Shown one piece after another: positions 1 to 64,000 of a stretch of 64,000 nt of DNA. Location of the stretch: contig NC_090350.1 of the NCBI RefSeq assembly GCF_035084215.1, positions 11,842,001 through 11,906,000 of the forward strand, written 5' to 3'. Positions within the stretch are counted from its first letter, which is position 1. Each line of letters begins with the position of its first letter. Source of the DNA: Heptranchias perlo. Its lineage: Eukaryota. Below the pieces are notes generated by a model. It did no database searches. It was not told where the DNA came from and saw nothing but the letters and a program-made list of their open reading frames with translations. The position numbers and the translations under genes were made by a program.

Positions 1-365
1 ACGCGCATTCAGATACAAAGCCTTTAGTGCTGTCTTTTTACTATTTTTGAAACCTCTAACCTTATCTACTGGCGCACTCTTAAGTTCTGTCCCTTCCTGC
101 CACTCTCTGATTATCATTTCCCTTATTGCTACCTTGCTCTCGTGCCTTGTCTTCTTTCTTTAATTTATCACATCTTCCCTTACTTGATCCCTCACCCCCA
201 CTATTTAGTTTAAAGCCCTCTCTACCGCCCTAGTTATATGATTCGCCAGAACACTGGCCCCAGCATGGTTCAGATGAAGCCCGTCCCAACGGTACAGCTC
301 CCACTTTCCCCAGTACTGGTGCCAGTGCCCATGAATCGAAACTCATATCTCCCACAACAATCGCG
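1..365 (-). mobile_element. CR1 LINE fragment (end of ORF1 esterase domain, spacer, start of ORF2), running off the window start
   Basis: Minus strand reads ...RFMGTGTSTGESGSCT/WDGLHLNHAGASVLANHITRAVERALN* (ORF1 end). It then reads ALYLNAR at 1-21, the start of the CR1 ORF2 endonuclease. Confidence 0.75.
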
Positions 366-1243
366 TACGCACTACATGTATTCTCCCATAGGGACACACA
401 CCACTTGCTTCTTTGAATCCCATCAAGGTAGGCACTGAACTTGCATATATGAGCATACGTTCAGATTACACCTACTAGCAGCTGTTGCCTTATTCTTCTC
501 TTGGAGAACCTATTCAATTCATCTCGCAAGATGCAACCCATTTATATGTTCTAAAAGTACATGTCAGATGCTGCAGACCAGGCTTACTTGTCTCCATCTG
601 CTTAATCTATGTTCTCAGGTGAGGGGCTTTGGGAAAAATATTTACCCATTGTGAGTTGATTCTCCTTCTATGGAATTGAATGACATTTCACTGTAGGCAG
701 AATCCTCCTTCCCTGCAATCATTTTCCCCATTTTGTCACAGATCCAGCTCCAAACTTGGTCTTGCATCTCAATGAAGGCTCAAAGAAAACCCTTCTGTTG
801 CATGCCTTAGAAACATGAAGGAACTATGTTTAGACACTTGACTTGATTTGCATTGGGACTTTGAAGTCATTGACGATACATGAGGAAGACCGGAGTGCCC
901 TTCACCTCTTGTAAAGCAAAGAGCATTTACCAAACCTCTCCAGATACCAATTTGAATCAACAATTGGGAAAAACGTACTTTTGTGTCAATATCTTAGAGA
1001 TCCCATCTTGAGCCGCGTAGAGCCATAACACTTGGGGTGCCCACCACAATATCCCACTGATTAGCCCGTTATTCAAGTAAGTTAGTGGAGCACGATACAT
1101 CTTTGGGCAAATCTGCCAACAACACATTATCTACAAAGAGAACTTCTGTCTTCTGTGCAGTCCAAAATATTAATGAGGGACATAAGCAGCCGCACTTGCT
1201 GAACCGTGGGTAGTTGGAGCATGCATTAGTTCATTGATCCTTT

Positions 1244-1395
1244 GGGGTAATTTTGTGAGGCTCTGCTCCTGACATGGAGCCTAACGGCAAGGGTGATAGC
1301 GGAGATAACCCTACAGCATTGTTGTCCCGATTTTTATGACCTGCACTCGCTGCTAGCAGGTCTTGTGCCTAGAGTGAGCCTCACTAAATGACCCC
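1244..1395. mobile_element. Short non-autonomous DNA transposon (MITE, probably Harbinger-type)
   Basis: Imperfect terminal inverted repeats ggggtaattttgtgaggctc / gagcctcactaaatgacccc. No clear TSD. Confidence 0.45.
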
Positions 1396-3099
1396 CTCCT
1401 ATGTATTTCTGTGTAACGAGCCATCAATAGGGTCAGTATTGAGACCTCTGCTTATAATTGCCAACAGCAACATCCTGTTATGCCACCAAGTGCATGAAAT
1501 ACAACACCAACTTTTGCCAACAGAAGCTTTTTTTTTAGCTTGTTTTGGCAATCTATAGATAGAAACAAGATTTTGTAATTTCCCTTGAATTGGCTACATG
1601 TGTTTTTTTGGTATTCACTTATATTCAAATAGAAATGGCTGTTGTATTAGTAGCAGCTGTGAGCAGCAGAATTTAAAAATGGCTTTTTTCTTTCCCATTC
1701 TTGTTATGGTGTCCAAAATAGGTTGGTTTGTGTTTTCCTACTGTGGGAAGAGAGTTGAACAAACACAGATATTGTGGCACAAAAAAAAGTTTGCATTGGT
1801 AGTGATGACAGCAAAGGAAGACCTTAGTGCAGACCAAATAATTCTACAGTGGCATTGGAATAAATTTTTTAAATTGGCATTTATTTGGTGCTTTATTGCC
1901 TCAAAACATATCAAAATGCTACATACAATGAATTACTGTTGAATTACATTGCCAGTTGGCAACACAATAGCCACTTTGTTCCAGTAAAGTTCCATAAACA
2001 GCACTCAGATGAATAACCAGTTGTTAATTTTTTTTTAATGTGGTCTCTGTAGAGCACACTGTGGGAGAATGCTGATGGGAGAACGCCCTTTGGTGTTTAA
2101 CATATGCTTTGTTGTTGTACTTATTGCAATTGGCATCTGATTTTTGGCTGTTGATTTTGAAGAGCGTGCAAAATAAAGAGTACTGAAACTGAGTCATAAA
2201 GGCTCCAGAGGTCTTCCCTGACTAAGTGACTCAGTTTGCAGGAAGTTTGATCGTTAGTGGCCCTCTTAAAGTTTTCATTGCTTTTTTTTGCACTGTCAAA
2301 CTGCTTTGATGTTCATCTGTAGGTTCCTAAATCGTGTTCTTCCTACCATTCTTTAATTTGTTATCCCTACAAAAGAGACTATTTCTCACTGTCATGCACA
2401 ACACCGTGACTCTGCAGAGATCATTCCTATGCAAGTTTGTTCCATTTCAGTTTCAGGAATCGGCCCCTATAGAGATGATGGGTACAGATGATGAAGGCCA
2501 GTACCTGTAACCTTGCATATGGCAAAATAGGTTGTAAGACACAAGTTTACTGACTAAAGGATGACACAGCAAATAGTTTATAGCTTTGTGTCTTTGGGTA
2601 AAATATTCTTTGTTGCTAATAATTGCTTGCGGAACCTTGGGAAAAGTTACACAAAAACTGAGAATCAAAAAAGACCACCACAGAAGGCAGGTTCGTGTCC
2701 TTAGTTGACTGGTTTTCTAATGTTATTAAAGGAGCAAATGCAATTGTAGAACAGAGGGAGGATTACATGTTGGAACATGAATGGAAGAAGTGAAGTTGTT
2801 GCTGTGGATCAGTATCATGGTGGCACTAGGGACCTGAAAATTTCCAGAGAAGTCAGATAATATTTTCATTGCTCAAACTCACCTGACGAGATTTTTCTCT
2901 CTGCCACATGAGAATACTGACTTAGAATGTGTACTCATCAAAGTGAATCAGACAGTGATAAGAACAGAGCTTGCATGTAATCTGAAAGCAGATACCTTAA
3001 TGCTCCACTGTGTGTGGCATTAGACGAGACTGCAGAGGAATGTAATAGACGTACAAAACTAGCTTCTGGTGGAAAATAATTTATGTATTTTATAACATT

Positions 3100-3460
3100 T
3101 GCGTCAGCTTGGCTTAGTTGGTTGTACTGAATCATAAGTTGAAGGTTTTAACCCCACAGCAGGACACATGTGAGGAGTGCTGCATTGTTGCAGGTGTCTT
3201 TCTTTGGAAGAGACAATAAATCGTTGCGATGGATGTTAAAGGTCGCATTGCATTATTCAGAGGAGCAAAGAGATCTCGGCCTACTGGCCAACATCACCAA
3301 GGAGAGATTAACTGGTTAATTTGTTTAACAACCATTGATAGAATCTTCTTGTATACAATGTGGCTACCACGTCTGACCACTGCATTTCGAAAGTAACATA
3401 ATATGAAATATGTTACGATATCTCTGAGAAACACAAGGAACCACATAGATGCAAATCATT
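3100..3460 (+). mobile_element. Degenerate tRNA-derived SINE (DeuSINE/SacSINE1-like)
   Basis: Shares the gagtgctgca...ggtgtc...ggatgttaaa...ctggccaaca blocks with copies at 22090, 57625 and 63570. Confidence 0.5.
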
Positions 3461-3653
3461 TCCTTTTCATACAACAATGTTTTTTTGCCTTTGTAGTTTC
3501 ATGAGGATGCTGTGTGTTTCATGATTGTGTACAGAAAATAAACTGTTAAATTACACAACTGATGCTAGACGACTTTTTTCTTTAATGATAATCACTAACC
3601 TTCAGAAGATTAACTCCCTTACGTGTGCGTAGTAGAGCATTTTGTAACATAAT

Positions 3654-4183
3654 GGCCTAGAAATTCAAGCGCGGCCAAAAACAGGGGCTAGGCCCGAGGC
3701 ACACATAATATTGTGCCTCGGGCCTCGTTATCATCGAGCCTGCATGCTGCACACGCCTAATGGGTGCCCCCAGGCAGCTCACCAGAGAAGAGGGATCAAA
3801 GATCGGACCTCTGTGTATGGGAGCAGTGGCTGGCTCCACATTCAAGTGAGTAGATTTTAAACACTTAACCTTGTTCGTTGCGGCCTGCAGTGATCTCTTT
3901 AAGGACCGCATGTTAGGCCGCATGTAGACCTGGTTTTCCTGAATGCAGCTGGCCCGGCACCGTTCAGGGCAACCAAGTATTGCAGACGGGATCTGAAACA
4001 GGCGTTAGGCGCTTTATTTGAATATGTAAATAGCCTAAAGCCTGTTTCAAGCGTAGGTTTTGGACGTCTATTTTATTGACTACACCAATATGATGGGTGG
4101 CGCATTTCCGGCTTGTAATGAGCGTGTGCTTCGTGCCCCCCATATTAGAGGTTTAGGAGGCTGCACGGTCGAATTTCTAGGGC
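3654..4183. mobile_element. MITE with terminal inverted repeats (Harbinger-like)
   Basis: ggcctagaaattc at 3654 and gaatttctagggc ending at 4183; CpG-richer interior; no coding capacity. Confidence 0.6.
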
Positions 4184-4399
4184 AAAGTGTCAGATTCTAT
4201 GCTATGTGGGTAGGGAGGGAAAATACAGACAAGTTTTAAGAAGGCCGAGAAATATCATTACTCTGAATGCCTGGAGCCTCTCCTGTTAATACAGAGGCAA
4301 CATGATGGGCAATTCAATAACGAACACAAAAAAGGAACTTGCGAACTATGAATGAATTTCTGATCAGTAGAAGTAATCCTGTATTCTGTTGATACAAAT

Positions 4400-6663
4400 A
4401 TAGGGATGGTAGCCAATACCATATGTAGAGAATGTGCCTCGTGGATAGCACGTTTCAGGAGGTGGTCACCCCGCGTCTGAAGAGGGTGCAGGCAGAGAGG
4501 GACTGGGTGACTGCCAGACAGACAAGGAGGACCAGGCAGGTAGTGCACGAGTCCCCTGAGTGCATCTCTCTCTCTAACTAGTAATAATGGTGAGGGAGAG
4601 GGTTCCTCTGCGAAGTGCAGCTAGAGCCAAGACCGTAGCACCATGGGTGGCTCAGCTCTACGGGGGCGGGAGGAGAAAGGTCAGGAGAGCAATAGTAATA
4701 GGGGATACTATAGTTAGGGGAGCAGACAGGCGTTTCTGAGACCGCAGATGTGATTCCAGGATGGTATATTGCCCCCTGGTGCCAGGGTAAAGGATGTCAC
4801 TGAACGGCTGCAGTATATTCTGGAGGGGGAGGGTGAACAGCCAGAGGTCGTGGTCCATATCGGTACCGACGACATAGGTAGAAAGAGGAATGAAGCCCTG
4901 CAAGCAGATTTTAAGGAGCAGGACCTCCAAAGGTAGTAATCTCCGGATTACTCCCGGTGCCACGTGCTAGTGAGTATAGAAATAGGAGGATGGAGCAAAT
5001 GAATGCATGACTGGCAAGATGGTGCAGGAGGGCAGGCATTAGATTACTGGGGCATTGGGACCAGTTCTGGGGGAGGTGAGACCTGTACAGGCTGGATGGT
5101 TGCACCTCAACGGAGCTGGGACCAATGTCCTCACGGGGAGGTTTGCTAGTGCTGTGGGGGGAGGGGGGGTTTAAACTAATTTGGCAGGGAGATGGGCACC
5201 AGGATGTAGCCATTGGAAAGGAGAAACAAGGGACACAAAGGATCGGGAGCAAAAGATAGCACCAGAGCAAGAAATAGTACAGTATTAGGTGGGGTCAGAC
5301 TGAGAGAATACAAGAAAGCCTAAGACTGGTTTGCAGTGCATGTGTGTAAACGCAGGAGGCATGGTAAACAAGGTTGATGAGCTGCAGGCGCAAATAGCCA
5401 CATGGGAACACAATGTTGTGGCGATAACTGAGACCTGGCTCAAAAAAGGGCAGGATTGGGTAGTAAATATTCCTGGATACAAGGTGCTCAGGAAAGATAG
5501 GGAAGGGAAGAAAGGAGGTGGGGAGGTGGCAGTACTGATTTAAGGAGAATATTGCAGTGCTGAAGAGAGAGGATGTCCTGGAGGGGTCTATTTGGTTAGA
5601 GTAAAGAAACAACAGAGGTGCCATTACATTACTGGGTGTATCCTGTAGGTCACCAGCTAGTGGGAAGGAGATAGAGGAGCAAATTTGCAGGGAAATTAGA
5701 GTGGAGCAAAAGCTATAGAGTGGTGATAACGGGGGACTTCAACTATCCTAATATAGACTAGGATGATAATATAAGGGGCAAAGAGGGGGAGGAATTTTTG
5801 AAATGTGTTCAGGATAACTTTCTTGACCAGTATGTTTCCAGCCCAACGAGGAAGGAGGCATTGCTGGACTTGGTTCTAGGGAATGAGGCGGGCCAAGTGG
5901 AGCAAGTGTCAGTGGGAAAACATTTAGGCAACAGCGATCATAGTATCACAAGGTTTAGAATAGCTATGGAAAAGGCCACTTACCACTCTAAAGTAAAAAT
6001 ACTCAATTGGAGGAGGGCCAATTTCAATGGGATGAGAACAGATCTGGCCCGGGTAAATAGGAATCAAAGATTGGCAGGCAAAACTGTAATTGAACAGAGC
6101 GCGGCCTTCAAAGAGGAGATGGTTCGGGTACAGTCTAGGTACATTCCCACGAGGGAGAAAGGTAGAGCAACTAAAGACAGAGCTTCCTGGATGACAAAAG
6201 AGAGCAGAGGTGAAGCAGAAAAAAGGGGCGTATGACAGATGTCAGGTTGATAATACAAATGAGAACCAGGCAGAATATAGAAAGTTCAGAGGCGAAGTGA
6301 AAAAGGAAATAAGAGGGCCAGAGAGTATTAGAATAGACTGGTGGCCAACATAAAAGGGAATCCAAAAGACTTCCGTAGGCATGTAAACAGTAAACGGGAA
6401 GTAAGAGGTAGGGTGGGGCCGATTAGGGACCATAAAGGAGATCTACTCATGGAGGCAGAGGGCATGGCCGAGATACTAAATGAGTACTTTGCATCTGTCT
6501 TTACCAAGGAAGAAGATGCTGCCATAGTCTCAGTGAAGCAAGATATAGTTGAGATAGTGGATGGGCTAAAAATTGATAAAGAAGAGATACTAGAAAGGCT
6601 AGCTGTACTTAAAATAGATGCATCCCGCACGGGATGCATCCTAGGTTGCTGAGGGATGTAAGG
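4400..6663 (+). mobile_element. CR1 LINE, 5' part (ORF1 SGNH esterase, ORF2 AP-endonuclease, start of RT); degraded and interrupted by the provirus
   Basis: IVIGDTIVRGADRRF...VVVHIGTDDIG (ORF1 esterase). CVNAGGMVNKVDEL...VAITETWL, GDFNYP, LLDLVL, LGNSDH (endonuclease). Ends at GMHPRLLRDVR just before TG at 6664. Many stops and frameshifts. Confidence 0.92.
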
Positions 6664-8783
6664 TGTTCTGTTCCCTTCCGCCTTACACCGGTTCTTGGAC
6701 CTCGGAATTACAAGAACAAAATTGCAGGCAACATACAGGCTTTGGCTCAACCCAAACTTGTTAGTTTATTAGACCAACAAAACCCCAGTACAAACCCTTC
6801 TATGATTTGCCTGGAACTTACAATCACCCATGCGGCTAGTCGTTACCAATGCTGATCGTAGGCCTGGACCTGGAATTTTTATTTCCAAAAATATACTATA
6901 TTCATAAAATTTGCAGCAATACATACAATAGTTGTCATATCACATTCCAAACGTACACAATACAGATTATACAATTTGCAGGTTACATAAAGTACAGTTC
7001 AATGAACACATTGTACATAATTACAGTTCATGACACTGTAGGGTGCCTCATTGCATTACAGTCAATACCGATTATTGATTACAGATTCATTACAGGTACA
7101 TTACATCAATTTGAATTTTACGTTCTGCTCGAGGGGTTTTTCCCTGATTGCAGCCCCTCGGTATACAATGGCGGGAAGGCTCTAAACGGTTGCCTTTCTC
7201 CACAGAGCCTTTGCGGTGGCCACACCCGTCCTCAGTGCGTCCCTGAACACGTAGTCCTGGACCTTGGAATGTGCCAGTCTGCAGCGCTCTGTCAAGGACA
7301 GCTCCTTGCACTGGAAGACCAGCAAGTTTCGGGCGTGGGCAAGAACCTAGTCATCAGGTGCGAGGTGCTCTCGGTGTTCCTGTACATGGCACAGGTCTGG
7401 CCCATACCTCGCTCCTGCGCCGCGACAGTCACCCGAGCCGTCTTCCACTTTATCTGGAGATCAAAAATGGACCGTGTCCACAGGGACACGATGTACAAAT
7501 CTCCAGAGAAAGGGGGGAAAGGCGTGCCCAACATGGTCCTCATCCTGATGGCCACTTTCGTGTGTGGCTGCATCAAGCTTTGCGTGGACCCTTGGTACGC
7601 AAACACAAAGCGTCACTACGTGCTGGGGTTCTACTTGTCCCCGGTGTTGCGAAGGATGGACCTGGCCACGCTGCCACGGAACGCTCCGTCCAGTTGGACC
7701 GTTCCGCCTCACCTGTCCTTCGTCGAAAAGTTTATGCAAAAAAACACCTTTGACCACAAGGCGATCAGTAAGTGGTTCGCACGTAACGTCCTCGAGAACC
7801 TGCGGGAAAAGGAGATGATGGATCCTGTTGGTTGGTTCCCCGAGCAGACTGTCAATGTCATTTGGCAGAACGCCTCATCGCCAGAGCTTTCAAACAAGCA
7901 CCAAGACATAGCTTGGCTGGTGGTGAGAAGGGCCCTTCCCGTCAGATCCTTTATGCACTCCCGGACTCTCAGCGCCACCGCGCGCTGTCCCGAGAAGGCT
8001 GCGGTGGAGACGAAACCGTCACCCATCTCCTTCTGGAATGTGCCTTTGCAAAGAAAGCCTGGAGAGAGATGTTGTGGTATCTGACCAGGTTCGTCCCGAG
8101 CAGTTCCGTAACACAGGACTCTGTGCTCTACAGGCTGTTCCCAGGGACGCACACAGAGACTGACATGAACTGCTGCTGGAAGACCATCAACTCGGTGAAA
8201 GACGCCCTTTGGTCGGCCTGGACCTGGAATTGGCCAGTTTCCATCCTTCTTCCCTTGACTGCAGCCTCCTCGTGTTGATGTTGTACCTTCTTATAGTGTT
8301 CCAGTCATGCAAGCCCCCACTCGGGCCTCAACTGTGGTTTCAGCTATCAATCTGTTGGATTGCTTGACATTCACACGTCTTCATCTGGGCATCTCGGTGA
8401 TTCAAAACTCCTTAGTTGTGCAGAGCTGTGAGGTCGAGAGACAACTTCTTATCTCCTCCCCTGCTACCTGCACAGCATCAGGACAATGCGATATTCCTCA
8501 CTGTGATGAGCCCTTGGCTCACAGCATTGTTTAGGTCTGAAAGGCTTTCCGTTCTTGTCCGAGACTGAGCATAGCTCAGAGGCTCAGTTTGATTATACAT
8601 CTCAATATTAATGTGTCTTCGCCAGGGGACCATTGTTTGATGTAAGTGAGTCTCCAAAACTGATCATGGACTGGAGCCTCTTTGACTGGCACCTGGGGTT
8701 AACTGTTTCATATCTCACAGCCTGTTTCATGTCTTGCAGTTTTACAGTGTTTTTACAGTATTTTCCATATTTGTAGTCTTACA
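6664..8783 (-). repeat. 3' LTR of the provirus (~770 bp after removing the Tx1 insert)
   Basis: Minus strand begins TGTAAGACT right after the PPT and ends GAACA at 6664. TATAA at ~8291-8295, AATAAA at 6765-6770, short direct repeats (ctgtttcat) in U3. Confidence 0.8.
6878..8214. mobile_element. 5'-truncated, 5'-inverted Tx1 (L1-clade) LINE inserted in the LTR R region
   Basis: Direct repeat ggcctggacctggaatt at 6861-6877 and 8215-8231. Plus-strand ORF2 piece GKNLVIRCE...zf-RVT...CCWKTINSVKDALWSA (~7335-8218) is continued on the minus strand by RNLLVFQCKELS...KATV* and an A-rich 3' end at ~6878. Confidence 0.92.
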
Positions 8784-8794
8784 GTCCCTCCTTT
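8784..8794 (-). promoter_or_regulatory. Polypurine tract of the provirus
   Basis: Minus strand AAAGGAGGGAC directly precedes the TGTAAG LTR start. Confidence 0.75.
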
Positions 8795-8885
8795 AATATC
8801 TCGTATACACTAGAGATATTACTTTTGATGCTTCTCCTCCACTCTCAGGTGCATTGCCGGTTTCAGCCAAATCTTAAATTTTTTA

Positions 8886-9350
8886 TGTAAGGAGTCTTAA
8901 AACACCAGGTTATAGTCCAACAGCTTTATTTGAAATCACAAGCTTTCGGAGGCTTCCTCCTTCGTCAGGTGAAGTGTAGGATTCCATAAAGGTGCAGCAT
9001 ATATAGTCAGAGAACAATGCCTGGTGATTACAGATAATCTTTCCAACTGCCCGTTATCAAAGCAATCAAAGGAGTTGAATGGTGTTCAGACAGAGAAATG
9101 TCTGTCTGAACACCATTCAACTCCTTTGATTGCTTTGATAACGGGCAGTTGGAAAGATTATCTGTAATCACCAGGCATTGTTCTCTGACTATATATGCTG
9201 CACCTTTATGGAATCCTACACTTCACTTGACGAAGGAGGAAGCCTCCGAAAGCTTGTGATTTCAAATAAAGCTGTTGGACTATAACCTGGTGTTGTAAGA
9301 CTCCTTACATTTGTCCAACCCAGTCTATAACCGGCATCTCCACATCATGG
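8886..9350. mobile_element. Palindromic Penelope-like element remnant (inverted pseudo-LTRs) carrying hammerhead-type motifs
   Basis: Arms 8885-9094 and 9101-9310 are near-perfect reverse complements around a 6-nt spacer. Flanked by cttaaatttttta at 8873-8885 and 9351-9363. Contains CTGACGA-A-GGAGG-AAG-CCTCC-GAAA-GCTT. Confidence 0.85.
8937..8971 (-). ncRNA. Minimal hammerhead ribozyme-like motif (Penelope type)
   Basis: cac-CTGACGA-a-ggagg(aag)cctcc-GAAA-gct-t-gtg: core boxes, stem II, palindromic AGCT stem III and cac/gtg stem I. The copy at 9224-9258 has TTGACGA. Confidence 0.6.
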
Positions 9351-9360
9351 CTTAAATTTT

Positions 9361-11686
9361 TTAATCACACCAATACATTTGGTCTAACCATCCCAGATCC
9401 CCTTTTAACAATCTTACACGTTTTTCCTTCTTAGCCTTTCCTTTTTGTTTACAAAGCAGTATCAATAAATACAACACAATCAATTGCACAATCACTAATA
9501 CATGCGATGCGATTTGAATTCAATATTGAACCCACTATCCCACCAAGAAGGGGTAACTATTTCTTCAATTTCACCCCTCGCTTTATTATTCTGTTGCTGT
9601 AGCGTATAGTAATGTTTTTGGGAAAGTTCTACTTCCTTTACCAGTTTAGTCAAGTGTTCTGGTAATGGCGGGATATAGAATCATAGAATCATAGAAGTTA
9701 CAACATGGAAACAGGCCCTTCGGCCCAACATGTCCATATCATATCCAAAACGCGATATGTTCGGCAAACTACCATTAATTGTGATATTGATTGGGGTGTA
9801 ATCCGAGATGGAGATTATCCTTTCCTGTGCTACCCAGATCTCCACCTGGGGTCTGAAGCAAAAGGTAGAATCTTGAACTGGGCACCAGGTATCATTGGGT
9901 ACCCGATATTGGCTTTCACTAGTTGTGACACAGTAAGTTCCATTACCCTTTTACGCAACCTGGGGCGGGACATGGCCCTGAGCCATTACTTCCATGGTAC
10001 AGTTGATAGGCTGTCCACCCCCAAATTTGAACCCACATACTGGCTGATTGAAAAGATTCAGGTAGCATGGGCACAACGCCACATGTGTACCTCGTCCCTG
10101 ACATCCGTCCAGATTGGTGCCGGTTATAGAGTTTCCCATTTTAACCACATACGGAGGGGTCTTATGATGCGTTACATGTACCCCATTCCGAATAACACCG
10201 ACTTTCTCTATCCGGTATACCAGCGCGGGTCCTTGTGACTGATCCATCACCGGCATCCTAAGGGCTATTCCCATTACCGTTTGTTTGTTATGGCCACAGT
10301 TGACCGGGACTGGGTGTGCTTCGGAGGCCCACCGTAACTGACATGGATTCATACGGTTGTTTTATGCACTTATAGCTCTTAGGTGTCCGTTGCCAATCCA
10401 TGATGGTACGCGGCCTTGCTTTAAATCCTCCAGATTAGCGCGCCCCTCGTTTAACAAACAGGCGCCGTACATGACACACACGTCATTTCAGGCGGCCTGA
10501 TCAGATGCATTTCGGTCCTCATTAATTTATTTATTGTCTGGGCGTGAGTTTCCAACTCAGCTATTATTTCTTCAAGTGAATTGTCATCACTTGGCCTTCC
10601 TGCAACTCTTGTCCCTCAATATTATTACCCTTCCCCAGTATTTCCTTTTGCTGGTCCTTTAAGGTATTCACCTGCATTTGCAGCTGAGTATTATTCATAC
10701 TGTTGACCAGTGACCTGGGTGACTGATTTTTACCGGTTTATATAAATCTTGCCAACTCTCGTCCCCATAGTCTTTCTCATAAAATTGCAGGAACATCTCC
10801 TTTCGCAGTTTCTCATACAACCTCACCGTTTCTGGTGAGCACCACCTGGGGAACTGTAACTCTGTTAAATTGAGAATGATCGAGGCTACCTCGTAATGCA
10901 CACCGTGATACAGCACTTTCCCTGTTGGAATCAACACCATCCCATTTCTAGGTCCGGGTGTCGTTATGGGACACTTAACCTCTATATCCCGAGTCTTTGG
11001 GGTTTTTGGTGGGGACTTTAATTCGTGCGCGACCAGTTCGGTAGCATTGATTATCTCTGGAGGATCGGCGACCACGCAAGAGTCAATACTCTGAGTCCAA
11101 TTCATTCCTGACCCGGAGTCTTGCTATTGTCATTTAAAAGCAATGGTGAACCCTCCTTGACATTTATGCCTCAACCCAACCACACACACATAAACTCCTT
11201 GCTCCCTCTTCCACCATTTGTCCCAAAACGATTTTACCCCTTCCTTAGTCGGGTCTGTTTGAGTTATTACCCAGTTTTTCCCGATCCGTGGATGCGTCAC
11301 CTTTCTTTTCGTCTTTCCTTCGTAACCACCACCACCAACCCATGTAGGTGCTCCCTTGGCATTCTAGACAAACCTGTCTACCCTCCTTCACCTGTACCTT
11401 GCTGACTGTGATATTTACTTTTGGACAGGACACCGATACTTCCTTAATTTTGTACCCGGTTTGACCTGAGTAACTTGGTGGAATTTGACCCTAGCCAGCC
11501 TGGCCAATTCCCATCGTGGGAGTATGTATCCATACCATTGTTACCTCATGTCGTCCCCCACTTAATTACAGTGGGACCGATTCCTCCCATACGCCCATAA
11601 ACGAGAGACATCTCAATGTCCCCCTGGCTCCCCTGCTCTGCTCCAATTTGGATCACCAACACGTTCAGCCACAGTGTCCACTTCAT
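9361..11686 (-). pseudogene. Retroviral env (signal peptide, Ig-like segment, heptad repeat, Cys-rich ectodomain, TM); disrupted
   Basis: MKWTLWLNVLVIQIGA signal-like start at 11686 after the splice acceptor tttatttttcttttgtAG (11712). Heptad SLVNSMNNTQLQMQVNTLKDQQKEIL; NLEDLKQGRVPSWI; Cys-rich YRIEKVG...GCQG...CP...CG...NCTME...GNGTYCVTT; TM IASHVLVIVQLIVLYLLILLC followed by a basic tail. Confidence 0.8.
9678..9736 (-). mobile_element. CR1 3'-tail fragment inserted in env
   Basis: (atagaatc)n tail plus acaacatggaaacaggcccttcggcccaacatgtccat, nearly identical to 30885-30945. It interrupts the env reading FGYD-IPPLPE. Confidence 0.8.
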
Positions 11687-11810
11687 CTTGTGTCTTTGGT
11701 TTGACTCGCTTCTACAAAAGAAAAATAAAGTACAAAGCACTGCTCTGTGAGGGGTCTTCCCTTCACAGGTTCGACTAAAGTTATTCACATATTTACATAG
11801 TACGGGTTAA

Positions 11811-12479
11811 TCACCGCTTTCTTTTTCCTTTCCCTCGAGGTTTGGGCTGCTTGGGGCCTAGGGGTGATGTAGGAGGAGGCGTCCAGGGCACCCTAGGCCG
11901 AGGTATCCGACTACTCCTTCTCACCGCCCCTCCCCCTGAGTTATCCTCATCATCCCACAACATGGGAGGAAGGCTTGCACTGATCAAACTCATGATCGTT
12001 CCCTGGGCTTTAGTTTGTTTTGTTCTCCTCTCTTTATAGAGCTTACACTGGTTAATATGGGACCATTTTACCCGTTTCGGCAGTTGTACCGCATATACCA
12101 CGGGACTTGCCTTATCCACAATACGGTACGGCCCTTTATACAATGGTTCGAATGCTTCTATTCTCTCGTAATTTCTAATCATGATTTGGTCCCCTACTTT
12201 CCATTCCTGCGCTTTCAGTGGTTCCAACAGCATTTTATTCTTTTGGTTCTGTTTTCCCATGTTATTAACTGCCTCCCAGTGCAGCTTCCTTAAAGTATCA
12301 TGCAGATCCCTCACAAGCCTGTCTCCGGTGACCTCCTTAGTCTGCGTTTCTGAGAGGATCGGCACCAGCTCAAGTCGGGTCCTCATTGACCTCCCTGTCA
12401 TCAACTCATGTGGGGAATGTCCCGTACTTTTAGAGAGACTGGCCCTGATGTTCATTAGGACTAGGGGCAGGACCTCATC
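11811..12479 (-). pseudogene. Integrase C-terminal half (GPY/F module plus basic tail)
   Basis: DEVLPLVLMNIRAS...TGHSPHELMTGR...KVGDQIMIR...PLYKGPYRIV...WSHINQCK. Confidence 0.88.
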
Positions 12480-13157
12480 CTACTTCACCAAGGAGTTTAT
12501 CGCAGTTCGCAAATCCTTTTCTGCTTCTCGGGGAAAATTATACTGTTTCTGAGGCCGTGACATTGGATCCCCATCTACCCTCACCTCTACCCCTGTCACC
12601 CTTCCACAATCATGACCGTGAGTAGCGAACACGGTGTGGTTATGCCGTACATTCGTTCGATACCTCGCCGGGATGCTATCGACCAATTGTTCCAGGTCAT
12701 AGCTCCCCTTCGGTTTCATCGTGTAGGCACTGCCTTTAACCTTTTCATCTTTGGGAATGACTAAAATCTCCCCTGGCTTGTCCGAATTAGCTGCCCCCCC
12801 ATAGGCAATTATTTTTCATATCTACAATCACGTGATGGGCCAACATGTAATCGGCTCCAAGAAGTCCCGAGCTGGGTTCTTCCCATTTCATAAGCACACA
12901 TTCCCATTTGGTGACAACAGGTCCTACTTCTATAGTCAAGGGTATCAATACCGCCCCAGCCTGTTCATTACCTGTAAAACCTGTCAATTTAAACAGGACC
13001 CCGCTCGACCAAGGAGAAGTGGTGGGGTTGGGAGAGTGAACCACCATGCTCAACTAGATAACTTCCCCAAGTGGTCCCTACTTTAATATTGACACACGGT
13101 CTGCCCTACTCATCATAGGTCAGTGGGCACAGATATTCTGGCTGTGCACGGCTTAGT
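12480..13157 (-). pseudogene. Retroviral protease and RT N-terminus
   Basis: GRPCVNIKVG...YLV[catalytic DTG missing]SMVVHS...LTGFTG...GLLGADYM (retropepsin). FATHGHDCG...RPQKQYNFPREA...INSLVK (RT start). Confidence 0.82.
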
Positions 13158-13713
13158 CATTGTGGGAGTATAGATTCACCAGATCCCTCCTTACTTACTG
13201 CAGTATCCAGTTTTCGTTGATCCCTACACATAACCTGCTGTAATGTGGCCACTAAGAGTTTTACTGGATCTTCTGCCTTCTCTTGCTTTGTCTCTACCAC
13301 CCATGGTTTTGACCCTCCAAGACCCTCGTATCCTGGTTTCCCTCCTTTCGGGAACCTACACTCCTTATTCCCATTTTCCCACAGTTAAAACACGCTTGGG
13401 ATCTGCCTGCATTACCCCCCTCTTGTCTCCATTCCTTTTTACCTCCCACATTCCCTCTGACTTCGTGCACCTTCCCTTTTTGTTTATTCTCTTCCCCTTT
13501 GATTTAAAAGCCAAAGTAAGCTTTCTTAGCCCGCCCGCCTCTGTATTATCATCTTCCTCAGGGTCAAACCATGACTCGGCTACTGCCCTGATCCACGGCA
13601 AACTGTTGGACACTACAGTCCTCAGCCAATGATTCCTAGAAGCTCCTAATAACTGCCAACATACTAGATTTCCTCCAGTCGCTGTCACGTATACCGGCCA
13701 CAATCTATCCGCA
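13158..13713 (-). pseudogene. gag C-terminal part (capsid CTD, damaged CCHC knuckle)
   Basis: ADRLWPVY... then CFNCGKMG[His lost with a frameshift]NKEC. The frame after the knuckle stays open to ...ESILPQ-TGA. Confidence 0.78.
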
Positions 13714-14519
13714 GCATGGATACGAAATTGGCTAAGTGACAGGAATCACAGAGTAGTGGTGAACGGTTATTCTTCGGACTGGAGGGAGGTGTACAGTGGT
13801 GTTCCCCAGGGGTCGGTGCTGGGACCACTGCTTTTCTTGATATATATTAATGACTTGGACTTGGAAGTACAGGGCACAATTTCAAAATTTGCAGATGACT
13901 CAAAACTTGGGAGGGTAGTGAACAATGAGGAGGCTAGTGATAGAATTCAAGAGGATATAGACAGGCTGGTGACATGGGCGCACACGTGGCAGGTGAAATT
14001 TAACGCAGAAAAATGCGAAGTGATGAATTTCAGAAGGAAAAATGGGGAGAGGCAATATAAACTAAAGGACACAATTCTAAAAGGGGTAAAGGAACAGAGA
14101 GATCTGGGGGTATATGTACACAAATCATTGAAAGTGGCAGGGCAGGTTGAGAAAGTGTTAAAAAAGCATACGGGATTCTGGGCTTTATAAATAGAGGCTC
14201 AGAGTACAGAAGTAAGGAAGTCACGATGAACCTTTATAAAACACTGGTTCGGCCACAACTGAAGAATTGTGTCCAGTTCTGGGCACCATACTTTATTAAA
14301 GATGTGAAGGCCGTAGAGAGAGTGCAGAAGAGATTTACTAGAATGATTCCAGGGACGAGGGACTTTAGTTACATGGAGACTGGAGAAGCTGGGGTTGTTC
14401 TCCTTGGAACAAAGAAGGTTGCGAGGTGATTTGATAGAGGTATTCAAAATCATGAAGGGCTAGACAGAGTAGATAGAGAGAAACTGTTCCCATTAGCGGA
14501 AAGATCAAGAATCAGAGGC
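13711..14519 (+). mobile_element. CR1 LINE, 3' part of ORF2 RT (continuation of the element at 4400-6663)
   Basis: AAWIRNWLSDR...SGVPQGSVLGPLLFLIYINDL...KFADDSKL...LYKTLVRPQL. Confidence 0.92.
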
Positions 14520-17500
14520 AGGCAGGCACATCTCGGCACTTAGCTCAAGATGCAGCACCTGGTGAATTTTTGAGGCCTTGTCTTTATCAAACCTCAAAGT
14601 TTCAGCTACTTTTTTGCCTTTAACATAGCAAGATATCCCATGGCATTTCACAAATTAAGAGTTGGACCTGACCAGGAGTAGGGGAATGAGTTTGGAATGA
14701 GTAAGGAGAGATAGCGGAAGGCCTAGTTGAAGAGAGAGGTGTTATGTAGCAAGGCCAGAAGGGCTGAGACATTATTTCCAGAGTATGGGGTGCAACCACT
14801 GCACTGATGGTAAAGCAGATCTGTATCCTACCAATCTGTGACACTCAAGACCACAATAACTCGAGACAGACAGTGCAACACATTTCCATGTATGAAGAGG
14901 AAGAAACTTTCTTGTCTGATCTAACAAAGCTACATTTTCTACTGTAATTTGTAATCTTCTGTAAAATGACCTTTTGGAAATTGATTGTCTTAATGATTAC
15001 ATTACTCCATGAATACAGTGTGATTATTCTACATTCAAGACAAAGAGCTTAATCGGAGCCCATTGTTTCTTGATTACATTTGGGACTCTTGACTGTTAGC
15101 ACATTATCATTAATCACCGTAGAAACAATGAAGTTATACAATAGCTCTTGATACAGTTTCCTGCTCTGAACAGTATCTGGGTTGAAATCTAAAGCACTCT
15201 GATACCTTCTTCAGTTTTACAAGAAAATATCAGATTTGAATTTAATGCAAACCCGCCCCCTTCTCGGCTGAGACCTGATAGACCTTGAGAGTTTAGCTCA
15301 TTGTAGGGCATTAAACAGACACATTCCACGCCTTTATTCCGCATAACTAACAATATGGCCATTCCAGTTTGCCCATTGTGTGAATTAATGGAACCTAAAA
15401 TTTAATTTATATTTTAAAATTAGTCAGGCCTATGTTCCAGTGCTTTCCTCCTGGGCAGCACTTATTCTCCTGGCGCAAAGCACAGGAAAAGGGGGCAGGG
15501 ACTCCATCTCCCTCCCCTTTACGTTACTGCGAGATTTCCAGGCCTTTCTCGATTGGGAAGGATGGAGTGCCTACAACAGGTTCAAGCTCACGTTCTCCAC
15601 AGTAATGAGGTGGGAGTTGGGCTTCCCAGCCCTTGCACCTCATTTTCCTCCCGGAACACCAGATGGGTGGCCGTTTTGAGGGGTGACTGAACAAGTGGGC
15701 CTTTGGCCCTGTGCGCATGCATTCTTTGATCAGAAGATTGCCTAGGGGCATATAGCAAAGACAACAGACCCAAGGTCAGTCTCTTTTTTTCTTCCCAGGA
15801 CAGGAACAGCATGGGAGGCTTCTCTCACACTTTGAGGTACTAAGCCCTTCCAGGGTTGGGTCTGCATTGGGGGAGTGTTTGCCTTATGTAAGTGACCTGA
15901 ATCCAGAAACAGAAGTGGGTTCACGCCACATCTGGACGAGTATTCTCCACCTGCCCAGTGTCCAGGTGCAGAGGGGACAGGAAATGGCCCCCAATATTTC
16001 CAGCCAGCCGCAGTGCAACTACCAAGGGAAAAATTGCTATGTGAGAGTGTGATCGTTGGTGGGGGAGGGAGCGCTGCGAATGAGCCCAAAACCACTCCGG
16101 ATACCTCTGTGAACCTGTATTAAATGACTGACAGTATTGGGGAGTGGAAGTTTTCATACCGTATTTCTCCATATTTCTTAGTTCTGTATAAGTTTGGGTA
16201 TATATAAGCAACAAATTGTGCAAACAACCCATCCTCACAAATATTTTTATCGGTTCAGTTACTCTACCACTTTTCCATCAACGTGAAGTGATGGAAAAGG
16301 AACCTGGTTCTGATCTGTCTCCGAAGCACTGCGTGGTAAGATCCTTTCAGAGATGCTGCCTTGCACACCTTGTGCTTGATGTGGAATATAACTACAGTGT
16401 TGGTGTCACACAAGCTTTAAAAAGTGCTCATGGTGCCTGTTGGACTTCCTGGACACTTTAGAAACCACTGCATTCCTTTTAGTGCTGTGTGTGGCAACTC
16501 CCACTTACGTTCTCAAAACATTTACAGTGTGCCAGCTGGGATTGTGACCAAGCTTATGCAGAGCTGTTGCACGATGATGGGAATGTCAATTTGCAGCTAC
16601 GTGCAGTCTGCAGTATAAGTCAGGTGCTACTGGATGCAAACTGGTCTCTGCCTCTACCAGTCTCGGACCAGTAGACTATACCAACGCCTTATAAACTGCA
16701 CATGTACAGACGACAACCAGGCCTTTGCTCCAGGCTTTTTTGAGTTCACTCAATGCTTGGGAAGATTAACTGCAACACATTTCACGTTATATTGTGCTTT
16801 CAGGGACTGGTATAGTGAGCATGTAGTCCATCTGAAAATCTGCAAAGGTCAGTCAATATCAATATGATTAGAGATAGTACAATTTAAGGCATATGAATCC
16901 TGGAGACCTGTAAAGTTTCATTCCTTTATAATTTAGTTGTATGGTTTTAACCTGGCGGTGTTATCTGTTGTACCTGTTTGAAATCAGTTTCAAACAATTA
17001 TGATGTTTCTTTTATAATATTTGCTAACAGTGAGGAATGTTAGTGTTGGGGTTCGGACATTTTCTTTACCTAGGACCTGCATCAAGAACTCGCATGTCAG
17101 AGTACTACTGCTATAATGTGTGTGACATTTCCTTTTCTTAATGGCCTGTCTGATTTGTCAATTATCGCCGAGGTAGGCACACTTTCGTGCTGTGGATTCA
17201 GACCAACTAGGAACTAATTTAGAGCTGCCCCAAACTTATTTGAACTTATTCTCCTTAAAGTCGATCATAACTCTTGGTATTTTTTTAAAATGGGGAATAA
17301 TTCACTTTTAGTTTTCCTCATCCAGTTTGTTTTTGTGATTGATTTGTGCTGCACTGTCAGAGCTTATTTCCTGAAAGTGTTTATTCTTTCCATTGGTATT
17401 CAAAAAAAAATCCTCCCAAACTTAGTTCACATGGTTTCAGTTTCACACATTTCATTTTCATGTGAGAAGGGAAATCCTGAGGACGTTAAAGACTATTGAC

Positions 17501-18352
17501 TCAATTGAAAGACTCAGTAGCCGAGCAACCAACAGGAAGCGTTCTTCTATGGACTGGTGTGGCTGTTGCCATTTATTTTTTAAAGAAAGTATCTTTTGGA
17601 TATACTGCAACCCTGGAACTGTAATCCAGATTTAACTTTGAAATTCAGCCCTCTCCTGGGATTAGCTTGCAGAATCTCGCCAAAGAAGGAACTCGTCAGT
17701 ATGCTGACACATTATGACCGTTTGATAGATTAGTCCACATTTTTTTTTAAAATTAGGAATGGTGATATCAGGAACAGTCCAATATAAACTATTCTGCTTT
17801 TAACTTCTGTCTCTCAACGCTCCCAAGTGAAAATGCCCTGACTACTTTGAACCGAGGAAATCCCTTTGCCTAGGCAAAAGAAATTGACTTGGTATAGGTT
17901 CATGGGATTGGGGATAACATATTAACATGGATTGAGGATTGGAAAACAGACAGAAAACAGTGAATAGGAATAAACAGGTCATTTTCGGGTTGGCAGGTTG
18001 TAACAAGTGGGGTGCTGCAAGGATCAGTGCTTGGGCCTCAACTGTTTACAATCTATATCAATGACTTAGATGAGAGGACCGAGTTTAATGTATCCAAGTT
18101 TGCTGACTATACAAAGCTAGGTGAAAAAGTAAGCTGTGAGTGTTAATTGTATCCATGTGATTTATATCAATTAGTGTTAATTGTATTCAGGTGGTGTGGG
18201 TCAATTGGGAACTCTTGTATCCATTTATGAGAGAGCTGATCTAGGGTGTGGGCTGTGTGTTGTGTTGAGCTCTGTGAATAAAGGATTGGAAGCAACTGAA
18301 GACGAGGCTCTAGTATTCTATCCTTCGCCACCGGGCTATCCAGTTTATTACA

Positions 18353-18370
18353 TGTTAGCAGAGGATGGTT
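18353..18370 (+). promoter_or_regulatory. Primer binding site complementary to initiator tRNA-Met
   Basis: tgttagcagaggatggtt matches TGGTAGCAGAGGATGGTT (complement of the vertebrate tRNA-iMet 3' end) at 17/18, directly after the 5' LTR. Confidence 0.85.
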
Positions 18371-20577
18371 GCCTAAAGGTGGAGGTTGGAAACTACGATT
18401 TTCTTTTGGACTTGAAACAAAACTTGAAAGCCTGGTGGCCATTGTGGAAAATGGCAGAAAGTAAGTTTAAATTGTTGAGATACGGTTTCCCTCCGATGTT
18501 CTCGGAGTTTGAACCGTATGACCAGTGGAAGAATGAGGTTAATATGTAGACACGGGTTACATCTCTGCCAAAGAAAAGGGGTTGTCGCTTCCTGAACGAA
18601 GTAAAATCAGAAGTAAGGTATTTTCTAAGATGGATGCAGATCTTTTGGATAATGTTGAAGGTTTTACCTTTCTAATAGGATTTTTGCATCAAATCTACAA
18701 GAAAGATTACCTGTTAAATGTCTATGAGGCCTGGTCAGCATTTGATAAATTTTGGAAAACAGACGGTCATTCAATGGAAAAGTATATCATGGACTTTAAC
18801 AAATTGTACAAAAGGTTGACAAAGTTCCAATTGGGAATCCCTGGATCGATACTAGCGTTTAAATTACTAGATTGTGCTAAGGTGTCTGATATGGACAGGC
18901 AACTGGTTCTAACTGGCGTCCAGTTCTCAGAAAAGGATACTTTTTTGGATCAAATGTCTGCTGCCTTAAAGAATCCTGGGGAAACAGTCATTCCCTTCAG
19001 CTTTCATGGAACAAATGGGGCCTTCCGCTGCGACGCAAAGAATGGAAGATCGATGGTTACCAGGTTTCAAAATGTTCCAGATACTAAAGGCAGGCGCCAG
19101 TCCAGGTTTCAAAATTTTCAAGAGACCAGACATAGGTATCGATATGACAGCCAGATTGATGATGAAAGCGGGTACTGCAAGTCCAGTTTTAGCACCAGAA
19201 GACAAAATTGGGACAGCAATAATGGGCAAGTGAATCCCAGGGATAACCAAGGCAAAATCAGTGGATGCTTTAGATGTGACTAAGTATCATTATGAGGTGA
19301 ATTGTCCAGAGTGAAGACGCAGAGTCTTTGAAATGACACATGAAGAAAGTAGTTCTGAGGAAGAGGATAAAGATAATGAGGAACAGGATGAAGATAATGA
19401 TAACTATGAACAGATTATACCAGTCATAAGGAGTTTTAATCCTGTGATGAATGTATTAGTTGCGGATTCCTTTAATTGTGCGGCATTAGTGCATGTACTA
19501 CAACTGTATGCGGGGTACATTGGTTAAAACGTTATCTTGATTCACTAAGTTATGAGGATCGACACAAGGTTAAGGAATATAAAAAATCTACATGTTTTAG
19601 GTTTGGAGATGACGACACCTTGAGGTTACTCAAGAGAGTGGTAATTCCATGTAAGATAACTGGAGTAAGCCTTTTTATAAGTACAGATGTAGTCTCCAGT
19701 GAGATACCTATGCTTTTGTGTAAAGTTTCCATGAAAATGACAAAAATGAAACTTGACATGGAACATGATGAGGCAATCATTATTGGGAAATCGTTTGATT
19801 TGCAGTTTACCCAGTCAGGGCATTATTGTATCCCCTTAATAAAACCTGATGTTTCTCATCAGTGTATTGGGCAAGTATTAATGGGATCAGGCGCTAAGGA
19901 TAAGAGAGGGAAAAAAACAAATTGTCTTAAAGTTACATAGACAATTTGCCCACCCAACTTGTCCACTTTTAAAGATCCTGCTAAAAGATACAGGTGTAGT
20001 TGACGAGGAATATACGAGGTTCATAGAAGAGATTAGTGAGAACTGAAATCAGTAAGATGTATAGATGGATGCCCCCACGTCCTATTGTAAGTGTTCCATT
20101 AGCATGTGACTTTAACGAGGATTTTGCCATGGATCTAAAGGTATGGTACAAAGACAGAAATGTTTTCAAATTACATTTTAATGATATGGCTATGAGATTT
20201 AGTATTTCTACACTAATATATAGTAAGGAAAGGAAGGTTATTCTAGATAAAATTATGGAAAAATGGATAGGGACTGGACTTGACACCAGCAAGTTTTTGA
20301 CCGATTAATGGAAGTGAATTCGCTAATGTGGAGTTCAGAGATATGTGTGAGAATATGAATATAATTGTCATGAATTCAGCAACTGAGAGCCCTTTTAGCA
20401 ATGGTCTTTGCGAAAGGAATCATCAAGGATGAGGTATCATAAAATTCGTAGAGCACTGAGGCATCGTATTAGACCATATGAGACAGAGTTCAATTCAGGA
20501 GATTTGGTATACTATAAAAGAGAGGGTCATGGGGAATGGAAAGGCCCTGGTAAGGTAATAGGTCGTGATGGTAAGAC

Positions 20578-20708
20578 AGTACCATAAGACCATAAGAGAT
20601 AGGAGCAGGAGTAGGCCATTTAATGAGATCATGGCTGATCTGATTTTTACCTCAACTCCACTTTCCCGCCCTTTCCCCATATCCTTTGACTCCCTCGCTG
20701 ATCAAAAA
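20578..20708 (-). mobile_element. CR1 3'-tail fragment inside the copia element
   Basis: cataagaccataagagataggagcaggagtaggccatt is the reverse complement of the CR1 3' end seen at ~21835-21880. Confidence 0.75.
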
Positions 20709-20999
20709 TTCAAAAATCAAAAATGGCTGCCGCCACAGTGGTACGTGTCCAACATGGCACTCAAACTGTTAAGGTTCATTCCTCGCGATTAATTGGAATT
20801 AATTATAAAATCTCGGACTCTGAGCTGTTGATAGAAGTAAATGAGGCATCTTGTGCCTCAGATGTTAATGATTTTTTTGATGAGGTTCCTGAGCTACAGG
20901 CTGAGGCAGATCAGGGGCTGGACAGTGGTAATGTCAGTGATCAAGAAACACATGACAGAGCTATCACATCCAGAGAGCAATTGCCCAAAGTTTTTATTT

Positions 21000-21018
21000 A
21001 AAGGGAGAGAAGGGAATC
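21000..21018 (+). promoter_or_regulatory. Polypurine tract of the copia element
   Basis: aaagggagagaagggaatc immediately before the 3' LTR. Confidence 0.8.
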
Positions 21019-22089
21019 TGCCAATGGTATCCATGTGATTTATATCAATTATGTTAATTGTATTCAGCTGCTGTGTATCGATTGGGAACTCGCTTGTATA
21101 CATTTATAAGAGAGCTGATCTAGGGTGTGGGCTGTGTGTTGTGTGGAGCTCCATGAATAAAGGATTGGAAGCAACTGAAGACTAGGCTCTAGTAGTCTTT
21201 CCTTCACCACCGGCTATCCAATTTATTACAGTGAGAAGGACACAAAGAGGCTGCAAAGGGATATAGACAGGTTAAGTGAGTGGGCAAGAAGGTGGCTGCA
21301 ACTATTTAGGGCTCTAGTGCGACCTCACCTGGAGTACTGTATACAGTTTTGGTCTCCTTACCTAAGGGAGGATGTGCTTGCCTTAGAGGGGGTGCAATGA
21401 AGGTTCACTAGATTGAATCGTGGGATGAGAGAGTTGTCCTATGAAGAGAGATTGAGTAGAATGGGCCTAAACTCTCTGGAGTTTAGAAGAATGAGAGGTG
21501 ATCTCATTGAAACATATAACGTTCTTAGAGGGCTTGACAGGGTAGATGCTGAGAGGCTGTTTCCCCTGGCTGGAGAGTCTAGAACTAGGGGTCATAGTCT
21601 CAGGATAAGGAGTTGGCCATTTAGGACCCAGATGAGGAAAAATTTCTTCACTTAGAGGGTTGTGAATCTTCGGAATTCTCTACCCCAGAGGGCCATGTTG
21701 AGTATATTCAAGATTGAGATCGATGGATATTGGACACTAAGGGAATCAAGGGATATGAGGATAGGGTGGGAAAGTGGAGTTGAGGTAGAAGATCAGCCGG
21801 GACCTTATTGAATGGCGAAGCAGACTCAAAGGGCCGTATGGCCTATTCCTGCTCCTGTTTCTTATGTTCTTATGTTGTTATGTTATGGCCTTAGTAAACT
21901 AAGGAATGACAGGTAAGCATATAAGAATTTATAGGAATATAAAAGAGGCTATTTGGCCCAACAAGCCTGTCCCTTTTTGATTGATGTCAGCCCCACCTAC
22001 CGGCCTCTCACTGTAGTTAGTTAATAAGAATAAATGTAAGGTAACACACAGGAATAGGAAATGTGAAACATATGCACAATGAAAGTAAG

Positions 22090-22455
22090 GTGTCGGCCTT
22101 GGCTCAGTGTTAGCACTCTCCTGAGTCAGAAAGATGTGGGTTTAATCCCAACTCAGCAGACTTGAACACATGATCTGGGGTGATACTTCAGTGCTGCACT
22201 GTTGGATGTGCCACCTTTCAGCTAAAATGTTAAACTGAAGAAGAGCAATGCCGTTCTACCAGTGTCCTGGCCAACATTTATCCCTCAACCAACACCATCA
22301 TAAACAGGTTGTCTGGTCACTTATTGCATTGATGTTTGTGGAACTTCGCTGTTTACAAACTGGATGCCTTATTTCCCTACACTACAAAAAAAGCACTTAA
22401 TTAGCTTTGGGATGTCCTGAGGATGTTAAAGGCGCTAAATAAATGTAAATTCTTT
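22090..22455 (+). mobile_element. tRNA-derived SINE (DeuSINE/SacSINE1-like, L2-type tail)
   Basis: A-box-like tggctcagtg, cagtgctgcactgttgga core, gtcctggccaacatttatccctcaacc, tail aaaggcgcta.ataaatg. Confidence 0.65.
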
Positions 22456-23937
22456 CCAAAGGTGGAAAAGGATTTGGAGTTAATTATTGATGATTCATTG
22501 ATCATTTTCACTAATGGCTAATCAAGTGCTAGGATGATCTTCAGGCCATTGGATTATAAATCTAAACAAATTAATCCAACCCTATAAGAATGACTGGTGA
22601 GGCCATATTTAGAATATTGTGCACACTTTTAAGCACCTCATCTTTAAAACATTGTTATGTTGGAGATGATTGATTGATTGAAGCTCTGGGCTCTGAAGAG
22701 AGATCTGCAGAGCTGAACTTACTTTAATTAATTCAAAGACTTCAGAGCACAGATAATATGGCAGGCACCCAAAAATTTGGGCATGAAGGTCTCCAGTGTG
22801 CCTAAGATACTCGGCATGTGCCAATGTGAGTGAAAAGCACAATAAGGGCTGGGTGTCAGCACACAAGACTTTCATTTTAAGTTAATTACCCCTCTCATAA
22901 TGGGGTTGCAGTGCCTGAGCAGCAGTCCAACTGCAGAGTGCCTGTTTGTGCCCCTCCTCCACAATATCGATGCTCCCAATGTCTGTTACCCCCCCCCCCC
23001 CCCAATTACTTCCTGTCCCATGCTCACACCCTGTGCCTTATGTCCCCCCCCACCCCCTCCTCCCACACCAGGAAAGTGGCCAGTGCACAATGGGCAGCCT
23101 GCAGCCCTTCACTAGCTGCTGGCATCCAATGATGCAGCCTCCGGTGTTCCAGCATGTTGTATGAGTGACACCTGCAGCATTAATAAATTATGCGAATTGG
23201 CTGATACCACATTATGCAAGGTCACAGCTGCCAATCATGAGGAGCTCGGAACACAATATCGGCCCTTAGAAGTTGAAGAGCGCCGATAGCGTTCTGTAAC
23301 TCTTCTACATGTGGCTGGATTAAGAACAATTGTCGTTGGGCTGGACAGTGCCCTTGACAGCTTGGGCATGGTGTACCAATCTGCTGTAGAGTACCATGAT
23401 GTGGTAGGGCATGGAACAGAGCAGCCAGCCACTTTGTCAACAAGAGAACAAGTGTGGGGCAGGGTTAAAAGGAGAAGAGAACTGGTAGCGTTGCAGCCGT
23501 AACAGCAACCTGAAAGTTATTTTTGATGACTGCTCAGTATAGGTGAGAAAGAGGATCGCAATTTGCGCTGAAATTGTGGATTTTGCATAGGAGTAAAATT
23601 GGCTGTTAGTTCTGCCACTCTGATAGGGAGAGAGTAAAGGAAGCAGCGTCTTTGGTGAAAGGAAATGTGTTGCACAGTCTGTTATTCGCTGCTTAATGAA
23701 CAACCAACTTTATTGTTAAGGCAGTGCTTCAAAGTGGGCTGTCAGCTATTTGTGACATTAATTTCTTTGCTGAGGTACTGTAATTGTGCACCAGGTTTTT
23801 ACTCAGTAAGTTGTACTGCTGAAATTAGCTCACAGTTGAGCACCATACATTGATCAGGAGCTCATCATGTAGAATCGCGAACCCTTGTTAGGATTGCTAT
23901 GGTATATTTTATTGGAGCAACAGCCCAGTGCTCCTCT

Positions 23938-24210
23938 ACAACAACAACAATTTGCATTTATATAGTGCCTGTAACGGTAGTCCCGAGGCGCATCACGGGA
24001 GCGTAATGAGACAAAAATTTGACACCAAGCCACATAAGTAGATATTAGGACAGGTGACCAAAAGCTTAATCAAAGAGGTACGTTTTAAGGAGCGTCTTAA
24101 AGGAGGGGAGAGAGGTTTGGAGAGGGAATTCTAGAGCTTAGGGTCTAGATAGCTGAAGGCACGGCTGCTAATAGTGAAGCGATGAAAATCGGGGATGTGC
24201 AAGAAGCCAA
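23938..24210 (-). mobile_element. L2 LINE 3' end
   Basis: (aca)n tail plus ttgcatttatatagtgcc, the reverse complement of the L2 tails at 39280-39310 and 58090-58115. Confidence 0.7.
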
Positions 24211-27200
24211 AGTCAATGAATTGTGAATTGGTAAACATTGCATCAGTTGATGTTTGGCTTTCTTGAATCCAGATGTATAGCTTTTCGAATGTAATTTTAG
24301 TTGCTTCATTAAGATACAGTGTGTTGTGTTACATGGCTGGTTTCAAGGATTGTCACAAATAGTCTTTCACTTTCACTCTTAAGGGGAGGTTTTGGGCTGG
24401 AGAAGAAAAATTGGATCATTTTCTGTTTCCTCATCTTTACTCTTCTAGTCGTTCCTCTTTGGTTTTGTTGATTCCTTTGATCTTTCTGTAGAAATTATAT
24501 TGAGTTTTGGGTCAAGATGACCTGCATAGAACATGTGCTATCAAGGTTTATGATGAGAACTTTTCCAAGACAGATGCAGAGTGCAGGAGGTATTAAAGGG
24601 GAATCCCACTCTTTTTTTATGTTTATCTTGGTGGCTAAGAGGATTAATACCAACTAATTCAGACCAGTCAGGCGCCAACTTTGATTCCGAGTCTATGCTG
24701 AATCTGCCAATCTCAGTTAGGCCACTCCCTAACCTCTGACTTAAGGAGGGAGAAAAAAATCAACCAGGGTTCTCCTGGGAAGTATCCAATGCCTCCCAGC
24801 TGTGTGAACATCAAAAGAGAGCAGAATCAGGCTTAGCTGTAAACCTACTATAGCCAAATCGCATACTGACACTCACTTCCAAGTTAGCATGAAGAATAAC
24901 TGCTTAGGTGAAATACTGGGGAGCCATTGATGCCATGGAACCATACTCGAGAATAAAATCCCCTTCATGAGAGAACATTTGGTGAAGTGGGAGGTGTTGG
25001 TAAGTATATGATGTTTCCTCCAGAGGGGAAATTAGATATTAAGAGTCCTACTTGGTTATGGTTTTGTAAGAGAGACCATCTTTTTACTGACCAAAGGAAG
25101 TCTAAGGAAAAGAAACTCCTCTGGGGGGAGATGCAGGCTCATTTATGTTACTAAACCATTGACCTGGAGGATCAGGGAGACAGGAGAGGGATTCGTCTCC
25201 TCACAACAATTTGCAAAACAGAACAGGGAAACCCTTTCACTTTGAAACATAGAAACGTCAGTGACGAATTTTAAAATAGTGAACATTATGAGATAGAATC
25301 TAAGAGTGTAAAAAATGATCGATCATGTTCATGTTGATGCATCAAGCCTAGTTCTTCCACAGATTATGTACAATCTGCCCTAACACGACCCCATCAAAGC
25401 CATTTAACCTTTGTGGAAAGACTCTACAAAGGTCTCTGCTCTTTCTTTCCCAACAGTAAATTAAGAGAAATATCAGAATATCTTTCCAATTTCATTTACA
25501 TTGTTCACCCTTGACCAATGGCTTTCCTTGGCATACCTCCATGGTACCAGATGTTCATGTGCCACACAGCATTTGGCCATCTGCATCTGAATTTATCCTT
25601 CACCCTCAAACCTTTTCCGAACCAGATGGTCATGCAGCTCTGTTTTTAAAGGTGTTAATCGACAAAGTATTAATTGCTTTGGCCAGGAGTCTGTTCTACA
25701 TTATTGGGGCTGGGAGGTGCAGTCTTGAATAGATTAAAACCAAGTAGTCAAATAAAACCTGTTATAGAACAACAGAGTGCAAAGGGAAGGGCCATTTATG
25801 TACTTGCCTGGGATACACACATTTGCTTTTAAGAGATGCTCAGAATGTGTCTGAACTCTGCAGGTCAATGTCATCTAGTGCAGTTGAGCCTACTTGTAGT
25901 TGGCTGAGAATGAATTAATACAAGCCCATATGCTGCTCGTTTATTATTTGTTTTTGCATTGGAAGGAACTTGTTTTGTTAACCTTAGTGTTTACTTTCTC
26001 CTGTTGGAGTGGGAGGGTAGTGTTGTTTCCATTCAACATATTTCCACGGTGAGTTTGATTATTAAGCAAGTGTACATTGTTTCATGGCGATCATCTCCTC
26101 AAATGGAATTCTACTGTAATTATTCCAAATGATGAGCTGAAAAATTCTCGTACTGTTCTACATGTGCCTAACCATAGCTGTATCTGGGTTAATAGCATTC
26201 TCCTAAGTTCAAGTTGTGTGTATACACTGAGAGGAGTCTGTAGAGAGATTGATGAGATTCATGTATATGATATAAAGTGATGAGCAGAAGCTAATAAGGT
26301 AGCTGTTCTGAAATGGTTATGGTTCGCAAGGTTAATGAGGGTATGTTTAAGTATTGCAGTTAAGTAACGATGCTTCTGATACAGGAAGTGGGTGTATGAG
26401 GTTTAAAAGAATTGTCCAGAAAGTTCAATTTTTTTTTAACTTGCACCTCTTTACAGTACAACTATAAACACACAGCATATTCACTAGTGTACATTGGTGG
26501 TGGAAAGAGGGACATTGTCCTTAATTATGGTAGCACAAGACACCAGATTCATCTCTCCTTCTCTCTTTTCCCCACAGGCCAACAGCAGGCTATAAGTTTG
26601 TGCTTTTTGGGGGCAGTATTGCTGCTGGCCGTTAGCTCTGCGAGTATGCACCTAGCACAGGCCCTACTGTGGTGTGGTGACCAGAGCTGAACACAGTACT
26701 CCCAGTGCGGTCTAGCCAGTCCACTTTAAAGCCTTAACATAACCTCTGCATGCTTGTATTCTGGTTTTACTTGCTGGCATCCTGTTAGCTTTTTAAAAAA
26801 TTGCCTCATCCGTTTATGTGGGCGCTGCAAATCATCTGTCTGCTCTTACTCCCTGTGTTAATTCACTTCCATTCATTGTACACTTATGACGCACAGTTTT
26901 TTTTGATGTTTCTTAATGTTAAATTAAATTTGCCAATTGTCTGCCCAGTTGCATAACCAATTTAAATCCTTCTGCAAATCTTTAGCTGTAACCTTTCCCT
27001 CTTTTAATATGATCAGCAAGTTTGACGAGGTGTTTTCGGTTTCTATACCCAGTTCGTTTATATTGATTGCTAAATGTTGTGTACCTCTGAAGCGGGAATT
27101 GATCACCCATAATCAAATTCTGCTCTTGCTGCACACAAGATAGGACCAATCCATTGATGGTCCCTGTTGTTTTAAGGATTTTAGCAGTAGTGCATCCTGC

Positions 27201-27798
27201 AAAATGTAACGCATACGTTACTCCCGAGCTTTTGCTTTTCTCCCCAGCTCTTTTATTACGTAGAAATAGCATTGCACCTGTATAGGCAAGTCACTCCTGG
27301 TTCTTTACTAATAGTGCTTTCCTACTGCTGTCTAGCCCTGCCTGTGCGCCATCTATTCACTCAACAATACTTTGCACATATTTTTCTGTTGGTGTTGCTG
27401 CCACTGCTGCTGCTGCTGCCATTACCGCCATTGCTGCCATTGCTGCTCCCAGTAAGTACTGAGCTGCTTAAGGATTAGTTTATGTTTATTCCTGATTTTA
27501 TGATTAGCCTGAATGTAGATAGTTGTTTAGTTCAGCTTCGTACTTGTTTTTATATAGCAGGGCTGCAATTGGTCTATGCCAGTGGTGCGAAATGGGCTCA
27601 TGGCGAATTGTCAGTCCGTTTTGCACCATTTTCTTTTCCTTGGAAAGTCCGCTTCCCTGAAGTATTTTAGTGAAACTGTTTGATTTTTATGACAATCCAA
27701 CAACTTTCATGGTCATTTTTTTTCTGGTGCTGGTCCATAAATTTCCAGACTTATTGAATTTAGTTTCACAACTTCCTATGGTGGGATTTGTACTCTTG

Positions 27799-28521
27799 GG
27801 AGTAAATTTTAACCCCCAAGTACGGGTGGGGAGTAAAAATATTCTGTTTTCAGAGCGGTCCGCATCCCGGCTCCAACACGCCTGCTTCTGAGTTTAACCC
27901 AGGCAGATTGTCTGCATGTGGCGAGCAGACACCAGGAAGTCCCGCCCCCACTTAAAGCCGGCGGGCCGGTACTTAAAGGGGCAAGGTATCTCATTGGGAT
28001 ACTTGAGGTATTGGAATAATAAAATAAATTTAACCTTGTCCAGGTTTCCCATTGCTTCCGATTCACGTCAGGTGAAAGCAGGTGGGAAGGGCCGGATCCA
28101 TGAGATGAGTGCCTTTATTGCACTGCTTGTGTATCGGGAGGAGCAGGAGTGCTTCATCCATGCCCGACAAGCTCAGCTGACCGCCAGGAACTCCGCGATC
28201 GGCCGAACAACCCCCCCCCATCTCAAATGGTGGGCCCCCAACTATCTCCGACTCTTCACCCGACCTCCAGCAATCTCTGATCTTCTCCTCAGCCCCCCCG
28301 ATCTTCTCCCCCGCCTATGATCCCTCCCTCCCTCTGATCCCTGGCTGCAGCCTGCTGCAGCAGGCCTTCCTGTCAATCAGGCTGGCCGTCAGGCCCGAAA
28401 CTTGGAAGTGCAATTGATGGGCCTCATTAAGGTCGCACGCGCCATCCACTTACCTTCTGGGTTTTGCACCTGGAAATTTCTTCCTCCCCTCCCCCTAGCT
28501 CTGAAAGTTAAAATTTACCCC
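27799..28521. mobile_element. GC-rich MITE (Harbinger-like TIRs)
   Basis: ggagtaaattttaac / gttaaaatttacccc terminal inverted repeats. It splits an older repeat. Confidence 0.65.
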
Positions 28522-29469
28522 ATGATCTCTGGAACTCAGTGCCCTGGGCTAGGGACAGGATCCATCAGCCATGGTTCTCACTCCTGATGACTAACCAGTG
28601 AACCGAGCTGGGGAGTCCACGTGTGTGAATGATGGACGAAAGCAGGGTGAAGCTTGCTTATGATGGCTTTTACGGTCACATAGCCCACTGACACTTGCTG
28701 CCTAGTGCACCCTTTATAGATTTTCACTGGTGAATTAAAGTCAGCAGTAACATCTGTTCTGTAACTGCTTCCCTTATTTGACAAATGGGTGCATCTGTTC
28801 CTATAAATGCAAATCTTACTTGAGTGAAATGTTCTTGTTCCCCTCTCTCCCCTTGACATAGTGGTCTATAGCAGATGCCTGAAGTTAGTTTTCTTCCCCT
28901 CATGTCTCTTGCCCTTTCCCATAAAGATCCCACCTTATCCACACCCGGACCAGACAAGTCCATCTCCATTATTGTATTCCGAATGGATGTATTGTGTTTT
29001 CAGAAATGGGATTTGTTAGCTTCCCCGACTTTTTCCCCTGATTCCTGAAGCTGGTGACTAATGTCGGGGGTCTATGGTTCCCTGGCCCTCAGATGCTCTT
29101 CATTACCTCATCAAGAAACCATTCTTCAGGTGTACGCATGAGTAGTGACTGTCAGCAAGCTGGTCAGCTACAGGAAGGTATCACTGGCAAGTGTGATCCT
29201 GTGCTCACATTACATCCACTACCCACGCATATACACAGCGGTCATTAATACTGATTGGCAGCGAGAATCATTGTTGACTTTGTTTCCCTGTCTGACCCAG
29301 GGAGACAGAGACCAATCAAAGCAAACCCCTCTTCCCCTGTCACTGTCATACTGGCTGACATTGGTTAACTCAATGTGGACCAAGGAATTGAACCTGGGAT
29401 CTTCCTGCTGCTCATGCTATTAATGCTTTCCTTTATGTGAACATTATGCATTTTTCTGTTTAATTGCAG

Positions 29470-29560
29470 GCGATACTGATCTGCTGGCAGCTGTACATGA
29501 TGGTGAACAGGGGGACAGTCACAATCATGAGGATGGCTATGTTGAGTCTACTCCAGAAAA
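29470..29560 (+). CDS. INPP5B: INPP5B linker exon (phase 1 to 2)
   Basis: ttgcag|...|gtaaga; DTDLLAAVHDGEQGDSHNHEDGYVESTPEK; in frame with the next exons. Poorly conserved sequence. Confidence 0.6.
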
Positions 29561-29915
29561 GTAAGAGTTAGTGATACAATATAGTTATAAAATTAATTTA
29601 CATTTGTTATGTTTAGTGTTTTAATGACATAAATTAAACAGTTGAATGATGTCGCCCAATTTAATTTTGTTTTTCATTCTATTTAAACATCTAAGCCTAG
29701 AAATTAGTATTTATGTATTGGCATATGAATGCTTAATGTGTTTACATGTTTCAATGGAGGCTAAATTGGCTAGCGCCTCCATTAAACAGCGAACAAAGTA
29801 ATTAATGTGATACAATTATTTCAAGCATTGTACACTGATGTTGCACCTTGTAATTTATAGGCAATCGTATCTAGAACATTGCTCTTGTTTAAAAGTACAT
29901 TTCCACTCTTTGTAG

Positions 29916-29984
29916 GTATCCCTCTGACCTAGAATCATGTTCTGAGGCCTCTGCCAGTTCCACTGCAAGCCTCCCTGCTATGAG
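29916..29984 (+). CDS. INPP5B: INPP5B linker exon (phase 2 to 2)
   Basis: ttgtag|...|gtatgt; YPSDLESCSEASASSTASLPAM; open and phase-compatible on both sides. Confidence 0.6.
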
Positions 29985-30884
29985 GTATGTGAGAGCAAAG
30001 AAAAGTCAGTGTTGGTGTGAATGTAGCTAGTGAAGATATTTGTGTGGATTTGTTTTGAGGATTTAATTTTGAGGCTGTTTTGCAATACTGTTTTGACGTG
30101 TTTAATTGCTTTATTGTTGATGAGCTTGTGTGTGTTTTTTCCCATTAAGTGCTTTTTCTTACTGCTGTTTTCTTTTTCATGAAATTTGAGCAACAGTGTG
30201 TCACCTAGTCACGTGATGTATCTCACAATGGTCCAAAATAAACCTGTTAAAAAAAAGTTGTTCTGTAGCTCTCCCCAAGCCACACCCACTATGTCGGCTT
30301 CGATACTGCAGGGCAGCCCTCTGCAATAACCTGCCCCACAGAGGCAGTGCTGACAGATGTGTCCCAGACAAGGTGGGGCTTCCCATTATGGGATTTAGCT
30401 AAATTCCACAGTAGGAGGTGCACTTATCAACTCAGCCATTGGAGAAACAGCTAAATATTTCCTACGGGGATATTAAAGTGGCAGACATTTCTTGTGGAAG
30501 ACTTGCATTCTGTGGAAGTTCTTACTGGCAGTGAGCAGCAACGGGTAAAAGTACCTTTTAACATAATTTTACTGAAAGATTGTACATCAGAGCTTGTTTT
30601 GTGTAACTTGTCTGCCACTCGGATTAAAAGTTCCATGTATAAGGATGGCTAAGACATTAAACATGTATTATTAGAATGACTGGCTTGCCATGAGTTGTGT
30701 GGCAGTCGTCAATGATTCTGATGTGACTGGTTGTCACCCTCAGTATCCTGCAAGTCTGCAGGAAATGGCCAGATAATCTCCTCTTTACTTTTCATAATGA
30801 GGACAACAGCAGTGTTTTTACTCTAGTTTGTCCTTGCTTTTTTTTAGAGCAGAGGTAGATACAAATCCATTAAAGATGTTTTTA

Positions 30885-31177
30885 GAATCATAGAATCATA
30901 GAAGTTTACAACATGGAAACAGGCCCTTCGGCCCAACATGTCCATGTCGCCCAGTTTATACCACTAAGCTAGTCCCAATTGCCTGCACTTGGCCCATATC
31001 CCTCTATATCCATCTTACCCATGTAACTGTCCAAATGCTTTTTAAAAGACAAAATTGTACCCGCCTCTACTACTGCCTCTGGCAGCTCGTTCCAGACACT
31101 CACCACCCTTTGAGTGAAAAAATTGCCCCTCTGAACCCTTTTGTATCTCTCCCCTCTCACCTTAAACCTATGCCCTA
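30885..31177 (-). mobile_element. CR1 3' fragment
   Basis: RGNFFTQRVVSVWNELPE...FKKHLD plus (ttctatga)n tail. Confidence 0.85.
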
Positions 31178-31409
31178 TCTAATATAAATTTATTTTTAAG
31201 CTATTATTTACTTGGCTTTCAACAGAGGCACCTATTCCACTGTTGAATAACTGTGATGTAGGAATGGCTGAATATCCTAGTGCTGTTGCATGATTTACAT
31301 TTGGCAGATCAGAATGTATGCAGAGCTTTCCCCAGTGACTAATAGATGGGGCACATCCCATGGTAGGATAGATTATTCACATTGTGTGGAAGGAGCAGGC
31401 ATCAGGAAC

Positions 31410-31640
31410 TGAGCGATATTTTTCCTGGTCAATATTTATCTCTCAACCAACATCACTAAAACAGTTTATCTGGTCATTATCACATTGCTGTTTGTGGGAC
31501 CTTGCTGTGCACAAATTGGCTGCCGCGTTTCCCTACATTACAACAGTGACTACACTTCAAAAGTACTTATTTGGCTCTAAAGCGCTTTGGGACATCCTGA
31601 GGTTGTTAAAAGTACTATATAAACGCAAGTCCTTCTCTTC
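31410..31640 (+). mobile_element. SINE 3' half
   Basis: tgtgggaccttgctgtgcacaaattggctgccgcgtttcc...ctttgggacatcctgagg; same family as 63570-64000. Confidence 0.65.
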
Positions 31641-31682
31641 CTCCCAGCCCCCCCAATCCCCTCCTCGGCTCCTCCTTCCCTT

Positions 31683-33704
31683 CCCTACCAAATCTAGAGC
31701 CCCCTGGATGTCAAGAAGCATTCAGGATAAGATAAGGCAGTAAAAGAAAGCTGATGATAGACACCGGGAACTCAATACTACAGAAAGCTAACAGGAGTAT
31801 ACAAAGTGCAGGGGTGAAGTTAAAAAGGAAATTAGGAAAGCAAAGAGAGGGCATGAAAAAATTTTAGGAGGTAGAATCAAAGAAAACCCAAAGATGTTTT
31901 ATAAATATATTAAGAGCAAGAGGATAACTAAGGAAAGAGTAGGGCCTATTAGAGACTAAAAAAGTAAACTATGTATGGAGGTGGAAGATGTGGGTATGGT
32001 TATTAATGAATACTTTGCAAAGGAGAGGGATGATGCAGGGATTGAAGTTAAGGAAGAGGAGTGTGAAATATTGGATTGGATAAACATAGTGAGAGAGGAA
32101 GTATTAAGGGGATTAGCATCTTTGAAAGTGGATAAATCACCAGCGCCAGATGAAATGTATCCCAGGCTGTTAAAAGAAGCGAGAGAGGAAATAGCGGAGG
32201 CTTTAACAATCATTTTCCAAACTTCCAAACTTTACTGGATATAGGCATAGTGCCGGAGGATTGGAGGACTGCTAACGTTGTACCATTGTTTAAAAAGGGA
32301 GCGAAGGATAGACCGAGTAATTACAGGCCAGTCAGCCTAACCTCAGTGGTGGGCAAATTATTGGAATCAATTCTGAGGGACAGCATAAACTGTCACTTAG
32401 AAAGGCATGGACTAATCAAGGATAGTCAGCACAGATTTGTTAAGGGGAGGTCATGTCTGACTAACTTGATTGCATTTTTTGAGGAGGTGACAAGATCGAT
32501 CGATGAGGGTAGCGTATTTGATGTAGTCTACATGGATTTTAGCAAGGCTTTTGACAAGGTCCCACATGACAGATTGGTCAAAAAAGTAAAGGCCAATGGG
32601 ATCCAAGGGAATGTGGCAAATTGGATCCAAAATTGACTCAGTGGCAGGAAGCAAAAGGTAATGGTCGACAGGTGTTTTTGCAACTGGAAGGCTGTTTCCA
32701 GTGGGGTGCCGCAGGGCTCAGTAATAGGTCCTTTGCTTTTTGTGGTATACTTTAACGATTTGGACTTAAACGTAGGGGGCAGGATTAAGAAATTTGCGGA
32801 TGACACAAAGAAAGGCCGTGTGGTTGATAGTGAGGAGGAAAGCTGTAGATTGCAAGAGGATATCAATGGACTGGTCAGATGGGCAGAAAAGTAGCAAATG
32901 GAGTTCAATCCGGAGAAGTGTGAGGTAGTGCATTTGGGGAGAGCAAACAAGGTAAGGGAATACACAATAAATGGGAGGATACTGAGAAGTGTAGAAGAAC
33001 TGAGGGACTTGGAATGCATGTCCACAGATCCCTGAAGGTAGCAGGACAGGTAGATAAGGTGGTTAAGAAGGCATATGGAATGCTTTCCTTTATTAGCTGA
33101 GGCATACAATATAAAAGCAGGGATGTTATGCTGGAACTCTATAAAACACTAGTTCGGACACAGCTTAGGTACCGTGCACAGTTCTGGTCGTCACATTACA
33201 GGAAGGATGTAATTGCACTAGAGAGGGTGCAGAGGAGATTTACAAGGATGTTGCCAGGACTGGAGACTTTTAGCTATGATAACAGATTGGATAGGCTGGG
33301 GTTGTTTTCCTTGGAACAGAGGAGGCTGAGGGGTGATTTGATTGAGGTGTATAAAATTATGAGGGGAGTGGATAGGAAGGGCCTATTTCCCTAAGGGGAA
33401 AGGTCAATAAACAGGGGGCATAGATTTAAAGTGATTGGTAGAAGGATTAGAGTGGAAATGAGGAAAATATTTTTCACCCAGAAGGTGGTGGGGGTCTGGA
33501 ACTCACTGCCTGAGAGGGTGGTAGAGGCAGAAACCCTCAACTCATTTAAAAAATACCTGGATGTGCACCTGAAGAGCCATAACCTGCAGGGCTATGGACC
33601 AAATGCGGGAAAGTGGGATTAGGCTGGGTGGCTCGTTTCTCAGCCGGCGCGGACACGATGGGCCGAATGGCCTCCTTCTGTGCCGTAAATTTTTCTATGA
33701 TTCT
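31683..33704 (+). mobile_element. 5'-truncated CR1 LINE with a complete but mutated RT region
   Basis: PEDWRTANVVPLFKKG, NYRPVSLTS, YMDFSKAFDKVPH, GVPQGSVIGP, KFADDTK, FFTQKVVGVWNSLP, tail ttctatgattct. Confidence 0.93.
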
Positions 33705-34822
33705 TACCTCCTCCTTCACTCCCTCCTTCCCTCCTTTTCTCCCTCCTTCCCCATTCTACCAAAGCAGTTAAAAATGGGACCTTTTCAGTCGACAAAAATG
33801 TTGATAGCACCAGTGGTGTATGAAGTGTATGACAAGGCTGCCTGCCCACCTGAGTCCCAGTGTTCCTGAAGGCTTCTCCCATCAGTTACTCCACTTACTT
33901 GCACATTACTTTAACTATGAACATGTTTAAATTACCACTATTCTGCTTTCCTCACCTGCTTGATCATAGAGGAAGTTACCAAATTAGTATAGTAACCAGA
34001 TGGCCTTGCAGTCGTACTCCAGTTACTAGAATTGTTTAAAATTAGGGTCTGAGTCAAGGTTTTTCCATAACTCTTATCTGTCACATTTGCTTATTTTTGA
34101 AAACTTAAAATCCAGTTGCTTTCATTAAACTTTTTGCCTCAGTGAGCATGCAACCTAAGGTTAATGTCGGTTGAATTCTGTGCTTAAAAAACAAGTTAAA
34201 AACCATCGTCAGGGTTAAAATTCACTGAAGGCAGTGATGGAGGTGATTACATGGAATTACGTCAAAATTACAACACGGAAACAGACCATTTGACCCAGCT
34301 AGTCTGTGTTGGTGTTTATCTTCCACATGACCAAGCCCATGTGCCCACTCTGTTTCCATTTCCCTTTATTCCCCTTTCCTTCAACTACCTATCTCACCCA
34401 TTCTTAAATATTGACTTGGACTCTGCTTTAATCACTAACTGCTAGTGCATTCCACAGCCTCACTGTGTTTAAAAAAAAAAATTCTCCTGCTTTCTGTCCC
34501 AATCTCCTACATTTAATCTTATATCTATGTTCCCTTCTTCTAGACCCCTCAATCACTGGAAATTTTCTGTCCCATCCCTTCACTTCCTCTATTCAAATAA
34601 AAACAGCCCCAATTTTTCAAGTACTTCTTTATATCTGTATTTCCACCTTATTGTGCTGTATCCTCTCTATTGCCACAACATCCTTCCTATAGTGTGGAAC
34701 CCAGAACATCCAACTGTGGTCTGACAAAGGTTTTATATAGATTCACCATTATATCTTGTCATTTATATTCCATACCTTGGGACATTTAAGATGGTAGCAA
34801 AATATTTTGCTTGGGTTTCAAG

Positions 34823-34993
34823 GCCTGATAAAATGAAGCCCGACATAACCGATGACATGGTCCGCAACGCCAACGTGATGGCTACAAGCAAAGCTCATAT
34901 CCTCGGGATGCCACAATTTGGCCTGCGAGACAATCTGATCAAATCTGAGTTGCTGAAGCAAGAAGAGAAGTACATTTACATCAGGAACTACAG
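34823..34993 (+). CDS. INPP5B: INPP5B exon preceding the catalytic domain
   Basis: PDKMKPDITDDMVRNANVMATSKAHILGMPQFGLRDNLIKSELLKQEEKYIYIRNYR resembles human SEITDMVRS...KAHILSMQKFGLRDTIVKSHLLQKEEDYTYIQNFR; ag|...|gttagt. Confidence 0.92.
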
Positions 34994-35279
34994 GTTAGTT
35001 TAAATGCACTCCGCATATACTGTGCAGTCGCAATGTGAAGCTCCACCTCTAATTATAAATATCTAGCTTTGCTCAGCTGTGTGCTGAAACAAGTTGTATT
35101 TGGACAAACAGCAGTGCCGCTTTAACTGATAGATTGGGTTTGTACAGCTGAGTGTATGCACCCCACGACCCCAAACAGACACAACAGAGGAGATTTTCTG
35201 CACGCGCTTGGAGAACATATCGGGAAATCTCCCCAAGATGCTTAATGATAGATCAGATGCTGTACCTGTTTCAATGTGG

Positions 35280-35843
35280 GAATTAGAGAAAGAATTTTAA
35301 CATCACCTGGCGGAAACTGGGTGATCGAGGGTGCAGTTAGCATGGAGCGGAATACTCGTCTGCTGGCCTTCCGCCCCGATCCTGCCAACTGCAGGTTTAT
35401 ATTGCAGGTGCCAAGGACACCTGCCCGAAGCCGGAAGGGTATTTGTTTAAATTTGTAGTTCGGGCTCCAATGTCATTATCGGGGCACAACTGAAATCTTA
35501 ACCCCAAGCCTATGTAGGGAAACACCAGGCCAAACCTGTCAGAAAGCAGACCTAGGGGCAGAAGAGGCCCAGCATGGTAAGTTACTTTACATTTTTTGCA
35601 GTTCCCTTGTGGACCCAGGAGCAGCTTGAGTGCATTTCTGGGCCCCACAAAGAAACCTTGGGCCTTCCCTGTCCCTCCCCCGAATGCGATCCCCTCCCTA
35701 CACCCCTCCTGATCACTTGCTTTACTGCCAGGGACCGTTGTTTCTGGTACCCAGCGGCTCCTGCTGCCCGGTTTTAGTGGCCAGCCATCTGCTTCCTGCC
35801 GCTTGCTAGGGTGCCTTCCCACCCAGGAGTTAAAATCAACCCC
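35280..35843. mobile_element. Degenerate GC-rich MITE-like element
   Basis: ...aattttaac start and gttaaaatcaacccc end resemble the termini of the elements at 27799 and 61187. Confidence 0.4.
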
Positions 35844-36495
35844 AGGGGTCTATAAGGGAGAATTTTTCTTTCCTCTAACCATATGAAAACATTAGACTGC
35901 TCTGCGTCTACCTTGGAGGTCCATAGCACCAGCGTGGTACATCCAATATTTATGTGCGCTAAACATGTCATTCAGTAAGGGAACTCAGACTAATGCAGAA
36001 ACTGGTTTGCATTGAAGATCATTGTTTGCTTCTATTAATCTGCACCTTCACTTGGTTTCATCCTTGTAACTGAGATATTATGACTGTTACTTGTATGCGC
36101 TACAGACGCACATGGGCAGTTTGGCTGAGTTTCTCACACATCCCATTCACTCCACTCATCAAGCATAAGGAAAAACACTGTAGAAGCGCTGCGCAAGCTA
36201 CCAGGGTCTTCCAAAAGTCATCTACAGTAGTGTACCTACCTAATGCATTAGGTCTACACTCGTACATATACATCGCAGTCTAAGATGTATGCCATGTGTG
36301 TTGAACATGACATGCTGTAATTGTAAATCATTTGCAAATGCTTTTTTTCCCTGTAGGCTAATGACATCACTTTACCCAACTAGTAACTTCACTGCAACAA
36401 CGAAAGGTACCAGGAGAGATCATGTTTGTGCCTTTGTGCGTTGCTTTAATTCTGCTTTTTGTATTCAAAAAGTATATATTTTTTGTTTTGTACAG

Positions 36496-36597
36496 GATTT
36501 TTGCAGGGACATACAATGTGAATGGCAAATCACCCAAGGAGGACCTGACGCCTTGGCTGAGCTTTGATAATGAACCACCTGATATCTACTGTATTGG
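36496..36597 (+). CDS. INPP5B: INPP5B exon, 5-phosphatase domain start
   Basis: [41 protein letters not shown] is INPP5B-type (OCRL has GTWNVNG). Confidence 0.96.
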
Positions 36598-36892
36598 GTA
36601 TGCCTGTGACTACATTATTTTTAGTCAGAAATCCTAAAACTTTAATGGGCCCTTTCATTATTCTGAAATCATTTACTATACTGAATAAAATGCCATTATT
36701 AAAGCGCAAATTACAGACTGCAGCCCAAAATGGACAAAATTGTTAAGTTATTTCCCAGCTCTGAAAGGAGGGAAGAGAAGGAATTTTTGGGCTGCTGAAT
36801 TTTTTTTTACATACACTGAAAGGAACATTGATTTAGAATAAATGTTGTCCACAAAACTAGTTCCTAACTGAGCTCCATGACAGAAGCATAAT

Positions 36893-37095
36893 TTTTTTTA
36901 CGCAGCTAGTTGTTATGATCTGGAATGCACTATCTGAAAGAGCGGTGGAAGCAGATTCAGTAATAAATACTTAAAAAGGAAAAATATGCAGGGTTATGGG
37001 GAAAGAGCAGAGGAGTGGGACTAATTGGTAGCTCTTTCAGAGAGCCGGCACACACACAATGGCCGAATAGCCTCCTTCTGCTGTATGATTCTATG
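36893..37095 (+). mobile_element. CR1 3' fragment
   Basis: FFTQLVVMIWNALSERAVEADS plus ctgtatgattctatga tail. Confidence 0.75.
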
Positions 37096-37534
37096 ATAAC
37101 CCTTTAAAGAGTGGAACAGAAAATGTGTATTCAAACTGTACAGAAAATGACTTCTGCACATGTACTGTTAATAGTCGTGTGTCTTTTTTTCTGAAAGCTG
37201 CCCAGCACCCTCAACTCAAAAACTTCACACTGGCATTAGACTGCGGTTGATGCCACGTGCAGTTGCATAAATGTACCTTCAGGACAAAATAGGTGTTTTA
37301 CAAACAACTTTGGCATCACTGTGAAATCATACAAAACTCAGTTAGAAGGCCCAGTAACATCTGTACTTGGAATGACTTGTGGTGTCTCAATTGTGACTGA
37401 ATAATTGATTACACGCTTGCAAAAATGAAAGCTGTGATAATAGGTTGCCATCCAAACCTGTTTCGGGGAATCATGTTTAATTTCTGGATCCTGCCAGATG
37501 ATTGACAGAACTTTTTGTTATTTGCTTTTAAAAG

Positions 37535-37649
37535 TTTTCAAGAAATTGACCTGAGCAAAGAAGCATTCCTTTTTAATGATACGCCAAAGGAAGAGGAGTG
37601 GTTCAAAGCTGTGTCTGAAAGTCTTCATCCATTGGCCACATATGCAAAG
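37535..37649 (+). CDS. INPP5B: INPP5B exon
   Basis: FQEIDLSKEAFLFNDTPKEEEWFKAVSESLHPLATYAK; aag|...|gtaaaa. Confidence 0.96.
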
Positions 37650-38869
37650 GTAAAATTATTGTGTTATCCTTAAGGGTTTTCAATTCCTGTCAGGATAGTG
37701 CAATATAATTTGGTATAATTCTAATATCATTATTTCTAGTAACAACATAGCAGAAGCATCAATTTATAAAGAAGATTAACCTTACCCAGAGATTGTAAGA
37801 GAACAACGTACCTTGCAATAAGTCGTTAAGAATTGCCATGTTCCTGGTTCCTGTTCAGTTAACTGGTGTCAACCAGGGCAAATGTGGGACAGCATGATTG
37901 AACTCTGAACCTGGACTAATAGACGAGATCAGCAAGGACTGTTGCTCCTGACTGCCACTGAGTGACCTTGCGGGAAAGTACAGATGTGTGGAACTTGGGC
38001 GAGCACAGCATCTAGTTACGATGGCCCCATTGTCAAATAGCATGCAAATGGGTTAGTGCTCCTGTTGTACGCCAGAAGCACGTATCGGGAAATTGCGTGG
38101 CCCCGGCCCGTGATTTTCCGACCATGGTGACATGGAAAGTCCCAGTCTCCTTGTCAAGGCTTACATGTGAAGAACACCTTTTCGATAAAGTGGTGAGGCT
38201 GCCAACCACTGTGGATCCAAGCCCAGCATGAATCACTGCCTTCAGGAAAGGAGGGGAGAAATTGGTTGTTTGCAGGGGAGGGGGAAATTATTATTCAATC
38301 CAGTGTACAAGTTGTCTTCCCCTCCCCCCCCACCCCAAACTACAGTGTTTGAGATATTGAAACATGTAGCCATGTTAATCTTTAAATACTTTACTGTATT
38401 TCTTTGGCTGCTGTGGTACTCCACTTTTCTCTATTTCTTACAGAATAAGAGAGTCCAGGTTGCAAGCTCCTTGTTAGTGCCAGATAAACCTCCAGCTTTG
38501 TTCAGAGCTTGTGCTTGACTAATACAGAATTGGTTTTGAAATTCTGTTTCCCTCGTCCAATCACTTAGAGGCAGCGCTCACATTCTTTCTAAAAAATCTT
38601 CGTTACTTTTGCACAATGTAAGCCCCAAGTTATGTAGGAACAATTCTTTCCTAAACTTAAATAATTTGCGTTTATTATTTCATTTTTATAAAGTCAGTCA
38701 GATAGTGAGAGTGATGCAGTGGCTCCAACTGGATTCGGAGACCCAAAGTTGAGGTCCATTGTTGAGTCCGGGGTCTTGGAATGCAGTAAACATCTTGGTT
38801 CAACTTTGGTCTGAAGTTATTGCCGAGGCAACCTTAAAGGAGACCCTTTAAGTCAATGTAGGTCTATGA

Positions 38870-39310
38870 GCACCCATCACCCCTGTGCTTGCTGACCTAC
38901 ATTGGCTCCCAGTTCAGGAACACTTCAATTTTAAAATTCTCATTCTGGTTTTCAAATCCCTTCGTGGCCTCACCCCTCCCTGTCTCTGTAACTTCCTCCA
39001 GCCCTACAACCCTCCCATGATCTCTGGGCTCTTCCAATTCTTGCATCTTGCGCATCCCCTATTTTAATTGCTTCATCATTGGCGGCTGTGCCTTCAGCTG
39101 CCTAGGTCCTGGAATTCCCTCCATAAACCTCTCTACCTCTCTCCTCCTTTATGGCGCTCCTTAAAACCTGCATCTTTGACCAAGCTTTTGCACCAATATC
39201 TCCTTATGTGGCTTGTTGTGAAATTTTGTTTGATAATCGCTCCTGTGAAGTGCCTTGGGATGTTTTACTACGTTAAAGTTGCTATATAAATGCAAGTTGT
39301 TGTTGTTGAG
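38870..39310 (+). mobile_element. L2 LINE 3' end
   Basis: PITPVLADLHWLPV...FKILILVFKSL; tail gctatataaatgcaagttgttgttg. Confidence 0.8.
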
Positions 39311-40058
39311 ATGGATAGCTTTTGGGAACTAGAATACAGTTGTGAAGGTGTGGCATCCCTCTGTTCCATGTGAATGAGCATTGGCAGTGAGTTTTTTAAA
39401 GAAGTTATCCTTGGGAGGTGGGCATCGCTGGCATTTATTGCCCATCCCTAGTTGCTGACTGAGTGGCTTGTTAGGCCACTTCGGAGGGTAGTTAAGAGTC
39501 AACCATGTTGGTGTGAAACTGGAGTGACGTATAGACCACACCAGGTAAGGATGGCAGATTTCCTTCACTAAAGGGCATTTCAAATGATCAAACTGCCACA
39601 GTGGGATTTGAACTCGCATTTCTCTGGATTTCTAGTCCAGTAACATAACTACTACACTACTGGACCCCGTGTTGGAAGATGAATCAACCAGGAGACAGCA
39701 GAGGCATTTGGAGCCGAGCCCCATCCTGTCCTCTAATTTCCAGCAGGAATGAAACTACATAATGATTAGAAGTGGGACATTCAATGGATTTTTTTCCCTC
39801 TCTTGCCCTCGGGGTAGGGTACTGAGGTCAATTGCAGCACTCCTAACTGCCATTTCTAAGATCAACTAACGCAGATGATTTGATTTAACATCTTAAGTTG
39901 GTGCAAATCTGATATAAAGGCCCCAGTTCTAGTGAGGCAGTTTAATAGTTACCATATACCACTACTGTTCTCCAGCTCTGAGCTAAGTTTATATGCTCGG
40001 TATCAAAAGATGAAAAATGGTTATTTGAAGCCCCAATAAAACACATCTTCTATTTCAG

Positions 40059-40175
40059 ATCAAGCTCGTCCGGCTGGTTGGAATGATGCTTATATTGTAT
40101 GTGAAGAAAGAACATGCTGCCTATGTCACAGAAGTGGAAGTGGAAACAGTAGGAACAGGCATCATGGGAAGAATG
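40059..40175 (+). CDS. INPP5B: INPP5B exon
   Basis: IKLVRLVGMMLILYVKKEHAAYVTEVEVETVGTGIMGRM; cag|...|gtaagt. Confidence 0.97.
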
Positions 40176-40334
40176 GTAAGTAAGGTGGATTGAAAAAAAT
40201 CTTAAGAATATTTGGGCAGTCTGGTGTCCGTTGGGTTGATGAATGATATATTTCTGAGGAGATACTGTCACAATAGTAGATAGAGTAGGAAACAATTTTG
40301 TAGGTAAAGCACATAAATCTGCTCATCTTACCGA

Positions 40335-41165
40335 GGTTGGCCTTCATCTCAAGGGTGCTGGAATACAAAGGGAAGGAAGTTATGCTTCAGTTGTACAGAG
40401 CCTTGGTCAGAGCCCATCTGGAGTACTGCGTGCAGTTCTAGGCTCCCTCTCAGGAATGATAATGGCCTTGGAGAGGATACAGCGCAAATTCATCAGAACG
40501 ATACCAGGGTTTAAAGGATTAAATTATGAGTTCAGATTACATAAACTAGGCTTATATTCCCTTGAGTTTAGAAGTAAGGAATCTTACAACACCAGGTTAT
40601 AGTCCAACAAATTTATTTTAAAATCACAAGCTTTCGGAGATTATCTCCTTCGTCAGATGATCCTTCTTCATCTGACGAAGGAGATAATCTCCGAAAGCTT
40701 GTGATTTTAAAATAAATTTGTTGGACTGTAACCTGGTGTTGTAAGATTCCTTACATTTGTCCACCCCAGTCCATCACCGGCATCTCCACATCATGAGTTT
40801 AGAAGGTTATGGGGCGATCCATTCGAGGTCTTTAAAATGATAAAGGGATTCGATAGATTAGATACAGAGAAACTATATCCTCTAATGGGAGAATCAAGAA
40901 CAATAGGGGATAATATTAGGCCATTCAGGAGTGAAATCATGAGGCACTTTTTCACGCGAAGGGTAGTAGAAATCTGGAACTCGCTCCCTCAAAAGGCCAT
41001 GGATGCCAGGACAATTGGAGCTTTCAAGACTGAGATCGATAGATTTTAGTTAGGTAAGGTATCAAGAGATATGGAACATAGGTGGGTAAATTGAGTTGAG
41101 ATACAGATCAGCGATGATATAATTGAATGGTGCAACAGTCTTGAAGGGCTGAATGCCTACTCCTG
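40335..41165 (+). mobile_element. CR1 3' fragment (interrupted by a Penelope remnant)
   Basis: LYRALVRAHLEYCVQF...FFTRRVVEIWNSLP...FKTEIDRF. Confidence 0.85.
40575..40793. mobile_element. Second palindromic Penelope-like remnant with hammerhead-type motifs on both strands
   Basis: Arms 40574-40660 and 40668-40754; flanking duplication tgagtttagaag (40563-40574, 40794-40805); same 3' tail as the copy at 8886. Confidence 0.85.
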
Positions 41166-42342
41166 GAGGCTTGAGACAGGTCTTCAGCCTGTTCTCTTGG
41201 GCAGGGCAGATGTATGGTATGGCAGACTTAAAGGAGAAAAAAAAGGGTACTGAAATAAATTGCCAGAGGAAAAAAAGTCTTTGCTGGACTGAGCATTCCA
41301 TTATGTTTCAGGAACTAGTGTATCGCAATTGCTGTAACTTCACTGTAATGTGGAATTGTGCCTCTGGTACTTTCTCCCTTGGCTTAACAGACCCCATTCT
41401 CGCACTATGGGGATATACGGTGGTATATAATATTGTTAAGTCCCTCTGCATTGAGGCCTACAAGTGCTATATATGTTTCAACTGGTCACTGTTAAGAGTG
41501 TTGAGACTAATCAAGGTACAAAGAGGCATGGAGGAAAAAAAATAAAAGGTTGTCCTGAGTCTTATCAATGATGAAACTTCCTATTCTAACTGTGCCTCAG
41601 AAACTTACAACTGAAACATATTTTAACACACAAGATCAGTAACAAAAATATATGTAAGCATCCTCTCTCCCACAAACCTGATCATAGTTACAATTGCTGC
41701 TTTGTTCATGGTGATTTGACATTTATGCTGCAATCTAATCTAATATTTATATATGATAAAATTATTCTGGCTAGTGAAATTAACAGGAATTTCTATTTAT
41801 TTGCTTACGCATTTATCGTAATTATAGTTTTTAGGCACTGTCATATTAAGAAGAAAAAAATTAGGTAACGATGCATTCCTTCAGAAACTGCAGAGCACTC
41901 AGCCATCCATGTATTTACTCACAGGAGCGAACTTGTGACTATCACTGCCAGCAGGTGGCAGTGAGAAACAGACTGTCTGCCTTCTTGACAGATGCATGTG
42001 GTAGTGGAATTTATTTGTGACTGGTACAGGGGAATACTGTGACTGTTTCACAGTATCTCATAATGCAGCACAACAGTGGCCAATAATCTGACTGTCAATC
42101 TGGTAATTTGTAGTTCGCAGCAGCAATACTAATAAACTGATGCAGAAATGAAAGTGCATGTAATTTCAAAGGCACCTTAAATTGGAGAAAATATTAATAG
42201 GTAGTTTTGATTTTATTTAGGCACTGCCATCTAGTTTTGTGCATCTATTTTAAGTATTATAAGAATGATCTGAATTAAGATTGGAAAAGGAACACCATTG
42301 GAGAATAGATGTTAGTCACTCAGATTATATATAAACTATTTA

Positions 42343-43102
42343 GGGGCCAATTTTCCTGCCCCTCCCCTGGTGCTGGATAAGGATGGAGTCTCCTGTGCAA
42401 TTGCTGGATGTTTCAGTTGTTATGGGTGCGCTGATGAGAGAAGAGCCCGATGAGAGAAGAGCCTGGACGCACATATATGGTGCACATATCACATTGAAAG
42501 CCAGATGAGGCAGATAGACAAGTTGCCTTGCTTGGCAGCCAGAACAGCATGTCCAAAGTACGCTGTACCTGTCCAGACAGAGCTGTAACCGATTTTGGTT
42601 TGCCATGTTATTAAAATAGCTCAGGCACACCCCTTGGCACAGGATGGCCCCCTTTCCCCTATTGCCAGAAGACCGAGCAGGGGAAAGGAGTGCAGCTGTC
42701 GGCCTGGCTGCCAGCCTCTGGGCATTCTGGCTGCTGCTCTCCACCAGAGACCAGGAAATCCTGAAGATCCGGCGAGTACCTTCAGGGGTCTTCTTCTGCT
42801 CGCTGTGTGGTTCCCCCCTCAAACCCTCCAGGCTGATGGGGTGCCCTGGTCAAGCCCTCCACCAGTTTCCTGGGGTGCCCCTGCATCTGGGGGCCCCAAA
42901 AGAAGAGGCAGGAGGCCAGGAATACTCCTCCCACCTTATTCAGTGATGGGCCTGTGCTTATTGCCGGCTTGGGGCCCCCTTCCCCCCAGAAGCCCTGGAA
43001 ATCAGGGAGCAATAGGTATAAAGGCCTCCATCACCTCTTTCTTAATTATTTCATCCAGGGACTGGGTGGTCTTTAGGTGAAAATGTCAGGAAAATTGGCC
43101 CT
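42343..43102. mobile_element. MITE (Harbinger-like)
   Basis: ggggccaattttcctg / caggaaaattggccct terminal inverted repeats. Confidence 0.65.
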
Positions 43103-43153
43103 CTCTTTTTCCCATTTCATGTTCCTCTTTGTTGCTTACCATTTTATCCTTTG

Positions 43154-44022
43154 CCCACCCCCAAAGATAATGAAGCAGTCCAAGCCCACATGCAGCAAGA
43201 CCTGGATAACATCCAGACTTGGGCTGATAAGTGGCAAGTAACATTTGCGCCATACAAGTGCCAGACAATGACCATCTCCAACAAGAGAGAGTCTAACCAC
43301 CTCCCTTTGACATTCAACGGCATTACCATCGCCGAATCCCCCACCATCAACATCTGGGGGTCACCATTGACCAGAAACTTAACTGGACCAGCCACATAAA
43401 TACTGTGGCTACAAGAGCAGGTCAGAGGCTGGGTATTCTGCGACGAGTGACTCACCTCCTGACTCCCCAAAGCCTTTCCATCATCTACAAGGCACAAGTC
43501 GGGAATGTGATAGAATACTCTCCACTTGCCTGGATGAGTGCAGCTCCAACAACACTCGAAGCTCGACATCATCCAGAACAAAGCAGCCCGCTTGATTGGC
43601 ACCCCATCCACCACCCTAAACATTCACTACCTTCACCACCGGCACACTGTGCCTGCAGTGTGTACCATCTACAGGATGCATTGCAGCAACTTGCCAAGGT
43701 TTCTTCGAAGGCACCTCCCAAACCCGAGACCTGTACCACCTAGAAGGACAAAAGCAGCAGGCACATGGGAACAACACCATCCGCACGTTCCCCTCCAAGT
43801 CACACACCATCCCGACTTGGAAATATATCGCCGTTCCTTCATCGTCGCTGGGTCAAAATCCTGGAACTCCCTTCCTAACAGCACAGCGGGAGAACCTTCA
43901 CCACACGGACTGCAGCGGTTCAAGAAGGCGGCTCACCACCACCTTCTCAAGGGCAATTAGGGATGGGCAATAAATGCTGGCCTCGCCAGCGACGCCCACA
44001 TCCCGTGAACGAATAAAAAAAA
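43154..44022 (+). mobile_element. Non-LTR retrotransposon 3' end (CR1/L2 superclade, a second family)
   Basis: QQDLDNIQTWADKWQVTFAPYKC...RAGQRLGILRR...SKSWNSLPN...QRFKKAAHHHLL; tail gggcaataaatgctggcc...gaataaaaaa, which recurs inverted at 59565-59630. Confidence 0.85.
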
Positions 44023-47000
44023 GGCGTGGGGCAGGCTTGCTGTCTGTTCAGGGCTTTCTTCTGTATGGGTGAAACCAACCGGAACATTCCTCTCGGACTT
44101 AAATGAAACTCACTGTGTGGAGTGGTAAACAGCTCATTTAGATACTGCATTTTACACAATCCTTGCCGGACATTTTTATTCCTGGGATATTAATGTAATA
44201 TTTATAAATTAAAGAGACACTAATTTCCCCTTCAAATGCCCCGTTCGTTCATTTTACGGGTTTAAAAATGAGGCATGTGATTTAAATCATTGTTAAAAAG
44301 AGACCTTTCTGCTTCTTCATGCGGCACAATTATTGTGTAGCTATCCATTTATTTCACTTATAGACCTTATTACCTCAAAACAGAACTAAGGTAAATGTAA
44401 CCTCAAAAATGATCTATTTTTAGTAATTGATATTTCCTGTCACAAGATGTTAGTTGCTTGCATTGTTGCTTTGGAGTTGAGTGGTAATTTTGCTGGTGGT
44501 TCTACTTTGTGCTGCCTTTGAATTTTTGAACCGAATTGCAATGGGAAGTAGTGGTGAGAAAAGATTTACTGTGTGACATTGGGAAGATTTAACTCGGAGA
44601 TCCTAAGGACACATGTTGGTCATGTATTTCCCTCCCAATGTCATCTGTTAAACTATTCTCCTGCTACTCCTGGGTCAGCAGTTCTATTCTAGTACTGCAA
44701 TTCTACAGCTTCCTTTTTCTTATGTGAGACAGTAATAAATATGTATCCTTTAACTGAAGGATATGCAAGCTTCTCAGCAAAATAACTAGTCTTCCTGTGT
44801 CTCAGACTACACATGCGCTTTAGGTTTCAACAGCGAGTAGTATAGACCTGCAACAGGTTTGTAAATGGTCGTCATCCTTTTAAAATGCAGTAACAATTTA
44901 TAAACCAGACACATACTGCACATAATGCTAAAGTCCTGATCTTAGCAATGTTGATATGTTGATGGGATGAGATGAAGTAAGGTGGGAGGAGCCTCAAGTG
45001 GAGCATAAATACCGGCATAGACCTGTTGGGCCGAATGGCCTGTTTCTGTGCTGTAAATTCTATGTAATTATGCCTGTGTACACCTTCAGGCAGAAACTCA
45101 TAGTTGGTCACACATTCCTTCACCTATGTTAAATCACAAGTGTAAGAGAAACTTTTATGATTAAAAATTTATAATCATTCAGATTAGGAAAATTTTTTGA
45201 GCTACAGTTTTGTGCTTTTTATGATACAGTAAGAATCTCAAATATCCTCCCGAGTGCGGATAGCGGCGAGTCTCCAAATTCCACTGGCAGCTGCTCTGGA
45301 TTTTGAATGCAGTGCCTTTTCTCGTCCTTGTGCCTCAGCCTCGCTCTGTCCAGCAGCACTCCCCTCGTTGCTCTGTTCCTGCTGGCGAGATCATATAGCA
45401 CAGGAGCACCCGTGTCTCAGCTGATCTAAGGGCCTGAAGCTGCCATATGCACTGGACCTCAAGTGCTGGCCCAGCTGTACACCCAGAACGCCAGCCAATG
45501 CTCCTCCAAGTCCACCAGCAGTCTCCAGCTATAGAGGTGAATACCAAAGGCAGCATATGCTCATCTTCAGAGATCCTTTTTTGCCACCTCCATAACACTC
45601 ACCTTAGCAGAGCTGCTGACATAATAATATAACTAATAAGTGCTGTCTCAGCGGAGTTACTGACTTACATAATAGAAATAATAATAGTTGTAGCTCCTTT
45701 CGTGTCCTTTCGTGTTTTACACAATGAATTAATTTGAAGACATTTTTGAAGTGCATGGACTGTTGTTAAGTAGGTTAAGCCATCTGATGCAACATTCAAC
45801 ATGTCTTCCGCTCACTGGCACAGAAGTTAGTTTAAGTAGGTAGGCTGTATTAATTTTAAATCTGCCCCGCCGAGAGTGCTCAGAGCGAGATTGCTGGAGG
45901 TGAGTGCACACCGTCTTGAACAGTCACCTCTTTAGCTGGAGCACTTTTTGATGACTCGTTAAGGTTTGCAGAACTGCTGTTCCAGCATCAGCCAACGTTG
46001 CAAGCCAGGATAGAAATGAGATGATGAGGAAGAAATGCTGGCAGCCACCAATGAAAGTTCATGCAACTAGTGGTAAAATAGGTAACTGAGATTCCACTGT
46101 TGTGGACGAAATAGGTAACTCTGAGGCCCAATGCTAAGGGGGAAGTGAAAGGGACAAAAATAAAACTGCCCCCGCTCCCATGACTCCAAAATCTTATTTT
46201 TAAAATAAAGTGTGATTGAAGAAAATAATCTAATCTCACAGTTTGGATTACAAACTGCTTGAGCTTTTCTCTGCTAGTTTTTACCATGATCTTAATCCCT
46301 TGAATGCACCATTACATTGTCATTGCTCCCTCCATTTTTGTTTTCATATGTGTACATTGGAAATGTGATGGTTTTGCCCATGTTTCTTTTGTTGGTGAAC
46401 ATTCCATTGTCTTTCTGCAGCTTCACATTTAAGCCCTGAGTGATGTACCCATTACAGATTAACATTAACAGTGGACATCGCAGGGAACCAGAACTAGTAA
46501 TGTTTGAAAATGGTATAGAGTTCCAGTGCCTGACATAACACGACTGTTCTGAGACAGGACTGCCTTTGTCTGTACTGTTGCACAGTACTCAGCTCCTGCC
46601 ACTATATATGGCACCAGTACGCTGTGGAACTGCCTTAGATTGTTGTGTCCAGAATTGGGTCCTGCCAGTTACTGTTAATGATTAACCTGTCTCCCACCAA
46701 ACATTCACTCATTGGTAATTCATAGTGAATATTCTGTTTGCCATTTTTTTTACATAATTTTAAATAGATTTTCAGGTTTGTAACTGGTCTCCTGCTTACA
46801 TTATCAACATTTAATGTGCTGGAGTTATTGTAACAATAAAAGGAATGTGTGTAAATATGGTTTAGACCCAAATTATGGTGAGAATTGAGGATAAATTCCC
46901 CCTTCTTGTCTGTGGTATTCATGCAGCATCCCCAGCCAAAGTGGTGGGTGTTCTCAACCTAGAGCTCTGTTAATGCTACTCTTGTACGCAAATAATGATA

Positions 47001-48645
47001 CAGTCTTTATTTATTTGCTCATGAGTTCTACTTACGTGAATCTCCTGTGGCCTTGCTCACAGTTAGTTGGAGGAAATAGTATATCTTTTAGCTGTATCTT
47101 GTTGTGGTTGAGGGAGGTTATAGCACTACCTCTGGAGCAAGAAAGAACAACAGATTCTGTTCCCCCTCGATTTCAATGGACAGCATAATCGTGCTACCAA
47201 TATATTATATAATTGAGTTTCTCACCATCTTTTTCTTCTGCCCTCCCATCCCTCCCTTCCTGAAATCATTGGCCTCATTGAGGAACGGTTAGATGGATCA
47301 GCCACCTCCCCAAAGTGGTTACTCTTGTATTAGCCTTGATGGTGATTGTCAGCAGGCTACTCGACAGCAAGGAGGCATCACAATGGAGCTCGGTCCTGCC
47401 CTCACCAGACATCCACATGTGCCGACATCCAGCAGGGTACAGTTGATTGTAATCAGGAGTGGAAACTCCAGACAGTTTTCCCATGGGTCCCACTACGTCC
47501 CTAGCTGAGATCAAGCAACTCAGCACAGATCGGGGATCAAACCTGGCGGCTTCTTAATCTGTATGGCTCAGCTCAACACTGGATCAACCCACTGAGGCAT
47601 TGGGATAGCACAATATTTTAAAAAATAAATATTTCAGCTCTTCTCTTCCCACCCACGGATGGGAAATATCTATCCTTCTGCAATGAACGAAGAAAGAAAG
47701 TGGTAACGGCCCCCAGCTGGCCTGCCGTCACCCACACAAAATCTCATGGATAACTGAAAACACAGATAACATGCGTGCAGATCATTAAGGCTCAACCGTA
47801 CTCTGAATGTGAATCTAAAGGTACAGAGCAAGCAGGAGTGAGGATTCCAGAAAAGTTATCGAGCCGAATCTTGTTGGAGTGGGGTATCTCATGGCACCCT
47901 TCAGCTCAAAACATTTTTGCGGCGTAACGGTGTGGTGAGGGCAACGGGGCATCTGGGACTTCAGTGAACAGTGGGACCAACATTTTACCTCCTTAACCAA
48001 TAATATTTAAGGACTGAGAAAGAAGCAGAGGAAAGGTGGAACAGGAGGGTGAATTAAAGTCAAATCAGGTACAGAAAAAGAAATAGAGGGAAAGAAGGAT
48101 TGGATTAAGAGAGAGAGAAATAAAAGAGACAGGAAGGAAAAGTAAAGACAAAAAATTAAAATTTGATATTTTTAAAATCTTTAAGAACAATTTTCCACTT
48201 GAAGGAATGAGAGTCCACAGTTTAAATTTTTCAATTTCTGGGCCAGAGTGATTGATTAGCAATGCATTAACAATTATCACGTAGTTAAAAAGGTACCTAT
48301 ACTGTTAATTACTAGACTTACCTTTCTGTGGCGAGTTTAATGGGCAATTAATGTGCAAATCCAGCAAATTCTTCAAAATAACAGGGAGGCTAAGAGTGAG
48401 ATGCCATTTAGCTGAGGCTTAAATCAACCAGCAAGTTCTCGAGATTTGCAACTCACGGCGCATCTCTTAATCCCTTGAACTTGATGATCGATTTGCACAT
48501 TAATAACGGCGCGCGTCATTAACATGCCATTATTTTTCTAACAAAGTCTGGCCCATTGTGAAGTCCTGTATCATTTTGTTCTTTGTCTTTCTAAATCTCT
48601 CTCTTAAACTTTCCCAACTATCCTTTTCCTATTTTTCCCTCCTAG

Positions 48646-48833
48646 GGTAACAAGGGTGGAGTGAGCATAAGGTTTCAGTTCCATAACACCACCTTGTGTC
48701 TCGTTAACTCGCATCTCGCAGCTCACACAGAAGAATGTGACAGACGGAACCAAGACTACAAAGAAATCTGCAACAGAATGCGCTTCATTCAGCCTAACCT
48801 GCCACTGACAGCTCTCTCAATCATGAAGCATGA
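48646..48833 (+). CDS. INPP5B: INPP5B exon
   Basis: [47 protein letters not shown]...KHD; tag|...|gtaagt. Confidence 0.97.
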
Positions 48834-49024
48834 GTAAGTCTCCAACATCAGTTGGCTATACTTCTGAAAAGGTTCCTTGCACAAGATACATTTCTTTCAG
48901 AGTGAGTCCTGCCTGTGATTCAGGAGAATACCTCATACTTCTACATTGGTTCTAGGAAACATCCATTTTCTTCATCAATCATTATTTGTTGACGTCATGT
49001 AGGAGGCAGCAGTCAACACCCCCT

Positions 49025-49025
<1 letters not shown>

Positions 49026-49059
<34 letters not shown>
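49026..49059. repeat. (CA)n microsatellite, about 17 units
   Basis: Seen directly. Confidence 0.95.
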
Positions 49060-49061
<2 letters not shown>

Positions 49062-50463
49062 GGCTGCAAGGGTATTTTGTATCAGTTGGTGTGATATTGA
49101 GGAGTGCAAACCAGGAAGATACAAAGTTCAATAGAGTCTCTGCTGAGTTTGCCGATCTGAGTAAGGGCAACATTGACAGTGCTGTAATTGGTCACCATCC
49201 TCCTGGGCTGGTTGGGGGGATATACATCCTGGGTTCCTACCTCTGTGGAGAAGAGTTTCTCTGTGTGAAGTTTGTAGTGAAATCATAAACGCATTTATGA
49301 TAGTGAGCAGAGGGAATCTTCCCCCTAACACCTCCCCCCTCCCCCCCCGGGTCCTTGTGTAATGTCCACTGTGAAAGAATAGCTTGTTGGCATTCGCCGT
49401 CCAGGCTCACATACGAAGAACAGTCAGGGTTGTTGGGTTAGATCTTGGGCTAGATACCGTAGTCACTTGTAGAACCGCACCTTTGCGGAAGTCATCACCT
49501 TTAGGAGAGGAGGAGAGAAAATTGAAAAAGAAAGAAATGGAGGCAACAGAGTGTTAGTTAGTGGTAGCATATTTAACTGGCAACTCTTTTTTGTTAACTT
49601 CTCCCCCCACAACCCCCTCTCCAGTTGCAAAGACAATTCCAGATCCTGATGTTATCTCCCAGTGCTGCAGTAAGAAGACGCTGTATCAGTAGGTTTTTTA
49701 AAACTAATGTCCATGTTAGCCTGTCAGCATGGGTTAGTGAGTCACAAAATAAGACAAGACCACCCGCACATCCTCATGGAGAACAGATAAGAGTCTTGTA
49801 TGCGCTGTAAAGAATATTTTCATCTCTCAGGTCTTTAGAGCTGCACATGTATGGCAATCATTAACCAGCAAGAAAGGGATTATCAGAACTACCAACTGTT
49901 GTAGTGGATTTGTTGATAGCGTCATTGTGAGCTGTGACTTCCTTGCCTAAGATTTGGTCCTTTCTAAATTTTACATTTGAGATGTAGAACAAGCAATTGT
50001 TTTATTTAGTTATTTTCTTCCCTTTTATTAATTTGGGAGTGTTTTTCTAAAAGATTGGAGTGAAGTAGAATAGATGGAGCTTTGTCTACCCTGAAAGTGC
50101 TTGGTGGGACAGAGTAGAGGGGCTTTGAGTCTGCACCTAGCCCATGCTGTTCCTGAGCCAGTTCATACCCTCAGTTATGATAATTCAGTGACTGCTGCTG
50201 GAAAGTGCACGTGGCAGTGTTGGGCGATAACATCAGCTATGTTTTCCACTGCCAAGTAGCCCGCTGACACTTACTGTCCAGACTCATACATGAAGAATGC
50301 TTCATAGTTGAATGTGTGGTGTTAAACTGATGATATAAATGTGTTGCAGGCAAGACCACAGCAGCCTTGTTCTACATAAAAGTGTGATCTGGAAAGATCT
50401 TCTCTTTGTTCCTAATGAGGATATTTTTACTACTTTGTTCTTTTTCTTCTCTTTATAATAAAG

Positions 50464-50575
50464 CGTGGTACTATGGCTTGGCGATCTGAACTACAGGATA
50501 TGTCATCCGGAGGTAGAATCAATTAAAAAGCTAATAGCAGCGAAGGATTATAAGAAACTCGCCAAATATGATCAG
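50464..50575 (+). CDS. INPP5B: INPP5B exon with catalytic motif WLGDLNYR
   Basis: VVLWLGDLNYRICHPEVESIKKLIAAKDYKKLAKYDQ; |gtaaga. Confidence 0.97.
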
Positions 50576-51059
50576 GTAAGATGGAAGTTACAATGGCCAT
50601 TGACATTGCAGTGGCATCAGGAGACAGGAGCTCTAGGAGAAGGTTGTCTCCACATATTAACAAGTGGCTGGTGCTTGGCTTAGATAGAGTCCAAAAGGGA
50701 GAAATTACCATTTAAAAAGGAGATTCTTACCATCTAAAAAAAAACCTGTACAAAATGTTAAGTATGGAGAGTAAGCAAGATTAAAAGAAAAGCAACTAGG
50801 ATAATTCCAGGACTCAGCCCTCTGAGTTATGAGGAGAGGCTCACAAAGCTGAACTTGACTCCACTGGTGAAAAGATGGGTTGGTTGGAAGAGGGGGAGAA
50901 ACATGATCCAGAGCTTTAAAATGTTGAAAGGCTCGGATGCAAGCACGCTATTTATCTTGCACTATAAGCACCGTACCAGAGGACGTGGGTTTAACCTAAA
51001 GCAAAATTAGAAATATTTCCCCTCCACAAAATAGTGAATGTGGAATAGACTGCCAACAA

Positions 51060-51331
51060 ATCATAGAATCATACAGCACGGAAGGAGGCCATTCGACACA
51101 TCGTGTCTGTGCCGGCTCTTTGAAAGAGCTATACAATTAGTCCCATTCCCCTGTTCTTTCCCCATAGCCCTGCAAATTTTTCCCTCCAAGTATTTATCCA
51201 ATTCTCTTGAAAGTTACCATTGAATCTGCTTCCACCATCCTTTCAGGCAGTGCATTCCAGATCATTACAACTCGCTGTATAATTTTTTTTTCCCTCTTGT
51301 CGCCTCTGGTTCTTTTGCCAATTACCTTAAA
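51060..51331 (-). mobile_element. CR1 3' fragment
   Basis: atcatagaatcatacagcac tail; same family as 53425-54110. Confidence 0.8.
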
Positions 51332-52162
51332 GTTGTTTTGACTTATTCAAAATGGAAATGGTTAAGTGTCTGGTTGGGGAGAGGATTGGAGGTTTTAAGG
51401 GACCAAGTATAGACCAAGATGATCAGGTGCTATGTGGTAAACAACAATAAGTTGAATAGTGGAGATGTGGGATGGACAGATATTCTGGAGTTTTGCTTGA
51501 TCACCTTTGGGGATTGGGGGAAGTTAATGCACAACATTTCATCAGGAGAAAAAAACAACAATCCCCAAATGGTGCTACCAGCTTCAGTTACAAAATGTGC
51601 CGCATAGACAATACCAGCATGAGATGTAAAATCTGAGGCATTCCGAAACGAGATGCATCAAGAGCACGTGATGAAAGGAGTATCCATTTAGGAAGGTTGG
51701 ACCAAAACACCTGCGACCAGATCACAAAATCTAACAACCTTCAGGAGATTGATTAGGCCCATGATAGATTGTACATGGTCGTGGAAGAAGCAGGCTTGAT
51801 GGGCTGCGTAGGTTTTTCTCTTTCCACACTCTCTTTTCTCCTTATTTCATGGTGCACTTAAACAAAGTTGCATTGTGAAAATGTGAAAGAATCAAAGTGT
51901 GTGTATTTCTGTTTGGATTTCCCAATATTTTATTCCATACACGAAGCGGAATTACCATATATAAATTTGTGTAACAGCTTATTTTAGTGGCTAATTCAGG
52001 ATGGTGAATTAAATCCTCAAGTACTTTTTTAAAAAAAAAGTAATGTCAAAATTAATGGTATTTTATAATGTAATGACATGAAGTAAATTTAACACATGGT
52101 ACCAGTTGTTGTCTCACAGTGTTAACACTGAAACTATAAGAACTTCTACTGTTGTTGCATAG

Positions 52163-52272
52163 CTAAAGAAACACATGGAGGAGTCAGGTGTGTTCAAAGG
52201 ATTCAAAGAAGGAGAACTCAACTTTCAACCAACCTACAAATACGATGTTGGCTCTGATAACTGGGACACAAG
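52163..52272 (+). CDS. INPP5B: INPP5B exon
   Basis: LKKHMEESGVFKGFKEGELNFQPTYKYDVGSDNWDT. Confidence 0.97.
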
Positions 52273-52679
52273 GTAATCGATCCCTTGGATTGTTTATTTA
52301 ATGGGAGATTTTCAATGTTGGATTTACTGTTTTTAACTTGAATCCTATTCTGATCAGAGTCCAACTAAAAATAGTTGCAAATACAGAGTGCCATTTCCCC
52401 TTAGTTTTCTCCAATAAGTACTAGCTTTTGCTGAGGTACAGTTCCACAAGAGAATGCTCCCTTCCTAGCCCAGAGACACTGAGCTGAGTTATCCCAAATA
52501 CTTGTCTGAGACCAACAAATTCAGCTGTGATTGAGAATCAACAGAATGTCATTTAATTTCTTTCCTAATGCAACTTTAAACTGTTTTCAACAGTAATGTA
52601 TATATGTGTGTACATGTAGAAACAACTAGCAGTGTGTCTGAAAGGCTTTTACAGATGTGTTGTCTTACTTACTTCTTAG

Positions 52680-52815
52680 TGAGAAATGTCGAGTCCCCGC
52701 ATGGTGCGATCGAATCCTTTGGAAAGGCAGCAGCGTCAAGCAGTTGGAGTATCGCAGTCACATGGCTTTGAAAATCAGTGACCATAAACCCGTTAGCTCA
52801 CTGTTCCTAGTTGGG
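52680..52815 (+). CDS. INPP5B: INPP5B exon with catalytic motif PAWCDRIL
   Basis: [46 protein letters not shown]. Confidence 0.97.
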
Positions 52816-53424
52816 GTAATGGAACCATCTTTTCACGTTCACTAGTGTTCCATCTTAGCTCTTGGTCATCTGCTGTGAAGAGGAATTGTCAGATAATATT
52901 CCATGTTTACTTTAATACTGAACAGTTTCTTAAAACTATCAAGTATCACAAAACCTGATCATTTTGTAAATAGTTTATTTGGATTGAACAAAGACTCAAA
53001 ACACCTTAGAATTAGAAAAAGGATTAAAAACGGACAGTTGTGAAATTTAACCGTTGCAGGAATGATAGGAAATATTTTGCATGTGGAAAAATGTGATGCT
53101 AAATTGAACTTGATTGTATTACTGTTGATATTAATTGGGCTTCACTATATCTATCAATTTTTTGAGTCAGCAGAGGTCTGAGCACTAAATGTACAGTGTA
53201 AACCCAGAGAGGTGCAACCTGACTCCGAGTGAAGCAGAGTGAGACCCCCAGAGGAGAGAGGTTGACACCACATAGAGTGTACATCGAGTGCTGCGTCAAA
53301 CCTGGCTCACAAAATTCTAGGCAGATCTGTTAGACCTCCACATTTAAATCCATCTGCCTTTAATTTACATGTTTAGGGAGCAGGGTTTCTTCCCTCCCAC
53401 ACTCTATAAACAGTTCATAGTATC

Positions 53425-54110
53425 ATAATAGGTACAGCACAGGAGGAGGACATTCGGCCCATCGTGCCTGTGCAGGCTCTTTTGAAGAGTTATCCAATTA
53501 GTCCCATTCCTCTCCTCTTTCCCCATAGCCCTGTAAATTTTTTCCGTTCAAGTATTTATCCAATTCCCTTTTGAAAGTTATTATTGAATCTGCTTCCACC
53601 ACCCTTTCAGGCAGTGCATTCCAGATCATTACAACTCGCTGCGTAAAAAAATGTTTACTCATGTCGCCTCTGGCTCTTTTGCCGATCAACTTAAATCTGT
53701 GTCCTCCGGTTGCCAACTCTTCTGCCATTGGAAACAGTTTCTCCTTATTTACTGTGTCAAAACCGTTCATGATTCTGAACATCTCTATCAAATCTCCCCT
53801 TAACCTTCTCTGTTATAAGGAGAACAACCCCAGCTTCTCCAGTCTGCCCACATAACTGAAGTCCCTCATCCCTGGTACCATTCTAGTAAATCTCTTCTGC
53901 ACTCTCTCTAAGGCCTTCTCATCCTTCCTAAAGTGTGGTGTCCAGAATTGAACACAATACTCCAGCTGAGGCCTAACCAGTGCTTTATAAAGGTTTAGCA
54001 TAACGTCCTTGCTTTTGTACTCTATGCCTTTATTAATAAAGCCAAGGATCCCACATGCTTTTTTAACAGTCTTCTTAACTTGTCCTGCCACCTTCAAAGA
54101 TTTGTGTATG
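53425..54110 (-). mobile_element. CR1 3' fragment
   Basis: LYKALVRPQLEYCVQFWTP...FFTQRVVMIWNALPE. Confidence 0.9.
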
Positions 54111-54611
54111 TGCTGTATTCAGCACAATCACAAGTGCCTAAGAGGAATGAATTTCATTTGGCATTATGTATTTTGTGAAAATATTGGGAAATTATAACAA
54201 TCAAAATAACCGTAGCGTGGGAGTGAACTATTCACAGCTGGTGGCTTTTGTAGGTTTTTCTGAAGTTTTTGTGGCTGTCACCTGAAATTCCCTTAAATGT
54301 TAACCATTGCTCTCTATCTGAACCAAATCTGGATCAGTAAGGTGATGACTGGGTTAATGTGTCCAAGATCACCCTTGTTTTAGAAGTACATTTTTTTATC
54401 CTAATCATGTTCGGATGGCCTGGCAGCTCAGGCTTTTGAATACTTGACTTTGAGCCCGATATTTACGAATTGGTGTTGCCTTTATTGGGTGAATTTAATC
54501 CATTCTCTGCCAGACCAGTAAATGGGAGACCTTTCTGTTCATTGTGATCTTTATTCTAGATGTTTACCCTTGAAGTAATCCTCAGTAATGACTAAGCAGG
54601 AATAATCTTTA

Positions 54612-54851
54612 ATAGAAACTGAAAATGCTGGAAACCCTCAGCAGATCAGACAGTATCTGTGGAGAGTGAAACCGAGTTAACATTTCAGGTCGATGACCTT
54701 TCATCAAAACTGACCTGGTGAAAGATCATTGACCTGAAACATTAACTCTGTGTCTCTCCCCACAGATACTGCTTGACCTGCTGAGTGTTCTCCAGCATTT
54801 TCTGTTTTTATTTCCAATTTCCAGCATCCCTAATTTTTTGGTTTAGTTTTA
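54612..54851. mobile_element. Older palindromic Penelope-derived element (different family)
   Basis: Imperfect inverted arms centred near 54710; 14-bp direct repeat aggaataatcttta at 54598-54611 and 54852-54865; decayed tgatgaaaggtc..gacctgaaa..ttaac motif. Confidence 0.7.
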
Positions 54852-54926
54852 AGGAATAATCTTTAGGTTGGTTTAAAGGGGAACTTTGCGATGTTGGGTT
54901 CTTAAGGACAGTCCATATTTTTACAG

Positions 54927-55037
54927 ATAAAGGTGGTCAATCAAGACTTGTACAAGAAGACATATGAAAATATTGTTCGCGTACTAGACAGAATGGAGAA
55001 TGATTCTATTCCTTCAGTGTCACTGTCCAAGACTGAG
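54927..55037 (+). CDS. INPP5B: INPP5B exon (phosphatase-ASH hinge)
   Basis: IKVVNQDLYKKTYENIVRVLDRMENDSIPSVSLSKTE; cag|...|gtaagt. Confidence 0.96.
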
Positions 55038-56484
55038 GTAAGTCATTCTGTTGCCTTTTTAGGCCATCCAGCTTTCTGACTGGCCCATTCTGTGTTGTCA
55101 TCAGTTCAATTCAACTTAGGCGATACGTTGTCACACTTACTTAGCTACGAGGGTCAAGGATGTGTCAATGAAGTGAAATTGTAGAGTTCTTAGAGAACTC
55201 ATTGGCATATTATATTTTCTAACATTATGCTTAAATGTTGCTGTTTATGTTGAACTTTTGTTATTGCCAAAGGAAGTTGATGAAAAATGCTATTTTCAGC
55301 CTGTTGTTTTCATCACCTTTCTGGTCAATTATAACTTCATCTCTAACACCCAAGTTTGCATTCAACCGGACAAACAGGATGAAAGGCTCTTTCCTTTAAT
55401 GAATATTAAGGGTCAGAATAATCAAAATGGGATTGGACAATGTCAACCAGCTCTTACTTGATACTGTTTTATAATTCAACCCAAATGGGCACTGATTTTG
55501 TCTGACTGACTGCATAGAGTGTGAGAAATTAGGATGATGTTGGTGGGTGTCTTCTGAAGTGAGACTTTGGGACACATTCTCAGCGTATGGTAAGGGATCT
55601 GATTCGCACCTTGGAAGTATTTAATGAGAGCTGAATGGGGGAAAAGGTGGAATTCAAGCGTTTGTCACTAAAATAATCTTTCAGTCCAAATTCTAATTGG
55701 TGAGATGCATTCATGAGAAATATAAATATAAAGTTACAACACAAATGTAAGCTGCAATCCCATTGTTACAAAACTGTAGAACCAGTTTAAAGCTACAAGT
55801 GTAATGTGAATCAACACTTGAGTAACTGCATCTCATATTCAATCCAAATGCACAGCGACATTTCAGTTAGGTACTACAGCAATAATTGAAGTTGTCCAAA
55901 TTGTATTACCTGTCAATACAAGAAAACTCGAGGTTGGCTTGTGCTGATCTGCCATTAGAGTGCTTGATAAATAAAATATATCATCCAAGGTCAGAATATC
56001 CACACTGCACCACTGTTTTCTCAGCTTTTACTCCAAATCACGTGTTGAACTTCTGAATATTAGACCCAGGAGCCTAATTGGACTCTCCTCATTTCAAATC
56101 ATTGTTCGCATCTGCATTTTATTTTTCCTCATTTGTTCTGAATGCTCCCAAGTGACAGTGGCATGAAAATCGTACAATGTTTTGTGAAATCTTCAGGGAC
56201 CATGTGAAAACACCCCACGTGGAATTTGTACGTGAAGTCTTTAACGAACCTTCAGAATATGGAAAAATAGTTCCAACTGCTACACAGCCAGCTAGGATTG
56301 TGCCATAGTGTTCACAGGTCCTCCATACAGTTCTCATTCACTTCGAAGAGCACAAATTAATACAATATAAAAATGTCTTTTATTCCTTACATACCATGTT
56401 TGGAATGCTTTGTGAATGTGTAATTTAGATGTATATTGTACAGTGATTCTTTAACTTCGTTCATTTTTATGGTGTTAATTGGAA

Positions 56485-58115
56485 TGTCATTGTCCTGGTT
56501 CCATTCTTATTTATTCAGTTATAGCCAGAGAATCGCCTGCAATGGCTTCTCTTCACACTCCTGCACTGTTACCTCTGAAGTCACCCAAAGATCTATCCTT
56601 AGCCACCTCCTATTTCCCATCTAGATGCTGCCCCTCGGCGGCATCATCCGAAAACACAACATCAGGTTCCACATGTACGCTGACGACACCAGTGCCAATG
56701 CACTACCACCTATCTTGACCCCTCCACTGCTCTGATTTGTCAGGCTGCTTGTCCAACATCCAAGATGTGCACAAATTTCCTTCAACTAAATATTGGGAAG
56801 ACCGAAGACAATGGCTTCGGTCCCCACCATAAACTCTGTTCCCTAGCCACCGACTCGATCCCTCTCCCTTGCCACTGCCTGAGGCTGAACCCAGACCGTT
56901 GGCAACCTTGGCCTCCTAATTGACCCTGAAATGAGCTTCCGACCACATATCCGCCTCATCACCAAGACCGCCTATTTCCACCTCCGTAACGTTCCCTGCC
57001 TCAGCTCATCTGCTGCTGAAACCCTCATCCATAGCTTTGTTACCTCTAGACTTAACTATTCCAATGCTCTCCTAGCCATCCTCCCACCTTGCACCCTCCG
57101 TAAACTTGAGCTCATACAAACCTCTGCTGCCCGTATCCTAACTCGCACCAATCCCATTCACCCATCACTCCTGTGCTCACTGACCTACATTGGCTCCCGT
57201 TCCGGCAACGCCTCAGTTTTAAAATTCTCATCCTTGTTTTCAAATCCCTCCATGGCCTCGCCCCTCACTATCTCTGTCACCTCCTCCAGCCCTCCAACCC
57301 TCCAAGATCTCTGCACTTCTATAATTCTGGCGTCTTGTGATGTCGAAGTCATGCAGTTAATTATAGAACCTTCTATGATGTGTTATATGTTACTAGTCTT
57401 CTCCAGTGAATAGTTCCAGGAAGTAATCAATTAGTGTGCTAACTAGGTTTTGTTCATCCATAGTTTCAGCGCCATTAAGGGATTTCAATTCTTTGGTAGT
57501 CCTCGCACTGTTACATTACTGGCAGAATTTCTTACAATTGTATTTGGCTTCTATAGCTCTGTTCATTTCTATTTCCGTCCTTTACATTTTTTTTGGAGAT
57601 TCCTGTGTTCTTCCTAGTGGATTTAGAGTGTCAGCATGGTTCAGTGGTCGCACTCTCACCTCCGAATCAAAAGGTCGTAGGTTCAAGCCCCACTCTAGGC
57701 CGATGCTTCATTGCAGTACTGAGGGAGTGCTGCACTGTAGGAGGTGCCGTCTTTCAGATGAGGCCCTCTCAGGTGGATGTAAAAGATCCCAGGGCACTAT
57801 TTGAAGAAGAGCAGGGAGTTCTCACAGTACTCCAATTCTGGCCTCTTGTGCATCCCCGATTTTAATCGCTCCACCATTGGCAGCCGTGCCTTCAGCTGTC
57901 TAAGCGCTAAGGTCTGAAATTCCCTCCCTAAACCTCTCCACTTCTCCTCCTTTAAAAAGCTTCTTAAAACCTACCTCTTTGACCAACGTTTTGGTCAGGT
58001 GTCCTAATATCTTCTTATGTGGCTCGGTATCAAATTTTGTTTGATAATGCTCCTGTGAAGCACCTTGGGGCGTTTTACTCCGTTAAAGACGCTATATAAA
58101 TGCAAACTGTTGTTA
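56485..58115 (+). mobile_element. L2 LINE 3' part, interrupted at 57340-57833
   Basis: LSWFHSYL...FHMYADDT...KTAYFHLRN...ETLIHSFVTSRLNYSNALL; L2 tail at ~58090-58115. Confidence 0.85.
57625..57823 (+). mobile_element. tRNA-derived SINE 5' half
   Basis: tggttcagtggt (A box), ggttcaagccc (B box), tgcagtactgagggagtgctgcactg core. Confidence 0.7.
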
Positions 58116-58224
58116 TCCGTGAGAAGATTTTACGTATTTAATGTTGGATCCAGTCCCCCTCCCCCACTCCCCCCAAATGGTCTAGTGAGCAACAGTGCGA
58201 CCCATTGTATTGTAGTACTAAGCC

Positions 58225-58550
58225 ATACAGAGCAGAAGATCCCAGCTTCAAAACCATGGTGTGTACAAAGTTAGCTGATCTCAACCAGCAAAACAGGTGG
58301 AGTGCTACAGTTGTTCTCGGATTCCTGAGCAAGACGAGGGGAAAAATCAGCCGGGGTTGCCATTCCTGATTGCTATCCAGTGACCCTTCGCAGCAAGTGC
58401 ATGTAGATATGTTTGACGTGGACAGGATCAGGCGCCACAACTGAATAGCTGGCCAACCCGCACTGTCATAATCAGACATGAAGAATGAGCGTTTGGTTAA
58501 CACATCGGAGGTTGCTGACACCGATAGAATTGCCTTCAGGAGAGAAAGGG
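58225..58550 (+). repeat. Old interspersed repeat family (SINE-like), several copies in the window
   Basis: ggggaaaaatcagccggggtt...ctatccagtgacccc...caggatcagg block recurs at ~24690-24970 and ~49130-49510, and inverted at ~29040-29410 and ~47250-47600. Confidence 0.5.
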
Positions 58551-59269
58551 AGACAGTTGCAAAGAAGAAATTTTTTAAAAACACACTATGTCCAACTATT
58601 CAAAGCTCAGACGGTGTTTGATTATATTTTAAAATCGGTTTTATAGTGGTGACTCATTCTTTGAATGACCAACAGTATCCTTATAAAACAGTATATACGG
58701 TATAGTTATAACAGTATCCTTAATTTGGTACCTGGTTTGGTCCCTGGAATGCTAACCATTCATTCTGAATGAATCTTTCCAAAATGTTATCAAACCAACT
58801 TTTTATGTAAAACTTGTGTTTCTAAATTTTGCCATCATTATCCCATTTTAAAAGCAATATGAGTAAATTTGATGGGGATTTTTTTGTATTTTTTGTTTAA
58901 ATAGTAATGCTGACCTCATCTGAAATCATGGATACTTTCCTGCTCCTGAGGTGAATTCAGCCGTGCAACTTCTCCCAGAAAACTATCCACCTCCCAGTGT
59001 CCTGAGTGTTGCTTTTATTTTCTCTTTCCCAAACCAAGAATAATTAAGACCATTTTGGTGTCTCAGTTCCCTCCATATTACTTTGGCTAAGTTATTTAAC
59101 TTGGCAAGCTCCAACTTTCTCCCATTACCGATACTCTTCTGGAAGTGGTGATGTATGCAGTTCTACAGGTGCAGTACCTCACACAAGTCCCTTTTCTTCT
59201 TGTGTGAGCCGAGTGTAGTGAGGGTTGAGACTTTATGACCATGGAAGCTTACTCAATATTCACACACAA

Positions 59270-59780
59270 TAACAACAACTTGCATTTTATATAGCACCTT
59301 TAATGTAGAAAAGCATCCCAAAGCATTTCACGGAGGCATAACCAAACAAAAGCATGGATGATAAGCCAAAGCAAAAAGAAATTAGGAGGGGTGACCAAAA
59401 GCTTGGTTGAAGAGGTGGGCTTTAAGGAAGTTCTTAAAGGGGAAAGGAAGTTGGAGAGGTGTAAGGGTTTAGGCAGGGAATTCCAAGGTATGGGGCCTAA
59501 GTGGGTGAAGGCATTGTCGCCAATGGTGAGACAGAAGACGCCAGAGTCAGAGGAGCAAAGAGTTTTTATTTATTTGTTCATGGGATGTGGGCGTCGCTGG
59601 CAAGGCCAGCATTTATTGCCCATTCCTAGTTGCAGCAGGGGTTAGGGCTGGAAGCGGTTCCGGAGATAGGGAAGGGCAAAGCCCAGAAGGGATTTAAACT
59701 CGAGGATGAGAATTTTAAATTTGTCGTGCCAGGAAACCAGGAGCCAATATAGGTCAGTGAGGACAGAGCTGATGAGTGAC
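59270..59780 (-). mobile_element. L2 3' end with a nested short LINE tail
   Basis: aacaacaacttgcattttatatagcacc tail; VLTDLYWLLV...FKILILEFKSL. Confidence 0.7.
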
Positions 59781-60717
59781 ACACCTATTTCTAACAGGAT
59801 CCCTGGATAGTGATTAGCAGTGATAAGCATGGACTGCCTTCCCAAGGCAGGAGGCACTGAGGCCAATTGTCATACTCCACTCCTCCCCATTGTCTCTTTG
59901 GCTGAGCCCTTTAACACAAGACAGACCAGGGATTGAAGCTGGGATCTTCCTGACCTGCATGGCTCAGCACCACACTGCACCATACAGTGCATCTCCCCAA
60001 ATCAGGTAGCCCATTAGCACTCACTGTTTAAATATAAAATATGAATCAGAATTCATTTCACTGTATGCATTTTAAAAGGTGTACAGGTGGTCACATTTTG
60101 GGCCTGAAATTTCACTAAGGTTCTCCCAGTCTCGCACTGTAACTGCAGCAGGAGACCAGCAGAACCCTCAGACAAATGACATAAATGACTGAAAACAGAC
60201 GTGTACGCCATATCTCCGGGGATTCTGACAATCTCCCACCAAAGTTACAGCGGGAGACCAGGAGAGAGAACCCCATCACAATTTTAGGGTCTTTGTCCGT
60301 ATTTTCCCTCCTCATTTTCTCCCTTCTCCTAAAAATCCTGATGTCTTTTGCATGGGGTTTAATTGCACAGGCACCTGCAGCATTCCTGTATCTCACTCAG
60401 GTGACTGTGCCCTGACCACCAAGGCAGTGAGTGTTGATTGGCCACTCCAGTGTGGAGAGCATCACTTTTGTCTGGGATGCTTAGGCAATTTTGGTGCTTC
60501 ACTGAAATCAGAGACCTCGGCATGGACCAGGGTTTGAACCTGATACTTTCCTGATTTGTATAGTTTATTATCTCACAACAGTGCCTTTACCCATAGATGT
60601 TGCATTGTTAAAGTGTTAATTGCAATCCTGTAGAGAATTGTATTCAAAAACTTGACTGTTTTAAGAACCATTTCAGTGCTGGGAGTACATTTTTAAAAAA
60701 CTGTTTTCTTTTTCCAG

Positions 60718-60883
60718 TTCCATTTTGAGAATGTGAAGTTCATGCAGCTCCAGGTTCAAACACTTATTATTGAGAATACTGGACTCGTGCCCTGTCAGTT
60801 TGAATTCATCACCAAACTGGACGAGTCTTCATACTGCAAACCATGGTTTAGTGCTACCCCTAATAAGGGGATTTTGACTGAGG
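60718..60883 (+). CDS. INPP5B: INPP5B exon (ASH domain)
   Basis: FHFENVKFMQLQVQTLIIENTGLVPCQFEFITKLDESSYCKPWFSATPNKGILTE. Confidence 0.96.
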
Positions 60884-61186
60884 GTATGTCATTCTGTACA
60901 AAAGCATAAATGCATCTCTTTTGAACATTGAGCCCTGTTCCCAGTTTGATTTTGTGTCTTTCTTTTTTCAAATGATCAAAATTAAAAAAGAAAAGTACAG
61001 GTACCACATAGAATGTGCCTGCTGTCTTTTCACCTGGTTTTCAGTCCAGTGTATGAAGAAAGTGCTTGTAGTTAACTCTATGGATCACTCATAAAAGTGA
61101 GTTTGAGACCATTGCACCTCAGTTCCTAATGACTGTTCCTAGGACAAAATGAGCACTAAAGTGGTAATCTCATTCAGAGACACCAT

Positions 61187-61781
61187 GGCCTTGATTTTAA
61201 CCCCCCCCAACCCAAGATGGGCGGGAGAGGGTCGGGGTGGGGGGATTAAAATATCAGGATCGGGCAACCTGGCCCCATTCTCGCCCCGTTAAATTTTAAA
61301 GGGCACAGTTCAGAGCACAGACAAGGCTCCAGCAAAAAGCAGGTGGGGACCTAATTAATATTCCTAAGTCGCGGCCTGATGACATCATGGTCTGCTGCGA
61401 CTTAAATTTAACAGAAAGTGAGGGGGAGGCTCGAGCTGTGGGATTCCCGGCACCTGAACCAACCCCCCAAGGTAAGTGGTGCTTTTAGCACTCCTTGTTG
61501 GCCAAGAGGAGCAGGAGTGCTCCACCTCCAGGCCGTTCAAGGAAGCCTTCGACCTCCCCCAGCTCCGATCTCCAGCCTCCCGATTGCCAACTGGATCTTC
61601 CTTTCCATTGCTGGGGACTGTCCCCGGCTGCGGCCTAGGATGTCCCTGGCCTATGACCGTCCCTGGCTGCGGCTGATGCCGTTACGATCGGCAGGGCCTC
61701 CACGTCCCCGGCCTTGCCAGGTTCTTCGACCATTTTCGGCCTACCCCACACCGTCCCCGCCTCCTTATTAATATCAGGGCC
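61187..61781. mobile_element. Harbinger-type MITE
   Basis: TIR ggccttgattttaa / ttaatatcagggcc with 3-bp TSD CAT (61184-61186, 61782-61784). Confidence 0.7.
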
Positions 61782-63195
61782 CATAAGTTTGGCTGGTGTG
61801 GAAATGGAAATGTCTTCTGAGAGTCCATTTACCCCTAAACCATGCTACACCTGACCAAGGATGACTTGATAATTACCCTGGGTGTCTAAAGGGGAACCGT
61901 GTTCCATTTCCCAGTGCCAACATTGCTCACTTTTATTTGCAGAAATATTCACCTTTTTTTTTGAAAGAACCTTCAAAGAAAAGAATTATTTGACCATAGC
62001 TTTGAATGGTGATAGCTGGAGGTAGACACTTGGTTTCACTTTGCTTTAGGTCTTTTGACCGTTGAGCATTATAGGTGCTGTGAAGATAGTCTTTAAACAT
62101 ACACGCTTTCTTTGATGAATATAATACCTGGATTGCCTCATAGCTCGAAGTCCAGACACAGGCATTACCCATAATGAGACACGTCAATGAGCCAGTCATT
62201 CACCGAGTTCTGTCCACCTCCTTCATACGACTGTACAAAGATCTGCAAAGGCCTGGACTCTTCAGCCTCAGCTACAGCAGAGCTAATAGGCTGTACCACA
62301 TGGTCCAGGCACCTGGAGAGTTTGCTAGATCCACATAAAGCGTGGCAAACCTGCCATCCAAAAGATAGCTCCAGGTTCTTGTGAAAAGAAGTCTAAGCAG
62401 CTGGACACATGGGGCAAGAGGCATAGCCTCTTACCAAATGCACTAGTTGAAATTTAAGCACAAACAATGCAGACAGATTCCATTATCGTTAGCAGGAATC
62501 AGAAACAGGCAAATTTGTTCAGCGTTAGCCAGTCAGCAGAGCTGCTTCAGTGGTTGCTATTGGAGATTAATCTCTTTTAAAAGAAATTCACTTTTTCATA
62601 CTCCACATTAAATACATGAGGAAATCAAATGCTTGGTTCTGGGAAATCCAGAGAGTGCTGATAGTAGAATCATACAGCACAGAAGGAGGCCATTCAGCCC
62701 ATCATGCCCATCTTTAAAACAGCCAATCAATTAGTCCCACTCCCCTGCTCTTTTTCCATAACCCTGCAAATGTTTCCTTTTCAACTATATATCCAATTCC
62801 CTTTAGTACTTGAGGGTTGGCTGGCCTCAACTCACTCAAAAAATAGAAATAACGTTTACTTGCGAGGGTTAAGAGTTGTTTGCCCTCATTGTCTGTCCTA
62901 AATCAGCACTTGCTTCTTGATTTTGTTTTTAATGAATTGAATTATTGTGACTTTTATCTACGCAGACTAATCACAAAAATATCTTGACTGCAGTACAATT
63001 AGCATCTTAAAACACTTCTAAGATAAACAGAAAAGCGTACCCCTGCTCCTCTCAAATTTAGTGTAACATTCTTTGCAGTAATCAGATTCAGATTCAGATA
63101 GCTTGTTTTGTGTCAATGAAGCAGCTGCAATAAAAATGTTCGGTGGCAATTTTGCAGAAATCTTATTTCAGTCATGGTTTTATTTTTTTTTTCAG

Positions 63196-63431
63196 GAGCT
63201 AGAATAGAAATTGAGTTCGAAGTATACGTGAATAAATCTACTGCTCTCGCAATGAATGTGGGAGAGGATCACATTGGGGATATTTTAATCTTACATCTAC
63301 TACGAGGAAAAGACTACTTCCTGGCCATTTCTGGGAATTACCTCCCGAGTTGCTTCGGATCCTCGTTGCAAGCGCTTTGCTACATGAGGGAACCAATCCA
63401 AGACATGCCACCTGAAAGAATAAAAGAGCTG
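63196..63431 (+). CDS. INPP5B: INPP5B exon (ASH domain end)
   Basis: ARIEIEFEVYVNKSTALAMNVGEDHIGDILILHLLRGKDYFLAISGNYLPSCFGSSLQALCYMREPIQDMPPERIKEL; cag|...|gtgagt. Confidence 0.97.
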
Positions 63432-63569
63432 GTGAGTAAATGAGTTTAAAATAGTGTAAAGCAGCCACAAGAAGACACCTGCAGCCATGGAAATGAACTG
63501 AAAGGGCTTGGCTTTTAAAAGTTTAGTGCAAGATGGTATAATTTTTCCTTGCTTGCTATTTTTAACATC

Positions 63570-64000
63570 TGCCTTGGCTCAAGGGTAGAGCACTCTTGTC
63601 CCTGACCCTCAAAGTTGTGGATTCAAGCCTCACTCCAGGACTTGAGCACATTATCTCAGCTGACACTTCAGTGCAGTACTGAGGGAGTGCTGCACTGTCG
63701 GAGGTGGCATCTTTTGGATGAGACGTTCAGCCTGCCTGTTGAGATGGTTGTAAAAGATCCCACAGCATTATTCAAAGAAGAGCAGGGAAAGTTTACTGGT
63801 GTCCTGGCCAACACCCATCCCTCAACCAGTGCCACCAAAACAGATAACCTGGTGATTTATCTCATCTGCCGTTTGCAGGACCTTGCTTTGCATAAATTGG
63901 CTGCCACATTTGCCTACATAACAGCACTGTATTTTGAATGTAATTTAATGGCTATGAAGTTCTTTTATTGCCTCGGGTCGTGAAAGGCACCATGTAAATG
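63570..64000 (+). mobile_element. Near full-length tRNA-derived SINE (DeuSINE/SacSINE1-like)
   Basis: ttggctcaagggtag (A box), ggattcaagcc (B box), cagtgcagtactgagggagtgctgcactgtcggaggtg core, L2-like tail. Confidence 0.75.

Follow-up and report, generated by a model that had tools for sequence, protein, structure and literature searches.

A decayed endogenous retrovirus on the minus strand of a 64,000-nucleotide stretch of the Heptranchias perlo genome (contig NC_090350.1; hereafter, the window) raises the question of whether a retroviral envelope (Env) can carry an immunoglobulin (Ig)-like domain ahead of its fusion glycoprotein, and what such a domain would do there. A preliminary description, made from the letters of the window, had proposed a fusion of this kind. 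Our analysis points to a real, conserved and probably Ig-superfamily head on an F-type envelope in retroviruses of cartilaginous fish.

The provirus in the window is dead and has a large internal deletion

The provirus retains the end of gag, the protease and the start of the reverse transcriptase (RT), followed by the end of the integrase, env and an interrupted 3' LTR (Table 1). Comparison with sister copies showed that a large pol deletion joins the integrase end directly to the RT start (junction 12487/12486). A LINE fragment at about 13717-14494 cuts gag, and an unrelated insert of about 1.3 kb (6876-8211) interrupts the LTR. The env copy is dead: besides the loss of pol and the stops listed in Table 1, it carries a stop near 11548 and a frameshift near 11473 in the segment that precedes the module (pre-Ig segment), a frameshift near 11253 within the module and several breaks in the F1-like part. 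The furin-site region, which follows the F2-like part in sister copies, is absent at about 10714. This loss, the stop near 11548 and the frameshift near 11473 did not figure in the preliminary description.

Table 1. Features of the provirus in the window
Feature	Position	Strand	Basis or remarks
env start codon and likely signal peptide	11630..11686	(-)	Met at 11686; natural copy L005 and sister families have a hydrophobic leader in the frame of the module
Conserved pre-Ig segment, YGC...HxGxWPGWLGSNS	11428..11629	(-)	Alignments; dN well below dS; not a second Ig domain
Ig-like module, about 100 residues (predicted)	11133..11427	(-)	Frame, conserved columns, Pfam Ig_3, ESM, models, fold searches, profile test
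Module landmarks	A-strand Cys 11427; B-strand Cys 11361; C-strand Trp run 11337-11326; F-strand G-x-Y-x-C at 11186	(-)	
Linker with conserved Cys and Pro/Thr-rich stalk, from module to fusion body	10974..11132	(-)	Stops at 11132 and 11126 in the window copy
F2-like part of the fusion body	10715..10973	(-)	Opens at the C-P-x-x-T-x-G-P-x-N-G-x-V-L motif, with which, by eye, mature lokiretrovirus Env also begins (PMC7947760)
F1-like part	9363..10714	(-)	Heptad region, Cys-rich region, transmembrane helix at about 9510-9451, short tail
Integrase C-terminal part	11811..12486	(-)	Pfam Integrase_p58_C and SH3_Tf2-1
gag end with CCHC knuckle, protease, first RT residues, all broken	12487..13713	(-)	
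Likely 3' LTR	6654..8884	(-)	Sequence found at both ends of sister copies L042, L052 and L053

In the sister element L046, protease, RT, tether, RNase H and integrase are all present. In another sister element, L047, the LTRs are 98.6% identical over 1029 nt and enclose gag, env and a pol with a deletion, which makes one or more of the families young. Together with the 23 near-full matches of the window family described below, these two elements display the LTR-gag-pro-pol-env-LTR layout and the dispersed copies of an LTR-type endogenous retrovirus (ERV).

Natural copies read through the module in a single frame

A search of the H. perlo genome with positions 11000-11700 returned 29 matches, of which 23 were near full length at 77-100% identity (window included); the 20 closest copies have a mean pairwise identity of 91.4%. 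The peptides quoted in the preliminary description do lie on the minus strand at the places given for them, with Cys codons at 11361-11359 and 11186-11184 and the Trp run between them, and the two stops ahead of the SU frame were confirmed. The path drawn between these motifs was wrong. It placed a frameshift at the (tgg)n run, where none of the 22 sister copies is out of phase with the window. Phase differs over 11318-11235 in 19 of the 22, and alignment with the sister copies puts the window's own frame-shifting indels near 11473 and 11253. Since no phase difference occurs at the (tgg)n run and an indel lies near 11253, the stretch 'EGKTKRKVTHPRIGKNWVITQ' is a reading of the wrong frame.

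Natural copies carry the first frame past WWWW to the second Cys, and so do relatives at 40-48% identity. The distance between the two Cys, first put at about 58 codons, has its mode at 61 (8 of 23 copies). Phase is kept between the Cys positions in 14 of the 23 copies, and 5 of the 23 are free of stops there. One copy (L005) is open from the Met through the module, and another (L006) is open for 325 residues, from before the module through an RRKR furin site. Many of the related natural copies hold the Ig-like and F-like parts in one ORF, with both Cys motifs in one frame.

A truncated second repeat had also been suspected upstream. Its peptide mixes two frames, VYGRMG lying in the coding frame and SVPL..EVTMVW outside it. 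We rejected a second Ig repeat at the profile level, where hhalign found no match between the pre-Ig segment and host I-set or V-set domains (probability 0.5-0.7). In the relative P0007 taken alone, residues 22-74 weakly match the F-G strands of antibody heavy chains (E 0.012-1.1); a 17-sequence profile did not reproduce this match and found no Ig chain in the PDB.

The module is widespread and under purifying selection

With the L006 frame as query, phmmer returned 14 hits among 1.84 billion representatives. Relatives that cover the module, including sequences from Rhinoraja longicauda, Pristiophorus japonicus and Rhincodon typus (39-45% identity in one comparison, 40-49% in another), use the same frame as L005 and L006. 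In the H. perlo genome, each of two module searches gave at least 150 matches, and at least 6 related families carry the module. Module, G-x-Y-x-C and furin motif share one stop-free stretch at 16 of the 26 loci examined, and open frames with the module reach 790-830 aa. A single open frame encodes signal peptide, module, Pro/Thr-rich stalk, furin site and fusion body in the younger of the sister families. Longer fused forms, sought with P0001, were not found at E 0.001, which is weak evidence. Contigs of four runs, three of them only guessed to be RNA, cover the env of a sister family, and their joints are without clear splice signals.

All tested pairs of families align gaplessly over 102 codons of the module; dN ranges from 0.15 to 0.58 and dS from 0.67 to saturation. 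Families B and C differ by a dN of 0.21 and a dS of 1.61 (dN/dS 0.13), families B and D by 0.15 and 0.71 (0.21). The corresponding values for the F2 part are 0.17 and 1.15 (0.15) for B and C, and 0.14 and 0.60 (0.23) for B and D. The module is under purifying selection, like the fusion core. Among copies of the window family, dN/dS rises to 0.6-0.8 and so comes closer to 1, as decay after insertion would produce.

These results bear on the idea that the motif is a chance product of joining two reading frames. The frame path of the preliminary description was indeed wrong, but natural copies and relatives in several species read both Cys in one frame, with purifying selection acting on it. The natural open frames refute this idea, and we assign it a negligible probability.

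The module is predicted to be a divergent Ig-superfamily domain

Among 27 sequences, the nearly invariant columns include the B-strand Cys, the C-strand Trp-Leu, and the Gly and Cys of G-x-Y-x-C, with both Cys and the Gly at 90% or more. The spacing is that of the Ig superfamily: the Cys pair falls within 55-75 residues, the F strand reads D/E-x-G-x-Y-x-C, and the invariant Trp-Leu stands 11 residues after the first Cys (expected, 10-15) and is followed by R/Q-K. Four further Cys are conserved beyond the Ig pair, so other disulfide pairings are allowed.

Profile searches gave signals of the same kind below the usual thresholds. Most of the 78 positions of Pfam Ig_3 were aligned in at least 11 of 20 module-bearing pieces (E 0.0025-0.58); the cut-off was never reached (best 18.7 against 30 bits), and no hit was listed for the other 9 pieces. 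For P0005, the Pfam result covers the best 25 families listed. Pfam found no Ig match in the two frame pieces of the window alone. ESM features of residues 50-160 matched Ig clusters at 0.90-0.92, with 9 of the 10 best named hits in one clan, on a background in which shuffled proteins reach 0.9 in 4-10 of 100 cases. In a PDB sequence search with the module of one family, Robo1 Ig domains appeared at E 0.074-0.37 only.

AlphaFold modelled the head of the relative P0007 as all-beta (pLDDT 65, pTM 0.64) and the isolated L020 module as a sandwich of nine strands in the order A-A'-B-C-C'-D-E-F-G (pLDDT 61, pTM 0.52). Nearly all of the best 50 VIA-align rows for the P0007 model were Ig-superfamily or antibody chains (Z 4.9-5.9, rmsd 2.3-4.1, 74-97 aligned). 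For the L020 module, at 1-15% identity, the top four rows were Ig-like sandwiches outside the Ig superfamily, namely phage ORF48 (Z 7.6), EhICP2 (7.0), chagasin (6.7) and phage baseplate (6.6), and the next were TREM2, embigin, obscurin and NKp44 (6.1-6.5). No Z reached 8 with either model, and Foldseek searches of both against PDB and BFVD returned nothing at E <0.001. Alignment with hhalign to 28 host I-set domains scored 24.8 (probability 34%) over 24 columns only, those of the A-A'-B strands, versus 11.1 for the reversed profile and at most 15.8 in 60 column shuffles. With 27 host V-set domains the score was 21.0 versus a shuffled maximum of 17.7, at a probability of 7%.

Taken together, the support for the fold is consistent but moderate, several partly independent weak signals agreeing. 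The module is very likely an Ig-like sandwich; true descent from the Ig superfamily is likely too, at a somewhat lower confidence. We predict a divergent Ig-superfamily domain of I/V-set-like type. The proposed fusion of an Ig-like domain to an F-like fusion glycoprotein is thereby upheld as to the shared open frame and, moderately, the fold, while its frame path and second repeat were wrong. The module had further been called "host-like": its Ig-like character has moderate support, and a host origin is no more than a possibility, since identity to host Ig domains is very low and no donor gene emerged. None was present among the 14 phmmer hits, whose only non-viral member is a repetitive teleost Ig protein (hhalign 1.4%), and the own-genome matches listed, at least 150 per search, consisted of viral copies.

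A beta-sandwich of viral origin, with a Cys/Trp/G-x-Y-x-C pattern that converges on the Ig signature, would agree with profile hits that all stay below cut-off and with the non-superfamily sandwiches of very low identity that head the rows of the domain-only model. We regard this as improbable: independent families align to Ig_3 along its full length, the order of the strands and the spacing of the motifs are in accord with an Ig domain, and none of the 60 shuffles scores as high as the A-A'-B segment.

The same fusion body carries other heads

In a sister family, the body following the module shared 189-196 ESM features with the Baculo_F, Gypsy env and Fusion_gly F0 clusters and matched them at 0.91-0.93. 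At this level the body resembles errantivirus env, baculovirus F and paramyxo- and pneumovirus F0 (PF12259, PF07253, PF00523), and it is predicted to be an F-type fusogen; a direct Pfam hit to PF00523 or a relevant PDB sequence match was not found. The words "immunoglob", "Ig-like" and "shark" do not occur in the available part of 10.1101/2023.10.26.564294.

In the Ig-headed families, about 190 residues and a Pro/Thr-rich stalk stand ahead of this body. The same body follows other Cys-rich heads in P0011/P0014 (Mustelus, Pristiophorus) and in L150/L152 of the H. perlo genome, and a Pro/Thr-rich stretch precedes it in these families as well. The other heads align with the module at a C-x-x-C register, with scores of 17.0 (L150/L152) and 16.2 (P0011/P0014). 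Shuffled maxima were 21.3 and 16.8, so that the scores lie within the shuffled range and show neither homology nor independence.

A likely role in attachment

F-type fusogens normally depend on a separate attachment protein, and paramyxoviruses attach through such a protein rather than through F. How the single-gene F-type envelopes of fish retroviruses find their cells is not described in the covered parts of the literature. Our preferred reading, to which we give a probability of roughly 55%, is that the window contains a broken copy of a conserved N-terminal env module, predicted to belong to the Ig superfamily, that likely provides an F-type fusion protein with its attachment head. Once furin has cut the protein, the module would remain with the surface (N-terminal) product through its tether to the F2-like part. 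By binding a cell-surface molecule it would bring the F-type trimer to the target membrane, and would so fill in cis the role that paramyxovirus F leaves to a separate attachment protein. In gD of herpes simplex virus, a surface protein of the virion that binds entry receptors, an Ig-type sandwich is likewise present. Unlike the module, gD and the other viral Ig-fold proteins are separate proteins of large DNA viruses and not domains of a fusogen, and the matches to viral Ig-fold proteins in BFVD are weak (E 0.002 and above).

The receptor-binding regions of many retroviruses are variable. The module is unlike them in being as conserved as the fusion core, and so a structural role also fits: as an Ig-like domain, it could cap or stabilise the pre-fusion trimer or help folding, receptor binding being located elsewhere. 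The gapless alignment over 102 codons between families, the conservation at the level of the F2 part and the extra Cys beyond the Ig pair speak for such a role. We consider it rather unlikely, as the heads of sister lineages differ and are joined to the body by a flexible Pro/Thr-rich stalk, an arrangement more in keeping with an exchangeable attachment part than with an integral cap, and as the lokiretrovirus Env, in the entries compared from PMC7947760, has the same body and no head.

The preliminary description had named immune mimicry beside receptor binding. As a decoy or mimic of a host Ig-superfamily ligand, the module would act on leukocyte receptors and not in entry. Its fold neighbours include TREM, CD300, CD8, NKp44 and Ig proteins of herpes-, adeno- and poxviruses, and a crocodilian ERV has captured the Ig-superfamily gene nectin3, according to the available text of PMC4299795. 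A mimic would be expected to stay recognisably similar to its model, and no close host counterpart of the module emerged, the single non-viral hit being the teleost protein mentioned above; we hold this role to be distinctly unlikely. From the position of the module and the exchange of heads among sister lineages, receptor binding appears favoured over mimicry. Such a head, a separate unit that lineages exchange and that is conserved in both sharks and skates, offers a small soluble domain for tests of structure and binding partner.

Precedents among known envelopes

The lokiretrovirus Env resembles the one described here in its signal peptide, RXKR cleavage site, heptad region and TM helix (accessible parts of PMC7947760 and PMC9040795). 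By eye, the sequences in PMC7947760 also share the motifs PGP-x-x-G-x-V-L, F-N-x-G-x-S/T-x-V-N-S, G-x-I/V-P, Y-R-x-x-N-V-G and N-L-x-x-C. They differ in lacking an N-terminal head in the 8 of 23 supplement entries compared: 6 start at PGP-x-x-G-I-V-L within about 10 residues of the leader, in one the motif comes later, behind a longer N-terminal read-in, and the last is a fragment that lacks part of its N-terminus. The term "immunoglob" is absent from the available main text and supplement of that paper.

The nearest precedent, in the accessible part of the study by Chong et al. (2014; PMC4299795), is CrocERV31, in which a captured nectin3, about 76% identical to the host gene, replaces env. 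Alike are the presence of an Ig-superfamily module in an ERV, the purifying selection and the suggested role in infection. The crocodilian insert is a recognisable host gene, whereas the shark module is a single, highly diverged domain without an identifiable donor, fused in frame to the complete fusion body that follows it.

The literature searched, most subscription journals being outside its scope, describes no Ig domain in an Env of this kind. This applies to the available portions of PMC7947760, PMC9040795, PMC4422223, PMC4299795, PMC12440569, PMC10435555, PMC12193657, PMC3758190, 10.1101/2023.10.26.564294 and 10.1101/2021.11.23.469661, the last of which, in that portion, covers gamma-type Env only. 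The present analysis contributes the corrected frame path, the test for selection, the other heads on the same body and an RT that looks SnRV-like.

The RT looks closer to snakehead retrovirus than to lokiretroviruses

The RTs of MLV and foamy virus are about equally close to that of the shark elements, Ty3 is further, and among named Pol hits, elements of Xenopus and Latimeria come nearest. A lokiretrovirus was our first guess, and sister copies do have the loki-type Env layout (signal peptide, RXKR site, TM). We did not adopt this filing because the RT palm motifs differ. The palm reads W-T-C-L-P-Q-G-F-H versus W-N-R-C-P-F-G-Y in the loki rows, when compared by eye with the alignment in the available part of PMC7947760. 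The motifs LDISNGFWSI, QQYTWT-x-LPQGFH and QYVDD are common with the row of snakehead retrovirus (SnRV) in the same alignment, and a hand count over about 260 of its columns gave about 38% identity to SnRV and about 33% to Loki-Lch. The thumb region looks more loki-like by eye. A dual RNase H (RT_RNaseH_2 and RNase_H) lies in one frame in L046; this is not diagnostic of lokiretroviruses, as it is common to all retroviruses. The RTs of the three families at hand form one clade (100/100) in a tree that holds no loki or SnRV reference. By eye, the RT sequence looks more like that of snakehead retrovirus than that of lokiretroviruses.

In the portions available, Wang and Han (2021; PMC7947760) found lokiretroviruses in none of 3 chondrichthyan genomes, and Wang and Han (2022; PMC9040795) assign the F-like Env to lokiretroviruses, as a trait that canonical retroviruses lack. 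Cartilaginous fish are known to harbour SnRV-related ERVs, including the elephant-shark CmiERV lineage I (Han, 2015; PMC4422223, accessible part). Neither an Ig head nor an F-type Env is described for SnRV or its relatives in the available parts of PMC4422223 and PMC12193657, and the comparison with our elements covers the RT. If the RT placement holds, an F-type Env occurs in a lineage near SnRV, in contrast to the loki-only trait of the accessible text of PMC9040795.

We tentatively propose, as a possibility well short of even odds, a snakehead-like branch of canonical retroviruses, not loki, with an F-type chassis and exchangeable heads. One of these would be a captured Ig adhesion domain that binds host cells and was fixed before the split of sharks and skates, and a frog element with a related pol may carry a second Ig head, separately acquired.

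At the end of Xenopus P0018, which is the best Pol hit, stand a hydrophobic leader and an Ig-like segment (Ig_3 E 0.062). This segment has no detectable similarity to the shark module and serves as no more than a lead, because the gene model may have taken in a host exon. It matches antibody chains at E 0.006-0.014 and I-set at 44% over 68 columns.

Related envelope genes with other heads or none

The F-type body of env also occurs behind N-terminal segments other than the Ig-like module, in sister lineages represented by two loci of the same genome (L150 and L152) and by three database proteins, among them P0011 and P0014 from Mustelus and Pristiophorus (see table). These Cys-rich heads also carry the C-x-x-C motif, and a Pfam search with them gave no match. 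A further family with an F-type body and a distant RT, which forms a long branch in the RT tree, was found at L030, L031, L049, L148, L149 and L153. The head region is deleted at all six loci seen, and pol directly abuts env.

In another family, comprising the near-identical copies L074-L077 and L087, several of them located on small contigs, the env frame has a common end point shortly past the furin site that separates the F2-like and F1-like parts. Its length from the Met is about 384 residues in four of the five copies. This frame would yield a soluble head-plus-F2 product. The five loci are probably segmental duplicates of a single broken copy.

At L035 (2430-3349 and 1809-2236), high-depth contigs obtained from two runs of one sample, whose type we guessed to be RNA, leave out the greater part of the head, along with portions of the body. 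One contig joint starts next to the likely env splice acceptor. Because the joint ends are non-canonical, a deleted derivative is as likely as splicing.

The best Pol relative, P0018 (a Xenopus tropicalis UniRef record), contains a C-terminal hydrophobic leader and an Ig-like segment at residues about 569-760. This segment showed no relation to the shark module at profile level. The C-terminus of P0018 may represent a second env with an Ig head; alternatively, the gene model may have fused in a host exon.

Repeats and a probable neighboring element

The arms of the inverted repeat in the window are 99% complementary and separated by a 6-nt spacer, and its ends match short repeats at other loci. 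The broken frames at 18181-19940 are flanked by a 121-nt direct repeat (at 18214 and 21093; spacing 2879 nt) and probably belong to another LTR-type element.

Locations of related env genes, repeats and the neighboring frames
Location	Feature	Remark
L150:1694-3574; L152:1389-2039	Alternative-head env	Same F-type body, other Cys-rich N-terminal head
P0011, P0012, P0014 (proteins)	Alternative-head env	Same F-type body, other Cys-rich N-terminal head
L051:6463-10000	RT-gene tandem amplification, short pieces	Inside sister copy
L043:3246-3605	RT-gene tandem amplification, 40-nt unit	Inside sister copy
L053:4260-5230	RT-gene tandem amplification, short pieces	Inside sister copy
Window 8885-9310	Inverted repeat, 210 nt	Inserted between env and LTR
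Window 18181-19940	Broken frames	C-x-x-C knuckle; protease-like stretch
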